This document shows, piece after piece, positions 1-56,799 of a stretch of 56,799 nt of DNA. The stretch comes from Candidatus Kaiserbacteria bacterium RIFCSPHIGHO2_02_FULL_49_34. GTDB lineage: Bacteria > Patescibacteriota > Minisyncoccia > Phycocordibacterales > UBA918. The DNA is taken from contig MFLE01000018.1 of NCBI GenBank assembly GCA_001781205.1, positions 1 to 56,799 of the forward strand, read 5' to 3'. Every line of letters begins with the position of its first letter. The stretch's first letter is position 1. Made by a program: the position numbers and the translations under genes. The notes under the pieces were generated by a model, which was given only the letters and a program-made list of their open reading frames with translations, searched no databases and had not been told where the DNA came from.

Positions 1-46
1 CCCGCTTGCACCGGGGAGGTAGCGGGTTCAAGTCCTGTCGGGTCCA
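1..46 (+). tRNA. tRNA-Ala(TGC), 5'-truncated by window edge
   Basis: Anticodon arm CCCG-CTTGCAC-CGGG, T-arm GCGGG-TTCAAGT-CCTGT, acceptor 3' strand CGGGTCC plus discriminator A; no encoded CCA. Confidence 0.85.
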
Positions 47-273
47 CAAAGACATAAAACCAACGCGTCTAGCGTTGGTTTTATTCTGTCTTTGTGAGAC
101 CCGACAGGACTTGAACGCCGGAGCCGGTATACAAGATTGTTACTGATACGAAGCTTTAGCGTAGTACGGTAACAATACTTGTCGGCGAGGCGGGGTCGGC
201 AACGCTTAGTATTTTTGGAGCGGCAGCGAACAACAAATACTTAGCGATTGTGACCAAGTCCTGTCGGGTCCAC
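47..273. mobile_element. tRNA-3'-associated structured element, copy 1 (at tRNA-Ala)
   Basis: Inverted copy of tRNA 3' end at 98-116, core 117-255 (GCCGGAG...GAGGCGGG...GCTTAG...CTTAGC...TGTGACC), 19-bp direct copy at 255-273 of 29-47; same layout at tRNA-Phe. Confidence 0.7.
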
Positions 274-390
274 TGCCACCAACAGCGACTAGGCCCGCCC
301 CAAACAACTCCTGAATTCAAGAAATTAATGCAATAATTCCAGAGAATTAAGAATCTAACATATGGAGAGCCGACACGCCTCTTGCTCTAG

Positions 391-415
391 CTCTGGATCC
401 CGCCAGCATGACAAA
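391..415 (-). repeat. REP-like dispersed repeat (TTTGTCATsCTGrCGGGATCCAGAG)
   Basis: Reverse complement matches 21259-21283 at 23 of 25 positions; related partial copy near 544-564. Confidence 0.6.
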
Positions 416-441
416 TGTTAGGTACAATGTTTTAAATCGAC

Positions 442-469
442 TAATGGTTAAAATCGATTTTAACCATTA
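442..469. repeat. Perfect 28-bp palindrome
   Basis: TAATGGTTAAAATCGATTTTAACCATTA; near-identical copy at 21204-21233. Confidence 0.8.
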
Positions 470-695
470 TCTATTTTAGAGAATTCCACCCCCATTTTGT
501 ACCCCAGGGCAGCCTCTCTTGGTACTCCGTACCAATTCACCTCCTCATCCAGGAGGGATCCAGATTCAAAGCGGTGTTCACTAGTCTTCTTTTGTTGTTC
601 TGTAAAATAGAAACCCCCTAGTAGTGTTACATTTAATTTCTGGACTGAGGCACTTAGAGCTCACCATTTCACCAAACCTGCGGTATACTACCCCC

Positions 696-1142
696 ATGAA
701 TGAATCACCACAACAGTCACTTGATTCGACGCTTAGTAACGAGATGTATGTATATCAAGGGAAGACATACGCACGGAAGCGTCTGTATAAGACATCGTCT
801 CTTAAGACGATGCTTATCGGCGTGTATATTGCGATAATGCTTGTGGTGATTGGCGGGGTTGCGGCATGGTCTCTTGGGGTGTCGATTACGCTCCCAAATT
901 TCTTACTGGGAATTGAAGATACTGCGCCGATGGTGCAGGTACGTGAGCGTGGGGCGGCACCGGTGACCGCTCCTGCAGCGGTTGCAACAACAACGGAAGC
1001 AGAAGGGCAGGTGGAGACGTCCGTTGAGGTTTTGGATGACAGTGCGACAAGTACTGCGACAACGACTGATGCGGTAGAGTCCGTACAAACCTCCGCCGAA
1101 GTGCTTGCTGCAACCAGTACGGAGGCCGAGACGACTCCGTAA
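696..1142 (+). CDS. Hypothetical single-pass membrane protein with Ser/Thr/Ala/Glu-rich tail
   Basis: ORF 624-1142; ATG at 696 lies 6 nt after TATACT; hydrophobic segment LIGVYIAIMLVVIGGVAAW. Confidence 0.7.
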   Translation: MNESPQQSLDSTLSNEMYVYQGKTYARKRLYKTSSLKTMLIGVYIAIMLVVIGGVAAWSLGVSITLPNFLLGIEDTAPMVQVRERGAAPVTAPAAVATTTEAEGQVETSVEVLDDSATSTATTTDAVESVQTSAEVLAATSTEAETTP

Positions 1143-1180
1143 ACATAACAAAAGCCGCAGTGAAGCGGCTTTTGTTATGT
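1143..1180. terminator. Bidirectional intrinsic terminator
   Basis: ACATAACAAAAGCCGC-AGTGAA-GCGGCTTTTGTTATGT between convergent CDS and tRNA-Met array. Confidence 0.8.
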
Positions 1181-1269
1181 TGGTAGCGGGACTTGGAATC
1201 GAACCAGGGTTGCTCCGCGGAGGTCATGAGTCTATCTTGCGAGATACCCTAATCTCCACCTATCCCTGC
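1181..1269 (-). pseudogene. Degenerate tRNA-Met copy (distal unit of tandem array)
   Basis: 3' 30 nt match tRNA-Met with one mismatch including CCA; 5' part diverged with insertions; CAT retained. Confidence 0.7.
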
Positions 1270-1305
1270 ACAGAAAATACCAAGCTGAATGCCTGGTATT
1301 TTCAT

Positions 1306-1395
1306 TGGTAGCGGGACCTGGAATCGAACCAGGGTTGCTTCGCGGAGGTTATGAGTCTACATTGCGAGGTACTTATAATCTCCACCTATCCCTGC
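1306..1395 (-). pseudogene. Degenerate tRNA-Met copy (proximal unit of tandem array)
   Basis: 3' 30 nt identical to tRNA-Met; remnants GGGATAG, GTACCTCG, CTCATAACCTC with insertions; period 125-126 bp. Confidence 0.7.
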
Positions 1396-1431
1396 ACAGA
1401 AAATACCAAGCGTGATGCCTGGCATTTTCAT

Positions 1432-1505
1432 TGGTAGCGGGACCTGGAATCGAACCAGGGTCTTGAGGTTATGAGCCTCACGAGGTACCTCTCCTCTATC
1501 CCGCT
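1432..1505 (-). tRNA. tRNA-Met(CAT), initiator-like
   Basis: Full cloverleaf AGCGGGA TA GAGG AGAGGTA CCTC G TGAGG CTCATAA CCTCA AGAC CCTGG TTCGATT CCAGG TCCCGCT A CCA; A11-U24 pair. Confidence 0.92.
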
Positions 1506-1617
1506 ATGTATTGTTACTTCAACAGCGTAATTCTGCTATTTTGTTCCAGTACCATAGCAGAAGTTTATCAAAAAGTCCAGTCTTTTAAGCCTTATATATC
1601 ATGGTATAGTGTCAGGT

Positions 1618-2634
1618 ATGTTAGAAAAATTCTTCGGAGCAGGGAAGATTGGTATAGACCTTGGAACGACGAGTGTGCTTGTGTATGTGCCAGGAAGGGG
1701 GGTAGTAACCTATGAACCCTCTGTGGTGGCGGTTTCCGACGACCAACAGATTCTTGCGGTGGGTGATGAAGCGAAGCGTATGATTGGACGTACGCCGGAG
1801 CATATTCGTGCGTATCGCCCGATGAAGGATGGGGTGATTGCGGACTATCGTGTAACAGAAGCGATGCTTCGGTACTTTTTGCGGCAGGCGTGTGGACGAT
1901 TTAATCTACGCAGACCTGATGTGCTGGTGTCGGTGCCGTCGGGGGTATCTTCAACTGAAAAGCGCGCAGTGATTGAAGCGGCACTTAATGCCGGGGCAAA
2001 GAATGCATATGTGCTCAAGGAGCCTATTCTTGCAGCGCTTGGTGCAGGACTTCCCATTTACGAACCGCGCGGTCACCTTATTGTCGACATTGGTGGCGGC
2101 ACGACAGATGCTGCGGTGATTTCACTTGGTTCAATCGTTGCTGCGACATCGGTACGCTGCGCAGGGAATAAAATTGATGCCACGATTGTCGATTATGTCA
2201 AGAAGACCTACAATTTGGCAATTGGTGAGAAGACTGCAGAGGATATTAAAATTGGTATCGGTTCAGCACTTCCCGTGGAAGAAGAGCTTTCGATGGAAGT
2301 GAAGGGCCGTGACTTGATGTCAGGACTCCCGCGTACTATAGAGCTTAAGACGAACGAGGTCGTGCGTGCCACGCAGCGAGAGCTGCGTGAGATTGTTGGT
2401 GCGATTAAGGCGGTGTTTCAAGATACGCCTCCAGAACTTGCGGCAGACATTATTGACTACGGGATTATTCTTACGGGCGGTTCGTCACAGCTCCGTAACC
2501 TTGCCGAGTTCGTGAAGCGTCGCACTGGCGTGAAAACACAAATGGCGGATCAGGCGCAGTTTTGTGTGGTGAAGGGGACAGGTATCGCTTTGCAACATCT
2601 AGATACCTATAAACAAGCTCTCATTAGAAAGTGA
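1618..2634 (+). CDS. mreB: Rod shape-determining actin-like ATPase MreB/Mbl
   Basis: IGIDLGT, EPSVVA, RPMKDGVIADY, VDIGGGTTD, LTGGSSQL motifs; ATG at 1618 follows TGGTATAGT. Confidence 0.95.
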   Translation: MLEKFFGAGKIGIDLGTTSVLVYVPGRGVVTYEPSVVAVSDDQQILAVGDEAKRMIGRTPEHIRAYRPMKDGVIADYRVTEAMLRYFLRQACGRFNLRRPDVLVSVPSGVSSTEKRAVIEAALNAGAKNAYVLKEPILAALGAGLPIYEPRGHLIVDIGGGTTDAAVISLGSIVAATSVRCAGNKIDATIVDYVKKTYNLAIGEKTAEDIKIGIGSALPVEEELSMEVKGRDLMSGLPRTIELKTNEVVRATQRELREIVGAIKAVFQDTPPELAADIIDYGIILTGGSSQLRNLAEFVKRRTGVKTQMADQAQFCVVKGTGIALQHLDTYKQALIRK

Positions 2635-2701
2635 TTCTTCCAAGGTATGCTGAGATATTTGCGATTGTAATTTTTCGTGATTTATGTATAATGCGGACAC
2701 C

Positions 2702-2974
2702 ATGGTACATGAGAAGGACGACACAGAAGCGCTTCGGCGAGAGCTGCGTGAACTTCGCGCAGAATTTGATGTCACTTCGTCTTTGGTAAAAAAGATACAC
2801 CGCCATACCGTGACGGCTACCGCGATGCGGTTCCTCTGGCTTGGTATCATTGTGGGTATTCCGATTATTGCGTACATTTTTGCAGGCTCGTTCATCGAGA
2901 GTGCAGCAAATTATCTCAATCAGCAAATTCATAATGTGCTCGAGGTGTATATACAGCAGTCTACGGGAAGATAA
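2702..2974 (+). CDS. Small hypothetical membrane protein
   Basis: Coiled-coil-like N-terminus then one TM helix; TATAAT 9 nt upstream of ATG. Confidence 0.65.
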   Translation: MVHEKDDTEALRRELRELRAEFDVTSSLVKKIHRHTVTATAMRFLWLGIIVGIPIIAYIFAGSFIESAANYLNQQIHNVLEVYIQQSTGR

Positions 2975-2983
2975 TTTCCAAAC

Positions 2984-3111
2984 GCTTGAGTAGCTCAGCC
3001 CTAGATCGCCGGCCGCTAGCGCGGACCGGGCCGGCGAAGCTGCTAAGGATGTCCGCCTCCGCGAACGCTACTTAAAGTGTTCGCTAGCGCGAACACGGCA
3101 GATAGAGCACT
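2984..3111 (+). pseudogene. 5' fragment of tRNA-Phe with ~104-nt structured insertion in the D-loop
   Basis: GCTTGAGTAGCTCAG (2984-2998) and TAGAGCACT (3103-3111) are identical to the tRNA-Phe sequences on either side of D-loop TTGG. Confidence 0.7.
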
Positions 3112-3139
3112 TGTTGCATGGAATGCTGTAGTATAAAAT
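3111..3139 (+). promoter_or_regulatory. Putative sigma70 promoter of tRNA-Phe
   Basis: TTGTTG-17 nt-TAAAAT ending 7 nt before the tRNA. Confidence 0.5.
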
Positions 3140-3146
3140 TATATAT

Positions 3147-3219
3147 GCTTGAGTAGCTCAGTTGGTAGAGCACTCCCCTGAAGAGGGAGGGGTCACCAGT
3201 TCGACCCTGGTCTCAAGCA
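3147..3219 (+). tRNA. tRNA-Phe(GAA)
   Basis: Cloverleaf GCTTGAG/CTCAAGC, anticodon loop CTGAAGA, T-loop TTCGACC; no encoded CCA. Confidence 0.93.
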
Positions 3220-3537
3220 CAGTAACAAAATAATAGCCGGCTTTGCCGGCTTTATTTTGTTACTGTGCTTGAGAAGAAAGGCGCCTGCGCGCCTTTTGTC
3301 CAGGGTCGAACGCCGGAGTCATGTTTTTCTGACCTCGGGGGAAGAAAAACAGACGAGGCGGGTGAGAAGGTCTGGGAGACCTTCGTAAGGGGTTGTCGAC
3401 AGATTATGAGGCGGATGCCGAAATAATATGTCATACAACCTGAACAGAATCTGTAAGATTGGGCAGTGCTTAGACTTTTATGAGCATAGCGAAATAAAAG
3501 ACTTAGCAACTGTGACCGACCCTGGTCTCAAGCACAG
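3220..3537. mobile_element. tRNA-3'-associated structured element, copy 2 (at tRNA-Phe)
   Basis: Inverted copy of tRNA 3' end at 3263-3311 (interrupted by a 25-nt hairpin), core 3312-3517 homologous to 117-255, 21-bp direct copy at 3517-3537 of 3202-3222. Confidence 0.7.
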
Positions 3538-3569
3538 ATACTACTCACGCCTCATGGCATGAGTATGTT

Positions 3570-3605
3570 ATAAAAAGCACATACACATTTGTATGTGCTT
3601 TTTAT
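3570..3605. terminator. Intrinsic terminator-like hairpin
   Basis: ATAAAAAGCACATAC-ACATTT-GTATGTGCTTTTTAT. Confidence 0.65.
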
Positions 3606-3632
3606 GTGGTGTTCATATGCTATACTCACGAC

Positions 3633-4727
3633 ATGGAAAAGATACGAGCTTTTATTGCGTGGGGGAAGAAGAACCAGCATCACTTGTTGTCGGCTTCGTT
3701 TTTCGTGGGTTTTTTGATTGATAGTCTGACCCTCAATCGTGTCGATGATGCGCTCGATAATATTATCCTTGCGTCATACATGAGTATCATGATGATATCG
3801 ACACTCGTGCTGTATGCGGCGCTTGCGACAAAGTTGCCAGATCGGATTGTGCCGTTTTGCCGTGACTACATGCCGTACCTGATGCAGTTCGCGTTCGGTG
3901 GTGTGCTTTCGGGTATGCTTATTTTCTACAGTCGTTCTGGCTCATGGGAAGCAAGTTGGCCATTCTTGGTTATTATCATTGGTGTTATCGCGGGTAATGA
4001 ACTTCTTTCACGACGTGCTGAACGGCTTGTCTTTAATCTCTCAGTGCTGTTTATTGCGCTCTTTTCATACACCGCGCTTATTATTCCCGTGCTGATCGGA
4101 CGAATGGGAGAAGTGGTGTTTGTGATTAGTAGCATTATTGCCCTCGGTGTTTTTATAGTGTTCGTACAGGCACTTATCGCCATTGTGCCGAATTTCATCA
4201 GGCTTCATTTGCGCTCAATTGTATTTGCCGTTGCAGGCATTTTTGCTACGATGCAGTTTCTCTATTTTGCAAACCTGATTCCGCCAATCCCACTCTCGCT
4301 CAAAGACATCGGCATCTATCATAAAGTGGAGCGAACACAGGAGGGGAATTATCTCTTAACCTACGAGCGGCAGGCATGGTGGCGCTTTTGGAGTCGTCCA
4401 GATAAAACGTTTACTTCAAGCGGGGGAAGTGTGCCGCATTGTTATTCGTCGGTCTTTGCGCCGACAAAACTAGCAACGGCGATTGTGCATGAGTGGCAGC
4501 AATATGATGAAGCGTCTGGAGAATGGCTGTCTCGTAATACGGTCTCCTTCGGCATTGCGGGCGGCCGCGCAGAAGGGTATCGTGGTTATTCATATAAAGA
4601 AAGTTACACGCAAGGGAAGTGGCGGTGCCTCGTACGTACAGAGCGCGGGCAAACAATAGGCTATACAACCTTCCATATTGGCGAGAAGTCCATTATTTCC
4701 CTTGATCTTGAAACGGTTATCAAGTAA
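3633..4727 (+). CDS. Multi-pass membrane protein with C-terminal DUF2914-like domain
   Basis: About 7 TM segments then SVFAPT...HEW...GGRAEGYRGYSYK...GKWRC motif pattern. Confidence 0.75.
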   Translation: MEKIRAFIAWGKKNQHHLLSASFFVGFLIDSLTLNRVDDALDNIILASYMSIMMISTLVLYAALATKLPDRIVPFCRDYMPYLMQFAFGGVLSGMLIFYSRSGSWEASWPFLVIIIGVIAGNELLSRRAERLVFNLSVLFIALFSYTALIIPVLIGRMGEVVFVISSIIALGVFIVFVQALIAIVPNFIRLHLRSIVFAVAGIFATMQFLYFANLIPPIPLSLKDIGIYHKVERTQEGNYLLTYERQAWWRFWSRPDKTFTSSGGSVPHCYSSVFAPTKLATAIVHEWQQYDEASGEWLSRNTVSFGIAGGRAEGYRGYSYKESYTQGKWRCLVRTERGQTIGYTTFHIGEKSIISLDLETVIK

Positions 4728-4804
4728 TTGACAATTGCATGATGTGTTCTGTACTGAATACATCATTTTGTTTTTATGGAAAGTGTCCGTATACTAATGC
4801 TCAT

Positions 4805-6985
4805 ATGCAATCAATCATTCGTTCACTGACACTTGCCGGCATTTTTGCGGTACCAGCTGTCGTATTTATCGTTTCGGAAACCATGTTCTTTCCGTACATT
4901 ACGGGAAAGAACTTTACGTTCCGTATTTTAGTTGAAATTATCACGGTAGGATGGCTTATCCTTGCGCTTCGCGATGTAGCATATCGCCCACGATGGTCGT
5001 GGGTGCTTGGTGTGTTTGGCGTGTTGCTCGTTAGTATGTTTGTTTCAGATATGCTCTCGCCATCGACGCAAAAAAGCTTCATGAGTAACTTTGAGCGTAT
5101 GGACGGTTATGTGACGCTGGCGCACACCTTCCTCTACTTCATCGTTACGGCAAGCATGCTGACCACACAAAAACTTTGGCAACAATTTTTTGGTTGGAAT
5201 GTTATTCTTGCAACACTTCTTGCGGGTTACGGTATTTTGCAGGCGACCGGTCAGGCTTCTATTAGCCAGGGCGCCAGCTGGCGTATCGATGGTACCCTTG
5301 GCAACTCGACCTACATGGCAATTTACATGTTGTTCTCTGCGGTGATTGCAGCTTTGTATGCACTGCGTACGCCGGTTGTGGAGCGTAAATGGGTAGCAGG
5401 CATTCTCGCACTTCTTTTTACGGTACTTATTTTTCAGACAGGAACGCGCGGTACCGTACTCGGCCTCCTTGCGGGCGGTGGTACGGTGGCGCTCTTCCTC
5501 GCAGTGCGAGGAAGAAGTATTCCGCGGGTACGGAACATCGCCAGCGGTGTCCTCATTCTTGGTGTGGTGCTTGTTGGTTCATTTATGGCACTTCGGAACA
5601 CGGCATTGGTGCAAGAAACGCCAATGCTGCAGCGTCTGAGTCAGATCTCACTCAGTGAAGGAGGCATCCGCTTCACCAACTGGGGCATGGCATGGGAAGG
5701 TGTGAAAGAACGTCCTATCTTTGGTTGGGGACACGAAAGTTTTAACTATGTCTTCAACGCGTACTATGACCCCGCAATGTACGGTGCAGAGGAATGGTAC
5801 GACCGTGCGCATAATATTATTTTCGATTGGCTCGTGCAGGGAGGCTTTGTTGGTGCGACACTTTATTTTGGACTTATCGGTGCTGCGCTCTACCTGTTGA
5901 CAAGGCAGTCACGAAAAGACGAGACTGAAACCGAGACTGAGCTTCTAACACGTGCCTTGCTTGCAGGGCTTCTCGTGGCATACGTAGTGCATAACTTCTT
6001 TGTCTTCGACAACGTGGTGAGCTACATTTATTTTGCAATTATTCTTGCGTACATTCATACAACACATGCTCGTGAGGAGATTCACCTGCCACAGGTTCGT
6101 GACGAGCGAACATGGTCGCATGTTGTGGTTCCTATCGCGGGTGTTGCGCTTGCGGTGATAATCTTTATGGTGAATGTTCCCGGAATTCGCACAGCACAAA
6201 ATCTCATTACAACACTAATGGCACCCGATATTACGGGTCGCTTGGCAGGTTTCGAACATACACTTACACAAGGCTCGTTTGGCAATCAAGAAGTTCGTGA
6301 GCAACTTCTGCAGTTTCTTGGAAAAGCAGTTGCTGCGACAACAAGCGAGGAAGGAAAGACAATGCTTTTCAATGTTGCAGAACGCGAAATTGGAGCACAG
6401 ATTGCAGAAAAGCCAGGTGATGCGCGTATCTATATTCTTGCAGGCAGTATGTATCGAAGTGCAGGAATCCCCGCGAAGGCGCTCCAGTATTATAACGAAG
6501 CACTCAAGCTCACCCCTGAAAAGACAACGCTCAAGCAGGAGCTTGGCATGACGCATATAGCACTTGGCGATACCGAAAAAGGTCTCGAATATTTGAAAGA
6601 TGCGTACGAAAAGGACACTAGTAAAATGCGCGCACGAATGATTTATGCGCTCGGTACTATTTACGTTAGAAAGATGGATGTCTATGATGAGCTTATTGCT
6701 GATGAAGCTGCATTTGCGGCAGCGGTCGATACAGACTTCCTCTATCAGGCGCTTTACGAACAAAAAGATTTTACTCGTGTTCGTGCACTCTATGCAGCAC
6801 GCCTTGCACGTGATCCGTCAGTGTTTGATACATGGAAGAACCTTGCAGTGGTAATCTACAATTCGGGAGATGTTGCTGAGGCAATAGCTCTCCTTACTTC
6901 AGCAAAAGAGCAAGCAACATTTACCGTAGAACAACAGGAAGAAATTGACACCATGATTGTTGAACTTCAAAAGGAAAAAAAATAA
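4805..6985 (+). CDS. O-antigen ligase/oligosaccharyltransferase (Wzy_C) family membrane protein with C-terminal TPR repeats
   Basis: GTLGNS, TGTRG, RPIFGWG, RAHN motifs; many TM helices; helical TPR-like tail. Confidence 0.85.
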   Translation: MQSIIRSLTLAGIFAVPAVVFIVSETMFFPYITGKNFTFRILVEIITVGWLILALRDVAYRPRWSWVLGVFGVLLVSMFVSDMLSPSTQKSFMSNFERMDGYVTLAHTFLYFIVTASMLTTQKLWQQFFGWNVILATLLAGYGILQATGQASISQGASWRIDGTLGNSTYMAIYMLFSAVIAALYALRTPVVERKWVAGILALLFTVLIFQTGTRGTVLGLLAGGGTVALFLAVRGRSIPRVRNIASGVLILGVVLVGSFMALRNTALVQETPMLQRLSQISLSEGGIRFTNWGMAWEGVKERPIFGWGHESFNYVFNAYYDPAMYGAEEWYDRAHNIIFDWLVQGGFVGATLYFGLIGAALYLLTRQSRKDETETETELLTRALLAGLLVAYVVHNFFVFDNVVSYIYFAIILAYIHTTHAREEIHLPQVRDERTWSHVVVPIAGVALAVIIFMVNVPGIRTAQNLITTLMAPDITGRLAGFEHTLTQGSFGNQEVREQLLQFLGKAVAATTSEEGKTMLFNVAEREIGAQIAEKPGDARIYILAGSMYRSAGIPAKALQYYNEALKLTPEKTTLKQELGMTHIALGDTEKGLEYLKDAYEKDTSKMRARMIYALGTIYVRKMDVYDELIADEAAFAAAVDTDFLYQALYEQKDFTRVRALYAARLARDPSVFDTWKNLAVVIYNSGDVAEAIALLTSAKEQATFTVEQQEEIDTMIVELQKEKK

Positions 6986-6986
6986 T

Positions 6987-8030
6987 ATGAAGCATATCGA
7001 ACTAAGCGCGCGTGAAGCGCGCTTCATTCGTGCAGGTGTTGCACTTGCACCATATACAACATTTAAGATTGGTGGGAATGCAGATTTCTTTGCAGAAGTA
7101 ACTCACACAGATGAGCTACGCGAGGCGTTTCTTTTTGCACACACACATACGCTCCCCATCTTCATTCTTGGAGGTGGTACAAACCTGCTTGTTGCGGATG
7201 AAGGATTTCGAGGGCTTATAGTACATGTGCATGTGCGTGGCATTACGTATGCCGATGAGCATACGCTCACTGTTGGTGCAGGGGAGTCGTTAGATGACGT
7301 CGTGCGCTACGCAACACTCCATGGATTGTGGGGGATTGAAAATCTCAGCGCAATTCCTGGCACTATTGGTGGCGCAGCAGTGCAGAATGCCGGGGCGTAT
7401 GGTGTTGAAATAGCGAGCGGTATCAAAAATATTGAGGTGTATGATACGCTTACAAATGAATTGCGCACGCTGTCGCCTGCAGAATGCCAGTACGGCTACC
7501 GAGATAGCATTTTTAAAACAGATGAAGGCAAGCGTTTTGTGATTGTTCATATCACACTTGCACTCTCGACAAGACCAAAGCCGCAATTTTCCTATAAAGA
7601 CCTTGCAGCAGTATTTCCTGAGGGGAGTGCATCGCTTGAAGAAATTCGCGCTGCCGTTGTGAATATCCGTGCGGCGAAATTTCCTGATCTAAAGCAGTAC
7701 GGAACTGCCGGATCTTTCTTCAAAAATCCTGTTATCTCAGGAGAGGAGTATGCGGTGCTTCAGGAGAAATATCCACTCCTCCCAGGACACACGCAGGGTG
7801 ACGGTATGATAAAAATTCCTATTGCTTGGATACTCGACAACGTGCTTGCGATGCGTGGCGTACGAGAGGGTGACATTGGTGCATGGGAAGCGCAGCCGCT
7901 TGTGCTGACAAATTACGGTCATGCGACCGCTCGTGACGTAGATGCATTCGCACAAAAAATCGCACAGGATGTATATGAAGCAGCAGGGATTGAGATTGAG
8001 AGGGAAGTAATACAAGTATCTGGTATCTAA
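6987..8030 (+). CDS. murB: UDP-N-acetylenolpyruvoylglucosamine reductase
   Basis: TTFKIGG, LGGGTNLL, IPGTIGGA, QNAGAYG, AGSFFKNP motifs. Confidence 0.95.
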   Translation: MKHIELSAREARFIRAGVALAPYTTFKIGGNADFFAEVTHTDELREAFLFAHTHTLPIFILGGGTNLLVADEGFRGLIVHVHVRGITYADEHTLTVGAGESLDDVVRYATLHGLWGIENLSAIPGTIGGAAVQNAGAYGVEIASGIKNIEVYDTLTNELRTLSPAECQYGYRDSIFKTDEGKRFVIVHITLALSTRPKPQFSYKDLAAVFPEGSASLEEIRAAVVNIRAAKFPDLKQYGTAGSFFKNPVISGEEYAVLQEKYPLLPGHTQGDGMIKIPIAWILDNVLAMRGVREGDIGAWEAQPLVLTNYGHATARDVDAFAQKIAQDVYEAAGIEIEREVIQVSGI

Positions 8031-8045
8031 TGTTTAATCTTCGAC

Positions 8046-8092
8046 ATTGGAAATTTCATTGGGAATTAGAAATTAGGCATTAGACATTCAGG
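8046..8092. repeat. Degenerate heptamer repeat array (ATTrGnn)
   Basis: ATTGGAA, ATTGGGA, ATTAGAA, ATTAGGC, ATTAGAC, ATTCAGG. Confidence 0.55.
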
Positions 8093-8172
8093 GTGCTCTA
8101 TGTGCTCTGTAAAAAACCTCAGACGCATAACTTGTTGGTTCGTAACATGTTAACAATCAGAGAACCCAAGAG

Positions 8173-8181
8173 TTATCCACA
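8173..8181 (+). promoter_or_regulatory. DnaA box consensus
   Basis: Exact TTATCCACA in intergenic DNA upstream of the histone-like gene and dnaX. Confidence 0.45.
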
Positions 8182-8277
8182 GGTTGACGCTTGGAGTTTT
8201 TTCAAAATGACTGCATACTATATGGAAGCAGAAATTCTCTGCGGTCGAGATTATAAACATGTTAACTATACGTTCCC

Positions 8278-8478
8278 ATGGTAATGAAAAAGCCTGCAGC
8301 TAAAAAAGCTGTAAAGAAGGTTGCCAAGAAAGTAGCTAAGAAGGTTGTCAAGAAGGCACCAGCTAAGAAGGTTGCGAAGAAGGTTGTTGTCAAGAAGGCA
8401 CCAGCTAAGAAAGTAGCCAAGAAGGTTGTCAAGAAGGCACCAGCTAAGAAGGTTGCGAAGAAGACCGCAAAGAAGTAG
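8278..8478 (+). CDS. Histone H1-like Lys/Ala/Val/Pro-rich basic protein
   Basis: KKAPAKKVAKKVV repeats, only K/A/V/P/T/M residues; followed by terminator; start may be 8284. Confidence 0.8.
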   Translation: MVMKKPAAKKAVKKVAKKVAKKVVKKAPAKKVAKKVVVKKAPAKKVAKKVVKKAPAKKVAKKTAKK

Positions 8479-8493
8479 TCTCTTCGTCTACTC

Positions 8494-8528
8494 GAAAAAT
8501 ACCATGATGCTCTACATGGTATTTTTTC
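8494..8528 (+). terminator. Intrinsic terminator
   Basis: GAAAAATACCATG-loop-CATGGTATTTTTTC. Confidence 0.75.
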
Positions 8529-8653
8529 TATAACTACCCAGACTCCCCAACTACTTCGTTGCCGTTGTTATTTTTCTCCTCACCGTACTTAGGTACGGCT
8601 CCGAGAAAAATAACAACAGCGCCTCGTATTTGGAAAGTCTGGACAGTTATAGA
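8527..8653. repeat. Rod-like imperfect palindromic element (MITE/REP-like)
   Basis: Nested inverted repeats TCTATAACT/AGTTATAGA, CCAGACT/AGTCTGG, TGTTATTTTTCTC/GAGAAAAATAACA, apical CCGTAC-TTAG-GTACGG; apical motif recurs at 22358-22375. Confidence 0.75.
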
Positions 8654-8704
8654 TTGCTTACGTTTGATTTTGTGCAGTAATCTGTGCATGGTATACTGCA
8701 GGCT

Positions 8705-9718
8705 ATGGAACATACAACACTCTATCGGAAATATCGCCCACAGCACTTTACGGATGTAAAGTCACAGGACCATGTGGTGCAGGTGTTGCAGGCGTCAATT
8801 GTGAAAGGAGCGATACCACACGCGATACTCTTTGTAGGAACGCGGGGCACAGGCAAGACAACCCTTGCCCGTATTTTTGCTCGTGAGCTTGGAGTTGCTG
8901 ATGAAGACCTGTATGAACTCGACGCAGCATCAAACAACTCCGTTGAAAACATTCGTGAGCTTAATGAGGCGGTTGTCTCACTCCCGTTTCTCTCTCCTTA
9001 TAAAGTGTATATTCTCGACGAAGTTCACATGCTCTCGAAGAGTGCTTGGAATGCATTTTTAAAAACACTCGAAGAGCCACCACGACATGTTGTCTTTATG
9101 ATGGCGACCACTGAACTTGAGAAGGTTCCTGAGACCGTACTCTCGCGCTGCCAAGTTTTTTCACTCAATGAACCCGATCGTGCCGCAATCGCAGCGCTTA
9201 TCAATGATGTCTTTGCGCGCGAACAGGTGTTACTGCCTACAGGGGTTGCGGATATGATTGCAATTGCAGCAAACGGTTCGTATCGTGATGCGCTTTCTAT
9301 TGCGCAAAATGTACTGCTTGTTGCGGAGAATGGCGTTGTCTCTGCTGCCATGGCTGCGCAAACAATTGGTGCGCCAACCAGTATGGTTGTACACTCCGCA
9401 CTCGAAGCACTTGCAGAGGGCGATGTACAGAAGTCACTTGAAGCACTTACTAAGGTTCAGACACAGTCTGCGAGTATGGATCTTTTTGCAACATTACTCA
9501 TTGAGCGGGTTCGTGCCATTATGCTTGCACGCGCAACAAAAAATACTACGGTCCTTGAAGCATATGGTGAAGAAGCGAGCACTCTTCTTCCCATGCTGAC
9601 AAATGCACGCATAAATTCAAAGATGCTCCTGCGCCTTCTTGACGCGCGGCAGGGGATTGGTACAAGCTCCATCCCTTCGATAGCACTCGAATGTGCGTTT
9701 GTTGAATTATGCGAGTAA
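8705..9718 (+). CDS. dnaX: DNA polymerase III subunit gamma/tau (short form)
   Basis: LYRKYRP, Walker A GTRGTGKTT, ELDAASN, ILDEVHML, LKTLEEPP, SRC motifs. Confidence 0.93.
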   Translation: MEHTTLYRKYRPQHFTDVKSQDHVVQVLQASIVKGAIPHAILFVGTRGTGKTTLARIFARELGVADEDLYELDAASNNSVENIRELNEAVVSLPFLSPYKVYILDEVHMLSKSAWNAFLKTLEEPPRHVVFMMATTELEKVPETVLSRCQVFSLNEPDRAAIAALINDVFAREQVLLPTGVADMIAIAANGSYRDALSIAQNVLLVAENGVVSAAMAAQTIGAPTSMVVHSALEALAEGDVQKSLEALTKVQTQSASMDLFATLLIERVRAIMLARATKNTTVLEAYGEEASTLLPMLTNARINSKMLLRLLDARQGIGTSSIPSIALECAFVELCE

Positions 9719-10317
9719 TAGTGGTTCGTCATGGGAAGACGGAGCTCGGTGCATCACATCGATTTCAGTCGCCAAATACACCTCTTTCAGCACAAGGTGC
9801 AGAAGCTGTCATGCAGTGTGCGAACACGCTTGCACAAGAACGTGTTACGAAGGTGTATACGAGTGGATACCAGCGTGCTGTTGAGACTGCGCAAGTAATT
9901 GCGAAGCGGCACGCTCTCGTCCCTCAGGAACATAAACTCTTTTTTGAGAAATATAATAGCAGCGCCGTCATAGGACGTTCGTATGTTTCCGTACCGTTCC
10001 TTGTACTGGGGCTTACCACGATCGCACATCTTTTTGTTCGTCAGGCAAAATACAAGGATGAAGAGACTCTTGATGAACTCTGGGAGCGTGCAAATGAAGC
10101 ACGGGCGTACCTTTCCGGTGAGGCGAAGCACGAAGATACGGTAATCGTTGTCTCACACGCACTTTGGATAGCGGCGTTTCTTGGTGCCTGTGAGAAGGAA
10201 CGTCCTCGAATCATACGGTACGTGATACTCGTTCTCCGTGCGCTCTGCATGAGAAATACACAACAATACGTGCTTGAGCTTGATAATGTGACGAAAGCAT
10301 GGAAAAGGTTAAAATAA
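9709..10317 (+). CDS. Histidine phosphatase family protein
   Basis: N-terminal VVRHG, RAVETA and VVSH motifs; overlaps dnaX end. Confidence 0.85.
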   Translation: MRVIVVRHGKTELGASHRFQSPNTPLSAQGAEAVMQCANTLAQERVTKVYTSGYQRAVETAQVIAKRHALVPQEHKLFFEKYNSSAVIGRSYVSVPFLVLGLTTIAHLFVRQAKYKDEETLDELWERANEARAYLSGEAKHEDTVIVVSHALWIAAFLGACEKERPRIIRYVILVLRALCMRNTQQYVLELDNVTKAWKRLK

Positions 10318-10399
10318 TTTTTCTCAGGGGAAAGACTTTATTTTTTCTTTAACTCTCGAGGTAGATACTAGAGAGGTAACAATAAGAAAAATAAAGACC

Positions 10400-10528
10400 A
10401 TGAGTGATTATAAAGAGTACCGCTGCGACTGTCATAAACTGCTTTTCCGCGGCAATCTTACTGGAGATACCGCTGTTGAAGTCAAGTGTAAGCGGTGTGG
10501 TTCCATTAACACCTACGCAGCTTCTTAA
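10400..10528 (+). CDS. Small zinc-ribbon protein, Mu Com-like (42 aa, below ORF-track cutoff)
   Basis: MSDYKEYRCDCHKLLFRGNLTGDTAVEVKCKRCGSINTYAAS: RC-x-C-x-KLL and EVKC-x-RC-xx-IN pattern; followed by terminator. Confidence 0.8.
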   Translation: MSDYKEYRCDCHKLLFRGNLTGDTAVEVKCKRCGSINTYAAS

Positions 10529-10551
10529 TATGTATACAAGTGAGGCAACGT

Positions 10552-10582
10552 AAATCGCTCAGAGTTATCGAGCGATTTTTTT
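10552..10582 (+). terminator. Intrinsic terminator
   Basis: AAATCGCTC-loop-GAGCGATTTTTTT. Confidence 0.7.
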
Positions 10583-10672
10583 ATCTTTCAAACGAGTGAG
10601 TGTCGTAGCCAAGTCGAAACGCTAGCTGAGATTTGGATATGACCGAACGAGAGCAGAAAGAAGCGAAGCGTC
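10583..10672. repeat. Dispersed structured repeat with variable central hairpin, copy 1
   Basis: ATCTTTCAAACGAGyGAG...AACGAGAGCAGAAAGAAGCGAAGCGTC shared with 22269-22353. Confidence 0.8.
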
Positions 10673-11210
10673 AGTCTATATCATTTGCTGAGGTGTAAAC
10701 ATCTTGAACATCAGGGTGTTCTTCGAGCTTTTCAACAAGTTCACCGAGTTTTTCTGCGTCGCCATCAGAAAGGTCGACGGGCATGGTTGGTAGGTAGCCG
10801 TCACTTGTTTTTTGAAATGCCCATGAGCTACTTCCTGGGGTACCAAGTGTGTAGCCATTTTTACTCAAGAGATGGCGAATTTCTTGTGAGGTTCGATTGG
10901 TGTTGTCTGTGAAGCCGGTAATAATAATGGCAACACCACCAGGACCGAAAGTTTCGTAGGCGACCTCCTCAATAGAAGCGCCACCTGCACCCGTGCCTTT
11001 TGCGACAGCGCGGTCTATGTTTTCCTTCGGCATATTGTCTCGCTTTGCACGTTCAATTGCGTTTGTAAGGGCGGGGGATGCAAGATTACCCGCCGCCTCA
11101 CGTGAAGCAATAGCAATAAGTGCTGCATGCTTTGAAAAGATTTTACTACGCTTGGCGTCGGTTGCGCCTTTTTGTCGTTTAATTTGACTCCATTTATTAT
11201 GACCTGACAT
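10671..11210 (-). CDS. yebC: YebC/PmpR family protein (short, 179 aa)
   Basis: MSGHNKWSQIK start, NMPKENIDRA, YETFGPGGVA, TDNTNRT, DVQDVY motifs. Confidence 0.92.
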   Translation of the reverse strand: MSGHNKWSQIKRQKGATDAKRSKIFSKHAALIAIASREAAGNLASPALTNAIERAKRDNMPKENIDRAVAKGTGAGGASIEEVAYETFGPGGVAIIITGFTDNTNRTSQEIRHLLSKNGYTLGTPGSSSWAFQKTSDGYLPTMPVDLSDGDAEKLGELVEKLEEHPDVQDVYTSANDID

Positions 11211-11253
11211 AAACGTTTCGTGTTTTATTTTGAGGGTTTGTTGCCTCAAGGTG

Positions 11254-12234
11254 TTAAAGATTAATTTCTGAGAGATGCTTTTGTGCATCTGCCGTTGCGA
11301 TGCGTCCGCGCGGGGTTCGTTCGAGGAAGCCTTCACGGATGAGGTAGGGTTCGAGGACGTCCTCAACGGTTGATTCTTCTTCGCCAGTTGCAGCAGCGAT
11401 GGTGTTGAGACCGACAGGACCTCCTCGGAATTTGTAGATAATCGCTTCAAGGACACGACGGTCTGGTGCGTGGAGTCCGCGATGGTCGATTTCGAGAAGT
11501 CCGAAGGTGCGCTCGACAATGTCATCGGTGATTGCACTACTATCAAGCTGTGCCAAGTCGCGGCAACGCTTGAGAAGATAGTTTGCGGTACGTGGCGTTG
11601 AGCGGCAGCGCGTTGCAATTGCGGCAAGTACACCATCTGCAAGTTCTGTCTCGAGAAGATGGGCAGAGCGTCTGAGGATTTCTGCAATCTCGTCATCGCT
11701 ATAGAATTCGAGTCGGAAGGTTCCTCCCGAGAAACGTGAGCGGAGGGGGCTTGATAATAGTGACATTCGTGTTGTTGCAGCAACCAGGGTGAAGGGCGGA
11801 AGTTCGAGCTGCACGGTGCGTGCCGACGGACCTTTGCCGATGATAATGTCGAGCACACCAGACTCCATCGCTGGGTAGAGTACTTCCTCAATAGATTTTG
11901 AGAGTCGGTGGATTTCATCGATGAAGAGTACGTCGCCAGGGGAGAGGTTGGTGAGAATTGCCGCAAGGTCACCGACACGTTCAATGGCTGGACCCGACGT
12001 TGTTCTCATGTTTGTCCCGAGCGTACGCGCAATAAGATTTGCAAGTGTTGTTTTCCCGAGTCCTGGAGGTCCATACAGCAAAATATGTTCCGCTGCATGC
12101 CCACGTTCGCGCGCTGCCGTCAGTAAAATACGGAGATTCTCCTTTATTTTTGCTTGCCCAATGTATTCATCCCACTCTTTTGGGCGAAGTGTTTGGTCGA
12201 GATTTGACGCGTGGTCTTTAGTAAACGTTGCCAT
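11254..12234 (-). CDS. ruvB: Holliday junction branch migration helicase RuvB
   Basis: [35 protein letters not shown] motifs. Confidence 0.97.
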
Positions 12235-12353
12235 GAAGGCAGTATACCGTATATGCTACCGAGTATCCAGCACGGTAGAGAAGGCCTCGCAGAACTTGAC
12301 GATAAAGATTATTTATGTTTAAATGCGCACACGACAATTTTGAGGAGAATATC

Positions 12354-12644
12354 ATGATGCCACTCCAGTCTCTTGATTTGCGAAAACCTGCAGAGGTACT
12401 CAGCTTTCTATGTGGACTTCAGGAGCTCAGTTGTCATGCAGAGATTGATATCGAAAGCATGTTATGTACGTTCGCGGAGCTCGGATATGAACCATGTGAA
12501 CACGCCGTTTGTGCAGACAATGCAGCACTCCCGCAATGGATTATTGCCGATGCGCTCAGCTCACTTCAAAAAAACGGATTTATTCATCCGAATATCCATC
12601 AGCATGTGCAATGGTGTCGGGAGAATAATTTACTTGCTCTTTAA
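12354..12644 (+). CDS. Hypothetical protein
   Basis: GAGGAG Shine-Dalgarno before ATG 12354; hairpin 12649-12672 after stop. Confidence 0.6.
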   Translation: MMPLQSLDLRKPAEVLSFLCGLQELSCHAEIDIESMLCTFAELGYEPCEHAVCADNAALPQWIIADALSSLQKNGFIHPNIHQHVQWCRENNLLAL

Positions 12645-12721
12645 CCCCAGCGCGGAATGTATTCCGCGCTTTCTTGTGCCCGAAGTGTTTTTTTAAAGGA
12701 ATTCCTGTATACTTCTTATAT

Positions 12722-13210
12722 ATGTTGAAAGAAAGTTTCGCTGCAGAGCGAGCGTGGCGCTCTGGTCCAGGCATTGCCGATGGCGAAGATATTGAAAAGG
12801 GCGTGCTTGGTGCACCAGTCTTGAAGCCTCGGGAGAAAATGCCTGAGGAATATATGGCATACAAAGACGCTGTTGCATGGGTGCGGGAACATCAGCCTGA
12901 TGCGTTTTCTCGCTCAAAACTTATTAAGAATCTACGTACACGTGTGGCAGAGCTTTGCACGAACATTGATGAGCCGGTAAAATTTTATACCGCAGTCGGA
13001 ACACCGCTTGATATCTACCATGGTGTTGATGCGTTCTTTGCGCAAGGGCACAAGATTGCGACGGTCGATCTTTCAATGAAGGAGAAAGAGAATTATAAGG
13101 CAGATGTACTCATGACCGTTGCCTTTGATAGTAATGGTGAACCCGTGTCGACTGAGCGAGCACTTCAAATGACCGCAGAAGCAATTGCAGATACTTTGAA
13201 TCGAGCGTAA
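12722..13210 (+). CDS. Hypothetical protein
   Basis: ORF with FYTAVGTPLDIYHGVDAFF segment; TATACT 8 nt upstream of ATG. Confidence 0.65.
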   Translation: MLKESFAAERAWRSGPGIADGEDIEKGVLGAPVLKPREKMPEEYMAYKDAVAWVREHQPDAFSRSKLIKNLRTRVAELCTNIDEPVKFYTAVGTPLDIYHGVDAFFAQGHKIATVDLSMKEKENYKADVLMTVAFDSNGEPVSTERALQMTAEAIADTLNRA

Positions 13211-13283
13211 AAGAAGCATGTCTTTGATGCCTTCATGGGGGTACGTAATTTTTCGTAAAACTCATGGTATACTTCGTACAATC

Positions 13284-15392
13284 ATGGCATCTATTGATCC
13301 AGAACGAATTACGTATTTTGCAGAAACAGATGCTCGCGGGAAGCGGGTACCTTTTGGTATTCGTGCGAAGGATAGGACGCGGCACGTATATGTAATTGGA
13401 AAGTCCGGTATGGGAAAGTCGACACTGCTTGAAAACATGGCGGTGCAGGATATTCGTAACGGCGAAGGTTTTGCATTTATCGACCCACACGGACAGTCTG
13501 CCGATGCTATTATGCGGCACATTCCGCAGGAGCGCTTGAAGGACGTGCTCTATTTTAATCCATCAGACCTTGCGAATCCGGTGGCATTCAATGTGCTTGA
13601 AAAGGTAGACCCTGACAAGCGGTTTTTAGTAGTGGCAGGGCTGATGTCGGTCTTTAAAAAGATTTGGGTTGACGCATGGTCGGCACGTATGGAGTACTTG
13701 CTGCAGTATACACTTTCGGCGCTTCTTGAATATCCCGACGCAACGCTTCTTGGTGTAAACCGTATGCTTTCTGAAAAAGGTTACCGCGATGCAGTAGTCG
13801 CACACGTAACCGACCCTGCTGTGAAGTCATTCTGGCAAGACGAGTATGCAAAATATTCTGAGAAATATGCGCAAGAAGCAGGTGACGCGATTAAAAATAA
13901 GATTGGACAATTTACCTCGAATCCCGTGGTGCGTAACATTATTGGGCAGCCGCATACAAGTTTTAATCTCCGCAAGTTCATGGACGAACGCAAGATTCTT
14001 ATCGTAAACCTTTCAAAAGGACTCATCGGAGAATCAAACGCAAACCTGCTTGGTTCGATGCTTACCACAAGTCTTTACCTCGCAGCAATGAGTCGTGCTG
14101 ATTTGTCACCGCGTGAACATGCTGCTGCACCGAACTTTTACTTTTATGTTGACGAATTTCAGTCCTTTGCGAATGCCACGTTTGCGAACATTTTGTCTGA
14201 AGCTCGCAAATATAAGCTTAACCTCACCATTGCACACCAATATGTCGACCAGATGGAGGAGGATGTACGGAACGCTGTGTTCGGCAACGTAGGTACGACA
14301 ATTACCTTTCGTGTTGGGCCGCTCGATGCGGAAGTGCTCGAAAAAATGTTCGAGCCGACCTTTATGGCGACCGATATTGTGTCGCTGGGCTTTGCGCAGA
14401 TCTACCTTACTATGATGATTGACGGCATCGGGTCACCACCTTTTTCTGCGAAGACGCTCCCCCCAATTCGCGAGCCAGAGACAACGTACTATGATGTTGC
14501 TATTGCAGAAAGTCGTAAACAATTTAGCTCACCACGTACCGAAGCTGAAGTAAACGTGAGCGCTTTTTATGCAGAACAATTTGCCTCGGCGTCATCGGCA
14601 AAGAAAGACTTTAAAAAAGATTTTAGGCGGGATACTCCGCGAGAAGGCGCTTCGCATACGCAGAGTGCTCGTCGTACGCCCGAAGAGCGTACTGTTATTA
14701 CCGAGGAGGAGAAAGCGCAACATAAAGATGACTTACGTGCAATCCTTTCAGGAATACAAGATGCTCCGAAAAAGGCATCTGAGCCTGAACAAGTGCCTGC
14801 AGTTCGCGAAGAAGTTGACAAAATTGAGAATCGTGTTACTTCAAAACCCCTGCAACAGGAAGAAATTAGAAAAGAAACGGTCCATACCGAACGAGAACAG
14901 CGCGAGCACGTACCCCGCGGCGATGTTCCTCGAAAAGTTTCTGAGCACTCACGAAGTCGTCAAGATCGTGATTTGGGCAAGTACGGGAAAACCGTAGAAC
15001 GTGCTGAACGTATGCCTCGAAATGAGTCGAGAATACTGTCAGAAAAGCCAAAGCAGCACGATCTCAAAAATGCACTCGCTGCAGCACTCGCGGGGATTAC
15101 CGCTCCTGAAACTCCTTCTAAAAATGAGTCAGTCCCGGAGCCAGTAATTACACCAGTACCTGAAGTTGTCTCGGTTGTTATTGAACCGTCCGACGCGCCG
15201 AGTCTTCATGAAGAGGTTCTTGCAGAGTCGCATCCGCTCAAACCAAAAGATGTAGAAAAACTACGTGAGCACTTCGATGAGAAAGCAGCAGTGTTTGCTG
15301 CAACAAAACGCGCCCCACACGAGGTGTCACCGCAAGCACTCGCACATATGATGCGGATAACGCTGCGGGATAAAAAGAAACGGCCACAATAA
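13284..15392 (+). CDS. TraG/TraD/VirD4-like (HerA/FtsK superfamily) ATPase with long charged disordered tail
   Basis: HVYVIGKSGMGKST Walker A, FIDPHG, YVDEFQ Walker B, SEARKY, AHQY, GNVGT motifs. Confidence 0.88.
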   Translation: MASIDPERITYFAETDARGKRVPFGIRAKDRTRHVYVIGKSGMGKSTLLENMAVQDIRNGEGFAFIDPHGQSADAIMRHIPQERLKDVLYFNPSDLANPVAFNVLEKVDPDKRFLVVAGLMSVFKKIWVDAWSARMEYLLQYTLSALLEYPDATLLGVNRMLSEKGYRDAVVAHVTDPAVKSFWQDEYAKYSEKYAQEAGDAIKNKIGQFTSNPVVRNIIGQPHTSFNLRKFMDERKILIVNLSKGLIGESNANLLGSMLTTSLYLAAMSRADLSPREHAAAPNFYFYVDEFQSFANATFANILSEARKYKLNLTIAHQYVDQMEEDVRNAVFGNVGTTITFRVGPLDAEVLEKMFEPTFMATDIVSLGFAQIYLTMMIDGIGSPPFSAKTLPPIREPETTYYDVAIAESRKQFSSPRTEAEVNVSAFYAEQFASASSAKKDFKKDFRRDTPREGASHTQSARRTPEERTVITEEEKAQHKDDLRAILSGIQDAPKKASEPEQVPAVREEVDKIENRVTSKPLQQEEIRKETVHTEREQREHVPRGDVPRKVSEHSRSRQDRDLGKYGKTVERAERMPRNESRILSEKPKQHDLKNALAAALAGITAPETPSKNESVPEPVITPVPEVVSVVIEPSDAPSLHEEVLAESHPLKPKDVEKLREHFDEKAAVFAATKRAPHEVSPQALAHMMRITLRDKKKRPQ

Positions 15393-15404
15393 AATTCCCC
15401 TCCT

Positions 15405-15878
15405 ATGCTCACAAGCTTCCTTAACATACTTCTCGATTTCGCAACACTGCTTACGTTACTTGCAGTGTTTCTTGGTGTTTCCATGAAATGGGGAATAGAG
15501 TCACTGCGGCGCATTGCTGTTGCGTTGTATCTTGCGGTGATGTTGTGGCTTATGTTCCCGCACCATGAGCTTGTGTCATCGATTGTTGGGACAACAGCAG
15601 TCGCACGCGGATTATTCTTTGTATCTTTTTTTGTAGGGACGTATTGGCTTGCTTCATATTTTCTCCATCGGAGCTTTGAAAAACCTTTTGAGTTTTTCGG
15701 TAAAAAAATAATCTATGCTGTCGCCATTTCAGTACAGGTCATTATCATCGCAGTGCATATCATTACCTTTACCACATTCCCGCTCCTAAATTCGAGCGCG
15801 CTTCTGACACTGTTTGGTAATCCAGACGTCGCATTCTATTGGTTTGTTGCCCCTCTTATTTTGATTGCTATTTTTTAA
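15405..15878 (+). CDS. Hypothetical multi-pass membrane protein
   Basis: About 5 hydrophobic segments; directly follows the ATPase gene. Confidence 0.7.
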   Translation: MLTSFLNILLDFATLLTLLAVFLGVSMKWGIESLRRIAVALYLAVMLWLMFPHHELVSSIVGTTAVARGLFFVSFFVGTYWLASYFLHRSFEKPFEFFGKKIIYAVAISVQVIIIAVHIITFTTFPLLNSSALLTLFGNPDVAFYWFVAPLILIAIF

Positions 15879-15885
15879 AGATAAC

Positions 15886-15923
15886 GCAAGAAAACCAGCC
15901 TCTCCACAGGCTGGTTTTCTTGC
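15886..15923 (+). terminator. Intrinsic terminator
   Basis: GCAAGAAAACCAGC-loop-GCTGGTTTTCTTGC. Confidence 0.75.
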
Positions 15924-15945
15924 ATATATGGTACACTGTGTGCAC

Positions 15946-18900
15946 ATGAACGTGATGCGCCTCTTTAAAATATGTGTTCTCGTACTCACGTTTTTTCTCG
16001 TGCCGCCCTCAGTGCAGGCAGCAGTACAATATATCGGTTCAACATCGGGAGGTAACTCCGCGGCAATGCCGGCTGGAGTACAGGTTGGCGATATTCTTAT
16101 CGGTGTTGGTTATCGTGGACAAAACGCAACTCCTGTGGGAGTTCCTTCAGGATGGACAGCAATCGATCCAAGCAGTGGCAGTAGCAACAACTCATCACGT
16201 ATTGGATTTCGGTATGTGACCAATGTAAACGATTCGCTCGGTAACTGGGCAAGTGCAAATAGAGTTATTATTGTCGCCTATCGTGGTGTGCGCAGTGACT
16301 ACAGCGAGAGTAATCTTCCAAATTTCGGAGGGGTATGGACAGGAACGAATGCAACCCTTGCATTTCCATCCTTGTCACTCACTGGTACCACAAACACCTC
16401 GCACATCCTCTGGTTTGGAGGCAGGCGTGGTTCGACAACATTCTCAGTTCCTGGGTGGACACGTAGTGGGACGATTCGTAATCAATCAGCGGCGAGCAAC
16501 GGTTCAGTTGTTGCTCTCGATACCAATGGTGTCACAAATGACGGTTCATCGATTTTTACAACCACCAATGCATCAAACGCCTATCGTACCTATGCGATTG
16601 AAGTTGAAAGTGACGGTATTATTCCTCCACCGACCGTCACTATCACATCGCCCGTAGCAACCCTTGCACTCAATGCAACAACAACAGTAACGTGGTCATC
16701 AACCGATGCAGATTCGTGTACTGCGTCAGACGGTTGGAGCGGAATAAAAGCAACCTCGGGAACTGAAGTAACATCACCAATTATAAAAAGCACACTCTTT
16801 GTCATTACGTGTGAGAACGCACAAGGTTTTGCGACTGCAGAAGTGCGTGTTACTCCAGGTATTAATGTAGACAATGTGCTTAATACGAACGAAGGTTTCC
16901 AGGTGTATGCGTTTAATCCTGATGGTAGCCCTTCGACTATCGCACGAAGGACGACAGCACCAGAAGGGTACGGTGTTACTGGCGCGGTACGTGGTGCAGA
17001 CATTGAAATCGGTAATGCAGGAACTGGTTCAGAACTTTTGCGGATTATTTTTGACAATCCCGCAACGAGCACACAAATCCAGATAGCATGGTCGCAAAAC
17101 ACCGACCCCGCTGCTTATGCGCTCTATGATGCTGCAGGAAATCTTGTCGCCACAGGTCAAATCCCTTCAAGTGCGTCTGATCAAATTGAGGAGCCGGTAA
17201 CCATTAACTCGGGTGGTCTCGCCTATTCACGTATTGATTTCACCGCTAATGATAACCGAGATTACCTCATTCATAGTGTTCTTTTACCGAACGGGCTTAC
17301 CGTTGGGACCTCGCCGCTAGTAACGTCGATGGCGGCAGTCGGTACGAACGCAACACGTGAATATGTTGTGAGTGATACTGATGGACTCATCCAGCTCATA
17401 GGCACTGACTTTGACGCAACCGCAGGCAGTGTGGTGTTCTCCGGTACATGGGGAAGTGCAACAGGAACACTTCATACTACGGCAGAAGGTTCGTGTGCAG
17501 TTGGCGGCTGGACTGATACCTCAGTCTGCTCTGAAGTGCCAACAAGCATTCCTGATGATGTGTATTCCGTCACGGTCACGCTCGTGCGTGATGATGGAAA
17601 AACAGCAACCGCACCAACACTTGCGATTCTTCCTCGTATTACCAGTACGTCTCCGGGAAGTGTTGCTGCAGGCGATACCTTCACGATAAGCGGTGATCAC
17701 CTCTGTCAATCAGGTATCTGCCCAACATCATTCGACGGTGCGAATACGATTACTATTGGTGGTGTTGAGACAACACTTGTCTCATGGTCGCATACGGAGA
17801 TTGTCGTCACAGTGCCATCAGGACTTTCTGCTGGTACTCATAGTGTGGCTGTTACCACAGGTGGCATTAGCGTGAGTGCAGGCGCGGTTATCTTCGTACC
17901 GCCACCAACCGTCATCCTCACTGCCGCAACAACAACAGTTGCGGTCGGAACGGCGACAACACTTTCATGGTCGTCAACCGATACTGCTTCATGTACCGCA
18001 TCAGGCGGCTGGAGCGGCTCTAAGCCAGTCAATGGCTTAGAGTCAACAGGTGCAATCAATGGCGTTACAACATTTACGCTTACTTGTACAAACATCGCAG
18101 GCACAGCAACATCATCAGTAACCATCAGTACTGTTTCTGCAGCATCAGTTACTCTTTCGGCATCACCGACATCTGTACCGCTTAATGGAACTTCAACACT
18201 TTCGTGGACGTCATCCGACGCAACAAGCTGTGCGGCTTCTGGCGGTTGGAGTGGTACGAAGTCGACAAATGGTACTGAAGCAACCAGTGCGCTTGCGACA
18301 ACAACACTCTTTGTCCTTGAATGTTCGAATCTTGCAGGCACAACGACCGCAACAACATCAGTGACAGTAGTGGAGCCACCAATCCTCAGCGGTACAAATG
18401 GCGGCTACGTAAACACAACTAACAATGCTCTTATCGATGGCGGACGTATTGGGGACAGCATTACTATTTCAGGCGCAAACTTTGGCACACAATGCGATGT
18501 GAATAATTTCATCGCCATTGGCAACTATACGGTGCCATGTTCGAGCGTGACGAATTGGACTGATACTGAGATTGTCTTCACCATTCCTGCAGGCATTACC
18601 AACTTCGGAGGAATAGATTCTCTAGGACTGACTGTTACCGCAAGTGGACAAAACTCAGAGTCAGTCACCTTTATTATCTATCCAGATATAACCGCTGTCG
18701 CCGCAGAAGGTACCAACACGGGTAAAGAGGGAAGTTACATCCAGCTCATCGGTACCGCATTTGGTGCAAGTGAAGGTACTGTCACGTTCTCAGGTTCATG
18801 GGGTACGACAACTGCTGTTGTCAGCAGTACGGCACAAGGCTCGTGTACTAGTGGTGGTTGGACAAATACGTCCGTTTGTGTGCAAGTTCCGGCAAGTGTC

Positions 18901-20427
18901 CCTGATGATGTCTATAGTGCAACCATCACACTTACCCGTACAGATAGCAAAGAAGATACTGCACCAACATTTACGCTACTGCCACACATAACTGCGACCG
19001 CACCAAGTTCGGGGGTGGCTGGCGATACCATTACGATAAGCGGTGACCACCTCTGTCAATCAGGTATCTGCCCAACAGCATTCGATGGTGCGAATACGAT
19101 TACTATTGGTGGTGTAACCGCGGAATTTGTCTCATGGTCTCACACGGGCATTGTTGTACTAATTCCCCCAGGAGTTCCAACTGGTTCAAATACTATTGTG
19201 GTCACAACGGGGGGCATATCAGTGGCTGCTGGCACAGTGACAATACTTACAACAGAACCAAATGCACCAAGTCTCGGACCAAGCGCAACCACGGGACAGT
19301 TCAGCGGAGGTACATCTATCAGTATTGGGGGTGCAACGGCCTCAAGCACGATTACCTTCGCCGCAGCAATGAGTGCGCAAATCTCCGCATCGCTCACACT
19401 TGAAGTTGAAGTAAAACCAGTCGGCAGTGCATTCGATGGTATAAATACGAATACAAGCAGTGTGGTAAATTATACGGGTACTACCATTATCGGTAGCGTC
19501 ACGGAAGTTCTCGATACAAACATGTCATATCACTGGCGAGCTCGAGTACGCAACACAAGCACAAACGAAGTCTCCGTGTGGGTCGCTTTCGGTAGTAACC
19601 CAGCTGGTGATGGCTCTGGCGATGGGCTTCCGGCAAATGCAGACTTCACCATCGCAACAGACGGTCCAGAACTCGGAGGAGTAGGTACTGCACCAAACTG
19701 TAGTGCGCACGACCTCGTCAAAGACACGTCCGCGCGTATTTCATGGACAGCATCCTCAATCCTGACACCAATTCAAAACAAAGTCCGTGTTGCAACCTCG
19801 TCAAATATGGCAAACTTCCTTGAATACCAAGCCTCGAACGGCACTTCGCCACAAGTGACCCTCACAGGACTTACTGCAGAAACCGCATACTTCTACCAGG
19901 TCATCTCACAAGATTCACTTGGTACTGAAAGTATTGCACAAGAAAATGATCCGCACTGCACCTTCATTACTGAAGAAGCATCAAAGCGTATCAACAAGCT
20001 TTCAGAATTCTATATCTGTCAGATGCACGAGCAGGATGAGGTCTGGACAGGCGGCTCAGGTGTCACTTGTGCGTCAGAGCAGGACGGCGCAAAAACATTC
20101 AACGTCTTCGTATCAGAGATGATTGCTTCAAAACCAGTCGTGCAAACTTCCGCATTTGTCGAAGTCTTCGGTATTGCCGAGGCATCGACCGACTTCACGG
20201 TCACGGTCAACGTAAATAACCTCGGCCCTAAAACCATCACCGTGAAAAATCCACAAGGTTCAATTCCGTACCGCGTTCTCTACCACCTACCAGATGGCTA
20301 CAACCTTGATTTCCCAGCAGACATCAGCGCCTCGAACCTTCTTGACGTGCAAATAAATGGGGCGGATGCGGTCTCCTCGATGGGGGCGAAGGCAATTCTC
20401 AACTATTATTACTTCCCCACCTACTAG
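15946..20427 (+). CDS. Large secreted/surface protein with IPT/TIG, Ig-like and FN3-like repeats
   Basis: Signal peptide ending VQA; three TLSWSSTDxxSCTASGGWSG Ig-like repeats; IPT motifs ITISG...SWSHTEI; LTGLTAETAYFYQV FN3-like motif; Ser/Thr/Gly rich. Confidence 0.85.
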   Translation: MNVMRLFKICVLVLTFFLVPPSVQAAVQYIGSTSGGNSAAMPAGVQVGDILIGVGYRGQNATPVGVPSGWTAIDPSSGSSNNSSRIGFRYVTNVNDSLGNWASANRVIIVAYRGVRSDYSESNLPNFGGVWTGTNATLAFPSLSLTGTTNTSHILWFGGRRGSTTFSVPGWTRSGTIRNQSAASNGSVVALDTNGVTNDGSSIFTTTNASNAYRTYAIEVESDGIIPPPTVTITSPVATLALNATTTVTWSSTDADSCTASDGWSGIKATSGTEVTSPIIKSTLFVITCENAQGFATAEVRVTPGINVDNVLNTNEGFQVYAFNPDGSPSTIARRTTAPEGYGVTGAVRGADIEIGNAGTGSELLRIIFDNPATSTQIQIAWSQNTDPAAYALYDAAGNLVATGQIPSSASDQIEEPVTINSGGLAYSRIDFTANDNRDYLIHSVLLPNGLTVGTSPLVTSMAAVGTNATREYVVSDTDGLIQLIGTDFDATAGSVVFSGTWGSATGTLHTTAEGSCAVGGWTDTSVCSEVPTSIPDDVYSVTVTLVRDDGKTATAPTLAILPRITSTSPGSVAAGDTFTISGDHLCQSGICPTSFDGANTITIGGVETTLVSWSHTEIVVTVPSGLSAGTHSVAVTTGGISVSAGAVIFVPPPTVILTAATTTVAVGTATTLSWSSTDTASCTASGGWSGSKPVNGLESTGAINGVTTFTLTCTNIAGTATSSVTISTVSAASVTLSASPTSVPLNGTSTLSWTSSDATSCAASGGWSGTKSTNGTEATSALATTTLFVLECSNLAGTTTATTSVTVVEPPILSGTNGGYVNTTNNALIDGGRIGDSITISGANFGTQCDVNNFIAIGNYTVPCSSVTNWTDTEIVFTIPAGITNFGGIDSLGLTVTASGQNSESVTFIIYPDITAVAAEGTNTGKEGSYIQLIGTAFGASEGTVTFSGSWGTTTAVVSSTAQGSCTSGGWTNTSVCVQVPASVPDDVYSATITLTRTDSKEDTAPTFTLLPHITATAPSSGVAGDTITISGDHLCQSGICPTAFDGANTITIGGVTAEFVSWSHTGIVVLIPPGVPTGSNTIVVTTGGISVAAGTVTILTTEPNAPSLGPSATTGQFSGGTSISIGGATASSTITFAAAMSAQISASLTLEVEVKPVGSAFDGINTNTSSVVNYTGTTIIGSVTEVLDTNMSYHWRARVRNTSTNEVSVWVAFGSNPAGDGSGDGLPANADFTIATDGPELGGVGTAPNCSAHDLVKDTSARISWTASSILTPIQNKVRVATSSNMANFLEYQASNGTSPQVTLTGLTAETAYFYQVISQDSLGTESIAQENDPHCTFITEEASKRINKLSEFYICQMHEQDEVWTGGSGVTCASEQDGAKTFNVFVSEMIASKPVVQTSAFVEVFGIAEASTDFTVTVNVNNLGPKTITVKNPQGSIPYRVLYHLPDGYNLDFPADISASNLLDVQINGADAVSSMGAKAILNYYYFPTY

Positions 20428-20604
20428 AGCAACTTCCATAATTGACACATTTGCCCTGGCTTCGGAACATTTCAACCTCCATCGTATGTTATATATGCCT
20501 ACGGCTGAAAAGTTCCTCCAACCAGGGCAACTGTATTCAATTCTGAAAGTCGCCAGAACGTGAGACGAGGTATTGGAGTTTGATTAAGAATTAATGTTAA
20601 TAGT

Positions 20605-21192
20605 ATGAAAAAAGAAGCATCAAAAATTACGTATGAGTCGGTCGACCCGAAGAAAGGTGGGTCCTTTACAGTGCCGTGGGTTATTGCAGCAATCTTTGCA
20701 CTTGGTGTGTTAGGGTATGCGGTGTGGCAATATGGTCCCGTTTCGGAAGATTTGTATGAAGAGCCACAGGTCTTGTTGGAAGCGAGTTTGAGCGCATATG
20801 ATGCAGCGCTTCTTGTTGCAACAAAAGCGGCACAGTCATGGCAATCTAATGCAGTTGTTGCGTCGTTTGAACCACTTGAAGAGAGCAATGCACGCGGTGA
20901 TGCGCGCGGCTGGCGTTTTGTCTTTACCAGCACATCAAAGCGCGGCACAGGGTATGTGGTCGATGTTAAAAATGGCGTCGTAGTTTCCCACCAAGAAGGT
21001 GCAGTAGGCAGTGTTGGTACAATACTTCCACAGAATGCAAAAACGATTGACGAAGCAATCGCTGAAGTCCACGCTATGCCTGGGCGCGAAAACGCAATCA
21101 TTGAAGGCGTTGAAGCTCTCGTTACCGAAGGTGTGTGGTATTGGGGGGTAAGAACCGACAAGGGGACGATCTCAATTAAGATGGAGAAGTAA
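20605..21192 (+). CDS. Hypothetical membrane-anchored protein
   Basis: One N-terminal TM helix followed by a globular domain. Confidence 0.7.
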   Translation: MKKEASKITYESVDPKKGGSFTVPWVIAAIFALGVLGYAVWQYGPVSEDLYEEPQVLLEASLSAYDAALLVATKAAQSWQSNAVVASFEPLEESNARGDARGWRFVFTSTSKRGTGYVVDVKNGVVVSHQEGAVGSVGTILPQNAKTIDEAIAEVHAMPGRENAIIEGVEALVTEGVWYWGVRTDKGTISIKMEK

Positions 21193-21203
21193 CCTTTGAT
21201 TAT

Positions 21204-21283
21204 GTAGTGGTTAAAATTGATTTTAACCACTACTATATTTAAAACACTACCCCCTCATTTTGTCATCCTGACGGGATCCAGAG
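21204..21283. repeat. 30-bp palindrome plus REP-like repeat
   Basis: GTAGTGGTTAAAATTGATTTTAACCACTAC (21204-21233) and TTTGTCATCCTGACGGGATCCAGAG (21259-21283); both also present in 391-500. Confidence 0.75.
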
Positions 21284-21291
21284 TCATATCT

Positions 21292-22221
21292 ATGAACACG
21301 AAGATTCTATTCACTATAATTTTTACAATCATCCTCGCAGGAGGCGTAACTGTTTTTGCGCAACTTGCTCCCGAAGAGGTGCAGCCGACAGAGTTTCAAA
21401 ACCGTACTACGCGTTCGTTCATTTATCAAGCAGAGGGGATACATATTGCACCCGAAGAGATCCATGCACCGTTTGTCTACTCTATCAGCGAGACATCACC
21501 CTCAGTCCAAAGTGCGTTCATTCAAATTACAGGTATCGCCTATCCTGCGGCAGGAACATCGACATCAGGGGTAACTATCTCGATTGATGATGAAACGTTC
21601 ACGACAGAGCGTGCCGAATTTTTCCGCACAAATGCCACACCGAAAGGCCGTTCATTTACACTCTTATATGACGCAAGTGCGTATTTTGCAGGGCAAATCA
21701 CCGCACCAGGTGACTATACCTTTGTATGGGATGCGCTATTGCAAAACGTCGAGTATGGCTCACTTGCCGTTGAGCTCATAACAACATATCAATACGAACC
21801 AATCAATCCTCTCATGCCAATATGGGGCACTCTCGATTCGGGCGTCTTCGATACACAGACTCCTGTTGGTGCCGGATACAATGCGCTTATGTGGCGCGGG
21901 ACGCTTGGTGGACCAACATTTGATCAAGGGCGTGTGCAGCTCCAGCTTGCTACCTCTCACTGCGAAAATGGCGCAAGTAATGCACCAGCATGTGATGATG
22001 GTGCTCCATGGGAGTTCCGTGGAGGCGCGCTCTGCTCAGCAGATGCCTGGTTTGAAGTGGATGCAGACAAACCACTTGACCTCCATGCAACAGGGTGTCT
22101 TCCGCAGTGGAATGACAAACGCTACTATCGCTACCGCGTAAAAATTTGTTCGGTGGAATGCGAGACAGCGGGGCTGTATACGCCAACCGTCGAAGAGGTA
22201 ATAGTCAATTGGTCTCCCTAA
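21292..22221 (+). CDS. Hypothetical secreted protein
   Basis: Signal peptide MNTKILF...VFA; Cys-containing C-terminal domain with RYYRYRV. Confidence 0.75.
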   Translation: MNTKILFTIIFTIILAGGVTVFAQLAPEEVQPTEFQNRTTRSFIYQAEGIHIAPEEIHAPFVYSISETSPSVQSAFIQITGIAYPAAGTSTSGVTISIDDETFTTERAEFFRTNATPKGRSFTLLYDASAYFAGQITAPGDYTFVWDALLQNVEYGSLAVELITTYQYEPINPLMPIWGTLDSGVFDTQTPVGAGYNALMWRGTLGGPTFDQGRVQLQLATSHCENGASNAPACDDGAPWEFRGGALCSADAWFEVDADKPLDLHATGCLPQWNDKRYYRYRVKICSVECETAGLYTPTVEEVIVNWSP

Positions 22222-22425
22222 TTCTCCAAAACTGGCGCATATGCATTCGCTTCAGTCAGTCGCTCCTCATCTTTCAAACGAGCGAGCAAATGAAAGTCGG
22301 AGTGTTAGGGGAGATTTTCATTTGGAAACGAGAGCAGAAAGAAGCGAAGCGTCTCAAGTACTTAGGTACGGTTCCTTCACTTCTTTCTTCCAGCAAACGC
22401 ATCTGCATCCAGTTTTGAAGAATTA
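22219..22425. mobile_element. MITE-like palindromic element with nested structured repeat (copy 2 at 22269-22353)
   Basis: Terminal inverted repeats TAATTCTCCAAAACTGG/CCAGTTTTGAAGAATTA; contains GTACTTAGGTACGG shared with 8585-8598 and the 10583-10672 repeat. Confidence 0.65.
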
Positions 22426-22447
22426 GATTGCTTAAAACACCGTAAAG

Positions 22448-23317
22448 TTAGCCTCGGCGCAACATTCCACTTGCGCTCGCGATCTCACCCATAAGTTCCA
22501 TTCGCATCAAGAGCGTATTTGCAGCACCGACGTTTAGTTGGTGCTTTTCTTGGAGAGTACGTATGACACTGTCAGATGATGTTGGTTCACGAAGGAGGTG
22601 GAGTACAGTAGCTTCAGGTGTGCCTTCAGGATAACTTACGGCAACCACGTTCTCTTCAGTTCGTAGAGGCAAGTGGAGCGCATGAATGATATCAACCGCG
22701 CTCGTCACAGGTATTGCGCCAAGTTTTAAGAACTGATGCACGCCAGCGGTGTTTTCAGAGAAAATGTTGCCCGGTACTACAAGTAAATCTTTATTGTATT
22801 CATGCGCAAGGCGAGCAGTAATAAGCGTGCCGGAGCGCTGTTTTGCTTCAATGAGAAGCACTGCGTCTGCAATGCCTGCAATGATACGATTGCGAGCAGG
22901 GAACATCCATGGCATCGATTTCTCTTCAGGTGCAAACTCACTCATAATCATGCCATCTTCACGTAAAATCCTCGCCGCAAGATGACGATTACTGCGCGGA
23001 TACAAAACACTGTCTGCAATACCGCTCCCGGGGATTGCAATCGTATGTAGTCCCGCATCAAGCGCGGCTTCATGCGCTAGTCCATCAATACCAAGCGCCA
23101 GTCCTGACACAATTGAAATAGGATACCCGCGTAATCCTTTGATTAAATGCTGCACACACTGCTTCCCATAATTCGTATAATCCCGACTCCCGACCACCGC
23201 AAGGAACCGTAATCCGGTAGGTGCCGCAGCACCGCGCATAAAAAGTTCTTTCGGCACATCTGGAATCTCCTGCAGTGCAGGGAAGTTCGATGGCGCATAC
23301 TCATGAATAGGATACAT
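22448..23317 (-). CDS. dprA: DNA-protecting protein DprA/Smf
   Basis: AVVGSR, IVSGLALGIDGLAH, FPARNRIIAG, SGTLITA motifs. Confidence 0.95.
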   Translation of the reverse strand: MYPIHEYAPSNFPALQEIPDVPKELFMRGAAAPTGLRFLAVVGSRDYTNYGKQCVQHLIKGLRGYPISIVSGLALGIDGLAHEAALDAGLHTIAIPGSGIADSVLYPRSNRHLAARILREDGMIMSEFAPEEKSMPWMFPARNRIIAGIADAVLLIEAKQRSGTLITARLAHEYNKDLLVVPGNIFSENTAGVHQFLKLGAIPVTSAVDIIHALHLPLRTEENVVAVSYPEGTPEATVLHLLREPTSSDSVIRTLQEKHQLNVGAANTLLMRMELMGEIASASGMLRRG

Positions 23318-23356
23318 CCCCTGATTGTACGCAGAATACTAAAAACTCAAAATGAA

Positions 23357-23385
23357 TTGACAATTTGATATAATTATGGTACATT
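23357..23385 (+). promoter_or_regulatory. Putative sigma70 promoter of the GT2 operon
   Basis: TTGACA-17 nt-TACATT with TG extension. Confidence 0.55.
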
Positions 23386-23434
23386 ATTGCCAATCTGAAC
23401 GTTCCCCTTTGCTCTTTGACAAAAGGATATTCTC

Positions 23435-24469
23435 ATGAACTCACATCGCATCTGCTGCATCGTTCCTGCAAAGGACGAAGCAGTGGTAATCGCTGCAACA
23501 CTGACGAGTCTCCTCGAGGCTGGCATGCATCCGCATGACATCTACCTCGTTGATGATTTTTCGTCTGACGGCACGGGTGACATCGGGCGCGAGCTTGGTG
23601 TGACCGTACTGCGGAACGAGCCGAATCTAGGCAAGGCACATGCAATCGCACGCGCCGTTGACCACTTCGAACTCGATACACGCTATGAATTCATCGCACT
23701 TATGGATGCCGACACACGCGTCAACGATGTCTACTTTGCAGAAATGCTCAGTGGTTTCGCTGACGAGAAGGTTGTTGTTACGTGCGGACGGCCGAAAAGC
23801 CGTCCGTTCAACTGGCTTACCGCGTATCGTGCATACAGCTACGGCTACACGCATATGGTGTACCGCAAAGGGCAGAGCAACATGGGTGTCATTAACGTGG
23901 CGCCTGGTTGCTCGACGGTGTACCGGGCGACAATCTGGCGAGAGCTTGATTGGAGCAAGGATACCATTGTGGAGGATATGGATGTCACCATCCAAATCCA
24001 CAAGAAAAAGCTCGGCGTGATTCGCTATGTACCAAGAGCAATCGTGCACACACAAGACCCGCAAACTATCCCTGACTATACGAAGCAGATGCTTCGTTGG
24101 AATACGGGTACGTGGCAGGTTGTGAAAAAGCATAAGCTATATCGCCTACGGGACAAAATCGATTGGGAGTGTATGTTTCTCTATGGAGAGGGCGTACTAT
24201 TCTCGATGATGTATCTCATCATGCCACTCTTGATGCTGCTGGATTACCGGTTCGCTTTTGCGGCAGTCATTGATGTGGTCTTTGCGCTCATGTTTGCGGC
24301 TGCGGTCGCGACTATGGAAAAGCGCAAGGATATCATTATGTACGCACTTGCGTTCCCATTCATCCGCATCTTCGATGCGTCGTGTTTCGTTCGCGGTTTC
24401 TGGAAAGTTATCATTCGCCGTCAGGCGATGACGAGCTGGTTCACTCCTAAGCGCTATGCGCAGAAATAA
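23435..24469 (+). CDS. Processive family 2 glycosyltransferase (PgaC/IcaA/YaiP-like)
   Basis: VDDFSSDGT, GKAHA, MDADT, VEDMD and QMLRW (QxxRW) motifs; C-terminal TM helices. Confidence 0.9.
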   Translation: MNSHRICCIVPAKDEAVVIAATLTSLLEAGMHPHDIYLVDDFSSDGTGDIGRELGVTVLRNEPNLGKAHAIARAVDHFELDTRYEFIALMDADTRVNDVYFAEMLSGFADEKVVVTCGRPKSRPFNWLTAYRAYSYGYTHMVYRKGQSNMGVINVAPGCSTVYRATIWRELDWSKDTIVEDMDVTIQIHKKKLGVIRYVPRAIVHTQDPQTIPDYTKQMLRWNTGTWQVVKKHKLYRLRDKIDWECMFLYGEGVLFSMMYLIMPLLMLLDYRFAFAAVIDVVFALMFAAAVATMEKRKDIIMYALAFPFIRIFDASCFVRGFWKVIIRRQAMTSWFTPKRYAQK

Positions 24470-25245
24470 TGAGGAGCACTGTGATAATGAAAAACCTTCT
24501 GAAACTTATGTTTGCTGTAATTGCCACTATTGCTGTAACTGGATGTATCGAAAAACAAAAGGTGACTGAAAAAGCTGTTTCGCAAGAACCCCGCCAAGCA
24601 GTGATCACCTTCACCTTTGATGATGCACCAAAATCTGTTGCGACGCATGCATTTTCGCTCCTACGCGACAACGACATGCTTGCAACCGTCTACCTTTCCA
24701 CGAAATTTATGGATGAGTCCGGCTACGTGTCGTGGGCTGATGTAAAGGCCTTCGATTCTCGTGGTTGGGAAATTGGTGCACATACCCATACACATGCAAA
24801 CCTTACCGCAATACCAGAAGTGGGTATTATGCAGGAGCTGGAAACGTCTACCAAGATGTTCAAGGATCGCGGTTATGCCCCAACATCGTTTGCGGCACCA
24901 CTGGGTGAACTAAATCCTATCGGGAAGAAAATCATTCAGCAGTTCTACGCGTCACAACGTGACGCGTGGGGTAACGGCGGTATGAACGCACTTCCTGTCC
25001 AGGACGTGTATCATATCAAGTCGTTGCCACTTACTGACAAGATGACCATGGCGGATATCAATGCCACACTGGATCGTCTTGAACAAGAAGGTGGTTGGCT
25101 CGTGCTGCAATTCCATGATGTAGGACCTGTCTCGACTGGTCCGTGGTCGACAACCCTCCTTTCGGAGATTGTCGCTGAAGTAAAACGTCGTAACATTCCT
25201 GTCGCAACGATTTCCGAAGTTCTCAAACACCACTCTGTTCAATAA
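24469..25245 (+). CDS. Polysaccharide deacetylase (CE4/NodB-like) lipoprotein
   Basis: Lipobox IAVTGC; TFDDA, HTHTH, QFHD motifs; start may be 24487. Confidence 0.88.
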   Translation: MRSTVIMKNLLKLMFAVIATIAVTGCIEKQKVTEKAVSQEPRQAVITFTFDDAPKSVATHAFSLLRDNDMLATVYLSTKFMDESGYVSWADVKAFDSRGWEIGAHTHTHANLTAIPEVGIMQELETSTKMFKDRGYAPTSFAAPLGELNPIGKKIIQQFYASQRDAWGNGGMNALPVQDVYHIKSLPLTDKMTMADINATLDRLEQEGGWLVLQFHDVGPVSTGPWSTTLLSEIVAEVKRRNIPVATISEVLKHHSVQ

Positions 25246-25263
25246 CTCGTAAGGAGCTTTCCT

Positions 25264-26022
25264 ATGAAAACTATTTCGTTCGCTACACTTGCTGCTGTCT
25301 CCCTCATTGCTACCGCCGTTCATGCTGGCGAACCTGTCAACAAGTACCCCGGTTCGTCCTGGGGAAGTGTTGGTAATACGTCGCCGAGTGAGAAGGACAA
25401 CTTCATCGCAACGATCCATGCTGAACAAGGTATGGTCGTGGCGAATGGTGATGACTGGAACTTGGCTCCGTTCGTTACAGGCACGGTCACAGTCGACAGC
25501 AAAGGCTACGACTGGAACAACAAGGCTGTCCTTCGTGGCGGCGTCAAACTCGAGCACACGGTACCGCATGGTATTGTTGCGCTGCGGACTGGCGTTGCGT
25601 ACGAAGACCGTTTCCGTTCGGGCGAAAGCGACTCGTCACTGTTCGTCTCGGCGGAGCACTGGCTCGGCTGGGGCTACGGCACACACTTCCCGGGTTCGAC
25701 CTGGGGTCAGCTCGGCTATGGCATGTCGCCTGCGGAGAAAGATAATATTTCTCTCATGGTGCATGCCGAACAGGGGTTGTTCGCAACAAAGTTCGACTCA
25801 GGTCGTCTGGTGCCGTTCGTCGATGCGACCATTTCGCGCGATACGAAAGGCTACAACTGGAACAACAAAAACCAGTTCGGTGCCGGTGTGAAGTATTCAA
25901 TCCCCATGACTGATAACGGCGTCTTCGATGTCGGCATCAAGTACACGCGCGAAACCATGACTAAGTCCGGTGCTTCGGCATCGAATGTTGGCGTGTTCGC
26001 AACCTATTGGTTCGGTTGGTAA
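25264..26022 (+). CDS. Secreted protein with outer-membrane beta-barrel features and two homologous halves
   Basis: Signal peptide ending VHA; alternating aromatic/Gly strands; C-terminal aromatic residue (ATYWFGW); 115-aa internal duplication. Confidence 0.7.
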   Translation: MKTISFATLAAVSLIATAVHAGEPVNKYPGSSWGSVGNTSPSEKDNFIATIHAEQGMVVANGDDWNLAPFVTGTVTVDSKGYDWNNKAVLRGGVKLEHTVPHGIVALRTGVAYEDRFRSGESDSSLFVSAEHWLGWGYGTHFPGSTWGQLGYGMSPAEKDNISLMVHAEQGLFATKFDSGRLVPFVDATISRDTKGYNWNNKNQFGAGVKYSIPMTDNGVFDVGIKYTRETMTKSGASASNVGVFATYWFGW

Positions 26023-26062
26023 GTTTCTTCTTTCATCTTCTCTTTTCAAAAGGAGTTTTCCT

Positions 26063-26824
26063 ATGAGTAATGGTATGCCGCTGGGCGGTTGCTCGGCAAT
26101 TCTGCATCTGGTCGCCTCGTATCCGAAAGTTGCGGCTTGCGCTGCAATTCTCGGTGTTGGCGGTACGCAACTCTCCTCACTACAACTCGAAGAGTGCGAT
26201 GAAAAAATCGCACAATGTCGCAGTGGTGCTCCATCGGTGCCGGTCATGCCATTGCCGATGAATCCCATCGTGACGGCAATCGAGACGGCAAAGCCTATCG
26301 TTGTTGAAGAAGTTCTGCCCGAAGCCCTGGTCATCGACCTCTGCAAGGGTGCGCCAGTACTTACTGACGCAGACATCTTCACGGTGAGCGGCAAACCGTT
26401 CCTCTGGAAGCATGGTGGCGCAGACCCCGTTCGCGGGCATGCTGCCGAACCGTTCCTTCAGAAACTCGAGTACACGTCCGCTGAGCGTGAATACTTCATG
26501 CACAAGGTGGCGACAGGGCAATATGCTCGTGTGCATCTCCAAAATGGTGACAGCGTCGGTCGTTCGACCTCTGGCTCCGGCAAGGTGATGAACAATACGA
26601 TTGTTCAGTTCAGTCCGGTGGTCAACACTGGTGCGAACTACAAGAACGACGCCCGCATGAACGTCTACACCTACTCGCAGAACGTTGTCTATAATGGCAA
26701 CTGTGTGGAGCGTACAGTAACCCTGTACGAACCGCTCGTCTGCCAGAACTGGTCGCGACCAAGCGATACAGTTCGCTTGCTGCATCCTGTAGCCGATCGT
26801 CGGGAAGACGAGATCTTTGAATAA
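26063..26824 (+). CDS. Hypothetical Cys-containing protein, probably exported
   Basis: AAGGAG Shine-Dalgarno; last gene of the operon; hydrophobic N-terminus. Confidence 0.7.
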   Translation: MSNGMPLGGCSAILHLVASYPKVAACAAILGVGGTQLSSLQLEECDEKIAQCRSGAPSVPVMPLPMNPIVTAIETAKPIVVEEVLPEALVIDLCKGAPVLTDADIFTVSGKPFLWKHGGADPVRGHAAEPFLQKLEYTSAEREYFMHKVATGQYARVHLQNGDSVGRSTSGSGKVMNNTIVQFSPVVNTGANYKNDARMNVYTYSQNVVYNGNCVERTVTLYEPLVCQNWSRPSDTVRLLHPVADRREDEIFE

Positions 26825-26847
26825 ATATCCTTTTGCTTTTTTCTAGC

Positions 26848-26876
26848 AGCGCCCCACCTTGGGGCGCTTTTTTTTT
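26848..26876 (+). terminator. Intrinsic terminator of the GT2 operon
   Basis: AGCGCCCC-ACCTT-GGGGCGCT followed by a T-run. Confidence 0.85.
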
Positions 26877-26924
26877 GCACGGATACTTCTGAAATGTTTT
26901 GCTGAGTTGTAGTATACTGCGTCT

Positions 26925-27425
26925 ATGCAGCGGGGTATGTCACTTATTGAATTATTGGTCTATATCGCTATTTTATCGATTGTCGTTGTGGTACTTTCGG
27001 CGACGTATGTTTCGTTTGTGGGTATTCGTGCGAAGACAGAAGCAGTGGCTGCTACAGATACCGCGCTCCGCTATGTGAGCGAGACATTAACGCGTGATGT
27101 TGAACGGGCATCAAGCATTAGTGCGCCTGCGCTAGGTGATACAGGAATACAGCTCACACTCGTGCAGGGCAGTAGTACCATTATATATGCACTAACAAAC
27201 GGCAGTATGAGTCGTTCAGTTGATGGGGTTCTAGAAATATTGACAAGTGACCGAGTTACCATCACCAGTTTCGACGTACGCCGGACGGCAAACAGTCAAT
27301 CACTCACGGTACGGTCACATGAAGGCGTGCAGTGGCTCCTTGAAGCCGAGCATAGCTATGGTGGAGGCGAGTACCGCTACGATGCCGCACGAAAAGGTGC
27401 TGCATCATTACGAATATATGAATAG
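26925..27425 (+). CDS. Type IV minor pilin (PilW/PulJ-like)
   Basis: Prepilin cleavage motif RG-MSLIELLVYI. Confidence 0.85.
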   Translation: MQRGMSLIELLVYIAILSIVVVVLSATYVSFVGIRAKTEAVAATDTALRYVSETLTRDVERASSISAPALGDTGIQLTLVQGSSTIIYALTNGSMSRSVDGVLEILTSDRVTITSFDVRRTANSQSLTVRSHEGVQWLLEAEHSYGGGEYRYDAARKGAASLRIYE

Positions 27426-27903
27426 CAAAACAACACGAAACACAATTTTGTCAATAAAGAGCGCACGTGGCGTTGCGCTTTTGCCGCTCGTGTTTGTGTT
27501 TGCTGGACTCGTGGTGACTGTTGCTCTCGCTTTTTCTGCGATTTCTATTGCGCAGGGTATTGCAGTTGAGAGTGAATTTGGTGCATCGCGTGCACTTCAT
27601 TACGCCGAAGCAGGGCTCAGTGATGCACTTATGCGTCTTGCGCGTGACCGTGACTATCGTTGCGATACGGCTGACTGCTATACGCTTCCGTTTGCTGAAA
27701 ATGGCTGCGTACAAAACATTGCATGTGCTTACGTTACCATTGAGGACGGCGCTACTGAGAATACACTCCGTATTGTCGCTCGTGGTATTGCGAACACAAA
27801 TGTTCGTATTCTTGAACGAATAGCAACGTTCGATGCGGAAAACACCGGCGCTCATACACTCACAACCTGGTGTGAGCAAGCGGGGAGTGTATGTCCCGAG
27901 TAG
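27418..27903 (+). CDS. PilX/PulK-like minor pilin
   Basis: RG-VALL N-terminus lacking Glu5, ALHYAEAGL motif; overlaps upstream pilin stop. Confidence 0.75.
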   Translation: MNSKTTRNTILSIKSARGVALLPLVFVFAGLVVTVALAFSAISIAQGIAVESEFGASRALHYAEAGLSDALMRLARDRDYRCDTADCYTLPFAENGCVQNIACAYVTIEDGATENTLRIVARGIANTNVRILERIATFDAENTGAHTLTTWCEQAGSVCPE

Positions 27904-28167
27904 CATATATCTACCCATGAAGAAAGATATACATAATTGCCAGAAAGAGTTCTCTACGCCATTCAGTGGGACTTTTTGCATTTGCGACTGCACCAATGAT
28001 ATTTTTTTTTTGGCCCTACTACGGTGACAAACATATTACTGAAATGTTATGGCTATGAATTTTCGTAGGGCGGGTGCTCGATGTTACATTGAGCACTGTT
28101 TTCATCGGGCTTGGCATGGGATTTTTTCGTTATGTGCTTATGTGTATTTCTGTGGCATTATAGGTGC

Positions 28168-28887
28168 ATGGAATGGATATTTTTAAGTATTGCATTTTTC
28201 GCAGAGGTGGCAGGAACAATCGCGGGGTTTGGATCATCAACCATTGCACTGCCACTTGCATTGTTTTTATTTGATTTCCAGACAGCCCTTGTGCTTGTGG
28301 CATTTCTGCATATTTTTGGAAATATTGGCAGGATTGGATTCTTCCGGCATGGGCTCGATAAAGGGCTCCTTTTGCGTTTTGGTGTGCCGAGTATCGCGCT
28401 CACCTTGGTTGGCGCACTTTTAGTACAAAGTGTACCGCAGGATATCCTTAAGATGATATTGGGTGTGTTTCTGATATTGTATGTATTCTGGGCATGGACA
28501 GGGAAGCGTACGGTAACACCATCTCTCACAACCTCAGTGATTGGTGGCGGAGTCTCAGGATTCTTTGCGGGGCTTATTGGTACAGGCGGAGCACTCCGTG
28601 CGGCATTTCTCACCTCTTTTCACCTATCAAAAGAACGATATATTGCAACGGCTGCCACCATTGCGCTCATGGTTGATATTACACGATTGCCCGTATATCT
28701 TGCTGGTGGTTTCTTGTCACCAGAGCACTCTCGTATGATTCCTGTACTCCTTGTTGTTGCACTTGTGGGAACATACGTGGGAAAGATAATTGTACGTAAT
28801 GTGCCGCAGATGCTATTCCGACACGTGGTATTGGTTGCGATTGGTAGTATTGGGGTTAAATTTATTATCGACTTCATTGGTACCTAA
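28168..28887 (+). CDS. TauE/SafE (TSUP) family membrane transporter
   Basis: Two-fold repeat GTIAGFGSS / GLIGTGGA; about 8 TM helices. Confidence 0.85.
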   Translation: MEWIFLSIAFFAEVAGTIAGFGSSTIALPLALFLFDFQTALVLVAFLHIFGNIGRIGFFRHGLDKGLLLRFGVPSIALTLVGALLVQSVPQDILKMILGVFLILYVFWAWTGKRTVTPSLTTSVIGGGVSGFFAGLIGTGGALRAAFLTSFHLSKERYIATAATIALMVDITRLPVYLAGGFLSPEHSRMIPVLLVVALVGTYVGKIIVRNVPQMLFRHVVLVAIGSIGVKFIIDFIGT

Positions 28888-29032
28888 CTGAACGTTTGCC
28901 TTCCATAACACACGCAGTAAGCACATTTCCTTTGACTTTGAGGGTATTTGTGGTATATTCGCTCACGTATTCCGTGCGAGAGGAGGGGTTTTCCTTTCCG
29001 ATCCACTGGGGTGCGATTAATTTTTTATTACC

Positions 29033-29548
29033 TTGAAGCAAAATATTCGTATCAATACTGACATCCGCGCGCGTGAACTTCGCGTCATTGCTGCGGATGG
29101 CTCAAATATTGGCATTCTTTCCCGCGCTGACGCACTGGCGCAGGCGAAAGAAGCCGGACTTGACCTGCTCCTCGTTACTGAGGACGCACAGCCGCCGATT
29201 GCAAAAATCGCGGATTACGGGAAGTTTATGTATGAGCTTAAGAAGAAAGCCAAGGAAGTAAAAGCAAAATCACACGTCACGGAAACGAAGGGAATACAAG
29301 TCAAGGTAACCACCGGTGACGGCGATCTCGCAACAAAAGCGAAGCGCGCTGCCGAGTGGCTCCAAGAACGGCACCGTGTTAAAGTCGACCTCTTCCTCTC
29401 TGGTCGCTATAAATACATGGACCAAACGTTCCTCAAGGAACGTCTCGAGCGATTTTTGAAACTCATTCCTGGCGAACATCGCCTCGCTGAGCCGATCAAA
29501 AAATCACCTAAGGGATTTTCAACAGTCATTGAACCCGTAAAAAAATAG
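29033..29548 (+). CDS. infC: Translation initiation factor IF-3 (non-AUG start: TTG 29033 or in-frame ATT 29027)
   Basis: RINTDIRARELRVI, PPIAKIADYGKF motifs; first gene of infC-rpmI-rplT; no in-frame ATG before the conserved N-terminus. Confidence 0.93.
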   Translation: MKQNIRINTDIRARELRVIAADGSNIGILSRADALAQAKEAGLDLLLVTEDAQPPIAKIADYGKFMYELKKKAKEVKAKSHVTETKGIQVKVTTGDGDLATKAKRAAEWLQERHRVKVDLFLSGRYKYMDQTFLKERLERFLKLIPGEHRLAEPIKKSPKGFSTVIEPVKK

Positions 29549-29553
29549 TCATC

Positions 29554-29778
29554 ATGAAAACTAACAAATCATACACCAAGCGTATTAAGGTGACCAAGAA
29601 CGGCAAACTCGTCGCTCGTAACCCTGGTCGCAATCACTTCAATGCGAAGCAGTCAGGCCGCAAGCGCCAGCAGCTCCGCCGTGGTAACCACCTTCAGCTT
29701 TCACAGCGTATTATTCGCCGATTCCTTCCAGGACTCAAGGTTCAAAAGACCGTTACCAAGGTTGTTGTTGCAGAATAA
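29554..29778 (+). CDS. rpmI: 50S ribosomal protein L35
   Basis: MKTNKSYTKRIKVTKNGK; position between infC and rplT. Confidence 0.9.
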   Translation: MKTNKSYTKRIKVTKNGKLVARNPGRNHFNAKQSGRKRQQLRRGNHLQLSQRIIRRFLPGLKVQKTVTKVVVAE

Positions 29779-29819
29779 TCTGTCGACAAACCTCTCGTAA
29801 TTTAATTTAAAACTCAACT

Positions 29820-30164
29820 ATGTCACGTGTTAAAGGAGGAATGATGGCGATGAAGCGTCGTCGCAATATCCTCGCACAGGTAAAGGGTTACCGTTTTGGT
29901 CGCTCAACAAAGAAGCGTCAGGCTATCGAAGCGCTCCACCATGCATACAACTACTCATTCGCGCACCGTAAGGACAAGAAGAATGACTTCCGCCGCCTCT
30001 GGGTTGTTCGTATTAATGCAGCACTTCGTACTCTCGGTATGACCTGGAGTACCTACACGCATGCTGCGTCAAAGAAAAGTGTTGCAATCAATCGCAAGAT
30101 GCTTGCAGACCTTGCACTTAATAATCCGTCTGTATTTGAAAAAATCGTCGCGACAGTTAAGTAG
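29820..30164 (+). CDS. rplT: 50S ribosomal protein L20
   Basis: MSRVKGG, FRRLWVVRINAA, INRKMLADLA motifs. Confidence 0.96.
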   Translation: MSRVKGGMMAMKRRRNILAQVKGYRFGRSTKKRQAIEALHHAYNYSFAHRKDKKNDFRRLWVVRINAALRTLGMTWSTYTHAASKKSVAINRKMLADLALNNPSVFEKIVATVK

Positions 30165-30167
30165 TCG

Positions 30168-30198
30168 AAAAAATACACTCTCACGAGTGTATTTTTTT
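30168..30198. terminator. Bidirectional intrinsic terminator
   Basis: AAAAAATACACTC-TCAC-GAGTGTATTTTTTT between convergent rplT and gap. Confidence 0.85.
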
Positions 30199-30202
30199 GT
30201 AC

Positions 30203-31210
30203 CTATTTTGTAACTGAACGGACATGTCGAATGAGGGTTTCCGTGTAGCCGGCTTCATTGTCGTACCATGCGAGGACTTTGACGAGATTACCGCCGACAA
30301 CACGGGTAAAGGAGAGGTCGGCAATGGAAGCAAATGGTGCGCCGATAATGTCGGAGGAAACAATGGGCTCGTCGGTGACGGTGAAGGCTGTTTCCCATCG
30401 AGGGTCTTCGGCCGCTTTACGGAGGATGTCGTTGACTTCGGCAACAGTGGTATCACGAGAGGCTATGAAGGTGATGTCGACGATAGAGCCGGTGATGACG
30501 GGGACACGCATGGCGATACCATCGAACTTGCCGGCAAGCTCAGTGTGTACTTGTGTGACAGCAATTGCTGCACCAGTGGATGATGGGATAATATTTTGTG
30601 CGGCAGCACGACCAGAGCGGAAGTCTTTTTTTGCGGGGCCATCAACAAGCGCCTGAGACGCGGTGTATGCATGGACAGTATTAAGGAGCGCCTTTTCGAT
30701 GCCGACTGACTCCTTAAGAATGGTGATAACTGGTGATGAGGCATTGGTCGTACAGGATGCGTTCGATGTAATGGCGACACCGCCGAGCGCACCCTCATTA
30801 ACACCAACGAGCATGGTGCCTCCGACTGATGCATCACCCTTTGCGGGTGCGGTAATCACAACTCGCTTTGCGCCGGCAATAACATGTGCGTTTGCGGCTT
30901 CATAATCAGTAAAGAATCCTGTTGATTCAATAACAACATCAATAGTGAGCTCTTTCCAGGGAAGGTTTGTAGGATCTTTTTCCTGGCAGACTTTAATAGC
31001 ATGACCATCAATAAGAAGGTTGTCACCATCTACAGAAACCTCAAAAGGCTGCTGGCCATACGCAGTATCATACCGTAAAAGGTACGCAAGGTTTTCTTTG
31101 TCACCGAGGTCATTCACCGCAACAATTTCTAAATCAGGAAATTCCTGAGCACGGCGCAAAAATGCGCGCCCAATACGACCAAGGCCGTTGATTGCAATTC
31201 TTGTAGACAT
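30203..31210 (-). CDS. gap: Type I glyceraldehyde-3-phosphate dehydrogenase
   Basis: INGLGRIGR, SNASCTTN, NIIPSSTGAA, AWYDNE motifs. Confidence 0.96.
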   Translation of the reverse strand: MSTRIAINGLGRIGRAFLRRAQEFPDLEIVAVNDLGDKENLAYLLRYDTAYGQQPFEVSVDGDNLLIDGHAIKVCQEKDPTNLPWKELTIDVVIESTGFFTDYEAANAHVIAGAKRVVITAPAKGDASVGGTMLVGVNEGALGGVAITSNASCTTNASSPVITILKESVGIEKALLNTVHAYTASQALVDGPAKKDFRSGRAAAQNIIPSSTGAAIAVTQVHTELAGKFDGIAMRVPVITGSIVDITFIASRDTTVAEVNDILRKAAEDPRWETAFTVTDEPIVSSDIIGAPFASIADLSFTRVVGGNLVKVLAWYDNEAGYTETLIRHVRSVTK

Positions 31211-31239
31211 GCACGCATTGTATCACGACTTGCAAAAAA

Positions 31240-31719
31240 CTAACGAAGGTGGGCGAGGCAGGTGACACCTATGGCAATGGCGTCGTACTCGTCGTCGAGG
31301 GCTTTATCGGGAACTCCTTGTACAAGACGTTTGACCATGTCGGTGACAGCTTTTTTGTCGCTGCCGCCGTGGCCGGTCATGGCGACTTTTATTTCTTGTG
31401 GGGTGTACTCGTGGATTTCGAGATTATTTACACGCGCAAGAAAGAGCATGATGCCACGTGCTTCAGCGACAACCATGGCGGTCTTTGCGTTGTTCTGAAA
31501 GAAGAGTTTTTCTATGGCAAAGACCGTTGGTTCATGTTCAAGGATGAGTTTACGGACAGCATTGCCCGTTGTGAAGAGGCGTTCATGATGTGATGCTTTT
31601 CTGTCGGTTTGTACACAGGTTGAAAAAAGACAGACATCACGTCCAAAAGCGTCGCGCTCAAGGAGTGCGACGCCGATGCGGTCGTAGCCGGGGTCAATTG
31701 CGAGAACTCGTGCGGTCAT
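31240..31719 (-). CDS. ruvC: Holliday junction resolvase RuvC
   Basis: AIDPG, AIEKLFF, EARG, EYTPQEIK, DDEYDAIA motifs. Confidence 0.93.
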   Translation of the reverse strand: MTARVLAIDPGYDRIGVALLERDAFGRDVCLFSTCVQTDRKASHHERLFTTGNAVRKLILEHEPTVFAIEKLFFQNNAKTAMVVAEARGIMLFLARVNNLEIHEYTPQEIKVAMTGHGGSDKKAVTDMVKRLVQGVPDKALDDEYDAIAIGVTCLAHLR

Positions 31720-33137
31720 GGTGTGTGTGGTTCGTTGTGTGCAATTGGGTCATGGGGATGTGCGGAGCTACGCATAGGGCCTTGGATAAGTGCCTCACGT
31801 CGTTTCCTGAAGAGGGTGAGGAGTATGAGGATAATAATCCCGATAAAGGTGAGGAGTGCGAAGGAAATAATAAAAAGGGTAGTGAGACGGGCTGTTGCGC
31901 GCTCAACAATACCTGGCTTTTCAGCGCCGAGAATAGCGAAAATGCCAAGCTGTGTGGAGCGGAAGGTGACGGTGTGTGCATTGTAGCTTTCAATGGTGAC
32001 TTCCTCCCAGAGGGTGTTTTCGGCATTCAATCGATAGACACGTACGGGTACATCGGTGAGATCATCAGGAACGACGAGGGTAATGCGGAGCGCTGCAGTG
32101 AGAGAGTTGAGAGTTTCTCCGAGATGGTTTTCTGCGTAGACGTTAAAGAAGGAGTCATTTACGACGGTATAATTTACTAAACTACAGGCAACATTACTGA
32201 CAAGAGGACTACATCGTGGAATATTTTCATTCGAAAGATGTTCTGCGAAGAGCGTGAACCATACTGGTGATGCCCCTGAGGGTACTTCGATAGCTACGGC
32301 GCGGGTGGTGCTTTTGGAGGGAGAGGGGTCGTCGCTCGCATCAAACACTAAGAGTCCAGAGTCTCGGTGTGCAACACGAAGCGTGTTACTACACGCCTCG
32401 GTGTGGCGTGGATTCCGACGAATGGTTGGTTCCGGCTTATCGATGCGGTGGTAAAATTCAGCGATACAGTCAGTGCCTGATACTACCACGCTTGGTGTAG
32501 TTGTGCCGGTTGTTGTCTCTGAGGTGCCAATTTCCGTGGGGGGGTTACTTTCTTCAGGTGACGTCTCCAGAACTGGTGCAGGGGGTTCTTCGACAGGGTA
32601 GTAGCCAATTGATCCAGTATTGAATGAGAAGGCATCGATAGAAAATGGCTCGGTACGCGTCCCTGTTGCTTGATCAAGATCAGTAACGGTAAGGTGTGCG
32701 TGCCATGCGCCGTATGAGTATGCTTGTGGGATGGAAAAAGAGCATTGGTACCAAGCTTCAGTGTCAGTTCCTAGAGTTGTGTTGAATGCGCATGAGGGGA
32801 CATGATAACATTGGTTTGGATCGGCGGTACATGCTGGACCGAGCCCGTTGCCGTCACGCCATGCAACAAGCAGGACGCCCTGAATGTCGGCGGCGCCGTT
32901 TTGATCGTCAGCGAAACCGTTAAAGGTGATAGTTCGCTCAAATGATGAAGATGGTGCGCCAGTATTGCCAGAGATGCTGAGTGTTTTTATGGTTGGGGAT
33001 GCGTTTTCAACGATCGCACTGGTGAGTGCCTCGCCTACCTGTGCAAGCATGCCACCACTCGAAAACGCAAAAAAAGTTGTGGCCGTACCAACGAGTGAAA
33101 GAAGAAAGGTGATCACTGAACTAAGCATATCTTGCAA
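31716..33137 (-). CDS. Hypothetical cell-surface protein with C-terminal TM anchor
   Basis: Hydrophobic N-terminus, 4-Cys Ig-like domain, Thr/Pro linker, C-terminal TM followed by RKRR; start may be ATG 33128. Confidence 0.75.
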   Translation of the reverse strand: MQDMLSSVITFLLSLVGTATTFFAFSSGGMLAQVGEALTSAIVENASPTIKTLSISGNTGAPSSSFERTITFNGFADDQNGAADIQGVLLVAWRDGNGLGPACTADPNQCYHVPSCAFNTTLGTDTEAWYQCSFSIPQAYSYGAWHAHLTVTDLDQATGTRTEPFSIDAFSFNTGSIGYYPVEEPPAPVLETSPEESNPPTEIGTSETTTGTTTPSVVVSGTDCIAEFYHRIDKPEPTIRRNPRHTEACSNTLRVAHRDSGLLVFDASDDPSPSKSTTRAVAIEVPSGASPVWFTLFAEHLSNENIPRCSPLVSNVACSLVNYTVVNDSFFNVYAENHLGETLNSLTAALRITLVVPDDLTDVPVRVYRLNAENTLWEEVTIESYNAHTVTFRSTQLGIFAILGAEKPGIVERATARLTTLFIISFALLTFIGIIILILLTLFRKRREALIQGPMRSSAHPHDPIAHNEPHTP

Positions 33138-33214
33138 ATAGTATACCCCATAATTAGGAAAAAGAAGTGTGCATAACGGTGTACTTTTTATGCGGGTGTG
33201 GTACTATCGGCACC

Positions 33215-33988
33215 ATGATAACGAAGAAGAAGCCAGAAGATATTGAACGTTTACGAAAAGGTGGGCGTATTCTTGCGCGTATTTTGCGCGAGACAAAAGA
33301 ATATGCAAAGCCAGGAATGTCAACGGTAGCGCTCGATGCGTACGCTCATAGTCTTGCGCAGAAGTACGGTGTCGAATCTGTACTTAAAGGATATCACCCC
33401 GTGTTCGCGGAGTTTCCGTATCCGGCAAGTATGTGTATTTCTGTAAATGATACCGTACAACATGGTGTGCCAAACGAAGATGAAATCCTTGCTGATGGCG
33501 ATGTAATTAACCTTGACATGTCAATTGGGTACGAAGGTATGATTGTTGACTCAGGTATTACCTTTGGACTAGGGGTAATTACTGAAAAGGAAGAAGAGCT
33601 TTTGAAGGTCACTAAAGAAGCACTGAAAGAAGGAATTAAAGCCGCAAAACCGGGGAACAGAATCGGTGATATATCGCACGCTATCGAAACGTATATTAGA
33701 AAGTACGGACTCGGTATTGTTGAAGATTTGGCAGGGCACGGTGTTGGCTATAAGGTTCACGAAGAACCGATGATTCCTAATCTTGGTAAAAAGGGAACAG
33801 GGCCCGCGATTCAGGTGGGGCATGTGTATGCTATTGAGCCGATTACCACCATGGGCGCGCCAGATGTCTTGTACGACGATGATGGCGATGGCTACAGTAT
33901 CTTCACAGCAGACGGGAGCAAGAGTGCACACTTTGAGCACACCGTGGTCATCACGGAAAAAGGTGCGGAAATTCTCACACAAGAATAA
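33215..33988 (+). CDS. map: Type I methionine aminopeptidase
   Basis: CISVND..QHGVP, GHGVG..VHEEP, AIEP, SAHFEHTV motifs. Confidence 0.96.
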   Translation: MITKKKPEDIERLRKGGRILARILRETKEYAKPGMSTVALDAYAHSLAQKYGVESVLKGYHPVFAEFPYPASMCISVNDTVQHGVPNEDEILADGDVINLDMSIGYEGMIVDSGITFGLGVITEKEEELLKVTKEALKEGIKAAKPGNRIGDISHAIETYIRKYGLGIVEDLAGHGVGYKVHEEPMIPNLGKKGTGPAIQVGHVYAIEPITTMGAPDVLYDDDGDGYSIFTADGSKSAHFEHTVVITEKGAEILTQE

Positions 33989-33989
33989 T

Positions 33990-34367
33990 ATGCGATATCT
34001 TGGAATAGACTACGGCACAAAGCGTGTGGGGCTCGCCCTCTCAGATGAAGGGGGCAACATGGCATTCCCTCTTGCTGTGGTGAAGAATGATGCAAAACTA
34101 AATGACACGATTGTAAATTATGTCAAGGAGAAGCAGGTTGGCGCAATCGTGATTGGACACTCTCTCGATATGAAAGGAAATGAAAATGCTGCACACGCAG
34201 GTGCGCAGGCACTCATGCTCGAGCTCACCCTTGCAACAGGACTTCCGATTCATCTTGAACCAGAATGGTTCACCACCGTCGCAGCAACACGCTTTCAGGG
34301 AAAGACTGAGCTTAAGGACGCATCAGCTGCGGCACTCATTCTCGAATCCTACTTAAGTAGACAATAA
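33990..34367 (+). CDS. ruvX: Holliday junction resolvase-like / pre-16S rRNA nuclease YqgF
   Basis: YLGIDYGTKRVGLALSD and DASAAALILESYL motifs. Confidence 0.9.
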   Translation: MRYLGIDYGTKRVGLALSDEGGNMAFPLAVVKNDAKLNDTIVNYVKEKQVGAIVIGHSLDMKGNENAAHAGAQALMLELTLATGLPIHLEPEWFTTVAATRFQGKTELKDASAAALILESYLSRQ

Positions 34368-34371
34368 TACT

Positions 34372-34704
34372 ATGGAAACAATTACGTACGATGATTTTGC
34401 AAAACTTAATATCCGTATCGGCACAATACGTTCTGTCGAGCTTATTGAGGGTGCTGATAAACTTCTGAAACTCATGGTTGATGTCGGCGAAGAAACGCCG
34501 CGACAAATCCTTTCAGGTATCCGTATGTTTTTTACAGATCCGCAGGAGCTTGTCGGGAAGCAATGTCCGTTTTTGATAAACCTTGCACCGCGCACTATTC
34601 GTGGACTCGAATCAAACGGTATGATTCTCGCTGCGGGTGATGCTGAAACCTTCTCTCTTCTGCACCCAACAAAAATACTGCCACACGGAACAGAAGTACA
34701 TTAA
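34372..34704 (+). CDS. Stand-alone tRNA-binding OB-fold protein (MetRS C-domain/CsaA/Trbp111-like)
   Basis: ITYDDFAKLNIRIG, ADKLLKL, NLAPR..RGLESNGMIL motifs. Confidence 0.9.
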   Translation: METITYDDFAKLNIRIGTIRSVELIEGADKLLKLMVDVGEETPRQILSGIRMFFTDPQELVGKQCPFLINLAPRTIRGLESNGMILAAGDAETFSLLHPTKILPHGTEVH

Positions 34705-34738
34705 AAACCTCCTTCTCAATTGAGGGAAGGCAACACGT

Positions 34739-35290
34739 ATGAAAGAAAAACTTAATCATAAGAATGTTGGTATCGGGCTTGCAGGAGTCTCCTTCTTGGA
34801 GTCTTCGTTTTTCCCCGTGATTATTGATCCGTTTCTTCTTGCTGCGGTAGCACTCCATCGTGATAAGTGGGTTCGGTACGCGATTATTTCGTCAGCCTTT
34901 TCAGTCCTCGGCGCGACGTTCGCCTATGTCGTCGGTGTGTATGCATGGGGTTTATGGGGCGCAGCAATCTTGGAGTGGACAAACGGCGCAAAAGCATTTT
35001 CTGAAATTGCGGTAATGCTCGATCGTGGTGCGTTCATTTTTACCATGATTGGCGCCGTCACACCTGTACCGTATAAGCTCACTGCGCTCGCGGGGGGTGT
35101 CTTCCAGATTAACTTCTTTGCGTTTCTTGCAGCCTCAGTCATAGGACGCTTCGCGCGATTCTTCCTCGTCGCCTACCTTGGTGCAGTTGGTAAAGATGTT
35201 GCGCTCAAAGTGTTGCCACACGTAACCTGGCGTCGTGCGTTCATTGCAGGAGCTGTTGTTGGCGTTGCGCTCATACTTGTTTTGCGCTAA
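34739..35290 (+). CDS. YqaA/DedA (VTT) family membrane protein
   Basis: SFLESSFFP and TPVPYK motifs, GRFARF. Confidence 0.88.
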   Translation: MKEKLNHKNVGIGLAGVSFLESSFFPVIIDPFLLAAVALHRDKWVRYAIISSAFSVLGATFAYVVGVYAWGLWGAAILEWTNGAKAFSEIAVMLDRGAFIFTMIGAVTPVPYKLTALAGGVFQINFFAFLAASVIGRFARFFLVAYLGAVGKDVALKVLPHVTWRRAFIAGAVVGVALILVLR

Positions 35291-35303
35291 CATGCGCACA
35301 CAA

Positions 35304-35375
35304 GCTTCCATAGTTCAATGGATAGAACAGGGGACTTCTAAGCCCTTGATCGTGGTTCGATTCCACGTGGGAGCA
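35304..35375 (+). tRNA. tRNA-Arg(TCT)
   Basis: GCTTCCA/TGGGAGC acceptor, GTTC/GAAC D-stem, loop CTTCTAA, CGTGG-TTCGATT-CCACG T-arm. Confidence 0.9.
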
Positions 35376-35541
35376 CAAAATACATAAAAAGATGTCGGGA
35401 CATCCGTTGCAGGAGTAGCGGAGTCTAGAGACTGGTTTCGGACAAGTCGCTCGGCACGGTACGGTAGTGTTCCATTCGACTCCAAACAACTTTCGTTATT
35501 CAAAATTGCAAAAGGAATGATTGTTTTGTATAATATTCAGT

Positions 35542-36609
35542 ATGATAGATATTGTGAAGCGAAGCGTTCGTTATGCTGAATATGTGGAGCACTACATCAC
35601 AATACCTCGTGGTGTTTTGAGTAAGGAGGAGTTTGCACGGATGCTACAAGAGTTGGAGGATGAGAGAATACAGGTGATGCGTGCCGATTTCTTTGGTGGC
35701 GCTGCCAGCGACGCCGTTGTTCTCTATGAACATTTCCATAAAAGTATCCCTTCCTTGTTGTTATCAGATTCAGAAGCTCAGGATACGACAATGGGTGTAT
35801 GCCTTTATGGAGTACAGTCTCTTGCGGGAGGGGAAGTAGTATACCACACAAGAGACAATGTGCTTGTTGGAGCAAGCTTTTCAGCAAGCGATCGTACTAT
35901 TGTGGTGCGTTCAGGAATGGGCAGCAAGATGCAATATACTGATTTTGAACAAGAGGCATACGAGGAATACCGTATCATATCAAATATGCTCCAGGACTAC
36001 TCACTTGAGCCTCGTCATATCTATAGATATTGGAATTATATGAGTGATATTGTGCGTTACTATCAGCCATTTAATACAGTACGGAATGAGTACTACGATA
36101 GACACACCATTAGAGACTATCCTGCAGCAACAGGTATTGAAGCACAGCTACCCAATACAAAAAATATCTTTATTGGTTTTGAGGCGATAACAGGAGATGG
36201 TGTCGGTATTCGAACTGTATCATCAGACATGCAGAGCGACGCATGGACATACGGTCCGCGGTTTTCTCGTGCGGTTGTGCTTGATTTTAAGCACGACAAT
36301 GTCAAAAAGATATATATTTCAGGAACGTCAACCATTGACCTGTACGGGAAATCAATTCTACAGGATGAGCCAGAAAAAAATGTTGCCTACGTCATCGCTT
36401 CAGTCGAACATCTTCTTGAAAAAGAGCAGCTTAACACGAACAACATCGTCAGCGCCTATGTCTATGCGGTAGATGATATGGTGCTTGGTTTTTTTGAAGC
36501 ACTCTATCGGACGAGGGGATACACCTTCCCCTACCTCGTGCTCCGAACGCCAATCTGTCGCAACGACCTGTTATTTGAAGTGGAGTGTATTGCTATATCA
36601 AATAGTTAA
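35542..36609 (+). CDS. FkbO/Hyg5 chorismatase-like protein (YjgF/Rid fold)
   Basis: RYWNY, PAATGI, YGPRFSRA, YISGTSTI, ICRNDLLFEVE motifs. Confidence 0.8.
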   Translation: MIDIVKRSVRYAEYVEHYITIPRGVLSKEEFARMLQELEDERIQVMRADFFGGAASDAVVLYEHFHKSIPSLLLSDSEAQDTTMGVCLYGVQSLAGGEVVYHTRDNVLVGASFSASDRTIVVRSGMGSKMQYTDFEQEAYEEYRIISNMLQDYSLEPRHIYRYWNYMSDIVRYYQPFNTVRNEYYDRHTIRDYPAATGIEAQLPNTKNIFIGFEAITGDGVGIRTVSSDMQSDAWTYGPRFSRAVVLDFKHDNVKKIYISGTSTIDLYGKSILQDEPEKNVAYVIASVEHLLEKEQLNTNNIVSAYVYAVDDMVLGFFEALYRTRGYTFPYLVLRTPICRNDLLFEVECIAISNS

Positions 36610-38095
36610 CATGCGAGGTAAGTTTGCGAAAATCTTTTAAGTTCAAATTTTCACCAAGGGGGATATCGCTCGTATAGCGTATTTTTTGTACGATCTTCCG
36701 TTCAGGAAAGCTGTAGAAATATATAAAATGATGACTGAGCAAGAAGAGATATTGTCCATCTGATGAGATCTCAATAGCTCGAATGGCAAAAGACTCAGTA
36801 TTTGTGTAGTTTAGAAAGTCATTAATATTTGATTGTCCAGAAAGAAGATCTTCTTCAATATCGTCATGATATAGCATTTCCATGGTGTCGGCATCTACAA
36901 AGAAAAGTCGGTTCGGTTGACCGAATGTGCATAAATAGCGCTTACCTTTGTATTTGAAGAATCTGTGTGTGGTAAAGCGATAGCCGTCGGGGTGTGAGAA
37001 AACGCCCTTTCTTTCCAACTTCTCGCCTGTGAAGGAAAATTCTTCAATAGCTGCAGGTCCGAGATATCCATGCTTGGGGAGCATAATGAAATTGTGTGAA
37101 GATATATACACAGTATTTGTTTCATCATCAATTTCAAAATGTGCAGGCATGCAGTTGGCCGTTCGATAAACTTCAAGTTTTTTTGTATCTAAATTGAGAA
37201 GTGTTATTTCTCCCTTATCAACCGAGAATGAGTAATCCTCGTCGTTGGCACATATCTCGAATAGATTTCTCCCCTTCGATTGCATGTATACAATAAAATC
37301 CTCATCATGTAAGATTGTGGTAAGAAAAGCATGTTCATCACCGGGGAGTGGTTCTTTGAATATTTTGTCGTGCAGTGCGCAAAAAGAACGATAGAGGCTT
37401 TTGTACATGAATCGAATGTACGGTCCTTCACCAGTAAAAACCTGTCCAGTTTTATTGTTTGTTAGGTTCGCAACAACAAATTTAGAGTTTAAAAGACAAT
37501 TTCCAATCTTTTTCGTAACATGAGGAGCTCGACCCTCTGCACGCTGCTCTGTGTATAACAGCTCGAACTCTGATAAATCTAAACGGGCACGATAAAAGAG
37601 AAGCTCTTTTTCATCAGCAGGACCACGTAGTGTAGCAGCTGAGAAATAGAAAAAGTCTGCATCGTCAGCGTCTTTGTATGCTGTACTGCAAATATTATAA
37701 ATATTTTTTCCGGTACTAGACGCTAAATCATTCGCGGTGTAAAGAATCATCTCGTTACGTGCGCGGTCAACATGATAAAAATATCTTGCTTGATCCACAA
37801 TGGTTAGAAAATGCTCATTATTAATTTTTAGTGAACAGTGGGGATTGTGTTGGAGTGAGCCGTTAAGTATCTCTTGGTCCTCGTGGTCTTCAATTTTTTT
37901 GATATTCTCAGGCAGATAGCTTACGGTATACTGTAATTCTTGCTTCTTGCAATCAAGAATGACAAAGGTGGGAAGAATGCGACGCTTGTCGCTATGGTGT
38001 GTGAGATAGAAAATAATCGGGTGCTCGAAAACCTCAAGCAGCTCTGGCTTGATGCGTACGGGCAGTACAAATGCTTCTGTCTTTAGATTGATCAT
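36593..38095 (-). CDS. Hypothetical 500-aa cytoplasmic protein, possibly beta-propeller
   Basis: Long ORF with short beta-strand-like repeats (e.g. IEISSDGQYLFL); His-containing motifs APH, PAH, SSH, TTH, TSH. Confidence 0.75.
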   Translation of the reverse strand: MINLKTEAFVLPVRIKPELLEVFEHPIIFYLTHHSDKRRILPTFVILDCKKQELQYTVSYLPENIKKIEDHEDQEILNGSLQHNPHCSLKINNEHFLTIVDQARYFYHVDRARNEMILYTANDLASSTGKNIYNICSTAYKDADDADFFYFSAATLRGPADEKELLFYRARLDLSEFELLYTEQRAEGRAPHVTKKIGNCLLNSKFVVANLTNNKTGQVFTGEGPYIRFMYKSLYRSFCALHDKIFKEPLPGDEHAFLTTILHDEDFIVYMQSKGRNLFEICANDEDYSFSVDKGEITLLNLDTKKLEVYRTANCMPAHFEIDDETNTVYISSHNFIMLPKHGYLGPAAIEEFSFTGEKLERKGVFSHPDGYRFTTHRFFKYKGKRYLCTFGQPNRLFFVDADTMEMLYHDDIEEDLLSGQSNINDFLNYTNTESFAIRAIEISSDGQYLFLLSHHFIYFYSFPERKIVQKIRYTSDIPLGENLNLKDFRKLTSHVNYLI

Positions 38096-38110
38096 AGTAT
38101 CAGTAATATT

Positions 38111-39841
38111 TTATTCATACATAGAATCCTTAATTGCATATATTTCATTTGCAAACGTCGGCACGAAGAATGTATTTGTCTCAGGATCGTAAGCTGCTTT
38201 GTTGGTGATTCGTTCAGTAAAATGTGACAGTGAAGTAACTTGTCCTGTCTCTGGATTTATTTCATAAAAGTGTCCGCTATTCTGCCCAATGTAGAGTCTG
38301 TCATCAATAATAATCGGACTTGCAAATATTCGCGCAGGAGTTTCATATTTCCATGCTGCTTCTCCCGTATCCCGATGGAAGGCATGTATGCATTTGTCGA
38401 GACCAGTGACAATAACGAGATTCTTATATAACATGGGTGTCGAATATATTCCGAAATATAAGTCATTATATTGCGCGCGGATATGTCCTGTTTTTATATC
38501 GCATACATAGACAGTACTTCTGCCATCATTCTGCTCATTCCCGCCTATACCGCCAAAAATAATACAGCCAGTTTCCTCATCTATGCAGGGTGCATATTTT
38601 ATTTCTAATATAGTCTCATGCTTCCAGAGAAGTTCGCCTGTCTTTGCGTTGAGTACATGTAGGTACTTGTCGTTCGAGCCGCACGCAATAATATTATATT
38701 TTTGCGAGTACGCTGGAGAACCATGTGTGAGGTATTCGCTGCGATATTCCCAGCGTTTTTTCCCCGTATGTACATCAATGGCAGTTACACCACCTTGTTT
38801 CTTGAAAAGTCCGTATTCCATGCCTGAAAATACAAGACCTAGTTTTTCAGAAAAACATGGTGAAGAACCTATCCAGTCCGCCTCCATAAAAATCCACTTT
38901 CGTTTCCCAGTTTCTGCATTCAGAAGGTAGAGATTGCCGTCATATGCACCGAAACATATAAAGGACTCTCCGCGATCATGGACAAGACATGGGGAAGAGA
39001 AAATGAGTTTTTTCTTTGAACCAAACGGCACCAAATGACTCCATTTTTCTTTTCCAGTCAAACTATCAAGGCATGTAAAATGGCCTGAGTCGGTACCAAA
39101 GTAAAGACTCTTGTTGAAGTAAAGTGGTGAAGATTTCGGAATTACATAAAAATAATTCGGCTTCGATCCTTTCCAGTGCCATGCGGTAGTGAAGTTGTTT
39201 GGGGTGAGTCGTGTAGTGATGTTCTTTATGTTGTGAAGGTCGAGCTGTGGTGCGGATTCTTTGATGTAAGGGTTAAGGTCATTAAGATCTAGAATAGAGT
39301 TAATATCTATATTTTTATCAGTGAAATATGAGTAGTGTGTGTGGTCCCGGAAGCGTACAATACTAAAAACTGACGCAATACTGAGGTTGTCGAGAGATGG
39401 TGTCTCCACGCGTAATTTTTCTAGTACCTCTATTTGACGAATAAAGCTATTGCCTGAATTCATGATGTCGTCAACGAGGATTACCTTTTTATTTTGTACC
39501 TCTCCCTCAACCATGGAAAGGAGTCCACGCTTACTACGAGACTTTCTAATATAAAAACCATTCACAGGCATGTTGAGCATCTTGCTCTTCATAACGATTG
39601 CTGCAACTAAAGATATTGCAGCTGTTTCAAGTCCGGCAACTTGAAACGGATACTGATCTGCATATCGTTCAAAAAAATCGGTTGCATAGCAATCAAGTAC
39701 CTCTGGACTTAGTGTTGCTTTTCTCAAATCAATAAGCCAGTGCTTTGGATTCTCATTATCAAGGTCTATCTGCTGTTTATCGGCAGTTGTGATGCATGCA
39801 TTCGCAATCTTTTCAGCAAAAAAAGTTTGTGTTTTGTTCAT
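38111..39841 (-). CDS. Type I phosphoribosyltransferase (PyrE-like) fused to PQQ-like beta-propeller
   Basis: FYIRK and PRPP loop VILVDDIMNSGNS; about 7-8 repeats SSP...G..D...L....TG..KW. Confidence 0.85.
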   Translation of the reverse strand: MNKTQTFFAEKIANACITTADKQQIDLDNENPKHWLIDLRKATLSPEVLDCYATDFFERYADQYPFQVAGLETAAISLVAAIVMKSKMLNMPVNGFYIRKSRSKRGLLSMVEGEVQNKKVILVDDIMNSGNSFIRQIEVLEKLRVETPSLDNLSIASVFSIVRFRDHTHYSYFTDKNIDINSILDLNDLNPYIKESAPQLDLHNIKNITTRLTPNNFTTAWHWKGSKPNYFYVIPKSSPLYFNKSLYFGTDSGHFTCLDSLTGKEKWSHLVPFGSKKKLIFSSPCLVHDRGESFICFGAYDGNLYLLNAETGKRKWIFMEADWIGSSPCFSEKLGLVFSGMEYGLFKKQGGVTAIDVHTGKKRWEYRSEYLTHGSPAYSQKYNIIACGSNDKYLHVLNAKTGELLWKHETILEIKYAPCIDEETGCIIFGGIGGNEQNDGRSTVYVCDIKTGHIRAQYNDLYFGIYSTPMLYKNLVIVTGLDKCIHAFHRDTGEAAWKYETPARIFASPIIIDDRLYIGQNSGHFYEINPETGQVTSLSHFTERITNKAAYDPETNTFFVPTFANEIYAIKDSMYE

Positions 39842-39848
39842 GATTCTT

Positions 39849-39877
39849 AGTATACATCAGTTAGCATTACGTATCAA
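39849..39877 (-). promoter_or_regulatory. Leaderless-type sigma70 promoter of the PRTase-propeller gene
   Basis: Minus strand TTGATA-17 nt-TATACT-7 nt-ATG. Confidence 0.65.
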
Positions 39878-40095
39878 TCTTCATCTATATGAGCTGATTA
39901 GACCGCTATAGATAAGAATTAGTTGTCACCCCCCCCCCGTAACCTTTTGCTGTTCAAGCATTTATGTGGGTAACAATTAGGATACCTAACTACTAGCACA
40001 ACTAACATGTTGCCCACACAAAACTCTGAAGAATCAAAATAATTACCAATACTTTTGCCGTGTCACGGTGTATGCATTCAAATCAAAAAAACAAT

Positions 40096-40135
40096 AAAAA
40101 ACCAAACAAACTATTGCGGAGTCGTTTGGTTTTTT
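40096..40135 (-). terminator. Intrinsic terminator-like hairpin
   Basis: AAAAAACCAAAC...GTTTGGTTTTTT after the hisS operon. Confidence 0.6.
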
Positions 40136-40164
40136 AACTGAGCACGCGTGACTTGGCGCCTTTA

Positions 40165-40740
40165 TCAAAACATAAGCGTATGTGTCATTGGTGCATCTTC
40201 GCGGACTTTCCAGAGGGTGGTGTCGATAGGGATTTCTATTTTCTTGGTGCCTTGCTTGACGTAGACTTTTCCATGCTCCATGGCGTGATCAAAGACTTGC
40301 TTGGTAACACGAACGTCTTGCTCACAGTACTTTTTAATATCGGCAATGTTGCCTTCTTTCCACCATTTAACGGCAATGAGTCCGTTGGCATTCTTCTTGG
40401 CGTTCACCGTTGCTGATGCGACGTCGTCGAGCTTAAGACGCTTTCCAAAGGAGTCCTGAATAGATGCCATAATGTCGATAGACTTCATTTGAGTAAGGTC
40501 GCCAGGGTAGTATTTGTTCAAAATCGGGATGTCGAAGTGGTTGCTGTTGTAGCCAACAAGTGCGTCACCAGCTTCGATGATTGGCCAAATAGTGTCGAGC
40601 TCACTGATATCGACGGTGGTGTACCTATCGGTGCCGGAGTCGTATACGGTGATAACGGAAATGTCGAGTGCCGCAGGGTCGCGTGACGCGACGTCCTGAA
40701 AGAGGTTTTGTGTTTCGATGTCGAAGACGATGTAGCGCAT
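40165..40740 (-). CDS. RNase H-like / DEDD 3'-5' exonuclease domain protein (YprB-like)
   Basis: VFDIET, GYNSNHFDIP, YCEQDV exonuclease motifs I-III; ATG 4 nt after hisS stop. Confidence 0.85.
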   Translation of the reverse strand: MRYIVFDIETQNLFQDVASRDPAALDISVITVYDSGTDRYTTVDISELDTIWPIIEAGDALVGYNSNHFDIPILNKYYPGDLTQMKSIDIMASIQDSFGKRLKLDDVASATVNAKKNANGLIAVKWWKEGNIADIKKYCEQDVRVTKQVFDHAMEHGKVYVKQGTKKIEIPIDTTLWKVREDAPMTHTLMF

Positions 40741-40744
40741 GGAA

Positions 40745-41983
40745 TTAAGAAAGGATTTTTTTAATAAGTTCTTCGGCAGTGCCAGATGTTTGTTCGCCTG
40801 AAGCGAGGTGTTTGAGAGCATACACACCTGATGCTATTTCGTCAGATCCGAGGATGAGGGCGAATTTTACCCCGTCGTCTCCAGCGTTACCGAGTTTTTT
40901 ACCGAGTTTACGATCGGTAGCGTCGACGATGGTAGTAATGCCTGTAGTGCGGAAGGTGTTTGCAAGAGCTATAACCTCTGTTGCTGTAGCTTCTTGGAGA
41001 GGAAGGATTGCGAGTGTTGCTGCTGAGTTCAGGGCTTCAGGGAGAAGATTGTGTGTCGTAAGGAAATTCACCATAGAGACATCTCCCATACCGAAGCCGA
41101 TGCCAGTGATAGGTTCGCCACCGAACATTTCGGTGAGGTTGTCGTAACGACCGCCTCCGCCGAGTGCGCGGGAGTTTTCTGGGTTCGTGTCGTAGATTTC
41201 AAAGACGAGACCGGTGTAGTAGTTGAAGCCGCGAACAATAGCAGGGTCGATAATGACATTCGTGAGGCCAAGATTATGGAGCGCTTGTACTGTTTGCGCG
41301 AGACGTGAATCAGCGGGGGGTGTCGGGAGGATAAAGGATGCTCCAATAATTTCTGCTGCCTCCGCATCAAACGCTTCTGCAGTAATTTTATTTTTCTTGT
41401 CGAGAAGCAAAAACATCGCACGCTTCTGCTCATCAGTGAGATTGAGTGAGTCAAAAACAGAATTCACAAAGCCGCGGTCATTAACACGAATCACAAATGT
41501 TTCAAGTGTTGCACCGAAATCTTTAAAGATATTTGCAACATACACGAGCATGTCGATGTCGCAGGCGATGGTGTTGTCACCGAAGACGTCGGCATTGAGC
41601 TGCCAGAATTCGCGCAAGCGTCCACGTTGTGGGCGTTCGTAGCGGTAAAGATTAGGGATAGAGTACCAACGAATAGGGAAGTGTAAATCATGACGCTTGC
41701 CGGCAACCATACGTGCAACGGATGGTGTTAGCTCTGGACGAAGGGTTACTTCGCGGTCACCACGGTCTGTGAACGTGTAGGTTTGCTCGTTCACCATTTC
41801 TTCATTTTCTTGCCCCTTTGCTTTATAGAGAGCAGATGGCTCAAAAATAGACGCACCGAAGCATTCATACCCAAAACGTTCGGCAGTCTTCGCCCATCCA
41901 TCAAAAATATAGCGTTGCACCGCCATCTCCTTCGGGTAAAAGTCCCGCACACCTTTATACGGTTGTGTTGAAAGATATTCCAT
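40745..41983 (-). CDS. hisS: Histidine--tRNA ligase
   Basis: KGVRDF, LRPELT, YRYERPQRGRLREF, VRGFNYYTG, GGGRYD motifs. Confidence 0.96.
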   Translation of the reverse strand: MEYLSTQPYKGVRDFYPKEMAVQRYIFDGWAKTAERFGYECFGASIFEPSALYKAKGQENEEMVNEQTYTFTDRGDREVTLRPELTPSVARMVAGKRHDLHFPIRWYSIPNLYRYERPQRGRLREFWQLNADVFGDNTIACDIDMLVYVANIFKDFGATLETFVIRVNDRGFVNSVFDSLNLTDEQKRAMFLLLDKKNKITAEAFDAEAAEIIGASFILPTPPADSRLAQTVQALHNLGLTNVIIDPAIVRGFNYYTGLVFEIYDTNPENSRALGGGGRYDNLTEMFGGEPITGIGFGMGDVSMVNFLTTHNLLPEALNSAATLAILPLQEATATEVIALANTFRTTGITTIVDATDRKLGKKLGNAGDDGVKFALILGSDEIASGVYALKHLASGEQTSGTAEELIKKILS

Positions 41984-42039
41984 GTCGCTGAGTGTAGCAT
42001 AAAAGTTTTATTTTTTCACATTTTCTGATATGCTCGGGG

Positions 42040-42122
42040 AATGTTCGCTTTTGTGAACTTGTGGCTGATTTCCACACATTATACATGTACCGCTGATATC
42101 GGTACGATCAAAAGAAATTTCT
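42040..42122 (+). promoter_or_regulatory. ileS 5' leader with two tRNA-Ile anticodon-arm mimics
   Basis: TGTGG-CTGATTT-CCACA (42060-42076) and GTACCG-CTGATAT-CGGTAC (42087-42105); extended -10 TGATATGCT at 42026-42034. Confidence 0.65.
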
Positions 42123-45100
42123 ATGAATGAAAATAAAGTAAGCGACGTTGCACGTCGCGAAGAAGAGATGCTCCAGTTTTGGCGTGAGCATGACATCTTT
42201 CAGAAGAGTATTGCAAAGGATGCACCGAACGGGCAGTTCACCTTTTATGATGGGCCACCGTTTGCAACAGGGCTTCCACACTATGGGCACTTGCTCGCGG
42301 GTACTATCAAGGATGCCATTCCACGTTTCTGGACGATGAATGGCTACAGCGTTCCTCGACGTTGGGGATGGGATTGTCATGGTCTTCCCCTTGAGAATCT
42401 CATTGAGAAGAAGCTCGGACTTGCGACAAAGCGCGATATTGAAACCTACGGCGTAAAGAATTTTAACGAAGCAGCTCGCGGTGCGGTTCTTGAGTATGCC
42501 GATGAGTGGCGCAAGATTGTGCCGCGTATGGGGCGCTTTGTGGATATGGAGGATGACTATCGCACCATGGATGCGAGCTACAGTGAAAGTGTATGGCATG
42601 TGTTCAGCGAGCTCCATAAAAAAGGACTCGTGTACGAAGGCTTTAAGTCAATGCACCTCTGTCCGCGTTGTGGGACAACACTTTCAAACTTTGAAGTGAA
42701 TCAAGGCTACCGCGACATCAAAGATATTTCGGTGTATGTAAAATTGCCACTTGTTGAAAGTCCTGATACCTCACTTTTGGTGTGGACGACGACACCGTGG
42801 ACATTGCCTGGCAACATGGCTGCGGCAATTCACCGTGAGGCACTGTATGTTGCAGTTTCAATTACGGTAGAAGAAAAGACAGAGAGTGTAATTGTTGCGA
42901 AGGCTCGATTCGAATCGCTCTTTGCTGGTGCACAAAACGCAACCATTGTTCGTGAATTTCCAGGTAGTGAACTCGAAGGGAAGGCATACATGCCGCCGTT
43001 CGATTATTTCAAGAATCAAGAGATTCCGAATATCGAAAACGCGTGGAAGATTTGGCATGCAGACTATGTTGATGTCGAAGGAGCTGGAACTGGTGCAGTA
43101 CATATCGCGCCAGCATATGGTGAAGACGATATGCAGCTTGGCAAAGCGAATAATATTCCGCTCGTGCACCACGTTGACCCCGATGGTCGCTTCAAAGCGC
43201 TTGTTACGGATTGGGCAGGATATATTGTAAAGCCGAAAGATGATGCTGATGCGGAGGTTTCGCACCTTGATACGGATATTGAAATCGTGCGTGCGCTTGC
43301 GCAGAAAGGAGTGCTCTTTAAGAAAGAGAATATCACGCACTCGTATCCACATTGTTGGCGCTGTGAGACGCCGCTCCTTAATTACGCGACAACGTCATGG
43401 TTTGTAGAGGTAACGAAGATTAAGGATCAGCTTGTTGCAGCAAACAATACCGTGAACTGGGTGCCAGAACATGTTGGTGTCGGACGCTTTGGCAAATGGC
43501 TCGAAGGCGCACGAGACTGGGCGGTTTCTCGTCAGCGCTATTGGGGTGCACCGTTGCCTATTTGGCGCAATCCAGAAACAAAAGAATGGAAAGTGTTCGG
43601 CTCATTCAAAGAGCTTCTTGCGCAGGTGCCACAGAGTGGTTCGCAGTACTTCCTTATGCGTCATGGTGAAGCGGAAGCGAACACAAAGAATGTGACGCAG
43701 ACAAAAATTGAGGTTGCAAATCCACTTACCAAAAACGGTCGAAAGGTGGCGCAGGCCAGCGCTTCATCACTTAAGGATAAAGGCATTGACCTCATCATTG
43801 CGTCACCTTTTGAGCGTACGAAGGAAACCGCGCAGATTGTTGCTCGTGAACTTGGACTGGATGGCACTTCGATTGTCTATGACGACCGCATTGCGGAAAT
43901 TAAAGTCGGCGAGTTTGATGGAAAGTCTATTGACGAGTACCATGCGTTCCTTAATGCATCGGGTGATTGGTATACTGCAGCTCCCGAGGAAGGTGAGTCA
44001 CATCAAGCAGTACGTCGCCGTGTCGGAGCGTTCTTGCATGATATTGATACAAAATATGCAGGGAAGCGTGTGCTGATTGTTTCGCACAACTCCCCGCTTA
44101 ATGTACTTCGTGCGATGTTGCACGAAGACGGCGCGCTTCCTGAAGTGTTTGATCATACACATGCTGGACGAACATTTACCCATGGTGAGATGCTCGAAGG
44201 AACATTCACGAAGTATCCGCACAACGACGATTATGTGCTGGATGTGCATCGTCCGTATATCGATGACCTCGACGTGCGTGATGAAAACGGTACACGCCTC
44301 GAACGTGTACCAGACGTCTTTGACTGCTGGTTTGAATCAGGTTCGATGCCCTACGGACAACAGCATTATCCGTTTGAGAACACTGACCGTTTTGATGCGA
44401 CAACAGGACTCGGCTTCCCCGCAGACTTCATTGCGGAAGGGCTTGACCAAACCCGCGGCTGGTTCTACTCACTCATCGTGCTCGGTACGGCACTCTTTGG
44501 CAAGTCGCCATTCAAACATGTGGTTGTGAATGGTCTCGTGCTCGCGGAAGATGGACGTAAAATGTCGAAGTCGCTTCGAAATTATCCCGACCCAATGGAA
44601 CTTGTTGATAGACTTGGTGCCGACGCAATGCGGCTCTATCTCCTTACCTCGCCAATTGTGCGCGGCGAAGACTTGAACTTCTCAGAGAAGGGTGTTATGG
44701 AAATTCAGCGCAAGACTATCGGGCGTCTGCATAATGTGCTCCAGATGTACGAAATGTACACTGATGGCACGAAGACATCTTCGCAATCATCGCAGGTGCT
44801 CGACCGCTGGATGGTCGCGGTGCTCTCGGATGCTATTCGTACTTCGACCGAAGCATACAAGACCTATGAGCTCGACAAAGCGACTCGTCCGATTCTTGAT
44901 GTGATTGACGACCTTTCGGTCTGGTATCTTCGTCGTTCACGCGACCGACTTAAGGGCGATGACCTTGCCGACAAACAGGCAGCGCTCGCTACCTTGCGAT
45001 ATACACTCAAAACGACTGCGCTTCTTATGGCTCCCGTTATGCCATTTTACGCAGAATACCTCTATCAAAAAGTTCGTGATGAGAGCGACCCAGAAAGTGT

Positions 45101-45581
45101 CCACCTAGATAGCTGGCCAGTTGAGACCGATGTTGATGCAGACGTGCTTACGAGCATGAAGCTTACTCGCGAATGGGTAACAAAAGCTCTCGAAGCGCGC
45201 ACGAAGGCAGGTATGAAGCTTCGTCAGCCAGTTGCAACAATCAAGCTTCCTGTGGAGCTTAGTGGTGCATGTGATGAAATCTTCAAAGACGAGCTTAATG
45301 TGAAGAATCTTGAAGTTGACGCAGCACTTACGGGAGCATGGATTGATGAGGTAATCACGCCAGAGCTTAAACGCGAAGGGGAAGTACGTGACCTTACTCG
45401 TCAGATTCAAGATGCTCGCAAAGACGCAGGACTTGAGCCGAAGGATAGAATTGTGCTCACACTCAATCCGTCACTCGAAGAGACCGTTATGCCGCATAAA
45501 GATGAACTTATGAAAACCGTTGGCGCTGATAGTATTGTATATGATACAGCAGTTACAACGTTTACGCTTAAAACACCATAA
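42123..45581 (+). CDS. ileS: Isoleucine--tRNA ligase with inserted histidine-phosphatase domain
   Basis: DGPPFATGLPHYGH, GWDCHGLP, WTTTPWTLP, SRQRYWG, DQTRGWF, KMSKS; insert containing RHGE and IVSH. Confidence 0.95.
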   Translation: MNENKVSDVARREEEMLQFWREHDIFQKSIAKDAPNGQFTFYDGPPFATGLPHYGHLLAGTIKDAIPRFWTMNGYSVPRRWGWDCHGLPLENLIEKKLGLATKRDIETYGVKNFNEAARGAVLEYADEWRKIVPRMGRFVDMEDDYRTMDASYSESVWHVFSELHKKGLVYEGFKSMHLCPRCGTTLSNFEVNQGYRDIKDISVYVKLPLVESPDTSLLVWTTTPWTLPGNMAAAIHREALYVAVSITVEEKTESVIVAKARFESLFAGAQNATIVREFPGSELEGKAYMPPFDYFKNQEIPNIENAWKIWHADYVDVEGAGTGAVHIAPAYGEDDMQLGKANNIPLVHHVDPDGRFKALVTDWAGYIVKPKDDADAEVSHLDTDIEIVRALAQKGVLFKKENITHSYPHCWRCETPLLNYATTSWFVEVTKIKDQLVAANNTVNWVPEHVGVGRFGKWLEGARDWAVSRQRYWGAPLPIWRNPETKEWKVFGSFKELLAQVPQSGSQYFLMRHGEAEANTKNVTQTKIEVANPLTKNGRKVAQASASSLKDKGIDLIIASPFERTKETAQIVARELGLDGTSIVYDDRIAEIKVGEFDGKSIDEYHAFLNASGDWYTAAPEEGESHQAVRRRVGAFLHDIDTKYAGKRVLIVSHNSPLNVLRAMLHEDGALPEVFDHTHAGRTFTHGEMLEGTFTKYPHNDDYVLDVHRPYIDDLDVRDENGTRLERVPDVFDCWFESGSMPYGQQHYPFENTDRFDATTGLGFPADFIAEGLDQTRGWFYSLIVLGTALFGKSPFKHVVVNGLVLAEDGRKMSKSLRNYPDPMELVDRLGADAMRLYLLTSPIVRGEDLNFSEKGVMEIQRKTIGRLHNVLQMYEMYTDGTKTSSQSSQVLDRWMVAVLSDAIRTSTEAYKTYELDKATRPILDVIDDLSVWYLRRSRDRLKGDDLADKQAALATLRYTLKTTALLMAPVMPFYAEYLYQKVRDESDPESVHLDSWPVETDVDADVLTSMKLTREWVTKALEARTKAGMKLRQPVATIKLPVELSGACDEIFKDELNVKNLEVDAALTGAWIDEVITPELKREGEVRDLTRQIQDARKDAGLEPKDRIVLTLNPSLEETVMPHKDELMKTVGADSIVYDTAVTTFTLKTP

Positions 45582-45670
45582 TTGGTGTTTTGTGTTATTT
45601 ATGCTTTGACGTCCCGGATGGATCCAGACGTCAAAGCATATTTTCTCAACCCTGTGGTATACTTTTCGTA

Positions 45671-46789
45671 ATGCAAAAGAAAAAGGGTTTTGTCGATCAA
45701 CTCAAGGAAATGTTTCATATTGAGTCACCACTACCACGTGATGTTGTCATGGGTGTTGATTTTGGTAGCGCAACACTCAAGGTGGTGCAACTTTCAAAAA
45801 AGCAATCGATTCCAACACTCGATACCTATGGTGAAGTTTCGCTCGCGCCGTACCAGGGGGAATCCGAAGGAAAGGTTGTGCCGCTCAACATTGATGCACA
45901 TACGAAGGCGCTTCGCGATGTTGTGCGTGATGCGGGTATTGTGGCGCAGAGCGCTGCGATTGCGCTTCCGTATGGCGCAACGTTCACGGTTGTGCTCACC
46001 GTTGACTCAACTGACCCTACCGAAATAACCGCACGTGTCCCTATTCAAATCAAGAACCTCATCCCCGTCCGCCTGCAAGACGTTACCATTGATTGGTTTC
46101 CATTTGTGCACGATGAAGCAGCAAAAAAGACAACACTCATTGCGGTGGCGGTGCATAATCATACACTTGCACAATTGCGCGAAGTAGTGACACGTGCGGG
46201 GTTTTCAATTCTCACTACCGAGCTTGAATTTTTTTCCACTATTCGTAGCGTTGTGGAGCAGGCGGATTCGAAAAGCTCCTTCGACTTCGCTCAGGGTAAA
46301 TCGCCGCAGGCAGCGTCCATGATTGTGCTTGATCTTGGTGCAGGGAGCGGCAAAGTATATTTTGTACATGAAGGGAAGCTCGTTGGCGTGCATAGTATTG
46401 CATCGCTTGGTGGTGAGGGGGTTACCAAGCGCATTGCAGGAGCGTCGAATGCGGCATTTGAAACCATCGAAGCGCAAAAGCGCGAAGGTGCCGTGTCTCT
46501 TCCGGATGAAATCATTACTCAAGCAGCGCGTGAAGTATCTTCACTTATAAGTGCACATGTCCATGCGTCGACTCTTTCTTCTGCACCGTGTGTTGTGGTT
46601 GGCGGAGGCGCTCGCATGCATGATCTTACGACCGCGTTTCGTACTGCATTTGCACGCACTGTGACACTTGGTGAGCCGTTTCATCATGTTGCGTATCCGC
46701 AGATTCTTAAGGATACACTTACACGAACAGGGGGCGCATATGCACCGTCTGTCGCGGTAGCGTTTGCTGCGGTCGGACTATCAAAATAA
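45671..46789 (+). CDS. pilM: Type IV pilus assembly protein PilM-like
   Basis: GVDFGSATLKVVQL, VLDLGAG, VVGGGA actin-fold motifs. Confidence 0.8.
   Translation: MQKKKGFVDQLKEMFHIESPLPRDVVMGVDFGSATLKVVQLSKKQSIPTLDTYGEVSLAPYQGESEGKVVPLNIDAHTKALRDVVRDAGIVAQSAAIALPYGATFTVVLTVDSTDPTEITARVPIQIKNLIPVRLQDVTIDWFPFVHDEAAKKTTLIAVAVHNHTLAQLREVVTRAGFSILTTELEFFSTIRSVVEQADSKSSFDFAQGKSPQAASMIVLDLGAGSGKVYFVHEGKLVGVHSIASLGGEGVTKRIAGASNAAFETIEAQKREGAVSLPDEIITQAAREVSSLISAHVHASTLSSAPCVVVGGGARMHDLTTAFRTAFARTVTLGEPFHHVAYPQILKDTLTRTGGAYAPSVAVAFAAVGLSK
46277..46300 (+). repeat. REP-like motif in frame inside pilM (SFDFAQGK)
   Basis: TCCTTCGACTTCGCTCAGGGTAAA, 24 nt, located in a loop before the VLDLG strand. Confidence 0.55.
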
Positions 46790-46793
46790 ACAT

Positions 46794-47603
46794 ATGCATA
46801 CACTTTATAAAAAAATAGGTCTCAGCTGCATGGCGCTTGCAGTACTCATTGCGGGGAGTACGGGTGTTCTCTCGCATTTTAAAGATGTAACACCGGCAGC
46901 AGTTGTTGCAAGTACGGTTGTAGAGAACACAAACGTTGCACGCACGCAGGCACAGCGTATGCTTTTGACACGAAGTGCCGTACTTGACAGGGCAGCAACG
47001 CTCAAGGCAAACGACATGCTCAAAAACCAATACTTTGCACATCGAAGCCCAAGCGGTGTTACACCATGGTACTGGTTCGATAAGGCACAGTACAAGTACC
47101 TTCGTGCAGGGGAGAACCTTGCAGTGCATTTTGATGACTCAGCTGAACTGGTTGATGCATGGCTACATTCGCCGAGTCATCGTGCTAATATCATGAATGG
47201 TGCCTATACTGAAATAGGCATCGGTATGGCCAAGGGAACGTTTGAAGGCGTGCCAACAACTTTCGTGGTGCAACTTTTTGGTACACCAAGACCAGCAACA
47301 AAGCAGGGGGCAGCGGTGGGTCTTCTTGACACAAATGAGTTTCGTGTTGTTTCAGAATCCAGTGATGTTGCACCGCATGAACTTGCAACGATTGAGCGCA
47401 CTACAATAACCACACAACATACGTTTGTACCGATTGCAATTATTGTATTCCTTATCGGCGCACTCTTTCTTGCGATACACATATGTCTCCGATGCCTTGC
47501 GCGGTCATGTACGCACATTTCTTTCATCATGCTTGGGGCGATTCTTGTACTCTCCCTTATCATCACATATACGGTTCGCATGATGCTTATGGGTGTGATA
47601 TAG
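46794..47603 (+). CDS. CAP (SCP) domain membrane protein
   Basis: YFAH, AGENLA, WLHSPSHRANI, EIGIG, VVQLFG motifs; C-terminal TM helices. Confidence 0.88.
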   Translation: MHTLYKKIGLSCMALAVLIAGSTGVLSHFKDVTPAAVVASTVVENTNVARTQAQRMLLTRSAVLDRAATLKANDMLKNQYFAHRSPSGVTPWYWFDKAQYKYLRAGENLAVHFDDSAELVDAWLHSPSHRANIMNGAYTEIGIGMAKGTFEGVPTTFVVQLFGTPRPATKQGAAVGLLDTNEFRVVSESSDVAPHELATIERTTITTQHTFVPIAIIVFLIGALFLAIHICLRCLARSCTHISFIMLGAILVLSLIITYTVRMMLMGVI

Positions 47604-47613
47604 TGCGCGCGTT

Positions 47614-49008
47614 ATGTCGTCACGTACCATGCTCCATGTTGCTGTTTGGATTCTCGGCACACTCCTTGCTCTAGGGGTCGTTGCCTTTTTTCTGTATTTC
47701 CAAAATATGCAATCGACAGATGGTGTCTCTGTGAATATGGCGCAGAAGGATGATGTCGAAGAAATGACGGAATTTCCTTTGCCGACACCACAAGAACTGA
47801 GCCGTTTCGGTACGGGTTCGGTGCGTGTTGAGCCGAATTACTATACAGACACCGTAAAGGCGCTGAAAGCTTCCAGTGCATCGTTTATCGAGGCAAACCT
47901 CACGACAATGAAAATTAACGCGTACCAAGAAGGCGTACTTTCATTTACTGTTGATATCAAAACAAAAGGTCGTCCCGGTTCATGGTGGCAGACTCCTGCA
48001 GGCGTCTATCATGCACAGACAAAAAAGCAAAAGCATTTTTCATCGTTCGGACACGTCTACACTGATTGGAATCTCCCATTCCAAGGCAATTTCTTTATCC
48101 ACGGTTGGCCGTACGATGAAGACGGTACGCCAGTCCCGCAGGGATTTTCAGGTGGCTGTATACGGCTAACTGATGAGGATGCACAGCGACTTTATGAATT
48201 TGCTGAAGTGGGTACACCGATTATTGTATACGAAGACTACTTCGCATCGGATAATTTCTCGTACGAAGCTGTTGCGCCAGTTGACATTACGGCAGCATCG
48301 TATCTCGCTATGGATATTCGGAGCAATGATGTCATTCTTGAGCAACATGCCTCAAGCACCTTTGCGATTGCATCAATTACCAAAATCATGACCGCGCTCA
48401 TTGCTACGGAATACATTAATCTCGACAAGAATCTCACCGTGTCCGCACGTGCTGCCACAGCGACAACCAGTAAGCCTCGCTTCACAGAGGGTGAATCAGT
48501 GCTTGCATTTCATGTGCTTTATCCGCTCCTCAATGAATCGTCAAATCAGTCTGCAACAGTGCTTGCTGAGTCAGTGGGTACGGAGCGGTATGTCCGTCTC
48601 ATGAATGACAAAGCAACAGCTATTGGGATGGCGCAAACAACCTTTGCTGATCCTTCGGGAGTTTTGGCTACGAATACCGCAACGGCCGAGGACCTTGCTC
48701 GTCTTGCACAGTATCTTTACTACAATCGTCCATTTGTCTTGAATCTTCTTGCTGGACGACTTGATCCTGGATTCTACGACGCACCTCAGTTTAATGATTT
48801 ATCGAACTTCAATATCTTTAGCGACGATGAGGCGTTTGTTGGCGGCAAAGTAGGACACACAAAAGCTGCTGACGAAACCATGCTTGCGGTATTTCATATC
48901 GACATTCGCGGCACCTCTCGTCCGATTGCTATTGTGGTCCTCGGTTCGACCAACATAAAAGATGATGTTAATAAAATTAGAGATTATATTGCTGAACGAT
49001 ATCGTTAG
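47614..49008 (+). CDS. L,D-transpeptidase fused to D-Ala-D-Ala carboxypeptidase (peptidase S11)
   Basis: TPAG, FIHG...SGGCIRL (YkuD); ASITK, SSN, DPSG, GGKVG (S11); N-terminal TM. Confidence 0.88.
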   Translation: MSSRTMLHVAVWILGTLLALGVVAFFLYFQNMQSTDGVSVNMAQKDDVEEMTEFPLPTPQELSRFGTGSVRVEPNYYTDTVKALKASSASFIEANLTTMKINAYQEGVLSFTVDIKTKGRPGSWWQTPAGVYHAQTKKQKHFSSFGHVYTDWNLPFQGNFFIHGWPYDEDGTPVPQGFSGGCIRLTDEDAQRLYEFAEVGTPIIVYEDYFASDNFSYEAVAPVDITAASYLAMDIRSNDVILEQHASSTFAIASITKIMTALIATEYINLDKNLTVSARAATATTSKPRFTEGESVLAFHVLYPLLNESSNQSATVLAESVGTERYVRLMNDKATAIGMAQTTFADPSGVLATNTATAEDLARLAQYLYYNRPFVLNLLAGRLDPGFYDAPQFNDLSNFNIFSDDEAFVGGKVGHTKAADETMLAVFHIDIRGTSRPIAIVVLGSTNIKDDVNKIRDYIAERYR

Positions 49009-49037
49009 AACAAAAGATGCCGAGGGCATCTTTTGTT
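49009..49037 (+). terminator. Intrinsic terminator
   Basis: AACAAAAGATGCC-GAG-GGCATCTTTTGTT. Confidence 0.8.
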
Positions 49038-49044
49038 ATCCACA
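49036..49044 (+). promoter_or_regulatory. DnaA box consensus
   Basis: Exact TTATCCACA just upstream of the next promoter. Confidence 0.4.
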
Positions 49045-49080
49045 GGTCGCCTTTCTTGATATGTGGTATACTTCTGAGGT

Positions 49081-51033
49081 ATGAAATGTATACCGATTCA
49101 GATGCAGATATACCTCCGAATGACGGCGCTCCTTTTAGTGTCTATGCTTGTCGCGCTCCTTATAAGTATTCCACAAGCACATGCTACTGCAAATGATAAA
49201 ATTCACTACCAAGGCAAGCTCCTTGATTCAGGTGGTAGTCCTGTGACCGACGCTTCGCACACTATGCGTTTTCGCCTCTATACTGTCTCGACAGGCGGCT
49301 CAGCATTCTGGGATGAAACACAAACCGTTACGACCGCTGGTGGACTCTTCACTGCGCTCCTCGGTTCCGTCACCAGTCTGAGTGGTATCGATTGGAATCA
49401 AGCTCTCTACCTCGGTGTGACGGTTGATAGTGACAGCGAAATGACCCCTCGCCACACCGTCGGTGCTGTTCCCGCCGCACACACCCTTGCAGGCGCCCTT
49501 CGTCTCGACAGCGCCCTCGATTCTTATTTGAGCGGCAGTCTTGGTGTCGGCACGACAACCCCCATTTCAAAATTATCAGTTGTGGGTAGTGGTACTGGGT
49601 TTGGTTTGCGAGTAGACAACACAAGCACAGGAGATGGAATACAGATAAATACAGAAGCTAATACTTCCAATAATGGTTTACTTTGGAGTCAAGGAGGAAA
49701 CAATATCTTAAATATTTTCTCTACAGCAAGCAATCAGGCGACTTTGCGTCTGGCAAGCAGTACCGCGACGATGGTGGAGTTAAGTGCTGCTGGAAACTCT
49801 TATTTTAACGCTGGAAATATTGGTATCGGCACGACATCTCCATTAGCGAAACTCGACATCTACGGCACTGCGGGCTCTGCAAATATATTCACTCTGTCAT
49901 CGTCAACAAACGCACGACTCTTTACTGTAACAGCAGGAGGGGATGTGGGGGTTGGTACATCAACACCTACTGCGCAATTGCACACCACGGGTTCAGTACG
50001 TTTTCAAACGTTTGGTTCAGGAACACTCACGACAGATGCAGATGGTAATCTATCCGTATCTTCTGATGAACGCTTGAAGAATATCGAAGGTTCATTCACC
50101 AACGGCCTTGCAGCAATTCGTGGGCTTGAGCCAATTCGGTATCGCTGGAATGCGGAGAGTGGGCTTGAACAGGAATCTATCTATGCAGGTTTCTCTGCGC
50201 AGAATGTTATGGATCATATCGAAGATGCTGTTGGTATCGACAAAAACACTGGTTACTTCACGCTCAGTGATCGTCCGATTATTGCGGCATCAGTCAATGC
50301 AATTAAGGAGCTTGATAGTACCATTGAGTCACTTGCGTCAACGACTGCGGCAACTTCAACTGAAGAAGGTACACAAACCTTCATAGGTCGATTCTTCGAC
50401 CGTATGATTGCCTGGTTTGCAGATGCGGCAAATGGCATCGGCAACCTCTTCGCTAGCAGTTTCCATGCGAAGGATACGATCTGTATTAATGACACCTGTG
50501 TTGACGAAACAAAGCTTCGCGAGCTTCTTGGAGACGTGTCCGCAAGCGATACGACGGATTCAACAGGTTCATCGCAGACAACCTCTTCGGATGATAACAG
50601 TTCTGATACGATAGACGATACTGCAACCTCAACCGATGATGGCAGTACTTCGACAAGCTCAGGGCAGGCCGCAACCTCAACTGATAGCGGTACTGCAACT
50701 GCGACGTCAACCGATGATGGTGCCGGACCATCAACCGATTCTGTGGACGACACAGAGGCGCCAGTAATTACACTCAATGGCAATCCATCGATAATGATTG
50801 AGTACGGAGGTACGTATAACGAAGAAGGTGCAACGGCAACCGACAACGTCGACGCGAATGTTGAGATTGTCGTAACAGGTGCCGTTGATACAGGGGCGGC
50901 TGGCACGTATACTATTACTTACAACGCAACCGACACCGCAGGAAATGAATCAGTGATAACACGAGAAGTAATCGTAGATCCTGAGCCAACACCCGAACCT
51001 GAACCCGCACCTGAACCTGTGCCTGAAGAATAA
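49081..51033 (+). CDS. Secreted tail-fibre-like protein with peptidase S74 chaperone domain and C-terminal DUF5011-like Ig domain
   Basis: Signal peptide; IHYQGKL; three G(I/V)GTTSP..KL repeats; SSDERLKNI; APVITLNG...GATATDNVD; PEPxPE tail. Confidence 0.82.
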   Translation: MKCIPIQMQIYLRMTALLLVSMLVALLISIPQAHATANDKIHYQGKLLDSGGSPVTDASHTMRFRLYTVSTGGSAFWDETQTVTTAGGLFTALLGSVTSLSGIDWNQALYLGVTVDSDSEMTPRHTVGAVPAAHTLAGALRLDSALDSYLSGSLGVGTTTPISKLSVVGSGTGFGLRVDNTSTGDGIQINTEANTSNNGLLWSQGGNNILNIFSTASNQATLRLASSTATMVELSAAGNSYFNAGNIGIGTTSPLAKLDIYGTAGSANIFTLSSSTNARLFTVTAGGDVGVGTSTPTAQLHTTGSVRFQTFGSGTLTTDADGNLSVSSDERLKNIEGSFTNGLAAIRGLEPIRYRWNAESGLEQESIYAGFSAQNVMDHIEDAVGIDKNTGYFTLSDRPIIAASVNAIKELDSTIESLASTTAATSTEEGTQTFIGRFFDRMIAWFADAANGIGNLFASSFHAKDTICINDTCVDETKLRELLGDVSASDTTDSTGSSQTTSSDDNSSDTIDDTATSTDDGSTSTSSGQAATSTDSGTATATSTDDGAGPSTDSVDDTEAPVITLNGNPSIMIEYGGTYNEEGATATDNVDANVEIVVTGAVDTGAAGTYTITYNATDTAGNESVITREVIVDPEPTPEPEPAPEPVPEE

Positions 51034-51176
51034 TCTGCTTGCTCGAACTAAAAAACACACCACTCAAAACTGGACTGAGCGGTGTTTTTTATGAGGTAGT
51101 CACAATCTGCTCCAGAATTTGACTTCCTGTAAAAAGAGGAATACACTTTGCGCCTCATTCGAGTAACAATATTGCC

Positions 51177-53255
51177 ATGATAGAAAGCATTCTTGCCCTT
51201 ATCCTCATGTTTCTGTGCGCCTCTGGCGTCGGCGTTCTTGCAGAACGTATTCGGGTTCCGTACACTGTTCTTTTGGTGCCTGTTGGTATTATCCTCCTTC
51301 TTGCCTCGCAAATTACGTCGTTGCAATTTATTGGCTCCATCAACCTCACTCCTGAGCTTCTCTTTTACGCGTTCCTCCCTGTCCTTATCTTTGAATCCGC
51401 GTATAACATAAACTGGAAGCAGCTCCGTCGCAATAAATGGTCTATCACACTCCTCTCAGTCGTCTCGCTCCTTATCTCAACAATACTCATCGCGGTTGCA
51501 TTTAAGTTTGGACTCGGTCTCGCTGGGTGGGATGTACCGTGGCAAGTGGTGATTCTCTTTGGTGCGCTTATTTCGGCAACCGACCCGGTCGCCGTACTCG
51601 CACTCTTCAAAGAATACGGTGCGCCCAAACGCCTCTCGCTTATTTTTGAAGGCGAGTCTCTTTTCAATGACGGTACAGCACTCGCGCTCGCACTTGTACT
51701 TATTGCTGCATTTACCGCAACAGAAGACATCTCACTCGCGACAATGGTCGGGGAAGGCAGTCTCCTCTTCGTGTCGATGGTGGCGCTTGGTGCCGCACTC
51801 GGCGCGGTCTTCGGTTTTGTCTTTGCGAAGCTTATCGAAAAAATCCGCGACGACTCATCACTTGAGCTTACCCTTGCGCTCGTCATGGCACATGCAACCT
51901 TCATCAGTGCTGAGCTTCTTTCTGAATGGATGATGCACACCCAGCATTGGCCGATTGGGATTTCACCTGTTATCGCTACAACAATCGGCGCCATCACGAT
52001 GGGGAACTGGGGTCGCTATAAGCTCTCGTCACAAGTCCATGAATTTGCAGAGCACACGCTTGGTTACTTTGGTTTCTTGATCAATTCGATTATTTTCTTA
52101 CTCATTGGTTTTGAATTTATCGACATTACGCACCAGGTCGACATGTCGACACTTCTTGTGCCAGCACTTATTGCTATTGCGGTCGTGGTTGTTGCGCGAG
52201 CTGTCTCTGTGTATCCTGTCATGCAACTCTTTAATAAGACCAAGCTTGAGGAGCATATTCCGCTCCAGTGGCAACATATGCTCGCGTGGGGTTCTCTCCG
52301 TGGTGCCATTGCTATCGCGATTGTGCTTTCGATTCCAAAGGATTGGGTACCAGCGGGCTGGGTATACGACTTCACCCCGCAAGCGTTCATTGCAGGTATC
52401 ACCATTATCTGTATCTACTTCACGCTCTTTATTAAGGCAACAACCATCGGCGCAATTCTCGAACGTTTCCAGCTTACCAAGATGACGGCAATTGAATACG
52501 CGGGATATCTCCTTGCGCGTATGCGTATTGCTGACAAGGCGCTTTCTGAATCAGAACGATTCCTACGTCGTGGCTATGTCGACGAGGCGACGGCGCTGCA
52601 TGCGCGCGACGGCTACGAAAAATGGAAAACGCGTGCAATCGGACACATGCAGGCAACCTGCGCCGAGTATCCACAGACACCGATTCTTGCACTTCATTTG
52701 CACGTTGCTGGTATTGAAGCAAAGGTACTACACCGTCTCTATCACTACAAAGAAATAAATGAATTAGTGTATCGTCGTCTCTTGGGTAAGATAGAAGAAC
52801 GTATTCTTGATCTCGAAGAATCGACCGTTCCAACTATCGCAACAACCTGTGAGCCGTACTTCTCACTGTTTGACAAAATTGAGTCAGGCATGAGTCGTGT
52901 CGATGAGCTTCGTAATCACTACCTCTTCGCTCGCGCACGTATTATTGCTGCCAACAAAGTTCTCGAAGCGCTTGAACATGCAACACATGAAAAGAATCTC
53001 TTTGCCGACGATGACGTGCAAGATCTTATTTCTATCTATACGAAGCGTCGCGAAGAAGCGAAAAAACACATGCGGACACTTGCGGAAAAAGCGCCGAAAA
53101 TTGTGGGCGAGCTTGCGGTTGAACATATGGAAGACGGACTTCTCAAGGCAAAAGAACGAGAACTCGAAGAAATTATCGAAGAGGGTGTGGTAACGCCCAA
53201 AGCTGCACAAAAGCTTTCTGAGCGTATTCTCATCCACCGAACAACAAAGAAATAA
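51177..53255 (+). CDS. CPA1-family Na+/H+ antiporter with long cytoplasmic tail
   Basis: SATDPVAV, EGESLFNDG, GSLRGAI motifs; about 13 TM helices. Confidence 0.92.
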   Translation: MIESILALILMFLCASGVGVLAERIRVPYTVLLVPVGIILLLASQITSLQFIGSINLTPELLFYAFLPVLIFESAYNINWKQLRRNKWSITLLSVVSLLISTILIAVAFKFGLGLAGWDVPWQVVILFGALISATDPVAVLALFKEYGAPKRLSLIFEGESLFNDGTALALALVLIAAFTATEDISLATMVGEGSLLFVSMVALGAALGAVFGFVFAKLIEKIRDDSSLELTLALVMAHATFISAELLSEWMMHTQHWPIGISPVIATTIGAITMGNWGRYKLSSQVHEFAEHTLGYFGFLINSIIFLLIGFEFIDITHQVDMSTLLVPALIAIAVVVVARAVSVYPVMQLFNKTKLEEHIPLQWQHMLAWGSLRGAIAIAIVLSIPKDWVPAGWVYDFTPQAFIAGITIICIYFTLFIKATTIGAILERFQLTKMTAIEYAGYLLARMRIADKALSESERFLRRGYVDEATALHARDGYEKWKTRAIGHMQATCAEYPQTPILALHLHVAGIEAKVLHRLYHYKEINELVYRRLLGKIEERILDLEESTVPTIATTCEPYFSLFDKIESGMSRVDELRNHYLFARARIIAANKVLEALEHATHEKNLFADDDVQDLISIYTKRREEAKKHMRTLAEKAPKIVGELAVEHMEDGLLKAKERELEEIIEEGVVTPKAAQKLSERILIHRTTKK

Positions 53256-53260
53256 CGAAG

Positions 53261-53291
53261 AAAACAACTCCACACAACAGGGAGTTGTTTT
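53261..53291 (+). terminator. Intrinsic terminator
   Basis: AAAACAACTCC-loop-GGAGTTGTTTT. Confidence 0.75.
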
Positions 53292-53395
53292 AATGTCGGA
53301 CGGGGCGGATATGTTGACAAAAAACGAGAACCGTGTTTATATACATTCGGATTTGTTTTTTATCACCGCCACGTATATCTCTGAAGGAGAAAATC

Positions 53396-54121
53396 ATGGA
53401 AGCAGTCAATGTGTTTCCGGGTCTGAGTATTCTCGACCGACACGAAACTGAATTGTTTGATGTCGAAACCTGTATGCTTAGCTACAACAATGTTGACTAT
53501 TCGGTCACTCGCATCCACGCAAAGGCGTCTGAAAACCCTCGATTCCTCGTCAACCTTGTCACCTGTGGCGAGCGCATTATTTGGAGCCATGAATGCTCGG
53601 GCTATCCCGGCGTTGCACTCCTTGCCATGACGGAAGGAGGTCCTGTCGTAGCGCTTTGTAAAGGCGAACGTGTCCAACGGATTGAGCCATTTGTCGACGA
53701 CCCCGACCTCGACGACATTGTCGAACGTGCAGAAGCAAAACGCGAGGCAGCCGAATCTATCGGGTATCAACCGTGGTTCTCTGACTACGAGCGGCGTGCG
53801 CAGATGCTTGAACAGGAAATCATCCGTATCAGCGCATGCGAAAATCGTCGCCGTGCGCATGTTGAATCCGAAGAAGCTCGTGCGGCACTTCTCACTCGTG
53901 TCATGCGTCGTCCGTACATCTCGGTAACTACCGAGAGGAATATGCGGGTTCGTGGCATTCCCGTTCGTGAGAACGAATGGGTCATGCTGCCGCCATCCTT
54001 TACCGCAGTTCTCGTCGAAGACCTTTCACGTCCACGCGACACCGCACGCGAAGTGTTCGATGTATATACCGATCTCCAAGGCGCCACCAAACGCCGGCAT
54101 GTACAACAAGTAGCGAGGTAA
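53396..54121 (+). CDS. Hypothetical protein
   Basis: AAGGAG Shine-Dalgarno before ATG 53396; upstream TTGACA. Confidence 0.7.
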   Translation: MEAVNVFPGLSILDRHETELFDVETCMLSYNNVDYSVTRIHAKASENPRFLVNLVTCGERIIWSHECSGYPGVALLAMTEGGPVVALCKGERVQRIEPFVDDPDLDDIVERAEAKREAAESIGYQPWFSDYERRAQMLEQEIIRISACENRRRAHVESEEARAALLTRVMRRPYISVTTERNMRVRGIPVRENEWVMLPPSFTAVLVEDLSRPRDTAREVFDVYTDLQGATKRRHVQQVAR

Positions 54122-54245
54122 TCGCATGCTTGTGAATATTTGCACATTTTTGCAGCATTAATCTATTGGATTGGTGCTGCTTTTCTTTTTCGAAAAATTC
54201 AGTATAGTACACATATTATTACATATACATAAACAAATATATTTC

Positions 54246-55517
54246 ATGTTATTTGACATTAAAGCAATTAGTGCGGCAATAGACGCATTTGAAGAGGAAA
54301 AGGGTATTGACCGCACAACGATGATTTCTGCTATCGAAGCAGCGCTCGGCACCGCCTACAAGCGCGAGTACGGCAAGAAGGGGCAAATCGTTCGTGCACA
54401 TCTCGATATGGCAACGGGTGCAACAAAGTTCGAGCAGATTAAAACCGTCGTTGACGAATCAACCGTACGTATGGATGAAGAAGAGGAAGTGGAACTCCCC
54501 GCACACCTTCAAGGCGACCGTCCGCGCTTCGACCGTAACGAAGAAGTTGTTGAATACAACGAAGACGGCACGCTTAAAATTCCGCGCTACGAGCCAGAGC
54601 GTCATCTCCTTATCCAAGCGGCGAAGCTTATTAAGAAGAACGTGCAGCTCGGCGACGAACTCGTCTTTCCACTTGATGCACCTGATGAAGATTTTGGGCG
54701 CATCGCCGCACAGGCAGCGAAGCAGGTTGTCTTCCAGAAGGTGCGCGAAGCAGAGCGAGGCATCGCACTCAAGGAATTCGCAACCAAAGAAGGCGAAATC
54801 ATTGTTGGGCAAGTACAGCGTTTCGAACGCGGCAATCTCTATATTGAGCTCGGCCGTACCGTGGCAATTATGCCCTATGCAGAACAGATTCCTGGCGAAC
54901 GTTACAAGACCGGCGACCGCATTACTGCGCTCGTAGTTTCGGTTGAAGAAACGCCGCGTGGCATCTCGATTAAACTTTCTCGTGCACATCCAGACTTCCT
55001 TGTGAAGCTCTTCATGCGCGAAGTGCCAGAAATCGCCTCAGGCGAAGTTGTGGTCAAAGCAATCGCACGCGAAGCAGGGCAGCGATCAAAGATTGCCGTG
55101 GCGTCTGAAGACCCCGGACTCGACCCCGTCGGTGCACTTATTGGTCAGCGTGGCGTCCGCGTTTCTGCGGTAACTGGTGAACTCTCGGGCGAACGCGTCG
55201 ATGTTATTGAATGGATGGAAGACCCAATCGACATGATCGAAGCAGCGCTTTCACCAGCACGCATCGAAGACATCGAAATCCTCGAAGAAAACGAAGAAGG
55301 CTCCGTTATCCGTGGACATGCACGCGTTACGGTTGCTCCCGACCAACAGTCACTCGCCATTGGTCGTGCGGGGCAAAACGTCCGCCTCGCCGCAAAACTT
55401 ATCAACTGGAAAATCGACATCGAAGCATCAAAGAAAGAAGAGGAGGAAGATGAAGAAGAAAAACCTGAAGACGATATGGAAGAAATGATCGAAGACATCG
55501 TCGACGGCAAGGAATAA
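54246..55517 (+). CDS. nusA: Transcription termination/antitermination factor NusA
   Basis: FGRIAAQAAKQV, EVPEI, AREAGQRSKIAV, SLAIGRAGQNVRLA motifs; acidic tail. Confidence 0.96.
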   Translation: MLFDIKAISAAIDAFEEEKGIDRTTMISAIEAALGTAYKREYGKKGQIVRAHLDMATGATKFEQIKTVVDESTVRMDEEEEVELPAHLQGDRPRFDRNEEVVEYNEDGTLKIPRYEPERHLLIQAAKLIKKNVQLGDELVFPLDAPDEDFGRIAAQAAKQVVFQKVREAERGIALKEFATKEGEIIVGQVQRFERGNLYIELGRTVAIMPYAEQIPGERYKTGDRITALVVSVEETPRGISIKLSRAHPDFLVKLFMREVPEIASGEVVVKAIAREAGQRSKIAVASEDPGLDPVGALIGQRGVRVSAVTGELSGERVDVIEWMEDPIDMIEAALSPARIEDIEILEENEEGSVIRGHARVTVAPDQQSLAIGRAGQNVRLAAKLINWKIDIEASKKEEEEDEEEKPEDDMEEMIEDIVDGKE

Positions 55518-55546
55518 AAACATTCTCAGTAACTAAGTAACTAACC

Positions 55547-56062
55547 ATGAATCTCTTACACGATATCCCAGCGGGAACCGCTGATGAAATGAACGTTGTC
55601 ATTGAAATTCCAAAGTTCTCAAAGAACAAGTACGAAATTGACAAAGCAACCGGCATGATTGCACTCGACCGCGTAATGCACTCAGCGCAGGATTATCCGT
55701 TTGACTACGGCTTCGTGCCACAGACACACTGGCATGATGGCGACGCACTCGATGTGGTGGTGCTCACCACATACCCGCTTCATCCCGGCATCCTCGTCCG
55801 TGTCCGTCCTGTTGCAATTATGGACATGATTGACGGCGGCGAAAATGACAACAAAGTCATTGCAGTCCCGCTCGACGACCCACGTTTCGACGGTGTAAAG
55901 GATCTCACCGACGTGAACCCGCACACCCTCAAAGAAATCGAACACTTTTTTGCAACCTACAAAAAGGTTCAGAACAAGTCCGTTGAGGTCGGCGGCTTCC
56001 GCAATGCAGAAGCAGCAAAAGAAGCCTTCGCAGAAGCAGTGGCGCTCTACAGCACAAAATAG
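55547..56062 (+). CDS. ppa: Family I inorganic pyrophosphatase
   Basis: EIPK, KYE, YPFDYG, DGDALDV, FFATYK motifs. Confidence 0.95.
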   Translation: MNLLHDIPAGTADEMNVVIEIPKFSKNKYEIDKATGMIALDRVMHSAQDYPFDYGFVPQTHWHDGDALDVVVLTTYPLHPGILVRVRPVAIMDMIDGGENDNKVIAVPLDDPRFDGVKDLTDVNPHTLKEIEHFFATYKKVQNKSVEVGGFRNAEAAKEAFAEAVALYSTK

Positions 56063-56067
56063 CAAAC

Positions 56068-56101
56068 CAAAACTCCGCATATATTTGTATGTGGAGTTTT
56101 G
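56068..56101 (+). terminator. Intrinsic terminator
   Basis: CAAAACTCCGCATA-loop-TATGTGGAGTTTTG. Confidence 0.75.
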
Positions 56102-56175
56102 TATTGCCGACGTGTTTGAAAAACGTCCACAGCCATATACTTGGTGTTTTTATAGTGTCGACATATAATACCCTC

Positions 56176-56799
56176 ATGAAAAATACCCAAGTATTTACAG
56201 CACTCGTCGCAATCGCTTTCATTCTCATTGTAGGCCTCGTCCTCCGCTACACAGGAGCAGCCGACGTCACCACCACCGCAGAAATCCAAAACGAACCACC
56301 AACCATCAACACACTCCGCTTCGCCACGACCGCATTTGACGCGGACGACCTCACTTCAACCGGCATCCTCCCCAGCGTAGGCAACACCCGCACCATCCAC
56401 ATAAACGGCCTCATCGAAGACAACAACGGAAAAACAGACATAGCAAGCTCAACAATCTCCCTCACCTTCTTCCGTACTACAAAAGGAAACACCTGTACCA
56501 CCGACCAAAACGACTGCTACCGTACCACTACCTGTACCTTCGACTACTCCCTCCTAAGCGAAACAGAACTCGCATACAACTGCCCCCTTGACCTTTCATA
56601 CTACATAGACGCAACAGACCCAGCAGGAGCATACGCTGACGACAACTGGACCGCAGAACTCACCATAGCTGACCAGGCAGGTTCACCCGCAACACTCGAA
56701 GCAACAATAGAAGTAAACTCTCTTCTTGCACTGAACCTCCCTGATGGTATTGACTACGGTACCCGCTCTCTCGGTGAACAATCAAGTAGTACTACCAAC
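56176..56799 (+). CDS. Secreted hypothetical protein, 3'-truncated by window edge (absent from ORF track)
   Basis: Open frame from ATG 56176 (6 nt after TATAAT) to the window end: MKNTQVFTALVAIAFILIVGLVLR...; paralogous to the N-domain of 31716-33137. Confidence 0.8.
   Translation, partial: MKNTQVFTALVAIAFILIVGLVLRYTGAADVTTTAEIQNEPPTINTLRFATTAFDADDLTSTGILPSVGNTRTIHINGLIEDNNGKTDIASSTISLTFFRTTKGNTCTTDQNDCYRTTTCTFDYSLLSETELAYNCPLDLSYYIDATDPAGAYADDNWTAELTIADQAGSPATLEATIEVNSLLALNLPDGIDYGTRSLGEQSSSTTN

Follow-up and report, generated by a model that had tools for sequence, protein, structure and literature searches.

The DNA analysed here, referred to as the window, is a stretch of 56,799 nucleotides that makes up contig C18 of the genome of Candidatus Kaiserbacteria bacterium RIFCSPHIGHO2_02_FULL_49_34 (G000; 828 kb in 26 contigs, 97.7% complete). 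The window starts inside a tRNA-Ala(UGC) gene. The 3' part of the gene lies at positions 1-47 of the + strand, where Rfam gives a tRNA match at 1-46 with its 5' end cut off, and the 5' part is found on contig C16, which terminates in this gene and shares 62 nt with the start of the window. The segment from C56 of the tRNA to the gene end (29-47) is a replacement 3' end that is carried by an insert. It is followed on the same strand by a trailer at 48-97, consisting of a terminator-like hairpin (stem 54-84, loop about 67-71, palindrome centre near 69) and a return strand that bears a 3-nt pyrimidine bulge. Next comes an inverted arm of 19 nt at 98-116, an exact reverse complement of 26-44 that runs from G53/T54 to the acceptor strand, with an extra A directly 5' of it facing the 72/73 boundary. 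The core that adjoins the inverted arm is about 139 nt long, from 116/117 to 254/255 on the + strand, and has two domains. The first (116-192) comprises helices P1 and P2 together with a long hairpin whose apical motif is conserved. The second (194-255) is a long hairpin with conserved internal and apical loops and the 3' end GTGAC C. A direct arm, 19 nt starting at C56 and identical to 29-47, closes the structure at 255-273 of the + strand; by analogy with a tRNA-Leu locus described below, it would be the displaced original 3' end of tRNA-Ala. A preliminary description of the window, made from the sequence, had reported this order of hairpin, inverted arm, core and direct copy, and every feature was found where it had been placed.

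The second copy in the window is inserted in tRNA-Phe(GAA) (3147-3220, + strand), where the segment from C56 to the gene end is again the replacement end. The trailer and terminator-like hairpin occupy 3221-3262 (stem 3235-3251), and the inverted arm extends over 3263-3310 in two pieces, the acceptor strand at 3263-3274 and the T stem and loop at 3300-3310, with a small optional hairpin (3275-3299) between them. At 3311-3517 lies a core longer than that of the Ala copy, and the direct arm at 3517-3537 is 21 nt long, from C56 to 3 nt past the tRNA; all these features are on the + strand. A 97-nt insert within the Phe core, 3363-3459, is missing from a related strain (run X8), and part of it is found again beside another element at locus L018. 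The breakpoints of the Ala and Phe copies are identical, the inverted arm ending at the complement of G53/T54 and the direct arm starting from C56. The common layout claimed for the two copies holds, with a split inverted arm and a longer core at Phe.

A different kind of repeat is present on the - strand of the window at 1190-1505. Here tRNA-Met (1432-1505) is followed by two partial copies of itself, each with a terminator-like hairpin. The 3' end recurs exactly over 34 nt at +101, and two repeats of 13 nt are found at +226 and +240; the spacing is about 125 nt, and the sequence between the repeats resembles a scrambled tRNA-Met body. This repeat kind is distinct from the core family.

Repeated ends of this sort could in principle be produced by faulty assembly. 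Assemblies do break within the repeated core (Logan contigs stop near 160 and 242), and the window itself begins inside tRNA-Ala. Against this, one contig from a public run (X5, record 24) extends over 3006-4197, and with it over the entire Phe copy, with 2 differences, and contigs of runs X1 and X2 cover 1-160 and 242-406/522. Since contigs from independent public runs cover the junctions, and identical junctions appear in runs from different studies, the duplications are not an assembly artefact. The layout also recurs in 43 genomes and more than 70 metagenome contigs. An artefact, which the preliminary description had named among the outcomes that would refute it, retains practically no probability.

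How far the element is distributed was determined with simple motif searches and then, as the preliminary description had proposed, with a covariance model based on eight copies of the same genome. The model gives 14 matches in the 828 kb of G000. All 14 are located downstream (within 300 nt) and on the same strand of 14 different tRNA genes: Lys-UUU, Gly-UCC, Val-GAC, Gly-GCC, Ala, Asp, Leu-UAA, Leu-GAG, Arg-GCG, Trp, Leu-CAA, Phe, Val-UAC and Arg-CCU. The element thus stands at 14 of the 36 tRNA calls made by ARAGORN, Gly-UCC being called twice at two contig ends. Chance adjacency to a tRNA is expected for about 1% of matches by our own arithmetic (36 tRNAs, 828 kb), so an association seen in 14 of 14 cannot be due to chance. 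Counted by eye, CCA is encoded in one or two of the 14 element-bearing tRNA genes (Arg-GCG clearly, Val-UAC ambiguously) and in 11 of the 22 tRNA genes that have no model match.

The family extends well beyond this genome. The model matches 43 of the 61 genomes of the order, G000 included, and finds no match in the other 18. Leaving G000 aside, matches occur in 31 of 36 genomes of the window's family and in 11 of 24 genomes of the order's other families, with at most 13 copies per genome. Elsewhere in the phylum, an even sample gave a match in 1 of 150 genomes, also behind a tRNA. More than 100 metagenome contigs match the family. A pattern scan of metagenome contigs gave at least 119 stretches, and 80 loci among the matches listed contain 76 model matches.

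Whether cores also occur away from tRNA genes was a point on which the tRNA-targeting idea could have failed. Among the genome matches examined, 51 of 64 have a same-strand tRNA within 450 nt upstream according to ARAGORN, and two tmRNA genes and one tRNA cut by a contig end, added by Rfam, raise this to 54 of 64. The corresponding number for the metagenome matches listed is 61 of 75 with a same-strand tRNA or tmRNA upstream, and five of the 75 have less than 150 nt of upstream sequence. Taken together, 115 of the 139 matches examined (the metagenome part being among the matches listed) follow a same-strand tRNA or tmRNA gene at a distance of no more than 450 nt. Four others lie behind the 3' ends of protein genes, twice rplL (L7/L12), once rplE (L5) and once ftsZ (FtsZ), and in all four the C-terminal coding end recurs 3' of the core.

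Nothing resembling the element was found in the collections searched. Rfam at E ≤ 1 returned tRNAs and sub-threshold hairpin look-alikes in window 1-4000, with nothing for the core, and on 14 further loci it returned tRNA and tmRNA only. A blastn search with 26-273 gave no match in plasmid and phage collections. In viral contigs the domain-1 pattern occurs in no stretch. The 3'-end pattern does occur there in nine, which were discarded as chance; none of the nine fits the model, and the one tRNA present is far from the match. A literature search, mostly outside subscription journals and supplements, found no description of such an element. The family is thus large and apparently undescribed, and consists of protein-less units of about 230 bases in the 3' ends of tRNA and other conserved genes of a groundwater order with small genomes.

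The layout is common to the family. The gene body runs to T55 and is followed by the replacement 3' end from C56, the terminator hairpin, the inverted copy, the core and the old 3' end. The inverted copy extends about 2 nt further into the gene than the replacement end, to T54. Among 42 tRNA-adjacent copies (within 130 nt), 18 have an inverted arm that reaches exactly to T54 and abuts the core, and 19 have a direct arm that starts from C56. A second junction class is found at the acceptor end in 13 of the 42, where the palindrome enters the acceptor end by only 2-7 nt and the direct arm appears to begin at position 72/73. A tabulation of breakpoints, which the preliminary description had called for, gives these two classes. 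The picture in that description of a T-loop element targeting tRNAs was right in that the unit is non-coding and repeated and has fixed T-loop breakpoints and target-specific arms. It was too narrow in confining the unit to the T loop and to tRNAs, given the 13 acceptor-end copies and those in rplL, rplE and ftsZ.

The arms differ at every locus, and the hairpin is nearly uniform in size. The distance from the tRNA end to the core is 64-69 nt in 67 of 71 distinct T-loop copies, which makes the hairpin from T54 to the core about 88 nt long throughout. Two imperfections recur at unrelated genes, the extra A opposite the 72/73 boundary and a pyrimidine bulge of 2-3 nt after the T run of the terminator. 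A small hairpin at the boundary of acceptor and T stem, like that in the Phe inverted arm, is also present at Leu-UAA type B, Val-UAC and L014. Across the wider set, inverted arms are frequently imperfect, their median ungapped match to the gene end (at most one mismatch) being 14 nt, as compared to 19 nt for the direct copy; an impression from G000 that the inverted arm is the better kept of the two fails in this set. The 2-nt stagger had also been considered as a sign of a serine or IS110-type recombinase. This was dropped; the dinucleotide does not recur at the right junction, and both enzymes are absent.

The core, 90-140 nt long in the family layout, is a conserved folded structure of two hairpins. 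RNAalifold applied to an unfitted MAFFT alignment of the eight own-genome copies predicts two hairpin domains, and 21 of the 52 predicted pairs in this alignment stay paired through changes on both sides. The compensatory changes reported for the first two copies are thus real. In an alignment of 66 matches from 62 loci that was fitted to the model, 94.6% of cells are paired, against 69.9% in shuffles and 31-45% in slid controls. Changes on both sides occur at 48 of 52 pairs in the fitted alignment, and 0 of 500 shuffles equal this. G-T and T-G cells number 95 and A-C and C-A cells number 19, which identifies the tRNA-sense strand as the folding strand. The hairpin loops carry TAGCGT, TAGCGA or AGCGAA, and the helix junction carries GCCGAG or GGCGAG. 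Divergent core types exist, type B at Leu-UAA and another in L030, L033 and L081. The predicted fold of the unit as a whole has a z-score of -12.5, and the replacement end and the inverted copy are able to form a stem of about 42 bp.

What has been inserted becomes clear from a comparison of filled and empty alleles. In the sister genome G001, tRNA-Leu(CAA) has no element, and its 3' end, terminator and downstream gene align with the direct arm of the G000 copy and the sequence beyond it. Because the empty allele aligns from the direct arm onward, the direct copy is the end that the gene had originally, and the insert consists of everything from C56 of the working gene through the end of the core. 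The preliminary description had taken the direct copy as a product of the element; the Leu(CAA) alleles, and likewise rplL, reveal instead an original 3' end that was displaced.

The functional 3' end beside the gene body belongs to the insert and, judging from sequence divergence, can derive from another lineage. The rplL copy in L075 is the clearest case. Its working and displaced ends both read as the C-terminus of L7/L12, one residue apart, and differ at many DNA positions. With the peptide nearly the same and the DNA diverged, both ends must have evolved as real genes, the replacement end in a diverged lineage. Similarly, in the G000 elements at Lys and Gly-GCC and in the second one at Leu-UAA, the direct arm departs from the working end at stem positions, and the inverted arm matches the working end at all three. 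The T stems of G000 and G001 differ with compensating changes.

Elements are gained and lost between sister genomes and are inserted serially. G001 has 5 model matches versus 14 in G000. The sites common to the two are Ala, Val-GAC and Gly-GCC, and the core subtype differs at Val-GAC and Gly-GCC. A recent transfer of the Ala copy between the two genomes was considered and found to be weak, the element region being 93%, the upstream sequence 87% and the downstream gene 74% identical. Behind the newer elements at Arg-GCG, Gly-UCC, Trp and Val-UAC there are traces of older cores, each accompanied by one more direct copy. Leu-UAA has two elements in tandem, the gene-proximal one with a divergent core; identical tandem units are present in L017, and more doublets occur in metagenome contigs. 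These nested remnants and tandem copies show that insertion was serial. Palindromes of the same kind that lack a core are found at Trp in G001 and at Cys, Glu-CUC and Met in G000.

Several other arrangements were seen at tRNA genes. In L076 (tRNA-Trp of G036) and L072 (G012), elements of the acceptor-end and the T-loop class stand back to back behind one tRNA, and the junctions suggest that the newer element was inserted into the palindrome of the older one. The neighbouring Leu-UAA, Cys and Leu-GAG genes of G000 (C17:19590-20245) all have elements or remnants, and the Leu-UAA and Cys trailers have a nearly identical terminator hairpin. In G001 there are other insertions behind tRNA-Phe (L029) and tRNA-Lys (L021) that do not match the core family and that leave a degenerate second tRNA copy, most of Phe and the last third of Lys. 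Also in G001, a unit of about 120 nt lies on both sides of an opposite-strand tRNA (L023, behind tRNA-Asp and around tRNA-Tyr).

All this makes a mobile insert that replaces the gene end very probable. An alternative is that only the core moves or is gene-converted and that the inverted arm arises locally, by template switching during replication (quasi-palindrome extension or snap-back) that starts at the terminator hairpin, which is in substance what the preliminary description had suggested. Terminator hairpins and cores do assort independently within the genome. The Mantel correlation between them is r = -0.19, with 4498 of 5000 permutations at least as high, which contradicts the idea that hairpin and core travel together, and the Lys and Ala copies have cores that are 98% identical and hairpins that are 66% alike. 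Because the two do not co-vary, either the unit does not simply move as a block or the cores are homogenised by gene conversion. Local copying also fits an inverted arm that stops exactly at the insert boundary (at T54 in 18 of 42, with no gap to the core), and it finds precedents in the G001 tRNA-Trp palindrome, which has the hairpin and an inverted arm to the arm/core junction followed by unrelated DNA, and in the Cys, Glu-CUC and Met trailers of G000, which reach back into the acceptor strand. The failure to find a transposase is on its side as well. It leaves unaccounted for, however, the displaced direct copy and the silent-site differences of the replacement end in rplL. Plain copying would not make the extra A and the 2-3 nt bulge that recur at different genes, and the near constancy of the hairpin (a tRNA-to-core distance of 64-69 nt in 67 of 71 copies) also speaks against it. 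Local origin of the inverted arm is accordingly rated as unlikely.

A mobile insert must also be weighed against a functional RNA gene tied to its neighbour, its spread being secondary. A read-through transcript would fold inverted arm, core and direct arm together. At tRNA targets this would give a minihelix of acceptor and T stem in which the core replaces the T loop, with roles in tRNA-like processing or in antisense control of 3' maturation. The strong covariation on the sense strand is what such a gene would have, as are an extra A located where the discriminator base of a tRNA is unpaired, an optional hairpin placed precisely between acceptor and T stem (in Phe, Leu-UAA type B, Val-UAC and L014) and the keeping of copies in very small genomes. 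The terminator-like hairpin, however, separates the gene from the core, and a scan with a weak consensus detected no promoter-like site from terminator to core in either window copy. In the acceptor-end and protein-gene copies the stems do not resemble a tRNA, and in many copies pairing between the inverted and the direct arm is poor (median 9 nt). Presence is strongly unlike between the sister genomes, and 18 of 61 related genomes have no match. A neighbour-bound RNA gene is therefore given a low probability, the same as local copying.

If the insert is mobile, the enzyme that moves it is not an obvious one. The elements, of about 230 bp, contain no reading frame. The whole genome of G000 has one Phage_integrase match, C13:1586-2116, and by eye this sole tyrosine recombinase, encoded at C13:1175-2155, looks Xer-like (XerC/D). 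Searches of the same genome (97.7% complete) for resolvase, IS110 DEDD, Y1_Tnp, rve, DDE_Tnp_1 and the TnpB zinc-ribbon domain gave nothing, with controls positive in each. RVT_1 likewise had no match at E ≤ 0.001, and control genomes were positive. As no reverse transcriptase was found, the RNA intermediate offered in the preliminary description is without support. Phage, plasmid and viral-contig collections gave no match to the family and so point to no helper. A full-length copy was looked for, in line with a suggestion of the preliminary description, in the 16.6 kb behind the core-less G001 Trp palindrome, and this stretch contains neither a second direct copy nor a core.

These results bear on a further reading, that the elements are decayed attachment-site remnants of integrase-carrying prophages or islands, comparable to cis-mobilisable elements after accretion. 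The target (the 3' end of tRNA or tmRNA), the direct repeat from the T loop to the gene end, and the tandem and nested arrays with the newest member adjoining the gene are all as this reading would have them. The size and geometry are nevertheless small and uniform, and the core is kept by base-pairing and not as protein-binding repeats. There is a single Xer-like gene and no other integrase, no long version such as a second direct copy within the 16.6 kb would have marked, and nothing similar in the phage, plasmid and viral-contig collections. Remnants of this sort are thus highly improbable.

The family is read here as a non-autonomous integrative element whose sites are for the most part tRNA T loops. 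Its components are a replacement 3' end, a hairpin resembling an intrinsic terminator, an inverted copy of that end and a two-hairpin core. In the mechanism favoured here, the element would act as a folded single strand. Base-pairing between the replacement end and the inverted copy would give a ~42-bp stem with the sequence of the target duplex. The terminator loop would close this stem on one side and the core on the other, so that the whole would resemble a dumbbell. The strand would be inserted where stem and core meet, by recombining there with the chromosomal stretch of identical sequence, and the reaction would be catalysed by a host enzyme or a putative helper. Since the insert lies between the two halves of a conserved gene, DNA uptake and homologous recombination could also spread it into the empty alleles of relatives. 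Xer is a putative host enzyme, by analogy; its usual target is dif, and none of the present results connects it with T loops. The composite, a protein-less integrative element of about 200-250 bp that replaces gene ends and acts as a folded strand, has about an even chance of being correct. The single-strand route taken by itself is a tentative suggestion. The data show no circular, single-stranded or otherwise free form of the element. The model gives no account of how one core came to stand behind more than 14 genes, each time with matching arms, and it leaves the independent assortment of cores and hairpins and the overhang of about 2 nt of the inverted arm unexplained. A more specific version, somewhat more doubtful still, has a free form that would be a single-stranded DNA circle of about 230 nt, folded as a dumbbell, integrated by a host enzyme and spread by uptake, with the core as its priming or recognition site. 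If true, this would be the smallest self-targeting integrative element known, its specificity coming from the sequence of the stem and not from recognition by a protein.

The element shares features with several known systems. Phages, islands and ICEs that encode integrases insert in the 3' part of tRNA and tmRNA genes and bring a replacement 3' end. The present insert resembles them in its T-loop or 3'-half position, in keeping the gene intact, in leaving the old end as a direct repeat and in forming arrays. The direct repeat and restored gene of these systems are present, but the integrase gene is missing; the unit has no gene at all in its ~230 bp, an inverted attachment copy, a base-paired core, and many target genes with matching arms. 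Integron attC sites recombine as folded single strands, with extrahelical bases at fixed places and the newest unit by the entry site. A folded strand with extrahelical bases at fixed places and the newest unit nearest the entry are seen here too, but IntI and attI are lacking and the stems copy the target gene. The motif order is also reversed, GTTCGA...TCGAAC as against the attC consensus RYYYAAC...GTTRRRY.

MITEs, REP/REPIN and palindrome-associated elements are short, non-coding, palindromic and multi-copy, and often lie behind genes. The present family has the same properties. Unlike these, it has no RAYT/Y1 transposase, its inverted repeats are copied from the target, and it inserts within a gene end and replaces it. 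Retrons and other reverse-transcribed elements have a reverse transcriptase gene, which was not found. In IS110 bridge RNA and in the omega RNA of TnpB/IscB, a structured non-coding part lies beside a target-complementary segment, and such a pair adjoins here as well. The partner proteins, however, were not found in G000, the arms of 10-30 nt pair with each other, and there is no Rfam family.

A parallel to the proposed folded strand is offered by the CTX phage and other elements that exploit Xer through a folded single-stranded attP. In CTX, a forked hairpin forms from two oppositely oriented target-like sites some 90 bp apart, and host XerC recombines it with a single strand exchange (PMC3089051). 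The present element likewise has inverted target-like sites about 50-140 nt apart that can form a hairpin (the stem of ~42 bp), a stem that mimics the target duplex, and tandem copies, and, if the proposal holds, it would by analogy also take its enzyme from the host. It differs in that the target is a gene end and not dif, that the stem varies by gene, copying tRNA, rplL, rplE or ftsZ ends, and that no phage genes are carried. The ssoA origins of rolling-circle plasmids have a conserved RSB, which contains GCCGAG, and a CS-6 motif TAGCGA (PMC6395029). Such origins are folded strands that prime lagging-strand synthesis on Rep plasmids. The family, as a folded strand of about 150 nt, has similar short motifs in its loops and at one junction, a resemblance in motifs alone, and it has no Rep gene and no plasmid match.

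More than one third of the tRNA genes in a 0.83-Mb genome carry the insert, yet no transposase was found. Either a host enzyme or plain recombination suffices to move such a site-specific element, or there is an enzyme or helper still to be discovered. If such an enzyme exists, a comparison of the 43 genomes with a match and the 18 without one could reveal it. The combination of arms that vary with the target and a constant core has the logic of a programmable insertion system. The insert also explains why assemblies of these lineages are fragmented at tRNA genes, and the covariance model is available for annotating the new structured element. In these bacteria the 3' ends of tRNA, tmRNA, rplL, rplE and ftsZ genes are repeatedly overwritten with foreign copies.

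What the first reader, a model, noticed from the sequence alone, without database searches (positions are those of the whole stretch)
42040..42122. ileS leader carries two tRNA-Ile anticodon-arm mimics: candidate thrS-style autoregulatory operator
Seen: unlike most genes here, ileS has an ~80-nt leader (extended -10 TGATATGCT at 42026-42034). It contains two perfect stems, TGTGG-[CTGATTT]-CCACA and GTACCG-[CTGATAT]-CGGTAC. The stems are unrelated in sequence, yet both close 7-nt loops reading CU-GAU-NN, which places the Ile anticodon GAU at positions 34-36 as in tRNA-Ile (CUGAUAA). CTTTTG (42048-53) can pair with CAAAAG (42109-14) to enclose both, ending 8 nt before the ATG. Established: E. 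coli thrS mRNA uses two anticodon-mimic hairpins to bind dimeric ThrRS and repress its own translation, whereas ileS in Firmicutes and Actinobacteria is T-box regulated. Inference: this IleRS, a class I enzyme normally monomeric, may feedback-regulate itself through tRNA mimicry. I do not know of this being described for ileS or CPR.
Basis: partly seen in the sequence, partly recalled or inferred. Interest (0 to 1): 0.85.

Follow-up and report, generated by a model that had tools for sequence, protein, structure and literature searches.

The report
tRNA-Ile anticodon-arm mimics before ileS
The messenger RNA for isoleucyl-tRNA synthetase in a group of tiny-genome (CPR) bacteria begins with one or two conserved hairpins that copy the anticodon loop of tRNA-Ile, most likely so that the enzyme can bind its own message and limit its own synthesis.

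Summary
Two 7-nt-loop hairpins (42060-42076 and 42087-42105), both with loops starting CUGAU, lie between an extended -10 promoter and the ileS ATG.

- Conservation: the same pair precedes ileS in 26 of 37 genomes of the family, and a single hairpin in one more. A single-hairpin form occurs in a second family.
- Structure: the stems covary (hairpin 1: 6 of 6 pairs with double changes, 94.7% paired). RNAalifold recovers both hairpins de novo.
- Specificity: a covariance model finds one strong match per genome, at ileS wherever checked. Rfam has no match.
- Mimicry: the clade's tRNA-Ile(GAU) anticodon loop is CUGAUAC. The leader loops are CUGAUAC or CUGAUAU.
- Position: hairpin 1 sits at the predicted 5' end. 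Hairpin 2 ends 0-17 nt before the start codon, or contains it.

Best reading (about 0.6): a tRNA-mimic translational operator bound by IleRS. It works like the E. coli thrS operator but is not homologous to it. Binding and repression are untested.

The parts
42026..42034 (+). Extended -10 promoter TGATATGCT of ileS. The predicted transcription start is about 7 nt downstream (about 42041), giving a leader of about 82 nt.
   Evidence: sequence. TGnTAnnnT occurs upstream of hairpin 1 in 48 of 50 two-hairpin leaders. In this genome the same motif ends 6-9 nt before candidate start codons in 91 cases, against about 2 per nt as background. That supports both its role as a promoter and the -10-to-start distance.
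42043..42058 (+). Small genus-specific hairpin GUUCGC-UUUU-GUGAAC at the predicted 5' end.
   Evidence: Present in the MFE fold. Kept in the same-genus genome. Absent in other genera, where the -10 abuts hairpin 1.
42060..42076 (+). Hairpin 1: UGUGG-CUGAUUU-CCACA, an anticodon-arm-like stem-loop with GAU at positions 34-36.
   Evidence: The homologous hairpin in 26 aligned leaders has 6 of 6 pairs with double changes and 94.7% of cells paired.
42077..42086 (+). Single-stranded A/U-rich spacer between the hairpins (CAUUAUACAU).
   Evidence: Loop-to-loop spacing is 22-28 nt in 36 of 50 leaders, and the spacers are mostly UUAUUA-like.
42087..42105 (+). Hairpin 2: GUACCG-CUGAUAU-CGGUAC, the second anticodon-arm mimic. 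It ends 16-17 nt before the ATG.
   Evidence: The same-genus genome has GCACGG-CUGAUAU-CUGUGC: four stem substitutions, all pair-preserving (one gives a G-U pair), with the loop unchanged.
42123..45581 (+). ileS, encoding a type-2 (eukaryote-like) isoleucyl-tRNA synthetase of 1152 aa. It is the gene controlled and the proposed binder.
   Evidence: Pfam tRNA-synt_1, Anticodon_1 and DUF5915. NCBIfam TIGR00392, 880 bits. Best PDB matches are type-2/cytoplasmic IleRS at 655-697 bits, against 258-312 bits for type 1.
41991..41999 (-). Context: the extended -10 (TGCTACACT on the minus strand) of divergent hisS (40745-41983). It ends 7 nt before the hisS ATG, so hisS is probably leaderless and does not use the hairpin region.

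Best explanation
The ileS mRNA of this CPR/Patescibacteria lineage carries a conserved cis-regulatory RNA. It consists of one or two stem-loops that mimic the anticodon arm of tRNA-Ile(GAU).

Proposed mechanism, as in the E. coli thrS operator: free IleRS recognises the CUGAUAY loops through its anticodon-binding region. This stabilises hairpin 2, which is weak on its own and abuts or contains the start codon, so ribosomes are kept off the initiation site. Uncharged tRNA-Ile competes for the enzyme and relieves the repression.

Shown here:
- The hairpins are real RNA structures on the ileS sense strand.
- They occur once per genome, at ileS.
- Their loops equal the clade's tRNA-Ile anticodon loop.
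- Hairpin 1 lies at the predicted 5' end, and hairpin 2 lies at the start codon.

Inferred, not shown: that IleRS is the binder, that binding represses translation, and that tRNA-Ile competes.
For: 1. Conservation.
- 60 of 61 genomes were examined (own plus relatives; G038 was not fetched). 26 have two CTGAT-loop hairpins upstream of ileS and 1 has one. All 27 belong to the 37 genomes of the family.
- The pooled set of 60 unique ileS leaders holds 50 two-hairpin and 3 one-hairpin forms.

2. Covariation.
- Hairpin 1: 94.7% of cells paired, 6 of 6 pairs with double changes, 60 compensatory cells, score 1.076 against 0.297 for shuffles (0 of 500 reach it), slid controls at most 0.38.
- Model-based alignment of 51 matches: 93.3% paired, 11 of 12 pairs with double changes, 122 compensatory cells.
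- RNAalifold predicts exactly the two hairpins de novo, with 11 of 12 pairs compensated.
- G-U pairs are frequent, and the orientation relative to ileS is constant. This points to RNA on the sense strand.

3. Specificity.
- Model R1 against 61 family genomes gave 39 places with E<1e-3 in 38 genomes. 36 were checked by coordinates or tblastn and all are at ileS; 3 were not checked. No second strong site occurs in any genome except G065, which has two contigs.
- G000 has a single match.
- 13 other aaRS genes of G000 show no cognate mimic.

4. Mimicry.
- tRNA-Ile(GAU) genes of the family read CUGAUAC in 15 of 19 checked with ARAGORN.
- G000's own copy, cut by a contig end, also reads CTGATAC.
- The 103 leader loops are CUGAUAU (64), CUGAUAC (35) or CUGAUUU (4). 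Position 38 is always a pyrimidine, and position 37 is A in 99.

5. Position.
- An extended -10 ends 1-9 nt before hairpin 1 in 45 of 48 leaders that have the motif.
- Hairpin 2 ends 0-17 nt before the first usable start in 45 of 50 two-hairpin leaders.
- In the second family (5 of 12 genomes), and likewise in the single-hairpin locus L168, the AUG in the hairpin's 5' stem is the ileS start codon.
- Hairpin 2 is marginally stable alone (median -0.9 kcal/mol). That fits an element needing a ligand.

6. Enzyme type. The enzyme is a type-2 (eukaryote-like) IleRS. [quoted passage not shown] An unmodified RNA mimic is therefore plausible.

7. Precedent. ThrRS, yeast AspRS and several yeast aaRSs bind anticodon-like structures in their own mRNAs (passages of PMC9976931 and PMC6542539).
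Against: - No binding, expression or transcript-end data exist. No RNA run holds the stretch, so this is a blank rather than evidence.
- IleRS is expected to be a monomer, so a two-hairpin operator lacks the symmetric logic of ThrRS.
- Only the loop mimics the tRNA. The stems and the closing pair differ: mostly U-A in the leaders against A-U in the tRNA. The E. coli minor determinant C29-G41 (PMC9976931, section 11) has no counterpart.
- Three leader-bearing genomes (G002, G021, G071) yielded only a tRNA-Ile with CUGAUAA, yet their leader loops keep Y38 where read (G002, G021). The match at position 38 is therefore not universal.
- In the window, hairpin 1 has U37.
- In 5 of the 50 two-hairpin leaders, 28-138 nt separate hairpin 2 from the first usable in-frame start, 110-140 nt in several of them. 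Simple occlusion of the start codon is not obvious there.
- The hairpins used for the covariation counts were picked by requiring CTGAT plus at least 4 pairs. This inflates pairing of the inner four pairs. Searches are the controls for that bias.
- Related genomes are not independent observations.
Confidence: 0.6

Rival explanations
1. The hairpins are a real ileS-specific RNA element, but the ligand is another factor that reads ANN-type anticodon loops or this loop sequence. Candidates are a tRNA-modification enzyme (the t6A37 machinery reads U36-A37) or an unknown RNA-binding protein. Control would then report something other than the IleRS level.
For: Structure, specificity and loop identity do not say who binds. 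Two adjacent sites are easier to reconcile with a small or dimeric binder than with a 1152-aa monomer.
Against: The element occurs only at ileS. The loop carries the full Ile anticodon GAU, not just U36-A37. A general ANN-loop reader would not explain why only ileS is controlled.
Confidence: 0.15
2. The hairpins act without a specific ligand. Hairpin 1 would be a 5'-terminal stabiliser against 5'-end-dependent decay, and hairpin 2 a built-in brake on initiation. The loop sequence would be conserved for folding or another unknown reason.
For: Hairpin 1 sits at the predicted 5' end and is moderately stable (median -4.8 kcal/mol). This genome seems to use mostly leaderless mRNAs, so a leader may need protection.
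Against: It does not explain why 103 loops keep CUGAU-A/U-Y while the stems change freely. It does not explain why the loop equals the tRNA-Ile loop, or why only ileS has it. Hairpin 2 is too weak alone (median -0.9 kcal/mol) to act as a brake.
Confidence: 0.1
3. Leader-peptide sensing. The AUG in the 5' stem of hairpin 2 would open a short ORF (MSDIH...) containing the Ile codon AUA. Ribosome pausing there would report Ile-tRNA supply.
For: The AUG is present in 51 of 53 hairpin-2 copies. In 6 leaders it gives MSD(I/T)Hx-stop, with Ile at the fourth codon in 5 of them. The genome has a tRNA-Ile(UAU).
Against: Of the 51, the AUG is out of frame with ileS in 25, in frame and open in 20, and in frame with a stop in 6, so no uORF length or end is conserved. 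In the 12 CUGAUAC copies the codon is ACA (Thr). The window's genus has no AUG in hairpin 2. No terminator or alternative pairing follows. Hairpin 1 is non-coding and has the same loop.
Confidence: 0.04
4. DNA-level control. The inverted repeats would be operators for a transcription factor, or for IleRS itself, as recalled for AlaRS and alaS in E. coli. Alternatively they would be tandem promoter-like TGnTA elements.
For: The repeats lie just downstream of the promoter. The loop start TGATA resembles the clade's extended -10 start.
Against: The half-site sequences are not conserved but covary. G-U pairs, which would be mismatches in DNA, are common. The conserved part is the asymmetric spacer, not the arms. 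The loops lack the final T of TAnnnT. Orientation relative to ileS is fixed whatever gene lies upstream.
Confidence: 0.03

Closest known systems
E. coli thrS translational operator (ThrRS autoregulation by tRNA-Thr anticodon-arm mimicry)
   Same: Both lie in the 5' leader of the synthetase's own mRNA. Both have two stem-loops with 7-nt loops carrying the cognate anticodon, separated by a single-stranded A/U-rich stretch, with the proximal hairpin next to the initiation site. The thrS description comes from passages of PMC9976931. The split ribosome-binding-site detail is recalled.
   Different: There is no sequence or family relationship, and no Rfam match. The enzyme is a class I, presumably monomeric, type-2 IleRS rather than a class II dimer. 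No Shine-Dalgarno sequence is involved, because this genome shows no SD enrichment. Hairpin 1 is at the very 5' end. Single-hairpin forms exist in which the start codon is inside the stem. Binding is untested.
Yeast aaRS self-mRNA binding at anticodon-like elements (AspRS; HisRS, MetRS, GluRS, ValRS, GlnRS)
   Same: The synthetase binds an anticodon-like hairpin in its own mRNA and represses translation, and uncharged tRNA relieves this. This includes class I enzymes (passages of PMC6542539 and PMC9976931).
   Different: Those systems are eukaryotic, and the HisRS element lies inside the coding region. IleRS is not among the enzymes listed in the passages read. No covariation-supported, lineage-wide RNA motif was described there.
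T-box riboswitch leaders of ileS (Firmicutes, Actinobacteria)
   Same: Both are leaders of ileS that use tRNA-Ile anticodon logic to adjust IleRS synthesis to tRNA charging.
   Different: A T-box displays the codon (specifier), pairs with the tRNA directly, and has Stem I plus a discriminator or antiterminator. Here the leader displays the anticodon, is about 50-80 nt long, and has no T-box sequence. Rfam T-box models do not match.

Membership tests
aaRS tRNA-mimic translational operator (thrS type, defined functionally) | Lies in the leader of the synthetase's own mRNA, next to or overlapping the initiation site | tested here: met
   Hairpin 2 ends 0-17 nt before the start in 45 of 50 two-hairpin leaders, or contains the start codon. 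The promoter lies upstream of hairpin 1.
aaRS tRNA-mimic translational operator (thrS type, defined functionally) | Stem-loop with a 7-nt loop carrying the cognate anticodon at positions 34-36, resembling the cognate tRNA's anticodon loop | tested here: met
   The loops are CUGAUAY. The family's tRNA-Ile(GAU) loop is CUGAUAC in 15 of 19 genes. The stems do not resemble the tRNA stem.
aaRS tRNA-mimic translational operator (thrS type, defined functionally) | Bound by the cognate synthetase in an anticodon-dependent way, in competition with the tRNA | not testable with these tools
   No RNA-protein prediction or assay was available.
aaRS tRNA-mimic translational operator (thrS type, defined functionally) | Binding represses translation initiation | not testable with these tools
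   No expression data. No RNA run holds the stretch.
Any curated Rfam family (including T-box RF00230) | Match to the family covariance model | tested here: not met
   No match in the hairpin region (42060-42105) at E<=10 in window 41500-42700; the one weak hit in the leader, eiav_FSE at 42037-42058 on the minus strand (E 4.8, 13 bits against a gathering score of 40), lies upstream of the hairpins. No match at all at E<=1 in six relatives' loci.
T-box riboswitch | Specifier codon in Stem I plus a T-box/antiterminator or sequestrator that pairs with the tRNA acceptor end | tested here: not met
   The leader displays the anticodon GAU, not an Ile codon in a specifier loop. It is only about 50-80 nt long and holds two simple hairpins.
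Leader-peptide attenuator | Conserved short ORF rich in cognate codons, coupled to alternative structures or a terminator | tested here: not met
   The frame and end of the hairpin-2 ORF are not conserved (25 out of frame, 20 open, 6 stopped, of 51). The Ile codon is lost in the CUGAUAC copies. No terminator follows.
DNA palindromic operator (alaS-like autorepression; recalled) | Conserved half-site sequence recognised on double-stranded DNA | tested here: not met
   The arms covary instead of being conserved, G-U pairs are present, and the conserved part is the asymmetric 7-nt centre.

The most novel reading that the evidence does not exclude
This would be the first bacterial class I aminoacyl-tRNA synthetase that regulates its own translation by tRNA mimicry. 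It would have arisen in a lineage where most mRNAs are leaderless. In the simplest form, the first five codons of a leaderless ileS mRNA (AUG UCU GAU AUA CAU) fold into a copy of the tRNA-Ile anticodon arm that hides the start codon. In the window's family that hairpin moved into a true 5' leader and was duplicated to give a two-site operator. Position 38 (a pyrimidine, as in the clade's own tRNA-Ile) would be part of what this type-2 IleRS reads.
Probability: 0.45. Interest if true: 0.85.

Novelty: new variant of a known kind. Interest (0 to 1): 0.78.

Why it matters
Autoregulation of a synthetase by an mRNA copy of its tRNA has one textbook bacterial case, thrS in E. coli. In the review passages read (PMC9976931), IleRS is not listed among enzymes that bind their own mRNA.

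This work adds a covariation-supported RNA motif that is absent from Rfam, specific to ileS, and found in at least two families of uncultured CPR bacteria. It would extend the principle to a class I, type-2 enzyme and to organisms with almost no described gene regulation.

It also gives a directly testable system: a roughly 50-nt RNA plus one recombinant protein. The single-hairpin form suggests how translation of a leaderless mRNA can be controlled.

Finally, the motif can serve as a marker for annotating ileS starts and promoters in these genomes.

Tried and rejected
- Energy alone: the leader's fold z-score is -1.51, which is not significant. The case rests on comparative data.
- Enclosing helix CTTTTG/CAAAAG: not in the MFE fold and kept only within the genus. 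Set aside.
- N-terminal coding constraint as the cause of hairpin-2 conservation: rejected. The hairpin AUG is out of frame or followed by a stop in 31 of 51 leaders.
- Loop-loop kissing: only AUAU is self-complementary, and it is lost in CUGAUAC loops (23 of 50 hairpin-1 copies). Rejected.
- Missing Shine-Dalgarno as a special feature of ileS: rejected. SD-like 4-mers are not enriched before starts in this genome (57 of 600 against 58 of 600 background).
- Other aaRS genes: 13 genes found with five Pfam families have no cognate anticodon hairpin in -160..+40. Ala, Phe, Arg, Cys, Gly and class 1g Met families were not searched.
- Collection-wide pattern scan: it stopped at 120 rows. 22 are ileS leaders, and the rest are chance 15-mer matches in unrelated genomes. 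It therefore gives no total count. One hit in the order scan (G177, L241) is not at ileS.
- Expression: no RNA holder was listed for the stretch.
- Dimerisation of the His_Phos_1 insert (complex prediction, two copies, alignment A5): no support, score 0.00. This counts neither for nor against binding.
- Literature. Seven searches were answered, and none listed a description of an ileS anticodon-mimic leader or of a histidine-phosphatase insert in IleRS. I read passages of PMC9976931 (plus its section 11) and of PMC6542539, and only listings or abstracts of the others. Supplements are closed. Subscription journals are largely not in the library.
- Not done: a scan at class or phylum level, an IleRS tree to separate inheritance from transfer, and R-scape.

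Full report
**What is in the window.**
The 139-nt gap between divergent hisS (40745-41983, minus strand) and ileS (42123-45581) was read, and the genes were named. It contains, in order:
- an extended -10, TGATATGCT (42026-34);
- a small local hairpin (42043-58);
- hairpin 1, TGTGG-CTGATTT-CCACA (42060-76);
- a 10-nt A/U-rich spacer;
- hairpin 2, GTACCG-CTGATAT-CGGTAC (42087-42105);
- 17 nt, then the ATG.

Both hairpins appear in the RNA minimum-free-energy fold. The leader's z-score is only -1.51. Rfam (4227 families, E<=10) has no match in the hairpin region; the only weak hit in the leader (eiav_FSE, 42037-42058 on the minus strand, E 4.8) lies upstream of the hairpins. hisS has its own extended -10 ending 7 nt before its ATG. 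It is therefore probably leaderless and does not need the hairpin region.

**Chance.**
- In the whole genome (828 kb, 26 contigs), 2398 perfect hairpins with 7-nt loops include 5 with CTGAT loops, and two of those are this pair.
- With G-U pairs allowed there are 15,080 hairpins. Thirteen same-strand pairs lie 17-80 nt apart and share the first five loop bases. Only the ileS pair and a pair of tRNA T-arm hairpins (listed on both strands) lie outside long ORFs.

**Conservation.**
A protein search placed ileS in 60 relatives. I read the upstream DNA of 60 of the 61 genomes; G038's gene starts too near a contig end.
- Within the window's family, 27 of 37 genomes carry CTGAT-loop hairpins before ileS: 26 have two and 1 has one.
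- The 10 family genomes without them belong to three genera (g4 3 of 3, g8 2 of 2, g9 5 of 5).
- None of the 23 loci from other families sampled in that call had them.
- As a control for my selection rule (CTGAT followed by a 7-nt loop closed by at least 4 pairs), 50 such hairpins fall in 9,900 nt of leader in the 30 first loci. Only 7 fall in the other 224,022 nt, both strands counted.

**Structure.**
- Hairpin 1, aligned over 26 leaders: 94.7% of cells pair, all 6 pairs show double changes, and there are 60 compensatory cells. The covariation score is 1.076 against 0.297 in shuffles (0 of 500 reach it) and at most 0.38 when partners are slid.
- Hairpin 2 is mostly (U)UAUGU-CUGAUAU-ACAUA(A). 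It still shows 5 pairs with double changes.
- The window's genus has replaced the whole hairpin-2 stem with GC-rich sequences while keeping the loop. The two genomes of that genus differ by four stem substitutions, all pair-preserving.
- RNAalifold, run without my structure, predicts exactly the two hairpins, with 11 of 12 pairs compensated.
- An alignment of 51 model matches gives 93.3% pairing and 122 compensatory cells. That alignment leans towards the model.
- G-U pairs and a fixed orientation relative to ileS indicate an RNA structure on the sense strand.

**Specificity.**
A covariance model of the pair (R1) was searched over 61 genomes of the family.
- It gave 39 places with E<1e-3 in 38 genomes, one per genome except G065, which has two contigs.
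- 25 of them coincide with the ileS coordinates. A further 11, in genomes outside, were confirmed by tblastn, as were three loci already counted among the 25. Three were not checked (G065:C35, G078, G066).
- Matches elsewhere all have E>0.1.
- Genera g4 and g9 have none. g8 has only weak matches away from ileS.
- Thirteen other aaRS genes of the genome have no hairpin with a cognate anticodon.

**Mimicry.**
A pattern search for tRNA-Ile(GAU) genes gave 37 matches, of which 30 read CTGATAC. ARAGORN confirmed tRNA-Ile(GAU) in 19 of 20 loci.
- 15 have the anticodon loop CUGAUAC, and 4 have CUGAUAA.
- The window genome's own copy is cut by the end of contig C22 and also reads CTGATAC.
- Its tRNA-Ile(UAU) has CUUAUAC.
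- The 103 leader loops are CUGAUAU (64), CUGAUAC (35) and CUGAUUU (4). Position 38, which my selection left free, is always a pyrimidine.
- The stems do not resemble the tRNA stem.
- G002, G021 and G071 yielded only a CUGAUAA tRNA, and the leader loops read in G002 and G021 have Y38. This is a point against strict co-variation of mimic and tRNA.

**Placement.**
- TGnTAnnnT is found upstream of hairpin 1 in 48 of 50 two-hairpin leaders. It ends 1-9 nt before the stem in 45 of them. It ends 25-28 nt before in the window's genus and in L025.
- In this genome the same motif ends 6-9 nt before candidate start codons in 91 cases (47 at exactly 6 nt), against about 2 per nt as background.
- SD-like words are not enriched before starts. 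It also puts the transcription start at the foot of hairpin 1.
- Hairpin 2 ends 0-17 nt before the first usable start codon in 45 of 50 two-hairpin leaders. In five leaders, 28-138 nt intervene before the first usable in-frame start, 110-140 nt in several of them.
- Hairpin 2 alone is barely stable (median -0.9 kcal/mol; -6.8 in the window). Hairpin 1 has a median of -4.8.

**A simpler form.**
- A scan of 401 genomes from 118 families of the order found the hairpin-2 sequence in 5 of the 6 genomes of the window's family drawn in that sample, in two genomes of family f109, and once elsewhere at a site that is not ileS. The reversed control pattern gave 0 matches.
- Within f109, 5 of 12 genomes (two genera) have a single hairpin whose AUG is the ileS start codon (MSDIH...). 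In three of them a TATAAT-like -10 ends 7-10 nt upstream.
22 of its 120 loci are ileS leaders, and Candidatus Saccharibacteria is the commonest label among those whose labels were displayed.

**Mechanism.**
The enzyme is a type-2, eukaryote-like IleRS. According to passages of PMC9976931:
- anticodon positions are strong Ile determinants;
- ThrRS, yeast AspRS and several yeast aaRSs bind anticodon-like structures in their own mRNAs.

PMC6542539 shows this for HisRS.

The most economical reading is that IleRS binds the mimic or mimics and blocks initiation, and that tRNA-Ile competes. I put this at about 0.6. That the element is a genuine ileS-specific structured RNA I put at about 0.95.

Rivals are another binder, a ligand-free stabiliser, a leader peptide, and a DNA operator. 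Each is weighed in its own section of the report.

**Comparison and novelty.**
The element works like the thrS operator in four respects: own leader, two anticodon-like hairpins, a single-stranded linker, and a proximal hairpin at the initiation site. It is unrelated in sequence. It differs in serving a class I enzyme, lacking an SD, starting at the 5' end, and having a one-hairpin form that contains the start codon.

It is not a T-box and not an attenuator.

The seven answered literature searches and two Rfam searches found no description of it. Supplements and most subscription journals could not be searched.

Noticed in passing
window 43635-44222 (IleRS aa about 505-700): A histidine-phosphatase domain (Pfam His_Phos_1, E 2e-34) is inserted between the two halves of the IleRS catalytic core. 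The catalytic R-H-G, R, E and H residues are invariant in 30 aligned relatives. The insert is present in all 29 relatives checked, including those without the leader. It is less conserved (30-79% identity) than the enzyme core. No paper was found for it.
   Followed up: partly
genome contig C17:26426-26590 (outside the window): A tRNA-Ile(UAU) gene (anticodon loop CUUAUAC) is followed about 30 nt later by a remnant resembling a tRNA 3' half: a second T-arm plus an acceptor 3' strand. The UAU isoacceptor suggests AUA is read without lysidine.
   Followed up: no
whole genome G000; example in window 41991-41999 (-) before hisS: Extended -10 motifs (TGnTAnnnT) end exactly 6-9 nt before candidate start codons in 91 cases, and Shine-Dalgarno-like words are not enriched. 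This organism appears to use mainly leaderless mRNAs.
   Followed up: partly
genome contig C22:15191-15221 (-): The genome's tRNA-Ile(GAU) gene is cut by the end of the contig, which is why ARAGORN did not list it. The remaining part reads ..TCGA-CTGATAC-TCGAA...
   Followed up: yes
loci L062, L063, L082, L130, L176, L218; also L010, L027, L029, L169: Some ileS leaders carry an extra 110-160 nt, either between hairpin 2 and the start codon or between the two hairpins. These inserts were not analysed. They could be further structures or mobile insertions.
   Followed up: no
window 45590-46789 and 38111-39841: Just downstream of ileS lies a PilM-like type IV pilus assembly gene. Further upstream of hisS, past another minus-strand ORF, lies a gene combining a phosphoribosyltransferase domain with a PQQ-like beta-propeller.
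   Followed up: no
locus L021 (G025) and L048 (G058): Runs of N (withheld or masked bases) lie upstream of ileS in these relatives. For G025, absence of the hairpins rests on about 110 visible nt only.
   Followed up: no
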